A stretch of DNA of 14,741 nucleotides, from contig NC_092066.1 of assembly GCF_039877785.1 (NCBI RefSeq), forward strand, positions 5,443,152 to 5,457,892. Reading direction: 5' to 3'. The notes below the pieces were generated by a model. The model was not told the origin of the DNA. It worked only from the letters and a program-made list of their open reading frames with translations, and did no database searches. Below are positions 1-14,741 of the stretch, piece by piece (the first letter of the stretch is position 1; each line of letters starts with the position of its first letter). Made by a program: the position numbers and the translations under genes. The stretch comes from Chaetodon trifascialis (lineage: Eukaryota).

Positions 1-1665
1 AACACCAGCTGTTTTCTGCATCGAGTTAGCAGATGAAACCTCGACGATGTTCCAATTTCTCATGGAGAATATGTTCTTTTGTGAATTGTTTTCACCCATC
101 TGGTTTTGCTTTGAGCGCAGTCCCAAAGGACTTGTTTACAGCTCCGTGCATCATCTCAGGAATCAGAAATACAACTCAAACTTGCAGTTTTACTGTGTAA
201 TCAGATATACAGATAAAAGGTTTCTCTGCTTGTTTGCCTCCTTTGTGTATTTATGTCAATCTTAACAGTGCGAAGAAGGGCCCAGATGTTTGACAGGCTG
301 TCTTACAGTATGTCCAAGTTTTGATGTGTTGGTACAAATGTGGGAGGGACAGGGAGTTCACTTTCTGGATGTAACGAGGCTAATATTAAGCATTATTTTT
401 TAGGCCAGTATACATTATACAGAGCTGATGATAAAAGAGATTTCATAAGAAATTCTGCAAGACAAAAACCAGAATCTGTCAAAGTCCATACTGAGTGCCA
501 CAAACACACTGCTTATTACTGGGTTACCACTGTAAATAGAAACAGGCCACCATAAAGTGCAATAGCACACATGTGAACTCACTATGAAGCATTAAAGACA
601 CTGTCAGTTATCATATAGGAACATTAGTAAACCATAAGGGAGAAGCAGCTACAGTACATTATATCATATTGTATTGGCTTGATGCATGCAGTGATTTTGC
701 ATACACACATGCCACAATGTGACAAGACAAAGACATCAGGAAAATTACTGTAATGCCATTAAAAGGCCATTAAAGAGATAAATAGACATAGTTTGTACAG
801 AGGGAGATCAAAGATACAATGTGATGTCAGAAAGGTTGAACTAATGACAAGCATTAAAAATCATTTGTTCTAAAAACACTCGTGTTTCACTTATTGTTTC
901 TTCACTCGTATGTTTGAGCTTCACTGTGCAGGACGACGAATGCAGAGTCTGACGCTGTCTGTTCACGTCCATCTGCCGAAGAGGGAAAGTTTCTTTACAC
1001 TCATCTTAAATCTGAGTTTAACATGTGAAATACAAGCAGGATTTTGCGTCATTACAACTCGTTTGGAGGCCAATTATGGTCCAGCGTGCAACTTACACAA
1101 GTGTGATGTGGAAACCTGAAGACTCCGGCACACTAAGTGGATCTTTCAGTGAAGTAGAAAACATCTTGAGCGCAGCTGTTAAACTTTTGAAATGAAAAAT
1201 ATTTGCATATTCATAGATTCTAGTTTTTTCAGTGAGGGAGAGGAAGATTTAAGAATTTTGAACATTGCTCTTAAAAGAAAACAAGTGAGTCACAAATCAT
1301 TTTTACAGCATAGTATTTTTATATGACTTTAAACGTTCGGATCATTAATAAATCACAGACTAATGCTTAATAGAGCAGACATTAATAACAAACACTTCTG
1401 GGTTACCAGGTTGTGAAGATTTTCTCTGGCTGTTGAGTAACTGAGTTTCACTTTCTGATAAGCCATCAAATTAGCATTTATAAAATTATTAATAAAAGGT
1501 AATTAACCATTCAATTTGTAATCATAAATTGTTAGTAAGGGTCAAAAAGTAACACTAAAAGTGTGCAAGACACCCATAATATTGATGTTACTCAATAATA
1601 AAAGGTTCAGTGAAGCTAAATATAAGCTGCATTTGTGACTGTTAACAGATTGTTAATTAACAGTG

Positions 1666-1703
1666 TGGTTTTGTTTTTGTTTGTTTTTTTTTTTGTTTTT
1701 TTG
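1666..1703. repeat. T-rich microsatellite, (GTTTT)n / (T)n imperfect
   Basis: Sequence reads ggttttgtttttgtttgtttttttttttgttttttt. It is preceded by a short direct repeat, ttaacag...ttaattaacag. Confidence 0.9.
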
Positions 1704-2160
1704 CCACTTTCCAGATTAGAGTTTATATGAGGAACTAAAGAGCTGAAAAGACAAAGCTAGTGTGACACAAGAGGAAGATAAACCCGAGCCACAACCTGGC
1801 AACCCAGAAACTGTGCTTATTAATGACTGACTGGGAAATCACTGACAAATCAAATTAATAAAGGCTTTTGCCTCATTATAGTTACAAAGTGAAGATCCTT
1901 TATAAAAAGGGATTCACTGTACAAGTGGTACTAAAAATATTAGCGGAATATTATTAGAAAATATCACAACATAAGTGACAGTAACAGAAAAAAGTGGGGA
2001 TAAGGTCACCATGAATGAATTTAAGTCGGAAAATGAAAGCAGGTTAAAAATGCATTTGTGCAGTTCGTTAACATGTACTAATAAAAGCAGCAGTAATTAC
2101 TGCAGGTACCTCCCCTGAGTGGATTTAATTTTCTGCATCACATCTTCTGTTCATTAAGAC

Positions 2161-2188
2161 AAAAAAAAAAGAAGAAGAAGAAAAAAAA
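2161..2188. repeat. A-rich/(GAA)n simple repeat
   Basis: Ten A, then gaagaagaa, then g and eight A. It lies immediately upstream of the CpG-rich block. Confidence 0.9.
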
Positions 2189-2345
2189 GCATGTCAGAGC
2201 AGGCGTGTGCGCGCGCAGCAGAGACAGTGAGCTCGCGGTGCAGAGAGCGCCGCTGTGACAGTGGGAAGCACAATCCGCGTGCAGCCAGCACGAGGCGAAC
2301 ACCTACCAGCGTGCAGTGAGCGATGACTGGACGCAAAACGGTAAG
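2189..2345 (+). promoter_or_regulatory. CpG-rich promoter-like block / candidate 5' exon (possibly bidirectional)
   Basis: About 150 bp with roughly 14 CpG dinucleotides (gcgcgcgc, ctcgcgg, cgccgctg, ccgcgtg, ggcgaac, cagcgtg, gcgatg, gacgcaaaacgg). The flanking kilobases are almost free of CpG. The block ends in an ATG at 2323 with a purine at -3, followed 18 nt later by a gtaaga splice donor. On the minus strand there is an ATG at 2336 followed after 30 nt by a gtaggt donor. Orientation is therefore ambiguous. Confidence 0.4.
2323..2340 (+). CDS. candidate first coding exon (ATG ACT GGA CGC AAA ACG | gtaagag), product unknown
   Basis: ATG in an acceptable Kozak context (gagcgATGa), followed after 6 codons by a GTAAGA donor at 2341. 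A 42-codon upstream ORF runs 2191-2319 and ends just before this ATG. I see no homology. Eighteen nucleotides are too few to test coding statistics. Confidence 0.2.
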
Positions 2346-2576
2346 AGCAGCGCTGCAAACGTTGCCTCACTCAGCTTTTAATGCCTTTTAGATGGGAAAA
2401 AGCTGTAAGCTGAAATGTTGTAATGAAGACTTACGGAGACGTTACCACGAGATTTATGTTGAGTTTTATTTGTAAGTTTGAAGAAAATGCAGACTCTGTA
2501 TTTACAGTGTTCAGTTAGATCTCCTCAAAAATCTGCTTAAATTGCTGTTCCTTTCTCTAAGCAATGAGAGTAATGG

Positions 2577-2596
2577 AAAAAAAAAAAAAAAAAAAG
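2577..2596. repeat. poly(A) homopolymer (20 nt)
   Basis: An uninterrupted A run. It may be the tail of a retroposed element, or a plain homopolymer. Confidence 0.9.
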
Positions 2597-4232
2597 CTAA
2601 GTTCTGAGAAGTGTACATCACTGTTAATGTTAACAGCTGCCTGTAAGCACTCAAAGTGACTCCAGCTGAGACATGAACTATTGTTTGGTGGATGCAGGAT
2701 GTGCAGTAATGCTTTACAACCACTAACTTGTCAAGAGCAGATGATAAATGAGGAAAATTCTCCCTGGATGGAGAGGAAAAGTTGGACAACTCTCCAAACT
2801 GTTGTTAAGAAATGTTATAATCAGATCTAATTTTACCTCTGTATCATGGATTACACAAGAACTTGTTTTGATTGTGCAACGAGGATTTGAGGAAGGCAAT
2901 TTATAGATACGCTGCTCTATACTGTAGTAAACTCTTACCCAAATGGTTCCCTGTGATATTTTTTCCTCTCTTATTACTTATGGGACTCTTCCTTTCCACT
3001 CCTCTGCAGTCCACTGATTTATGTAATGTTGCTGGAATGAAAAGTGCTGCGCAGGGGGTGGAAATCTGGCTTTCTGAGAGTCAAACAGATGAGGAGGCTT
3101 GTTTTAATCATTAGTCTCATGGTATCACTGGCATGGAGCTTGTGCAGGGGAATCATGGTTTGTACTCGCAGGCCTCGGCCGGTGTTCCCATTGCACAGAG
3201 GTGTGTGCAGTGAGCGCTGAATCACTGTTAATTTTACCATTTTCCTTGTTTACTCATATGCATCTGGCTATTAAAGTGGTAATAAACAAGGTTTGTATTG
3301 TTCCAAAAGAAATTACCCTGATATGCCTTTGGGAGGTTGATCAGGTTGTTGATCAATACCAGTGACTCAGCAATTATTTCACCAGATGCTCAGATTGTTT
3401 GTTCAAGTGCTCAGATGGAGCGTGGTGCTACAAGCAAGAGACAGCAGCGAGCCAAGATTCGTTTCGCCCTAAACTATTTGTTTGCCCTGGCAGCGCATGT
3501 TCGCCTGGGTTTCACACCAGGGGAAGAAATAACAAAAGCATTTCAGTTTTAGTGGATTGGATGAATGGGTTTCGTCCATTTGCCACTACACGTATGTGGC
3601 AAAAATGACTAAAAAACAAAGGGTGACATGAGGCCACGTTGCTAGAGAAAGCATCATTTCATAAGGGACACAAATTTTGACGCAACACTTTTGTCCAGTT
3701 TTGCACTTCGGTCCTGACCTTGGAGGCAGTCGTTGAATCAGCTGGGATGAGGTCAAACGCTCCCAAACAAGCGAGTAAGTGGACTTTTAGTTAAAACTGT
3801 TATCTTGAGAAAATAATCTGAGCTCGAGGTTCAATTGCAAGCGTTTTCTGGAGCTTTCAACCCTACAATCTTCATCATTGAATGGAAATTGCTCAGCCAA
3901 CAAAAAGAAGGAGCTATTAGCCGACCTTGAGTTGAGATTATTTTGCCAAACGAACACTACGGTACTTAGCATCCTGAATTACTGCCCCTTTGCTCAGTGG
4001 CTGTGTTGGACCTGTCACTCAGTATCGGCCCACCACATGCTTTCATACACATTAAAGTGATTTCATACCTGGCTGAGGTGAAATAGTTGGCATATCAATA
4101 AAAAAAGATTGATGGAAATACAAATACAACTTCCTCACATTCTTGCCTTATTTCTATCAGCATAACATGGTTCTACTCAAAGGAACAATTTGACATTTTG
4201 GGAAATTGCTGAGGGTTAGGTTAGGAGCTCTG

Positions 4233-4751
4233 TGCCGCTCTCATACCTGCCCAGTAAATATTAAGCTACAACTAGCAGTTGGTTAGCTTTAACAAAGGCT
4301 GGAAAGAGGGGGAAACAGCTGGACACATAAACATTAAAGTGACAATTGGTGGCGTTATAAAGGACTGCATGCTGTACTATTTTGTGGCAAACAGCAGTTT
4401 ATACGTCCTCCCAGCATTTCTATTCATCATCATTGGTCATTCATTGTTGGTTTCCTGGTAACATCTGTATTAATGAATGAATGAATATAAAGCTACAGCC
4501 AGCAGATCGTTAGCTTAGCATAAAGACTGGAAACGGGGGAAACAGCTTGCCTGACTCAGTCTAAAGCTACAAAATCTGACTGCTAACAAATATCCTGATA
4601 AATTAGCTTTAGTGTTGCCAGTTTTTATGTTTGAACTATGGACAGAACCAGGCTAGCTAACAGTTTACACCTGCTTCCAGTCTTTATGCAAAGCTATGCT
4701 AAGCTAATCACCTCCTGGCCCTATGCTGCATGCACAGATATGAGAGTGGTA
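4233..4751 (+). mobile_element. MITE-like nonautonomous DNA element with long TIRs (copy B, carries a duplicated left arm)
   Basis: Left terminus tgccgctctcatacctgcccagtaaatattaagctacaactagcagttggttagc... Right terminus ...gctatgctaagctaatcacctcctggccctatgctgcatgcacagatatgagagtggta. The reverse complement of the right end aligns to the left end (ccactctcatatctg vs ccgctctcatacctg). A second copy of the left arm lies at 4484-4555 (aagctacagccagcagatcgttagcttagcataaagactggaaacgggggaaacagcttgcctgac). The matching right arm is at about 4650-4749. The internal segment 4556-4650 matches the internal segment of copy A (gtctaaagctacaaaatctgac vs gtcttaaagtaacaaaaccctac). Confidence 0.6.
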
Positions 4752-5679
4752 TCAACTCTTGGCAAGAAGCTAATTATTCAAAAAAATGTCAAACCATCCC
4801 TTTAACCAACAAACCCCAAAACTAAAACAACACAAATGGCAGCAGTATGAAAAACGGTGCTTGTAGAAGAAACCTGACATAAGTTAAGTACGTTACATAT
4901 GAGACCTTACGTACATGATACAAGTCATTACTACGTAAGTTATTTATGCACACACATTAAAATAATTGACTTCATTGAAGTCACCTGGCTCTGAGAGTCT
5001 AATAGTGTTGTGGACGGGTTTACATTGAAGTTAGCTCCTGAGTTGGCGCATCTCCCACAGACCCTGAAGGGTACCTTGTGCACTGGTATGAGGTGCCAAG
5101 GTGGCGGGGAACAAAATGCGGGAATTAGAATGATCAGGAAGTTAAATTTTGGGAAAAGTTGGAAACTTTCCAGAGTTACTGGATCTTTCGATGACGTAAT
5201 CTTGTTACGCCCTCTTTGTACTATTTGCATTAAACCAGCTGATGGAAATACCTGTTGAGCCAAACTTTCTTTTGTTGACTTTTTGGAAATGTGATTAAAA
5301 TTTGAGCAATATTCGGATGGACACGACTTATTACTGCAATTCCCACTGGTGGCCGACAGCGGTCATTTAAAGTCATAGCTTACTTACTAATACTCCTTTA
5401 ATACTTGTGTTTACATTACGTAGAACAAGATGACCTAATGTATTTAATTAAGGGCTCAAAGTCAGTGAGAAACTCTGATCATATGGGACGTATTAGTGTT
5501 AGGCAAGAAACAAATTTGCTTTCTCTTACACAAATATTTGTAACCATGTCTTTGAAAAAACAGCCCGGAGTCTGAATTTGTCACATCCGATCTCAAACTA
5601 GTTTGGACTGCTGTTTTATGACAGCGGTGCCTGTGTTCAGAGCGCGCTGATGAAATGGTTCGTCACTTGTTTTTCTCAG

Positions 5680-5846
5680 CTGCCCGGTCCCTACATACCT
5701 TTCACGGACATTAACTGTGATTGCCCTACAAGCAGAGCTCATTTTGGTTTGGTTCAGAAATATTATTGCTGGCTAGAGGTGCGTGCTCTTTTGCAACACC
5801 CAAGGGTGACACAGCTGGGTAATACGACCCGCAGCGAGTATCAGAG
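5680..5846 (+). CDS. candidate internal exon (acceptor ttgtttttctcag| ; donor cagag|gtaactg), product unknown
   Basis: Strong polypyrimidine-plus-CAG acceptor ending at 5679. Good GTAACT donor at 5847. One frame of three is open across all 167 nt (LPGPYIPFTDINCDCPTSRAHFGLVQKYYCWLEVRALLQHPRVTQLGNTTRSEYQ). The segment sits inside a local CpG cluster at 5560-5850. Openness of one frame over 55 codons is not statistically compelling. Confidence 0.15.
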
Positions 5847-6944
5847 GTAACTGTTTCAACATTGTTTCTGGTGTGTATTAACTGGAGGCCAATGTCTTTT
5901 TAAATCATGTTTACTTGGGAAATTATTTCAAGTCCCAGAACTTTTCTTCTAAGCACAGTCCAGTGAATTAGTGGGATTATAAAAGTTCCAGTTAATACAC
6001 GGAGGGTACTTTATCTGTACATGATGATTATAAACTCCAGATTCTTGCTTCGGGTTATTCTCACAATGCTTCAATGGAAAACAAATGTATTAAAGAAATA
6101 TGTGTGTGTATCTAGATTCTTTGGTTTAGATTTGGTTTCCATTGTATTTGCAGGCGCACCCTTCATCTTCCTGGTTGAGTGATTTGTTGATTCAGTGTTG
6201 GACTGCGGTGAAAGAAATACTCAGATTTATTCATTAAAGCACCACTGCAACTACAAGTTAAAGTAAAGCAGCTATTATTGAAAATGCAAAATGTTAGTCT
6301 GAAAAATAAATGGACCTGTTATGTTCAGCAAAAAATTAAGCAAAAACTTGTCTGAAGTTCATTAATTGATTGGCCAGATAGTTTATTCAGCCTGATATAC
6401 TGACTTTCATCGTTCAATTCAAAGAAAAGCATCAAAGTGTCATAAAAGCCTTGTAGTTACAACTTTTGAGATTTTTTTCACTTCATTTTAAAGCAGTATT
6501 AATCGATTTTTGGCCGCATGGGGACAGTTGAACAATATCTGACATATTAGCACCATTTAAGCTTGATGTGGCGGCTAATTTCTTACACCTATTTACACAT
6601 CCAGCAGATACAGACAACCGTAGCATTCATGTTTTTGGCCACTGGATCAATATTCACTCCCTGTTTAGTTCTGGCCTGGTTTCCATCACGTGTTGAGTGA
6701 AATTTCTGGGTCTTAACCTCTATGTTCACCAGCTAGTCGCTAACTGTGTTTGTCTGCTGGTTGGTGATGGTAGCGTTCAGTCGGTTTGTCAGAGCTCTTT
6801 TGCTGAAAACAGCTAACCTGTGTTGATGAGTGCGGTGAGAGTGAAGCAAAATAGTAAAATCGTGGGTTGAACAACCAAAATAATGATTCAAAATAGACTA
6901 AAAGACTTCGTAAAGCTGGGACGAACTGCAGAGTTGGTGAGAAT

Positions 6945-7035
6945 CCTCTATGGGTTTGACATATTGTAGTACAATTCAATTGTAGTATAACAAATATGAT
7001 TAGCACAGCTTAGCCTTAGCTTTAGCATTAGCCCA
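6945..7035 (+). mobile_element. probable solo terminal fragment of the same MITE-like family
   Basis: acaaatatgattagcacagcttagccttagctttagcattagcc aligns to the left-arm consensus aaatatcaagttacagccagcagctggttagcgtagcttagcataaag. No matching partner arm lies nearby. Confidence 0.3.
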
Positions 7036-8169
7036 CAGAGATGCATGTCTGCAGGCTAAAGCAGTTTGACAACCTCTTGAACCTACTTCTTGAAGCTTTT
7101 TTCTTCTTGAAAAGTTTACATTCTGGAGGTGAAGACATGAGGCTTTTATAAAGAATAACACAATCAATTAGAAATTAATTTACTTTCAGTTCCTATGAGG
7201 TCTTCAGTGGGAGGTTAAAGTTGCAGCAAAGAGAGGAGAATTTAATTAAATCACTACAGCAGCAATAAACAACATTGTAGCATACATATTGGTGAATAAA
7301 TCTAGCAGCAAAGAGGAACAGTCGTGCTAAATGAGAATATTATTATGTCGGATAAAAAGTATATGTCTTACAGAGCACGTAGTCACAGCCAGTAGTAACA
7401 AAATGTACTGTTTTTACATGAGTTGGTGTTGGGACACGTACACTAAAAAGAGGAGCATAGTGCATGTGGAGGGAGTTGTTGCAATAAAGTTTAAATATTA
7501 TTGCTGGGAGCCACCTAAAACTAACATACAGGCATAACAAATATAGCAGTTAAATTAAAGAGATCTGTCAAGATTAATGACGCCTCGCAGAATCTGTGAA
7601 GCAGACGTACACACAGCTTTGCTCGTTTCATCCGCTCCCACAGGAAAACGAATTTACATTTCAAAGTTTTAGGACAAAAAAAATAAAAAGAGGAACGATT
7701 CAAAGGCTTCAGAGGCCCTGCTGGAAACACAGGTAGAAACGTCTGGTGTGAACTTAAATGAGAGTTTTCAGTGATGCTCAGACAGAAAAGTTTTGTTTTA
7801 GCAGCAACAAGTTAGAATCCCAACCTGGAACAAGTGTACGCTCACAGTATTAATTCAATTTTGAGTAATTTAATAAGCTTTTCTTCCCCCTTACCGAACT
7901 CTCTTGGCTTCTTTCCTGCCCTTCTAATCCCAAATGTATTTGCAATATGACTCCAAAACTTCCACTCACTTTTGGAAAAAAAGCTATTGCTATCTGCTAG
8001 CTGTGGTCTGGCACAAAACTCTGGGCCTCGTTCATGCCTCAGTAGGCCCCCGTCCCCCTTTTAATACAGCATTGTCTCTCCAGCAAGTAAACACATGCAT
8101 CTGTTGTGGTTTGTAGGTTAATCAGTATTGAAGTGCTTGTAATGCAATTGAGATGGTTTACTTCTCAAC

Positions 8170-8550
8170 ATGCAGCGCTTAAGTGTCAGAACGTTGTTTC
8201 AGTCACAGTTTTTAGGATCTCCATTATACACGCCAAGGCTGTCAGGATGGTTCTTCAGAAATGCTTGTCGGATGGTTGAATCGCTCAGAAACACCCTCCT
8301 CCCACAGTTCGATGACAGCGGACGACAGGGGGGCGCCGTGTCAGATGATTTCTGTAACTTTCTGAAACCGCTGATCCGACATTCGCACTTCATGCCGTGT
8401 GAGGCGAGAAGAGAGCCGCCGTTTGAACCTTGTTCATTCTTGACACAACTATTCCTGTCGCTTTTCACGCAAACGGCTTTTTGATTTCCAACAAGGTCGG
8501 ACAACACGTTGAGGGAACCACTTCTGATTGAGCGTAAGCCAACCATAAGA
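8170..8550. promoter_or_regulatory. CpG island-like segment with overlapping 104-aa (+) and 115-aa (-) ORFs; exon, unmethylated regulatory island or young repeat
   Basis: About 25 CpGs in roughly 380 bp (ttcgatgacagcggacgacaggggggcgccgtgtc, accgctgatccgacattcgcacttcatgccgtgtgaggcgagaag, gccgccgtttg, cacgcaaacggc, gtcggacaacacgttgagg), against a background of under 1 CpG per 100 bp. The track shows ORFs 8170-8484 (+) and 8199-8546 (-). Neither peptide matches a family I recognise. Confidence 0.35.
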
Positions 8551-8936
8551 AAGGATTACTGTGTTACTGCACCAACCCAGTCTGTTGAAATTACCTTTAG
8601 CAGCCACTTTATGAGCTTATCTTGTCAGTATCTTGTCATCCTCAGTTACATGTGGCTGTTTCTCACACCAAAGACAATGCTGCTTCATTTATCAGCAAGC
8701 TAACGCCAATAATATTACTAATACTACTAATTAGCCAAGTTACATACCGATATTAAACACTCGCTTTCCCTCTTATTGCCTTCTGTCTCACTCCTCTTTG
8801 TCTATTTTCGTTTGGTATCCTGATTTTATTATTGTTTTTTATGATGGAAATTGCGTCAAAGTCACCAGCATCAGTGCTAGCTGTTAGTGGACTAACACCC
8901 TGCGGACTAAACCATTTGCACCTTTCGGAGCGGCTC

Positions 8937-8958
8937 GAATGTTATGAATGTTATGAAT
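8937..8958. repeat. short tandem duplication (gaatgttat)x2.4
   Basis: Sequence reads gaatgttatgaatgttatgaat. Confidence 0.8.
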
Positions 8959-9414
8959 AACACTATCATGCCAATAAATTGCAGATAAAAGCAAACAGCT
9001 CCAGGCCTGTGGGGGGCCCTCGCCATTGTGGCGCTTTAATTCCACTATTACCTTCATTACTACACCCCTGTCTGGTAGTTGTGTAAAATTAATTCCCCCA
9101 TGACATCATATGGAGGAGCGCTGCACGAAGAGCTGGAAAGTGTTGCTTGATATAGTCCCGCTTGATCTATTGGCAGAAATAGTGATGCTTCACCAAATGT
9201 AGGCCATAAAAAACCACGAGATGCAAAACATAATCTATTTTCACAAGGTTTCTCAGACCAAATACCACCCAAAATTTGTTTGGAAAGACACAAGTCAGCA
9301 GCACCCACCACACCAGACTCACTGCATCACAGAAGAGTTTTAACAGGCGTCTTGTGAAGCTGCTCCTATTTCAAGCGGCTGGCAGGCCGAGGAGTCCAAG
9401 CCGAGTCCATAGGC

Positions 9415-9422
9415 GCTGCTCC

Positions 9423-9466
<44 letters not shown>
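9415..9466. repeat. (GCT)n / (CAG)n trinucleotide microsatellite: 14 perfect units at 9424-9465 plus 2 flanking units interrupted by CCG
   Basis: Sequence reads gctgctccggctgctgctgctgctgctgctgctgctgctgctgctgctgctgg. It produces the poly-Cys (+) and poly-Ala (-) ORFs in the track. The other + frames read poly-Ala and poly-Leu. The other - frames read poly-Gln and poly-Ser. Confidence 0.95.
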
Positions 9467-9467
<1 letters not shown>

Positions 9468-9992
9468 CCCTGCTGTATCTGGTTCACGGGCTCTGCTCAC
9501 ACTGTCTTGTGGTTTGGACGGAGCCACTGTCATTTCACAGGAATTTCCTGCCATCTGCGCTCAGTCAAAGTTTCTCACAGATCCACACCTGCTTGTAAAT
9601 GTTTAGGTTTGCCAGGAGGAGAGGACGGAGGGCTAGGTGAGCGCTGATGGGGGAAGAGGAAGAGATCCGCACGAGCATTTTGGCTTGAGTGTAGAAACAA
9701 TGAAATGTAAGCTCGCTTGTTTGTGAAGGAAATTTGATTTTTATTGAAGACAGCAATTTGCTGATGTTTAGATAGAATGAGGAGATGAGTGTATTCCTGC
9801 ACTCACACTCTTGCAGATATGTGTGCTGTTGTGCATGTCAAAGGTGAAGGAAGTTTTCAGATCCTCTGTTTGAATAGTATAGCTATACAACAATGCAAAA
9901 ATACTCTAACTGAAATACTGACGTTATGGAAAATAATCTTTTTCGTTTTCTTGCTGAGAATTAGATTACATTTATTTAGATGGGAAGATTGA

Positions 9993-10483
9993 TGCCACTT
10001 TCATGTCTGTAAGGTAAATATCAAGTTACAGCCAGCAGCTGGTTAGCGTAGCTTAGCATAAAGAGTGGAAATGAGGTGGAACAGCTAGCCTGACTTTGTC
10101 TTAAAGTAACAAAACCCTACCAGCACCTATAGTGTTCTCTAATCTGCTCGTTTAAGGCGTACGAAACAGTAAATATGGAAATACGTCGTTTTAGAGGAGG
10201 TTAACTGTGTGCTGAACTATTCCTTGGCCAGAAACAGTTTCCAGACAACCAGTGGAGATTCCAGGAAGTTGCAGTGTCTAGCCAGGAAGTCGTCTGGTTC
10301 ATAGCCATCTGCAAAACAACAAAGTGACGTTTTTACACTTTATTGTACAACAAATGAGATATAATGTATTTTAAAGTGTTTTTAGGAGGCTAGCTGTTTC
10401 CTCCTATTTCCAGTCTTTTATGCTAAGCTAAGCTAAGCTAAGCTACCCAGCTGCATATTTACTGTAAAGACATGAGAGTGCTA
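9993..10483 (+). mobile_element. MITE-like nonautonomous DNA element with ~90-bp TIRs (copy A)
   Basis: Left arm at 9993-10094: tgccactttcatgtctgtaaggtaaatatcaagttacagccagcagctggttagcgtagcttagcataaagagtggaaatgaggtggaacagctagcctgac. Right arm at 10388-10483: ggctagctgtttcctcctatttccagtcttttatgctaagctaagctaagctaagctacccagctgcatatttactgtaaagacatgagagtgcta. The reverse complement of the right end, agcactctcatgtctttacagtaaatatgcagctg, aligns to the left end. An internal unique segment of about 295 bp lies between the arms. No clear target-site duplication is visible. Confidence 0.65.
10422..10446. repeat. (GCTAA)n pentanucleotide microsatellite, expanded inside the right TIR of MITE copy A
   Basis: gctaagctaagctaagctaagctac. 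The corresponding site in the other arms carries only one or two units (ttagcgtagcttagc, ttagcttagc). Confidence 0.9.
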
Positions 10484-10593
10484 TACATTTTCTCATCTAA
10501 TTCTTTGCAAAGGAAATAAGTGTAATTCCCAAAATGTTGATCTTTTTACTTCAGTAATAAGCAAATTGAACATTATGGAGCCCACAAAAGTTG

Positions 10594-10615
10594 TTTTTTT
10601 TTTTTTTTTTTTTTT
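10594..10615. repeat. poly(T) homopolymer (22 nt)
   Basis: An uninterrupted T run about 110 bp downstream of MITE copy A. Confidence 0.9.
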
Positions 10616-10689
10616 CCGAAAGTCCTTTCCGTTCTCTCGCGATTAAAGTTTTACGACAGTATTATGTACATAACTGGCTGCTGCAGAGG

Positions 10690-11030
10690 CCGATTCTCAC
10701 AGACTGTAGCTGTGATTATGTCTGTAGGCATGGCATGAAGCAGCTTTGGCTGTTGCTCTGATTGTGGCTGTGGCCATGGCTGTGCTTTGGTTGGTATGAT
10801 TATGGTTGTGACACATAAGTTGATGTGGGTGTGACATTAACTACATGCAGGGCTTGAATGTGTGCAGTGAAATGACAGTTGTACTGAAGTTACTGTATTC
10901 CTGACCTCTGGTGGTGTGTTGGTCACATCTGTCATATCTGATATGACAGTTAATTTTAGGAGCAGAATAGCCACAGTGTCATTACGGCAGCCATGTCCAT
11001 AGCGTCATGGCTGCAACCACAATGGCAGCT
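10690..11030. repeat. complex imperfect inverted/tandem repeat block (gattgtggctgtggccatggctgtg family)
   Basis: Direct repeats of the units gattatgtctgtagg, gattgtggctgtggccatggctgtg and gattatggttgtgac lie at 10718-10812. An inverted partial copy lies at about 10970-11035 (accacaatggcagctat). Its reverse complement matches attgtggctgtggccatggctg at roughly 16 of 22 positions. Between them lies a perfect 21-bp palindrome. Confidence 0.5.
10929..10949. repeat. perfect palindrome ctgtcatatc-t-gatatgacag
   Basis: Two 10-bp arms around a single central base. The reverse complement differs only at that centre. Confidence 0.9.
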
Positions 11031-13663
11031 ATACCCTGATCAGCACACTAACTGTTCCTGTGGATCGGGAAAAAACTGACTGCAAGTGAACGCAACATTT
11101 TTACCATCACCCTTCAGGACTCCGTGGTTAGGTATTAAAAGTTACATTTAAAATAGCTGTGAAATAAGTAAAGTGGACTAAAAGTACAATATCTGAAATG
11201 TAGTGTCATAGAAGTACAAGTCCTTAAGTACAGCAGCTGAGTACAAGTACTTACTGTATTTACTTTCCATTGTTGCCCTGTACAATACTCGACTTGTCCT
11301 CCCTCTCTGTTTGTGTGTGTTAACAGTGAATAGGTGCCTGATGAAGGCTCTAAACTGATTAAATAAAATGAAAATACCCCTTTTAATATGCAGATATGTG
11401 ACATGTTTCAAGAAACTACCTCCTGTCGATCCAGTGAAAATAAACAATGAGAACAAACTCTGCTGGGAGATCGGAGATACAGTAAATTAGTCATTTCTAA
11501 AAACACTATCTGATCATAGAGAAGAGTCCCAGGACGATCATTGTCTGAAGTTAACAGCAATTCAAGCCTCTTTCTAAGATGACATGCATGAATTCTTATC
11601 CAACAGCATATTCTTATTTTGTGCAACATGAGACTGTGTTATTCACCTGCTCCCACTGAGTTTACTTTGACCCAAACTGCCTCTCAAAATCCTGAAAGTG
11701 CCAAAGAATTTTTCTGGCTGCAGTCACACAATAAATAGCCTGCAGTACAGTGGAACTGTGCGTGTTACACATCAGTGATATGAATGATCACAGCGCAGAT
11801 ACTGTGATCAATGGCTTCAGGCCAGAAAGGGTCAGATAGGATGTGCTTCCAGGGCATTGTTGATGGACTGTGCGAACACTGAATGTTTATGGTGTGAATT
11901 AGCAGAGAAGCAGCACTAAGAAGAGGGCTCATGTACCTGGAACATGATCTAATGTTGAGACAGGTCCATTTTTCTATGTATCGATCTGCCCATCCTTCAA
12001 TGCATTATCATTGTCATGCAGTGAAAAGCAGTTTTAGTCACTAACGCAGATGATGGGCCATGATTCCCCTTCTGCATCATCTCAGCCTCTTCCAGCTGCA
12101 GTATCGATATAGCCGGGGATGGAAGAGTAATCTCCTCCTCTGTTGGGGTCTTGTCATGGTTTTGCATTCCTCACTTCTTTTTCAGGCTGTGTTTCCACAG
12201 CCATCAGTGGTTCTGTCACCTGGATGAGCCTCATCTTCGAGCAAAGCCTCAAGATTTATTCATGACTCAGCAGCACTGGCATTTTGTCGTGGTACTGGCG
12301 CAGCTTCACCGGCCCTCTACATTAAGCTGATCACTCGCTTGGATGGTGCAGGGATTTCTGCTTGGTATGTGTTTCTGGAAAAACTGTCATCAGCACCTTT
12401 TTCTTCGCTCTTCTTCCTTAGACTTGGATGCAGGAGTCAGACTGGCACACTGAGCCGCCATGTTCAGAAATGAGGTGGCAGCCTTAAGCCATGTGGCCTT
12501 CATCGTTGATGTTAATGTCTCCTCGGTACACCTGGACACTGGCTTGAACTCTGCAGGTGTTTCAGTACCTTCACCATCCTCTCATAGCTTTGAGTTCCTG
12601 TTTGCACTTGAGGTCAACAAGAAATAAATAGTCTTTGTTCACAGTAAACCTTTTTAGTGCCAGCCTCACCGGTCATTCAGCTTCATGCTTAAATCTATGT
12701 TGATAAGTTGTTGTGGTCAGATTTGGACGGGCACACCTGAAATGTGATGGTCACATGATGACGAGCCCTTCAAATTAAAGGTTTGGTGAGTCATTCTGGA
12801 AAAATTATATTTTCAGCTCCTTCTTCACAGCGATTACACAATAGCACCAGATTTACCGTCCCTTGCTTGCCCTCACCCCCCCTCCCCTTCATCTTGTCCT
12901 CTGCATGAGCACAAATGCCGCCTGCAGCTGATTGGCTTGAATATTGTTGTGTGGCTCGGTCTGAGTCACTTTTTATGTTTCCCATTCATATGAAATACGA
13001 TATCACCATTTTTTGTCTCTTCAGAGAGACACATAGAAGTGTTTTCTTTCAGCTTTTGTCTTGAACAACATCAAACTACTTCCTCTTTTGGTCCCGAGAG
13101 GCAGGAGCCTGTTAGATTAGATTACGTTAAATTAGCCTGTATTGTTTCCCTTGGGAGAAATTTGTCTTGGGCATTGAGACTCAGTCAACGCAGCAGCACA
13201 CAGGTACAATCAAACTACAGATAACAGGCCCAAACACACCCACATCTATAAACACCAGAGCGCGCACACTCCGACATGCTGGCACGTTTCTTTGTAGGAC
13301 CATTTCTCATGAACTCAGCTTTGTACAAAATATGCTGAGTAAAGAGGAACTAGACCCACTTCCCAGTTGTATTATTGGTCAGTATTTTTTTCCTGTTGTG
13401 GGATGATGGTTAAAGTTTGTGCTGCACAGAAAACACCTGTGGCGTAATAAAGCCTCCGCTTTCACACATACTGACTGACCAGCACCGTGGACATGATGGA
13501 GGTGCACTGACACTGCACTATCTGACACGACTTGATTTGCACTCCCCTCAGTTTCCGGGAAGGAAAGGTAGCTTTCAGCTCTGATCTACAGTGTGCGTCT
13601 TTGTGCAGCTCTGCAGCGTTCATTGTCAGGTCAGCAGCTTCAGGTTGGGCCTCTTCCCTCAGT

Positions 13664-13671
13664 ATAAATAA
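13664..13671 (+). promoter_or_regulatory. canonical TATA-box motif (tataaata) followed by a CpG cluster
   Basis: cctcagTATAAATAaatgtctcaggaggctgcacctcgtgatcc. The next 110 bp hold about 8 CpGs (ctcgtg, ctcgtctg, gctcgtattgccgtgaacgtt, agcggtc, gacgaaa) within otherwise CpG-poor sequence. The first downstream ATG, at 13797, opens a frame of only 11 codons. Confidence 0.2.
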
Positions 13672-14741
13672 ATGTCTCAGGAGGCTGCACCTCGTGATCC
13701 TCTTGTTTAAGTTTCTCGTCTGAAGCTCGTATTGCCGTGAACGTTTTCAGAGCGGTCAGAAGACAGACGAAAATCAGGACATTTTGCTCAGCTGTTATGC
13801 ATATTGGTCATTATGTACAAAGCACATAATGTTTTTGGAGGGACAAACTCTTCTGCACGTCCTGTAACAGTCAGACCTAGATTGACCTCCCTGGTCTGAA
13901 CAGAAAATCCAGCTGTTCATCGTACAGCAGACATGACTCAGCACTGTGTTTGATCTGAAGACGTGATTGCTTCTGCATTTATTACTTCCTCGACCGTGAA
14001 GCAACTTTCCTTTTGAGTCACGTTATATAAACAAGATGTATGTATTTGCCCGTGTGTCTCCTGAGAAGTCTGTCTCACTCCAGGAATTAGATGGAGACAA
14101 GGTGGATATACTGAATGATGGTCAAAACATATGTGTTCCCACCAGCTCCTATAGAAGAAGTTGTCTGTCTAAAAGGCCTCAGCTGTTCCTGAAGTGGTGG
14201 ATGAGTGAAAACATGAAGGGTGGAGCGAAGCAACGCTGTTTAGAGGCCTCAAGAGGACTTTGTGTGGTTTCACACTCTCAGTGTGAATGAATTCGGGGAT
14301 GAATACTGTCTGGGACACAGCTACAAAATGTCACCATGATGATGTGTGAAGATGATGAGCAATTTTTGAGAGTTAAAAAAACAAGTTAACAATATGTCAA
14401 GCTAACATTGTCAGTGCTCTCAGATGTAAAAATGTCAGTGTAACACCATTTTTCTTTCTATACTTTACATTTCTGTATTGTAGTTTCATCTTAATTAATG
14501 GCCAACGTGTTCACCAGTGTAGATATATCTGTAATATGATAAAATCGGCAGATTGTATTTGCCAATTTCGATGCCGACTGATGCATCATCAGTCGAATGA
14601 ATGTTTATTTCAGTATTTTGTAGACAGACTAATGATATTAGTACATCAATATTGAGGGATCTTTAAAGTTTGGAGACCACGCTGGAAGCAGCAGTTGCCT
14701 AGAGCTTCGAGAAGTGGCGTCACATGTGCTTTGTTTCCCTG

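Follow-up and report, generated by a model that had tools for sequence, protein, structure and literature searches.

The window, by which we mean the whole 14,741-nt stretch of DNA that was analysed, has a GC content of 41% and a CpG observed/expected ratio of 0.46 with TpG and CpA in excess, and no long ORFs were found in it. In these respects it resembles nuclear DNA of a vertebrate. A short CpG-dense block is located in its 5' part, with an A/GAA-rich tract directly upstream and, towards its downstream end, a short open frame running into a consensus splice donor. The features to which the analysis refers are the following.

2124-2129, minus strand: ATTAAA poly(A) signal, about 60 nt past the island edge in the antisense direction
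2161-2189, plus strand: A/GAA-rich tract, adjoining the CpG block on its upstream side, read from the sequence
2190-2362, no strand: CpG-dense core (compact CpG island), 173 bp, 18 CpGs, GC 62%, observed/expected 1.09
2191-2319, plus strand: ATG ORF of 42 codons ('uORF'), ending 3 nt before the ATG at 2323, no homologue
2301-2309, minus strand: donor-like CTG|GTAGGT (site 2306), score 8.5, rank 8 on the minus strand, no ATG before it
2323-2340, plus strand: ATG and five codons (MTGRKT), end of putative exon 1, read directly
2341-2346, plus strand: 5' splice donor GTAAGA, preceded by ACG (ACG|GTAAGA), scoring 8.5 with the matrix and sixth among the plus-strand sites of the 14.7 kb
2341-3009, plus strand: putative intron 1, 669 nt, with further GTAAG at 2405, 2472 and 2643 and A19 at 2577-2595
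3010-3200, plus strand: top candidate internal exon, acceptor tcctttccactcctctgcag|, donor GAG|GTGTGT at 3201

The CpG observed/expected ratio, 1.09 in the core, is 0.27 upstream (1700-2160) and 0.44 (2363-2576) and 0.23 (2597-3200) downstream, a local escape from CpG depletion that is directly shown. An initial annotation had placed the densest CpG block of the 5' half of the window at 2161-2345. This 185-bp interval contains 16 CpGs, with a GC content of 0.557 and an observed/expected ratio of 1.16, and the block was found to be the densest of the entire window too. The Poisson probability of at least 16 CpGs in 2161-2345, for 3.5 expected, is 1e-6, and the highest CpG count per 185 bp was 18 in the window and 13 in 200 simulations of it by a first-order Markov model. 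The block is composed of 45 A, 47 C, 61 G and 20 T, with a GC skew of +0.13 on the plus strand. Direct reading confirmed that it lacks a TATA box, and none of the promoter motifs Sp1, NRF1, ETS, ZNF143 and TCTCGCGAGA was recognised when the block was searched by eye.

The thresholds of Gardiner-Garden and Frommer (at least 200 bp, GC at least 50%, observed/expected at least 0.6) are reached by 2201-2400, with a GC content of 0.58, 18 CpGs and an observed/expected ratio of 1.07, but in length only barely, because the dense core is just 173 bp. The block falls short of a CpG island as defined by Takai and Jones (at least 500 bp, GC at least 55%, observed/expected at least 0.65); the GC content over the 300 bp of 2101-2400 is 0.51, and CpG density is at background outside 2190-2362. 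Blocks with at least 16 CpGs per 185 bp occurred 8 times in 402 kb of comparable DNA, that is about 20 per Mb, which would be of the order of the gene (promoter) density of compact fish genomes. The keeping of CpGs in an otherwise CpG-depleted genome implies a block that is germline-unmethylated, young, or under selection.

The A/GAA tract, also correctly reported by the initial annotation, may be an upstream boundary that excludes nucleosomes or resembles a W-box; it might instead be an A-rich target site. A repeat scan paired it with the T-rich stretch at 1669-1703 and with A19 at 2577-2595. We observed homopolymer-rich tracts at 1669-1703 (T-rich, 35 nt), 2577-2595 (A19) and 10594-10615 (T22); counting the A/GAA tract, three of the four such tracts of the window lie within 1 kb of the CpG block.

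Sequence copies, RNA genes and the rest of the window

Palindromic MITE-like repeats with the core GCTTAGCATAAAGACTGGAA, of a type that would suggest a teleost source, are located at about 4450-4816 and at 9843-10568. Exact copies of the 20-nt MITE core number more than 120 in metagenome contigs, those of MDSQ01, MDSP01, MDSO01 and one JGI marine sample, which shows that those metagenomes include host (fish-like) DNA. The contigs of MDSQ01, MDSP01 and MDSO01 are like the window in GC content (40%) and in CpG depletion (0.39). BLAST of the block against 402 kb of such DNA, made up of 120 metagenome contigs with the MITE core of the window, returned no copies, a result that excludes high copy number only, provided that this DNA is from related species; if a family had 10,000 copies per 700-Mb genome, about 6 would be expected in 402 kb. 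Self-BLAST gave no copies of the block elsewhere in the 14.7-kb window, and a 23-mer of the block had 0 matches in metagenomes.

A known RNA gene in the block was rejected. No Rfam family was found in the whole window even at E ≤ 1, the segment 2050-2700 gave nothing credible at E ≤ 10, with sub-threshold noise only, and ARAGORN found no tRNA genes in the window. The predicted RNA fold of the block is ordinary, with z-scores of -1.5 (plus strand) and -0.2 (minus strand). A box C/D snoRNA was considered within the putative intron, at 2449-2523 on the plus strand, where a perfect 5-bp terminal stem accompanies an imperfect C box; this candidate was discarded, as it has no CUGA D box by the terminal stem and its scores are below the gathering thresholds (SNORD102, 21 bits for a threshold of 47; SNORD11, 18 bits for a threshold of 55). 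A tandem structure of GTGCAG...GAGCG motifs within the block was likewise dismissed, none being detected by Tandem Repeats Finder.

The CpGs might have been kept simply because they are recent. The segment 2191-2595 would then be a young, low-copy retroposed or transposed fragment, CpG-rich at its 5' end, tailed by A19 and bounded by A-rich target-site duplications, and the block would have no promoter function. The A19 tract at 2577-2595 fits such an origin, as do the 10-nt AAAAAAAAGC present on both flanks (2181-2190 and 2588-2597), the A-box-like (2252-2263) and B-box-like (2293-2304) elements noticed by eye 41 nt apart, and the existence, for the second CpG-rich block of the window described below, of a relative in another genome in which the CpGs have decayed to TG/CA. 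We nevertheless regard this origin as unlikely. No tRNA was found, nor any match to tRNA, 5S, 7SL or snRNA models at E ≤ 10, and neither the window nor the 402 kb sharing its MITE family holds a second copy. The 3' two-thirds of the fragment (2363-2576) are as CpG-depleted as the background (0.44), which argues against a uniformly young insertion. There is also no poly(A) signal hexamer within the 40 nt upstream of A19, and the supposed duplication AAAAAAAAGC is of low complexity.

A second CpG-rich block, with 23 CpGs and an observed/expected ratio of 0.97, is present at 8150-8560. Its plus-strand ORF of 110 codons has a weak match (E 1.8e-4) to an ORF on JAMHJM010029317.1 (GCA_028748405.1). 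Compared as DNA, 8251-8474 and this contig are 67% identical, the CpGs reading TG/CA in the contig, and 6648-6961 is 65% identical to it in the opposite relative orientation; the contig positions listed for the two similarities are 1429-1652 and 4440-4791. No copies of 6648-6961 or 8251-8474 were found in the 402-kb related sample, and the two segments may be conserved non-coding elements or low-copy transposon remnants. As sequence of the second CpG-rich block recurs in a contig of another genome, a CpG-rich block in this region need not be a promoter.

Coding potential of the two strands

According to the initial annotation, the block ends in a coding start, MTGRKT, placed before a consensus donor. 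Both the ATG at 2323 and its codons are indeed there, and the donor at 2341 is present as ACG|GTAAGAG, but the coding role is not supported. Unspliced, the frame from the ATG encodes 22 aa; spliced to the acceptor at 3010, it gives 40 aa (MTGRKT and 34 further residues) followed by a stop. For the protein searches, stop-to-stop ORFs were masked for low complexity, concatenated and compared with 5.8 billion proteins, without a positive control. In this comparison plus-strand ORFs of at least 40 aa had no match at E ≤ 0.01, plus-strand ORFs of 22-39 aa downstream of 2341 had none at E ≤ 0.1, and none was obtained for minus-strand ORFs of at least 52 aa or for all those of at least 30 aa in 1-2450. 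Pfam assigned no families to the minus-strand ORFs, and an exact look-up of six window ORFs in public assemblies found none on record. The lack of homologues and the stop after 34 codons indicate that MTGRKT is not the visible start of a conserved protein.

It is very unlikely that MTGRKT belongs to a protein-coding first exon, regulated by the uORF and continued by coding exons beyond the window, as the initial annotation had it. In favour of this model, a purine stands at -3 of the ATG at 2323 and a strong phase-0 donor follows; the next coding exons could lie beyond a first intron of more than 12.4 kb. Set against this model are the absence of homologues among 5.8 billion proteins for plus-strand ORFs of at least 22 aa from 2341 to the window end, the closing of the frame after 34 codons when it is spliced to the acceptor at 3010, and the fact that none of the candidate ORFs offers a phase-compatible continuation resembling a protein domain. 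The 42-codon ORF at 2191-2319, proposed as a translationally regulated leader, exists, but nothing singles it out as a regulatory device: the chance of an open frame of 42 codons at the composition of the block, calculated from the base counts, is about 0.3. Being expected from a GC-rich composition, this ORF is uninformative and probably a compositional by-product, and no main ORF was identified downstream of it. Four overlapping ORFs of 42-60 codons traverse the block on the two strands.

The frames around a (GCT)17 trinucleotide repeat (9415-9466), which lies in 9300-9600, the segment of the window with the highest GC content (0.56), have no homologues either. The only stringent exon candidate of the minus strand, 9589-9643, adjoins this region.

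A divergent transcript, deemed equally possible by the initial annotation, would require the block to be a promoter acting both ways, serving in addition a minus-strand gene whose first exon ends at CTG|GTAGGT (2306). CpG-island promoters commonly initiate in both directions. The annotated minus-strand donor is present at 2309-2301 and equals the plus-strand donor (score 8.5, rank 8), which counts in favour of such a gene. The start codon announced at 2336 turned out to be TTG, however, and no minus-strand ATG occurs in 2400-2300. No exon candidate was found on the minus strand below 2300, and the minus-strand ORFs of at least 30 aa in 1-2450 have no homologue. The minus strand also carries no U1-type motif over the next 1 kb and meets the ATTAAA at 2129 about 60 nt beyond the island edge. 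The block does not qualify as a bidirectional (head-to-head) gene promoter, and of all the readings considered this one is the least probable, to the point of being extremely unlikely.

Splice signals, strand asymmetry and the proposed transcript

Splice sites were scored with crude, approximate 5' splice-site and acceptor matrices. On this scale, donors as strong as those at 2341 and 2306 occur about once per 2-2.5 kb on each strand. The acceptor at 3010, 670 nt after the donor at 2341, ranks first among the 830 AG sites downstream of 2360, and the donor at 3201, 191 nt further on, ranks fourth on the plus strand. The segment 3010-3200 that they delimit is the only one on the plus strand that combines an acceptor score of at least 5 with a donor score of at least 8. 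A pair as strong as 3010/3201 arose in 1.5% of the Markov simulations, a lenient control; such simulations contain fewer pyrimidine tracts than natural sequence does. That these signals are present, and their ranks, are direct observations. In the simplest model that they allow, exon 1 would start in the block and end at 2340, followed by an intron at 2341-3009 and by exon 2 at 3010-3200.

Inside the candidate exon, on the plus strand, an ATG opens the frame 3089-3200, which encodes MRRLVLIISLMVSLAWSLCRGIMVCTRRPRPVFPLHR and enters the donor at 3201 in phase 1. This peptide is signal-peptide-like, with a charged start, 15 hydrophobic residues and small residues at -3 and -1, and its start reads MRRLVLIISLMVSLAWSLC|RG. 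Neither a homologue nor a plausible continuing exon was found for it. It could be imagined that the block supplies the promoter and a first, non-coding exon to a spliced gene, unannotated and lineage-specific, with a signal-peptide-like exon 2 (3010-3200), either a young gene for a secreted micro-protein or a lncRNA; we consider this variant rather improbable.

We observed also a split duplicate of 35 nt, whose two halves, 2311-2326 at the end of the CpG block and 2617-2635 in the putative intron, lie 290 nt apart, and which is contiguous in the copy at 3205-3239, just after the donor at 3201 (32 of 35 positions identical). No copies of it were found elsewhere in the 402-kb sample. A minus-strand intron at 2616-2327, which would run GT...AG between the two halves, was rejected: its donor (GAT|GTACAC) is poor and it implies a micro-exon of 20 nt. 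We regard the duplicate as a mutational scar, not a product of splicing; it may have been left by templated-insertion repair.

The two strands differ markedly in signals of the U1 and poly(A) types, an asymmetry that was directly observed. The stretch 2190-3190 has six plus-strand GT[AG]AG motifs, four of them GTAAG, and 1360-2360 has no minus-strand ones, for a window mean of about 1.4 per kb. Past the block, the plus strand first shows a poly(A) hexamer at 3270; in the antisense direction ATTAAA is met at 2129-2124. Almada et al. reportedly put forward, in 2013, a model of promoter directionality based on U1 sites and poly(A) signals. Under this model, the asymmetry is the pattern of the productive direction, so the plus strand is favoured. 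Taken with the GC skew, the plus-strand asymmetries in U1-like sites and poly(A) signals would point to plus-strand transcription. Just upstream of the block, five AATAAA occur within the 740 nt of 1347-2085, all of them on the plus strand; they could mark the 3' end of a plus-strand unit located upstream or simply reflect an A-rich composition.

The explanation that we favour, still tentatively, is that the block is a compact CpG-island promoter for a spliced plus-strand transcript that is probably non-coding. In this explanation 2190-2362 would be a short CpG island spared from methylation in the germline and would mark a TATA-less, CpG-type RNA polymerase II promoter. The start site would lie inside the block, just 3' of the A/GAA tract, and the productive run would be on the plus strand. 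Exon 1 would end at 2340, at the donor ACG|GTAAGA, and would most likely be joined by splicing to the candidate exon 3010-3200. The transcript would probably be non-coding or lineage-specific, with MTGRKT not the start of a conserved protein. Antisense transcription, if any, would be short, as ATTAAA is met at 2129-2124 and U1-type sites are absent on that side. That the block is unmethylated and acts as a promoter, where transcription begins and how the transcript is spliced are all predictions from the sequence. Of the candidate promoter and first exon of the initial annotation, the promoter is retained at this predictive level, and a coding exon is not.

Non-methylated islands are a conserved promoter feature of vertebrates, zebrafish included, and mark 64% of the transcription start sites of zebrafish lncRNAs (PMC3583005). 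Among cold-blooded vertebrates, CpG islands found by computation are often located outside promoters; in zebrafish, predicted islands overlap just 16% of the transcription start sites (PMC3583005). At 173 bp, the block is very short for a promoter island, which counts against the promoter reading.

A possible but somewhat doubtful alternative is that the block is an orphan CpG island, that is, a distal element (an enhancer or a poised Polycomb-type element) in a gene-poor stretch, giving at most an unstable bidirectional RNA, with the ATG and the donor incidental. No coding exon was recognisable on either strand of the 14.7 kb, two CpG-rich blocks occur 6 kb apart in the window, and the segments 6648-6961 and 8251-8474, 65-67% identical to a contig of another genome, may be conserved non-coding elements; moreover, 40% of the otherwise unexplained intergenic non-methylated islands of zebrafish bear the enhancer mark H3K4me1 (PMC3583005). 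On the other hand, the plus-strand cluster of U1-type sites and the strong exon at 3010-3200 would be unexpected for a simple enhancer.

Comparison with known promoters, orphan islands and mobile elements

If the compact CpG-island promoter is correctly predicted, the block would add one more unannotated transcription unit, probably with a lncRNA promoter, to a vertebrate (teleost-like) genome, and strand-asymmetric splice and poly(A) signals would by themselves be enough to pick out very short CpG clusters of cold-blooded vertebrates as candidate promoters. The block raises no new principle and no departure from known biology, and its practical value is for annotation only.

SINEs and other LINE-mobilised retroposed units share with the segment 2191-2595 an A19 3' tail, A-rich flanks (possible target-site duplications) and a CpG-rich 5' part. 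Here, in contrast, no Pol III-derived head and no other copies were found, and CpG retention concerns only the 5' 173 bp. The orphan non-methylated islands of Long et al. 2013 (PMC3583005) resemble the block in being CpG-rich and without nearby recognisable coding exons, a second such block lying 6 kb off in the window. The block differs from them in its strand-asymmetric splice and poly(A) signals and its strong downstream exon, which orphan enhancer islands need not have. As for the CpG-island promoters of vertebrates, including those of lncRNA genes, they usually extend over several hundred bp, whereas the block covers about 173-200 bp and has no recognisable transcription-factor motifs or identifiable gene. 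It is like them in its observed/expected ratio of about 1 in a CpG-depleted genome, its GC-richness, the absence of a TATA box and its positive GC skew, and also in the enrichment of U1 sites on one strand and in a short putative first exon ending in a consensus donor.

Follow-up and report, generated by a model that had tools for sequence, protein, structure and literature searches.

The window analysed here, a stretch of 14,741 nucleotides, contains two related segments with inverted arms within a region of about 6 kb, which raises the question of what kind of element they represent, where it ends, and how two copies, one of them carrying a surplus arm, came to lie so near each other. Comparison of the window with itself (blastn) matched nt 10017–10114 to nt 4484–4574 in direct orientation (80%, E 1e-16), nt 10387–10500 to nt 10091–9976 in inverted orientation (76%, E 7e-13), and nt 10387–10441 to nt 4650–4707, again directly. 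A further direct match, of nt 4484–4547 to nt 4257–4320 (82%, E 1e-9), corresponds to a tandem pair of left arms in the leftmost copy (copy B). The segment immediately internal to the left arm is common to copy B and the second copy (copy A), as had been proposed in an earlier note on this DNA.

A profile HMM (nhmmer) made from 100 external arms alone, with no window sequence in it, recovered five arms in the window with E-values from 3e-24 to 5e-48, far beyond chance (Table 1). Copies A and B are each seen to be a near-complete palindrome, with inverted arms of ~170–270 bp around a variable centre, and not elements with terminal inverted repeats (TIRs) of ~90 bp as first described. The termini originally assigned (4233/4751 and 9993/10483) are internal, as similarity between the arms and to external copies runs 50–85 bp further on both sides. 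Because the arms dominate the element, which has no coding capacity, a single strand folds into a long hairpin; as single-stranded DNA, copy A gave a folding energy of −100 kcal/mol (z −8.6) and copy B −94 kcal/mol (z −3.8). The longest ORF in copy B specifies 60 aa and none is longer in either copy, while across the whole window all ORFs are ≤140 aa and a coding-potential check returned nothing resembling a protein. Ten window ORFs looked up by exact sequence had no recorded counterpart, the 140-aa ORF adjoining copy B gave no matches in a homology search, an Rfam search of the whole window gave zero matches, and the arm sequences, sought as text in published papers, were not found.

Table 1. 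Features of the two copies, their flanks and a doubtful third fragment (positions in the window).
Feature	Coordinates	Strand	Details
Copy B left flank	4177–4180		TCAA, one mismatch from TTAA
Copy B, whole element	4181–4801		621 bp; ends placed by aligning with the external consensus
B outer left arm	4181–4322	+	terminus to arm core; profile ~131–299; nhmmer E 3e-24
B spacer separating the left arms	4323–4481		without significant match
B inner (second) left arm, partial	4482–4593	+	profile 226–371; nhmmer E 3e-27
B right arm, complete to terminus	4547–4801	-	profile 127–398; nhmmer E 1e-29
Copy B right flank	4802–4805		TTAA
Doubtful third fragment	6991–7033	+	AAATATGA, then TTAGC-like repeats
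Copy A left flank	9906–9909		CTAA, one mismatch from TTAA
Copy A, whole element	9910–10549		640 bp; simple palindrome, 200-bp variable centre; right end degenerate, ~10549 uncertain by a few bases
A left arm	9910–10180	+	profile positions 127–409; nhmmer E 5e-48
A right arm	10387–10549	-	nhmmer E 3e-34; inverted relative to 9976–10091
(GCTAA) x4.8 microsatellite	10422–10445		arose from arm motif TTAGCTTAGC
Copy A right flank	10550–10553		TTCA, one mismatch from TTAA

The family extends well beyond the window. A 19-mer from the arm matches at least 120 loci in metagenome contigs drawn from three or more datasets, and in 104 of the 120 loci listed the match to copy A continues well past the seed. 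In viral contigs, a 16-mer gave 31 chance matches, none of which (0/31) extended to copy A. Similarity between the window and the external loci is limited to copies A and B, the external flanks being unrelated. The copy-bearing metagenome contigs are animal host DNA; they carry animal exons (hyaluronidase, GPCR), and among named proteins the nearest comes from the teleost Nerophis ophidion. The earlier proposal of a discrete, multi-copy, non-coding inverted-repeat family (MITE) is borne out by these data, with at least 104 external loci and ORFs of ≤60 aa; a lack of further copies, named in the earlier note as refuting it, is not what was observed, since copies exist outside the window, and the claim survives.

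In the best-conserved 74 nt, the window arms are pairwise 65–82% identical. Identity within copy B is not above that of A versus B, and the latter is not above that of the window versus copies on unrelated contigs. Copies A and B are ~20–30% diverged from the consensus, and in the external copies the identity of the outer arm to the consensus averages 63%, with a maximum of 81%. Judged by this sequence divergence, the whole family is old. A sample of unselected fish DNA (91 kb) contained one weak arm match only. With that sample as reference, a pair of copies within 14.7 kb exceeds the rough mean density, and there may be some regional clustering of copies.

The boundary of the element is sharp. 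Similarity to external copies stops where TTAA adjoins AGGAA, and conservation across the 100 external arms begins at TTAAAGGAATAGTTCAACATTTTGGGAAAT. An exact TTAA flanks 27 of 79 external termini (34%, background 0.8%), and the flank is at most one mismatch from TTAA in 56 of them (71%). The first five nt have the consensus AGGAA, with an exact AGGRR at 27/79 external termini. Exact TTAA and exact AGGRR are each present at about one-third of termini, so that the motif is one of consensus, which fits the age of the family; its ends can be written as AGGAATAGTTCAACATTTTGGG. Copy B is delimited by AGGAAC at 4181 and CCCT at 4801. Its right end reads ...CCATCCCT, the reverse complement of which is AGGGATGG (AGGRR), and its two tips are AGGAA and AGGGA. 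A search for empty sites, using the joined flanks of 11 full elements against the 120 loci listed and the window, returned a self-match only, and in five fish loci fetched via the hyaluronidase exon beside one external copy (L039), divergence prevented alignment of the non-coding DNA beyond the exons. Following the family definition, TTAA is taken as the presumed duplicated target and not as the outermost part of the inverted repeat.

T2-MITEs are defined by a TTAA target together with a terminal AGGRR. Kolobok DNA transposons, whose non-autonomous partners they presumably are, have the same TTAA target and an RR terminus (PMC6004289). The features of this group are found here, namely TIRs, small size (621 and 640 bp), lack of a transposase gene, and at least 104 dispersed loci with unrelated flanks. 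Full-length Kolobok TIRs of Xenopus, e.g., AGGACATGTCAACCCC, resemble the tip of the family, AGGAATAGTTCAACAT (PMC6004289, Table 5). We consider it quite likely that copies A and B belong to one palindromic MITE family of T2 type, both being old, non-autonomous and inserted independently of each other. By analogy with that family, recognition of the inverted ends with their AGGRR tips would fall to a DDE transposase of Kolobok type provided in trans, and the element would be excised and pasted into a TTAA site, with TTAA duplicated on insertion; we infer a Kolobok transposase as the putative mobiliser. Both copies are long dead, and their presence within 6 kb would be a chance outcome of a moderately abundant, old family rather than of local hopping. 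The copies are ordinary genomic junk, representing no new kind of element and no recent local jumping.

The earlier note had suggested local hopping of a MITE with possible hAT or PIF affinity, a view on which the spread through the 6-kb region would be recent and copy B a nested insertion. DNA transposons are known to reinsert nearby, and two copies with a possible fragment in 6 kb would be in keeping with this, yet the ends on which it was based lie inside the element, where the 8-bp sequences expected to be duplicated by a hAT element differ (B, gagctctg versus tcaactct; A, aagattga versus tacatttt). Neither an 8-bp nor a TWA duplication is present at those ends or at the corrected ones, which read TTAA followed by AGGRR. 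A hAT MITE was rejected, as the corrected ends are flanked by TTAA-like 4-mers, and so was a PIF/Harbinger MITE, as the conserved flank is the 4-mer TTAA (all four bases) and then AGG, not TWA. Local hopping is also at odds with the arms of A and B being no closer to each other (65–82% identity) than to copies on unrelated contigs, in a family that is old, and simple nesting would require a remainder of the host element to the right of copy B, where there is none. Overall, this account is very improbable. A derivation from piggyBac, whose transposases use TTAA insertion sites and could move short elements with inverted repeats, would fit the strong TTAA enrichment beside the termini, given that the superfamily is assigned from end motifs only. 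The tips of piggyBac elements are typically CCC...GGG. MITEs derived from piggyBac share the TTAA target, but the ends here are AGG...CCT, with the consensus AGGRR that is the published T2/Kolobok signature, and the terminal 16 nt resemble the TIR of full-length Xenopus Kolobok (PMC6004289), which leaves piggyBac an improbable source.

It could also be supposed that no mobile element is involved, and that a local palindromic duplication, satellite or segmental duplication has arms that recur by chance. The TTAGC-type low-complexity repeats and the (GCTAA)n microsatellite in the arms could give spurious similarity, but similarity reaches well past the low-complexity part, and the same arms of ~200 nt with sharp TTAA boundaries recur in over 100 external contigs whose flanks are unrelated. 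A satellite or segmental duplication was rejected in view of these unrelated flanks, the matches continuing past the seed and the arms recovered with the external profile, and the non-mobile explanation as a whole is hardly credible. A variant of the T2/Kolobok reading holds that the 75-nt core of the arm, its best-conserved part (AAATATGAAGCTACAGCCAGCAG...GCATAAAGACTGGAAAC.GGGGGAAACAGCTAGCC), has been exapted by the host for regulation or as a source of hairpin small RNA, nearby copies being kept for function. Xenopus Kolobok MITEs with a conserved central region have been proposed as enhancers (PMC12676858), the long hairpins are stable at the energies given above, and the core of the window arms is 75–90% identical to the consensus, as against 71–76% in the four full-length outer parts (the short outer segment of the B inner arm has 59%). 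However, higher identity in the core can come from mixed subfamilies in the consensus of the outer part, or from the collecting seed lying in the core, and the window has no Rfam match, so exaptation appears unlikely.

As to the third member of the cluster proposed previously (6945–7035), only nt 6991–7033 align to the arm. The two full copies stand; the fragment is borderline. Its local score of 28 compares with a null maximum of 27 (123 windows) and, with cheap gaps, its score of 34 compares with a null maximum of 32 (209 windows), and it was unreported by the profile HMM even at E<=10. It is either a heavily eroded piece of an arm or unrelated low-complexity sequence.

Among described systems, the T2 MITEs of Xenopus (Xmix/T2-A1, T2-C and others; Kolobok-T2) are alike in their TTAA-adjacent ends, AGGRR tips and inverted arms (PMC6004289), and in being non-coding, palindromic, of high copy number and a source of simple repeats (PMC6004289; PMC12676858). 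A palindromic Kolobok MITE of 496 bp has been described in Xenopus (PMC12676858). Compared by description only, the Xenopus elements differ in belonging to another sequence family and another host, the host here being evidently a teleost, and some of their subfamilies have near-identical young copies, whereas every copy in the present data is old and diverged. Annotation of Kolobok-T2 elements is routine for teleost genomes. In the promoter of sablefish gsdf, a Kolobok-derived MITE of ~400 bp, inserted at TTAA and present in hundreds of copies, has TIRs of 12 bp, compared with arms of ~170–270 bp, most of the element, in the present family (PMC8327909). The definition of T2 goes back to two sources, of which the zebrafish MITE Angel (Izsvak et al. 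1999, J Mol Evol 48:13) is one (PMC6004289). It is likewise a short inverted-repeat teleost element with a TTAA target and an AGGRR tip, a likeness judged on the terminal motif. Angel is said to form a long hairpin. For annotation, the corrected boundaries and superfamily (T2/Kolobok, TTAA next to AGGRR, long palindromic arms) allow both copies to be masked properly and guard against reading them as a hAT or PIF element with recent local activity; beyond this the importance is slight. Both the (GCTAA)n microsatellites to which the family gives rise and the long hairpins that it forms can interfere locally with assembly, PCR and replication.

Copy B combines two left arms with a single right arm, as the earlier note recognised and as is borne out by self-blastn and the nhmmer arms, and runs from the outer left arm through the spacer and the partial second left arm to the right arm. 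The outer left arm is 71% identical to the consensus in its outer part and 87% in the core. It shares 82% identity over the common core with the inner left arm, which is no closer to it than to the arms of copy A. Against the 120 external loci listed, the spacer gave zero blastn matches, and its score of 24 against the interior of copy A is inside the background (mean 19.6, maximum 32). A rearranged hairpin-forming element is a reasonable reading of the origin of copy B, which is a composite carrying an additional partial left arm. The most likely cause is either fusion/deletion involving two neighbouring copies or template switching promoted by the hairpin, and an 18% difference between the left arms marks the rearrangement as old.

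Comparable arrangements are found outside the window. At one external locus (L097), an unrelated spacer is surrounded by a pair of left arms and a single right arm, tandem arms occur in three others (L068, L091 and L072), and L099 carries two full elements within 2.5 kb. Composites could be produced by template switching on the hairpin during replication, which the title of Izsvak et al. 1999 reportedly implies, or by use of the internal TTAA of the arm (GTTAAATATG) as a pseudo-end; this TTAA lies near the start of several partial arms. That copy B and the tandem-arm loci L097, L068, L091 and L072 are footprints of the rearrangement or amplification of long-hairpin T2 MITEs is a speculative idea with a low probability. 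If true, a genome-wide catalogue of composites could open the way to testing how palindromic MITEs amplify, and the recurrence of tandem arms provides a minor lead on how such elements rearrange.

Copies A and B, the two copies of the MITE family in the window, are judged from their sequence to be ordinary, old, non-autonomous DNA transposons, that is, palindromic MITEs of the known T2/Kolobok type of teleosts. Self-comparison of the window (blastn) gave four matches in total: direct matches of 10017-10114 to 4484-4574 (80%, E 1e-16), of 4484-4547 to 4257-4320 (82%) and of 10387-10441 to 4650-4707, and an inverted match of 10387-10500 to 10091-9976 (76%, E 7e-13). Repeat finding returned the same arms. 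The two copies with inverted arms described in the earlier note are thus present, and self-comparison also recovers the segment just inside the left arm common to both copies and the two tandem left arms of copy B. A profile HMM built from 100 external arms only finds exactly five arms in the window (see table). The window as a whole has a G+C content of 41% and resembles non-coding animal DNA; its ORFs do not exceed 140 aa, and Rfam gave no match.

Arms, corrected boundaries and flanks of MITE copies A and B (window coordinates; profile positions are those of the profile HMM)
Feature	Coordinates	Evidence	Profile positions	Remarks
Copy A, corrected	9910 to about 10549	arm alignment with more flank
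Copy A flanks	CTAA 9906-9909, TTCA 10550-10553			tips more decayed than those of B
A left arm	9901-10180	profile HMM, E 5e-48
A right arm	10575-10387	profile HMM, E 3e-34
Copy B, corrected	4181-4801	arm alignment with more flank
Copy B flanks	TCAA 4177-4180, TTAA 4802-4805			tips AGGAA and AGGGA
B outer left arm	4117-4322	profile HMM, E 3e-24
B outer left arm, within element	4181-4322		about 131-299
B spacer	4323-4481		none	unmatched, 159 bp
B inner (second) left arm	4482-4593	profile HMM, E 3e-27	226-371	partial
B right arm	4809-4547	profile HMM, E 1e-29
B right arm, within element	4547-4801		127-398	complete

Alignment of the five arms with extra flank changed the element boundaries. Similarity goes outward beyond the termini first proposed (tgccRctYtcatgtctg), which were wrong, and passes through ...TTAGATGAGAAGAT... 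and ...ACATTTTGGGAA...; the inverted pair 4174-4204 and 10526-10556 detected by repeat finding belongs to this extension. The arm length of about 90 bp was likewise misjudged. Each copy is a nearly complete palindrome. Folded as single-stranded DNA, copy A gives -100 kcal/mol (z -8.6) and copy B -94 kcal/mol (z -3.8). In the window arms, the inner 75 nt (profile positions 226-299, e.g., 10017-10091 and 4484-4552) show 75-90% identity to the consensus, above the 71-76% of the outer part nearer the tips (four full-length window arms). This is the opposite of the usual TIR pattern, and may come from mixed subfamilies, seed position or constraint.

In the consensus of the external arms, conservation begins at TTAAAGGAATAGTTCAACATTTTGGGAAAT, with only A+T-rich noise upstream. 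For 79 external arms, termini were placed by extrapolation from the alignment to the consensus. Exact TTAA stands just outside the element in 27 of them (34%, background 0.8%), and the outside 4-mer is at most one mismatch from TTAA in 56/79 (71%). The element opens with the five-base consensus AGGAA, and 27/79 termini fit AGGRR exactly. A search for an empty site, which would show TTAA duplicated, found none in the 120 listed external loci and the window. The hAT- or PIF-like affinity suggested in the earlier note was rejected because neither an 8-bp nor a 3-bp duplication is present at the originally proposed or the corrected ends of copies A and B; piggyBac has TTAA in common but different tips. 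Of the defining T2-MITE features, the family has the TTAA flank, the AGGRR tip and TIRs, lacks coding capacity and occurs in many copies. T2-MITEs, defined by a TTAA target and a terminal AGGRR (PMC6004289, citing Unsal and Morgan 1995 on Xenopus and Izsvak et al. 1999 on teleosts), are presumed to be non-autonomous Kolobok elements because their features, including the TTAA target and RR tip, are common to Kolobok transposons (PMC6004289). The window family starts with AGGAATAGTTCAACAT, to be compared with AGGACATGTCAACCCC, which is among the full-length Xenopus Kolobok TIRs in Table 5 of PMC6004289. A Xenopus Kolobok MITE of 496 bp has a palindromic interior (PMC12676858), a sablefish Kolobok MITE is inserted at TTAA (PMC8327909), and DNA/Kolobok-T2 elements are annotated routinely in teleost genomes, an example being the conserved Kolobok-T2 element pair beside the notothenioid haemoglobin cluster (PMC12527291; PMC7915175).

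The arm-core 19-mer TTAGCATAAAGACTGGAAA matches at least 120 loci in the metagenome collection. Among the 120 listed, most contigs are in the WGS sets MDSO, MDSP and MDSQ, with a few in two JGI sets, and 104 match copy A far beyond the 19-mer seed; in viral contigs, 0/31 chance 16-mer matches extend to copy A beyond the seed. The contigs carry a rhodopsin-type GPCR exon and a hyaluronidase exon, the closest named relative of which is from the teleost Nerophis ophidion. Although filed as metagenome, contigs L001-L120 (MDSO/MDSP/MDSQ, Ga0308020, Ga0182022) clearly represent host DNA of a teleost-like animal and contain vertebrate exons. Each of the 182 blastn matches of the window to the 120 listed loci lies inside copies A and B, and the family is dispersed, since the flanks of its copies are unrelated. 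The repeat noted originally is real, and the call of a MITE was correct. Many percomorph fish genomes presumably carry very similar sequence, and the family is at most another member of the known T2/Kolobok kind. A weak arm-like match lies at 3260-3403 of the fish locus L152, about 400 nt downstream of a hyaluronidase exon, and at L039 the orthologous exon has a copy about 535 nt downstream of it; the two may represent an ancient shared insertion.

Pairwise identity among the five window arms is 65-82% across the 74 best-conserved nt, with 82% between the two left arms of B, 82% between A-left and B-inner-left, and 81% between A-right and B-outer-left. At their best, external loci match A and B (84-93% over 50-90 nt) at least as well as A matches B, so the local hopping proposed earlier is not borne out. 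The outer part of the external arms has a mean identity of 63% to the consensus (maximum 81%). Copies A and B thus read as independent old insertions, with nothing that appears young. In 373 kb of flanks around selected loci there are 2-7 further elements, and 91 kb of unselected fish DNA gave one weak match. With a rough density of one element in 50-150 kb, the probability of two or more elements per 14.7-kb window is about 0.4-3.5% by our own arithmetic, and a fish-sized genome would therefore hold hundreds of such windows. At L099, two full elements lie within 2.5 kb (2038-4536).

The architecture of copy B had been attributed to nested insertion or to partial internal duplication. Simple nesting is at odds with the absence of anything family-like after 4805. 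Neither the interior of A nor any of the 120 listed external loci matches the spacer significantly. Similar composites recur independently in unrelated contigs: L097 (56-1060) has an unrelated A+T-rich spacer surrounded by two left arms and a single right arm, L068 (1608-2398) has two right arms, and L091 (1538-1881; spacing about 100-145 nt) and L072 (434-1039) each have three tandem partial arms. Copy B is for this reason read as an old rearrangement typical of a hairpin-prone family. Two neighbouring copies could have fused or lost the DNA between them, or template switching could have produced it, and either course fits the same data; partial internal duplication by slippage is a fair option.

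Of the third fragment proposed at 6945-7035, only 6991-7033 (AAATATGAttAGC-ACAGC...TTAGCcTTAGCtTTAGCAT) aligns to the arm. Its scores are barely above the null, with a local score of 28 (null maximum 27, 123 windows) and, with cheap gaps, 34 (null maximum 32, 209 windows), and at E<=10 it is absent from the profile HMM results. About 30 nt upstream, and by eye in the right order, is GGTTTGACATATTG, which resembles the terminal motif. The fragment is doubtful and could be an arm in advanced decay or no more than TTAGC-type low complexity. The arm profile also matches 12992-13123 weakly (E 0.05, profile positions 156-265), where a very old piece of this or a related family may survive.

Elsewhere in the window, a CpG-rich stretch at 2190-2345 (gcgtgtgcgcgcgcagcag...) ends in ATGACTGGACGCAAAACG followed by gtaagag, and resembles a + strand promoter and first exon with its splice donor; were this the case, the gene's first intron or introns would contain both copy A and copy B. 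Where the G+C content of the window peaks (51%), a (GCT)17/(CAG)17 trinucleotide repeat occupies 9415-9466, with no convincing reading frame around it. A separate inverted repeat, 1376-1415/1790-1829 (CAGACATTAATAAC...; 40-nt arms, 80% complementary, 374 nt apart), has no match in the 120 listed external loci and could be an unrelated short inverted-repeat element. The stretch 11130-11270, rich in gtac/aagtac motifs (…aagtacaagtccttaagtacagcagctgagtacaagtacttactg…) and not common to these loci, resembles the terminal part of a further fish repeat family. There is also a small inverted repeat at 3798-3830/3924-3956 (33-nt arms, 76% complementary, 93 nt apart), a 35-nt T/G-rich run (1669-1703), an A19 tract (2577-2596) and, 45 nt to the right of copy A, a T22 tract (10594-10615).
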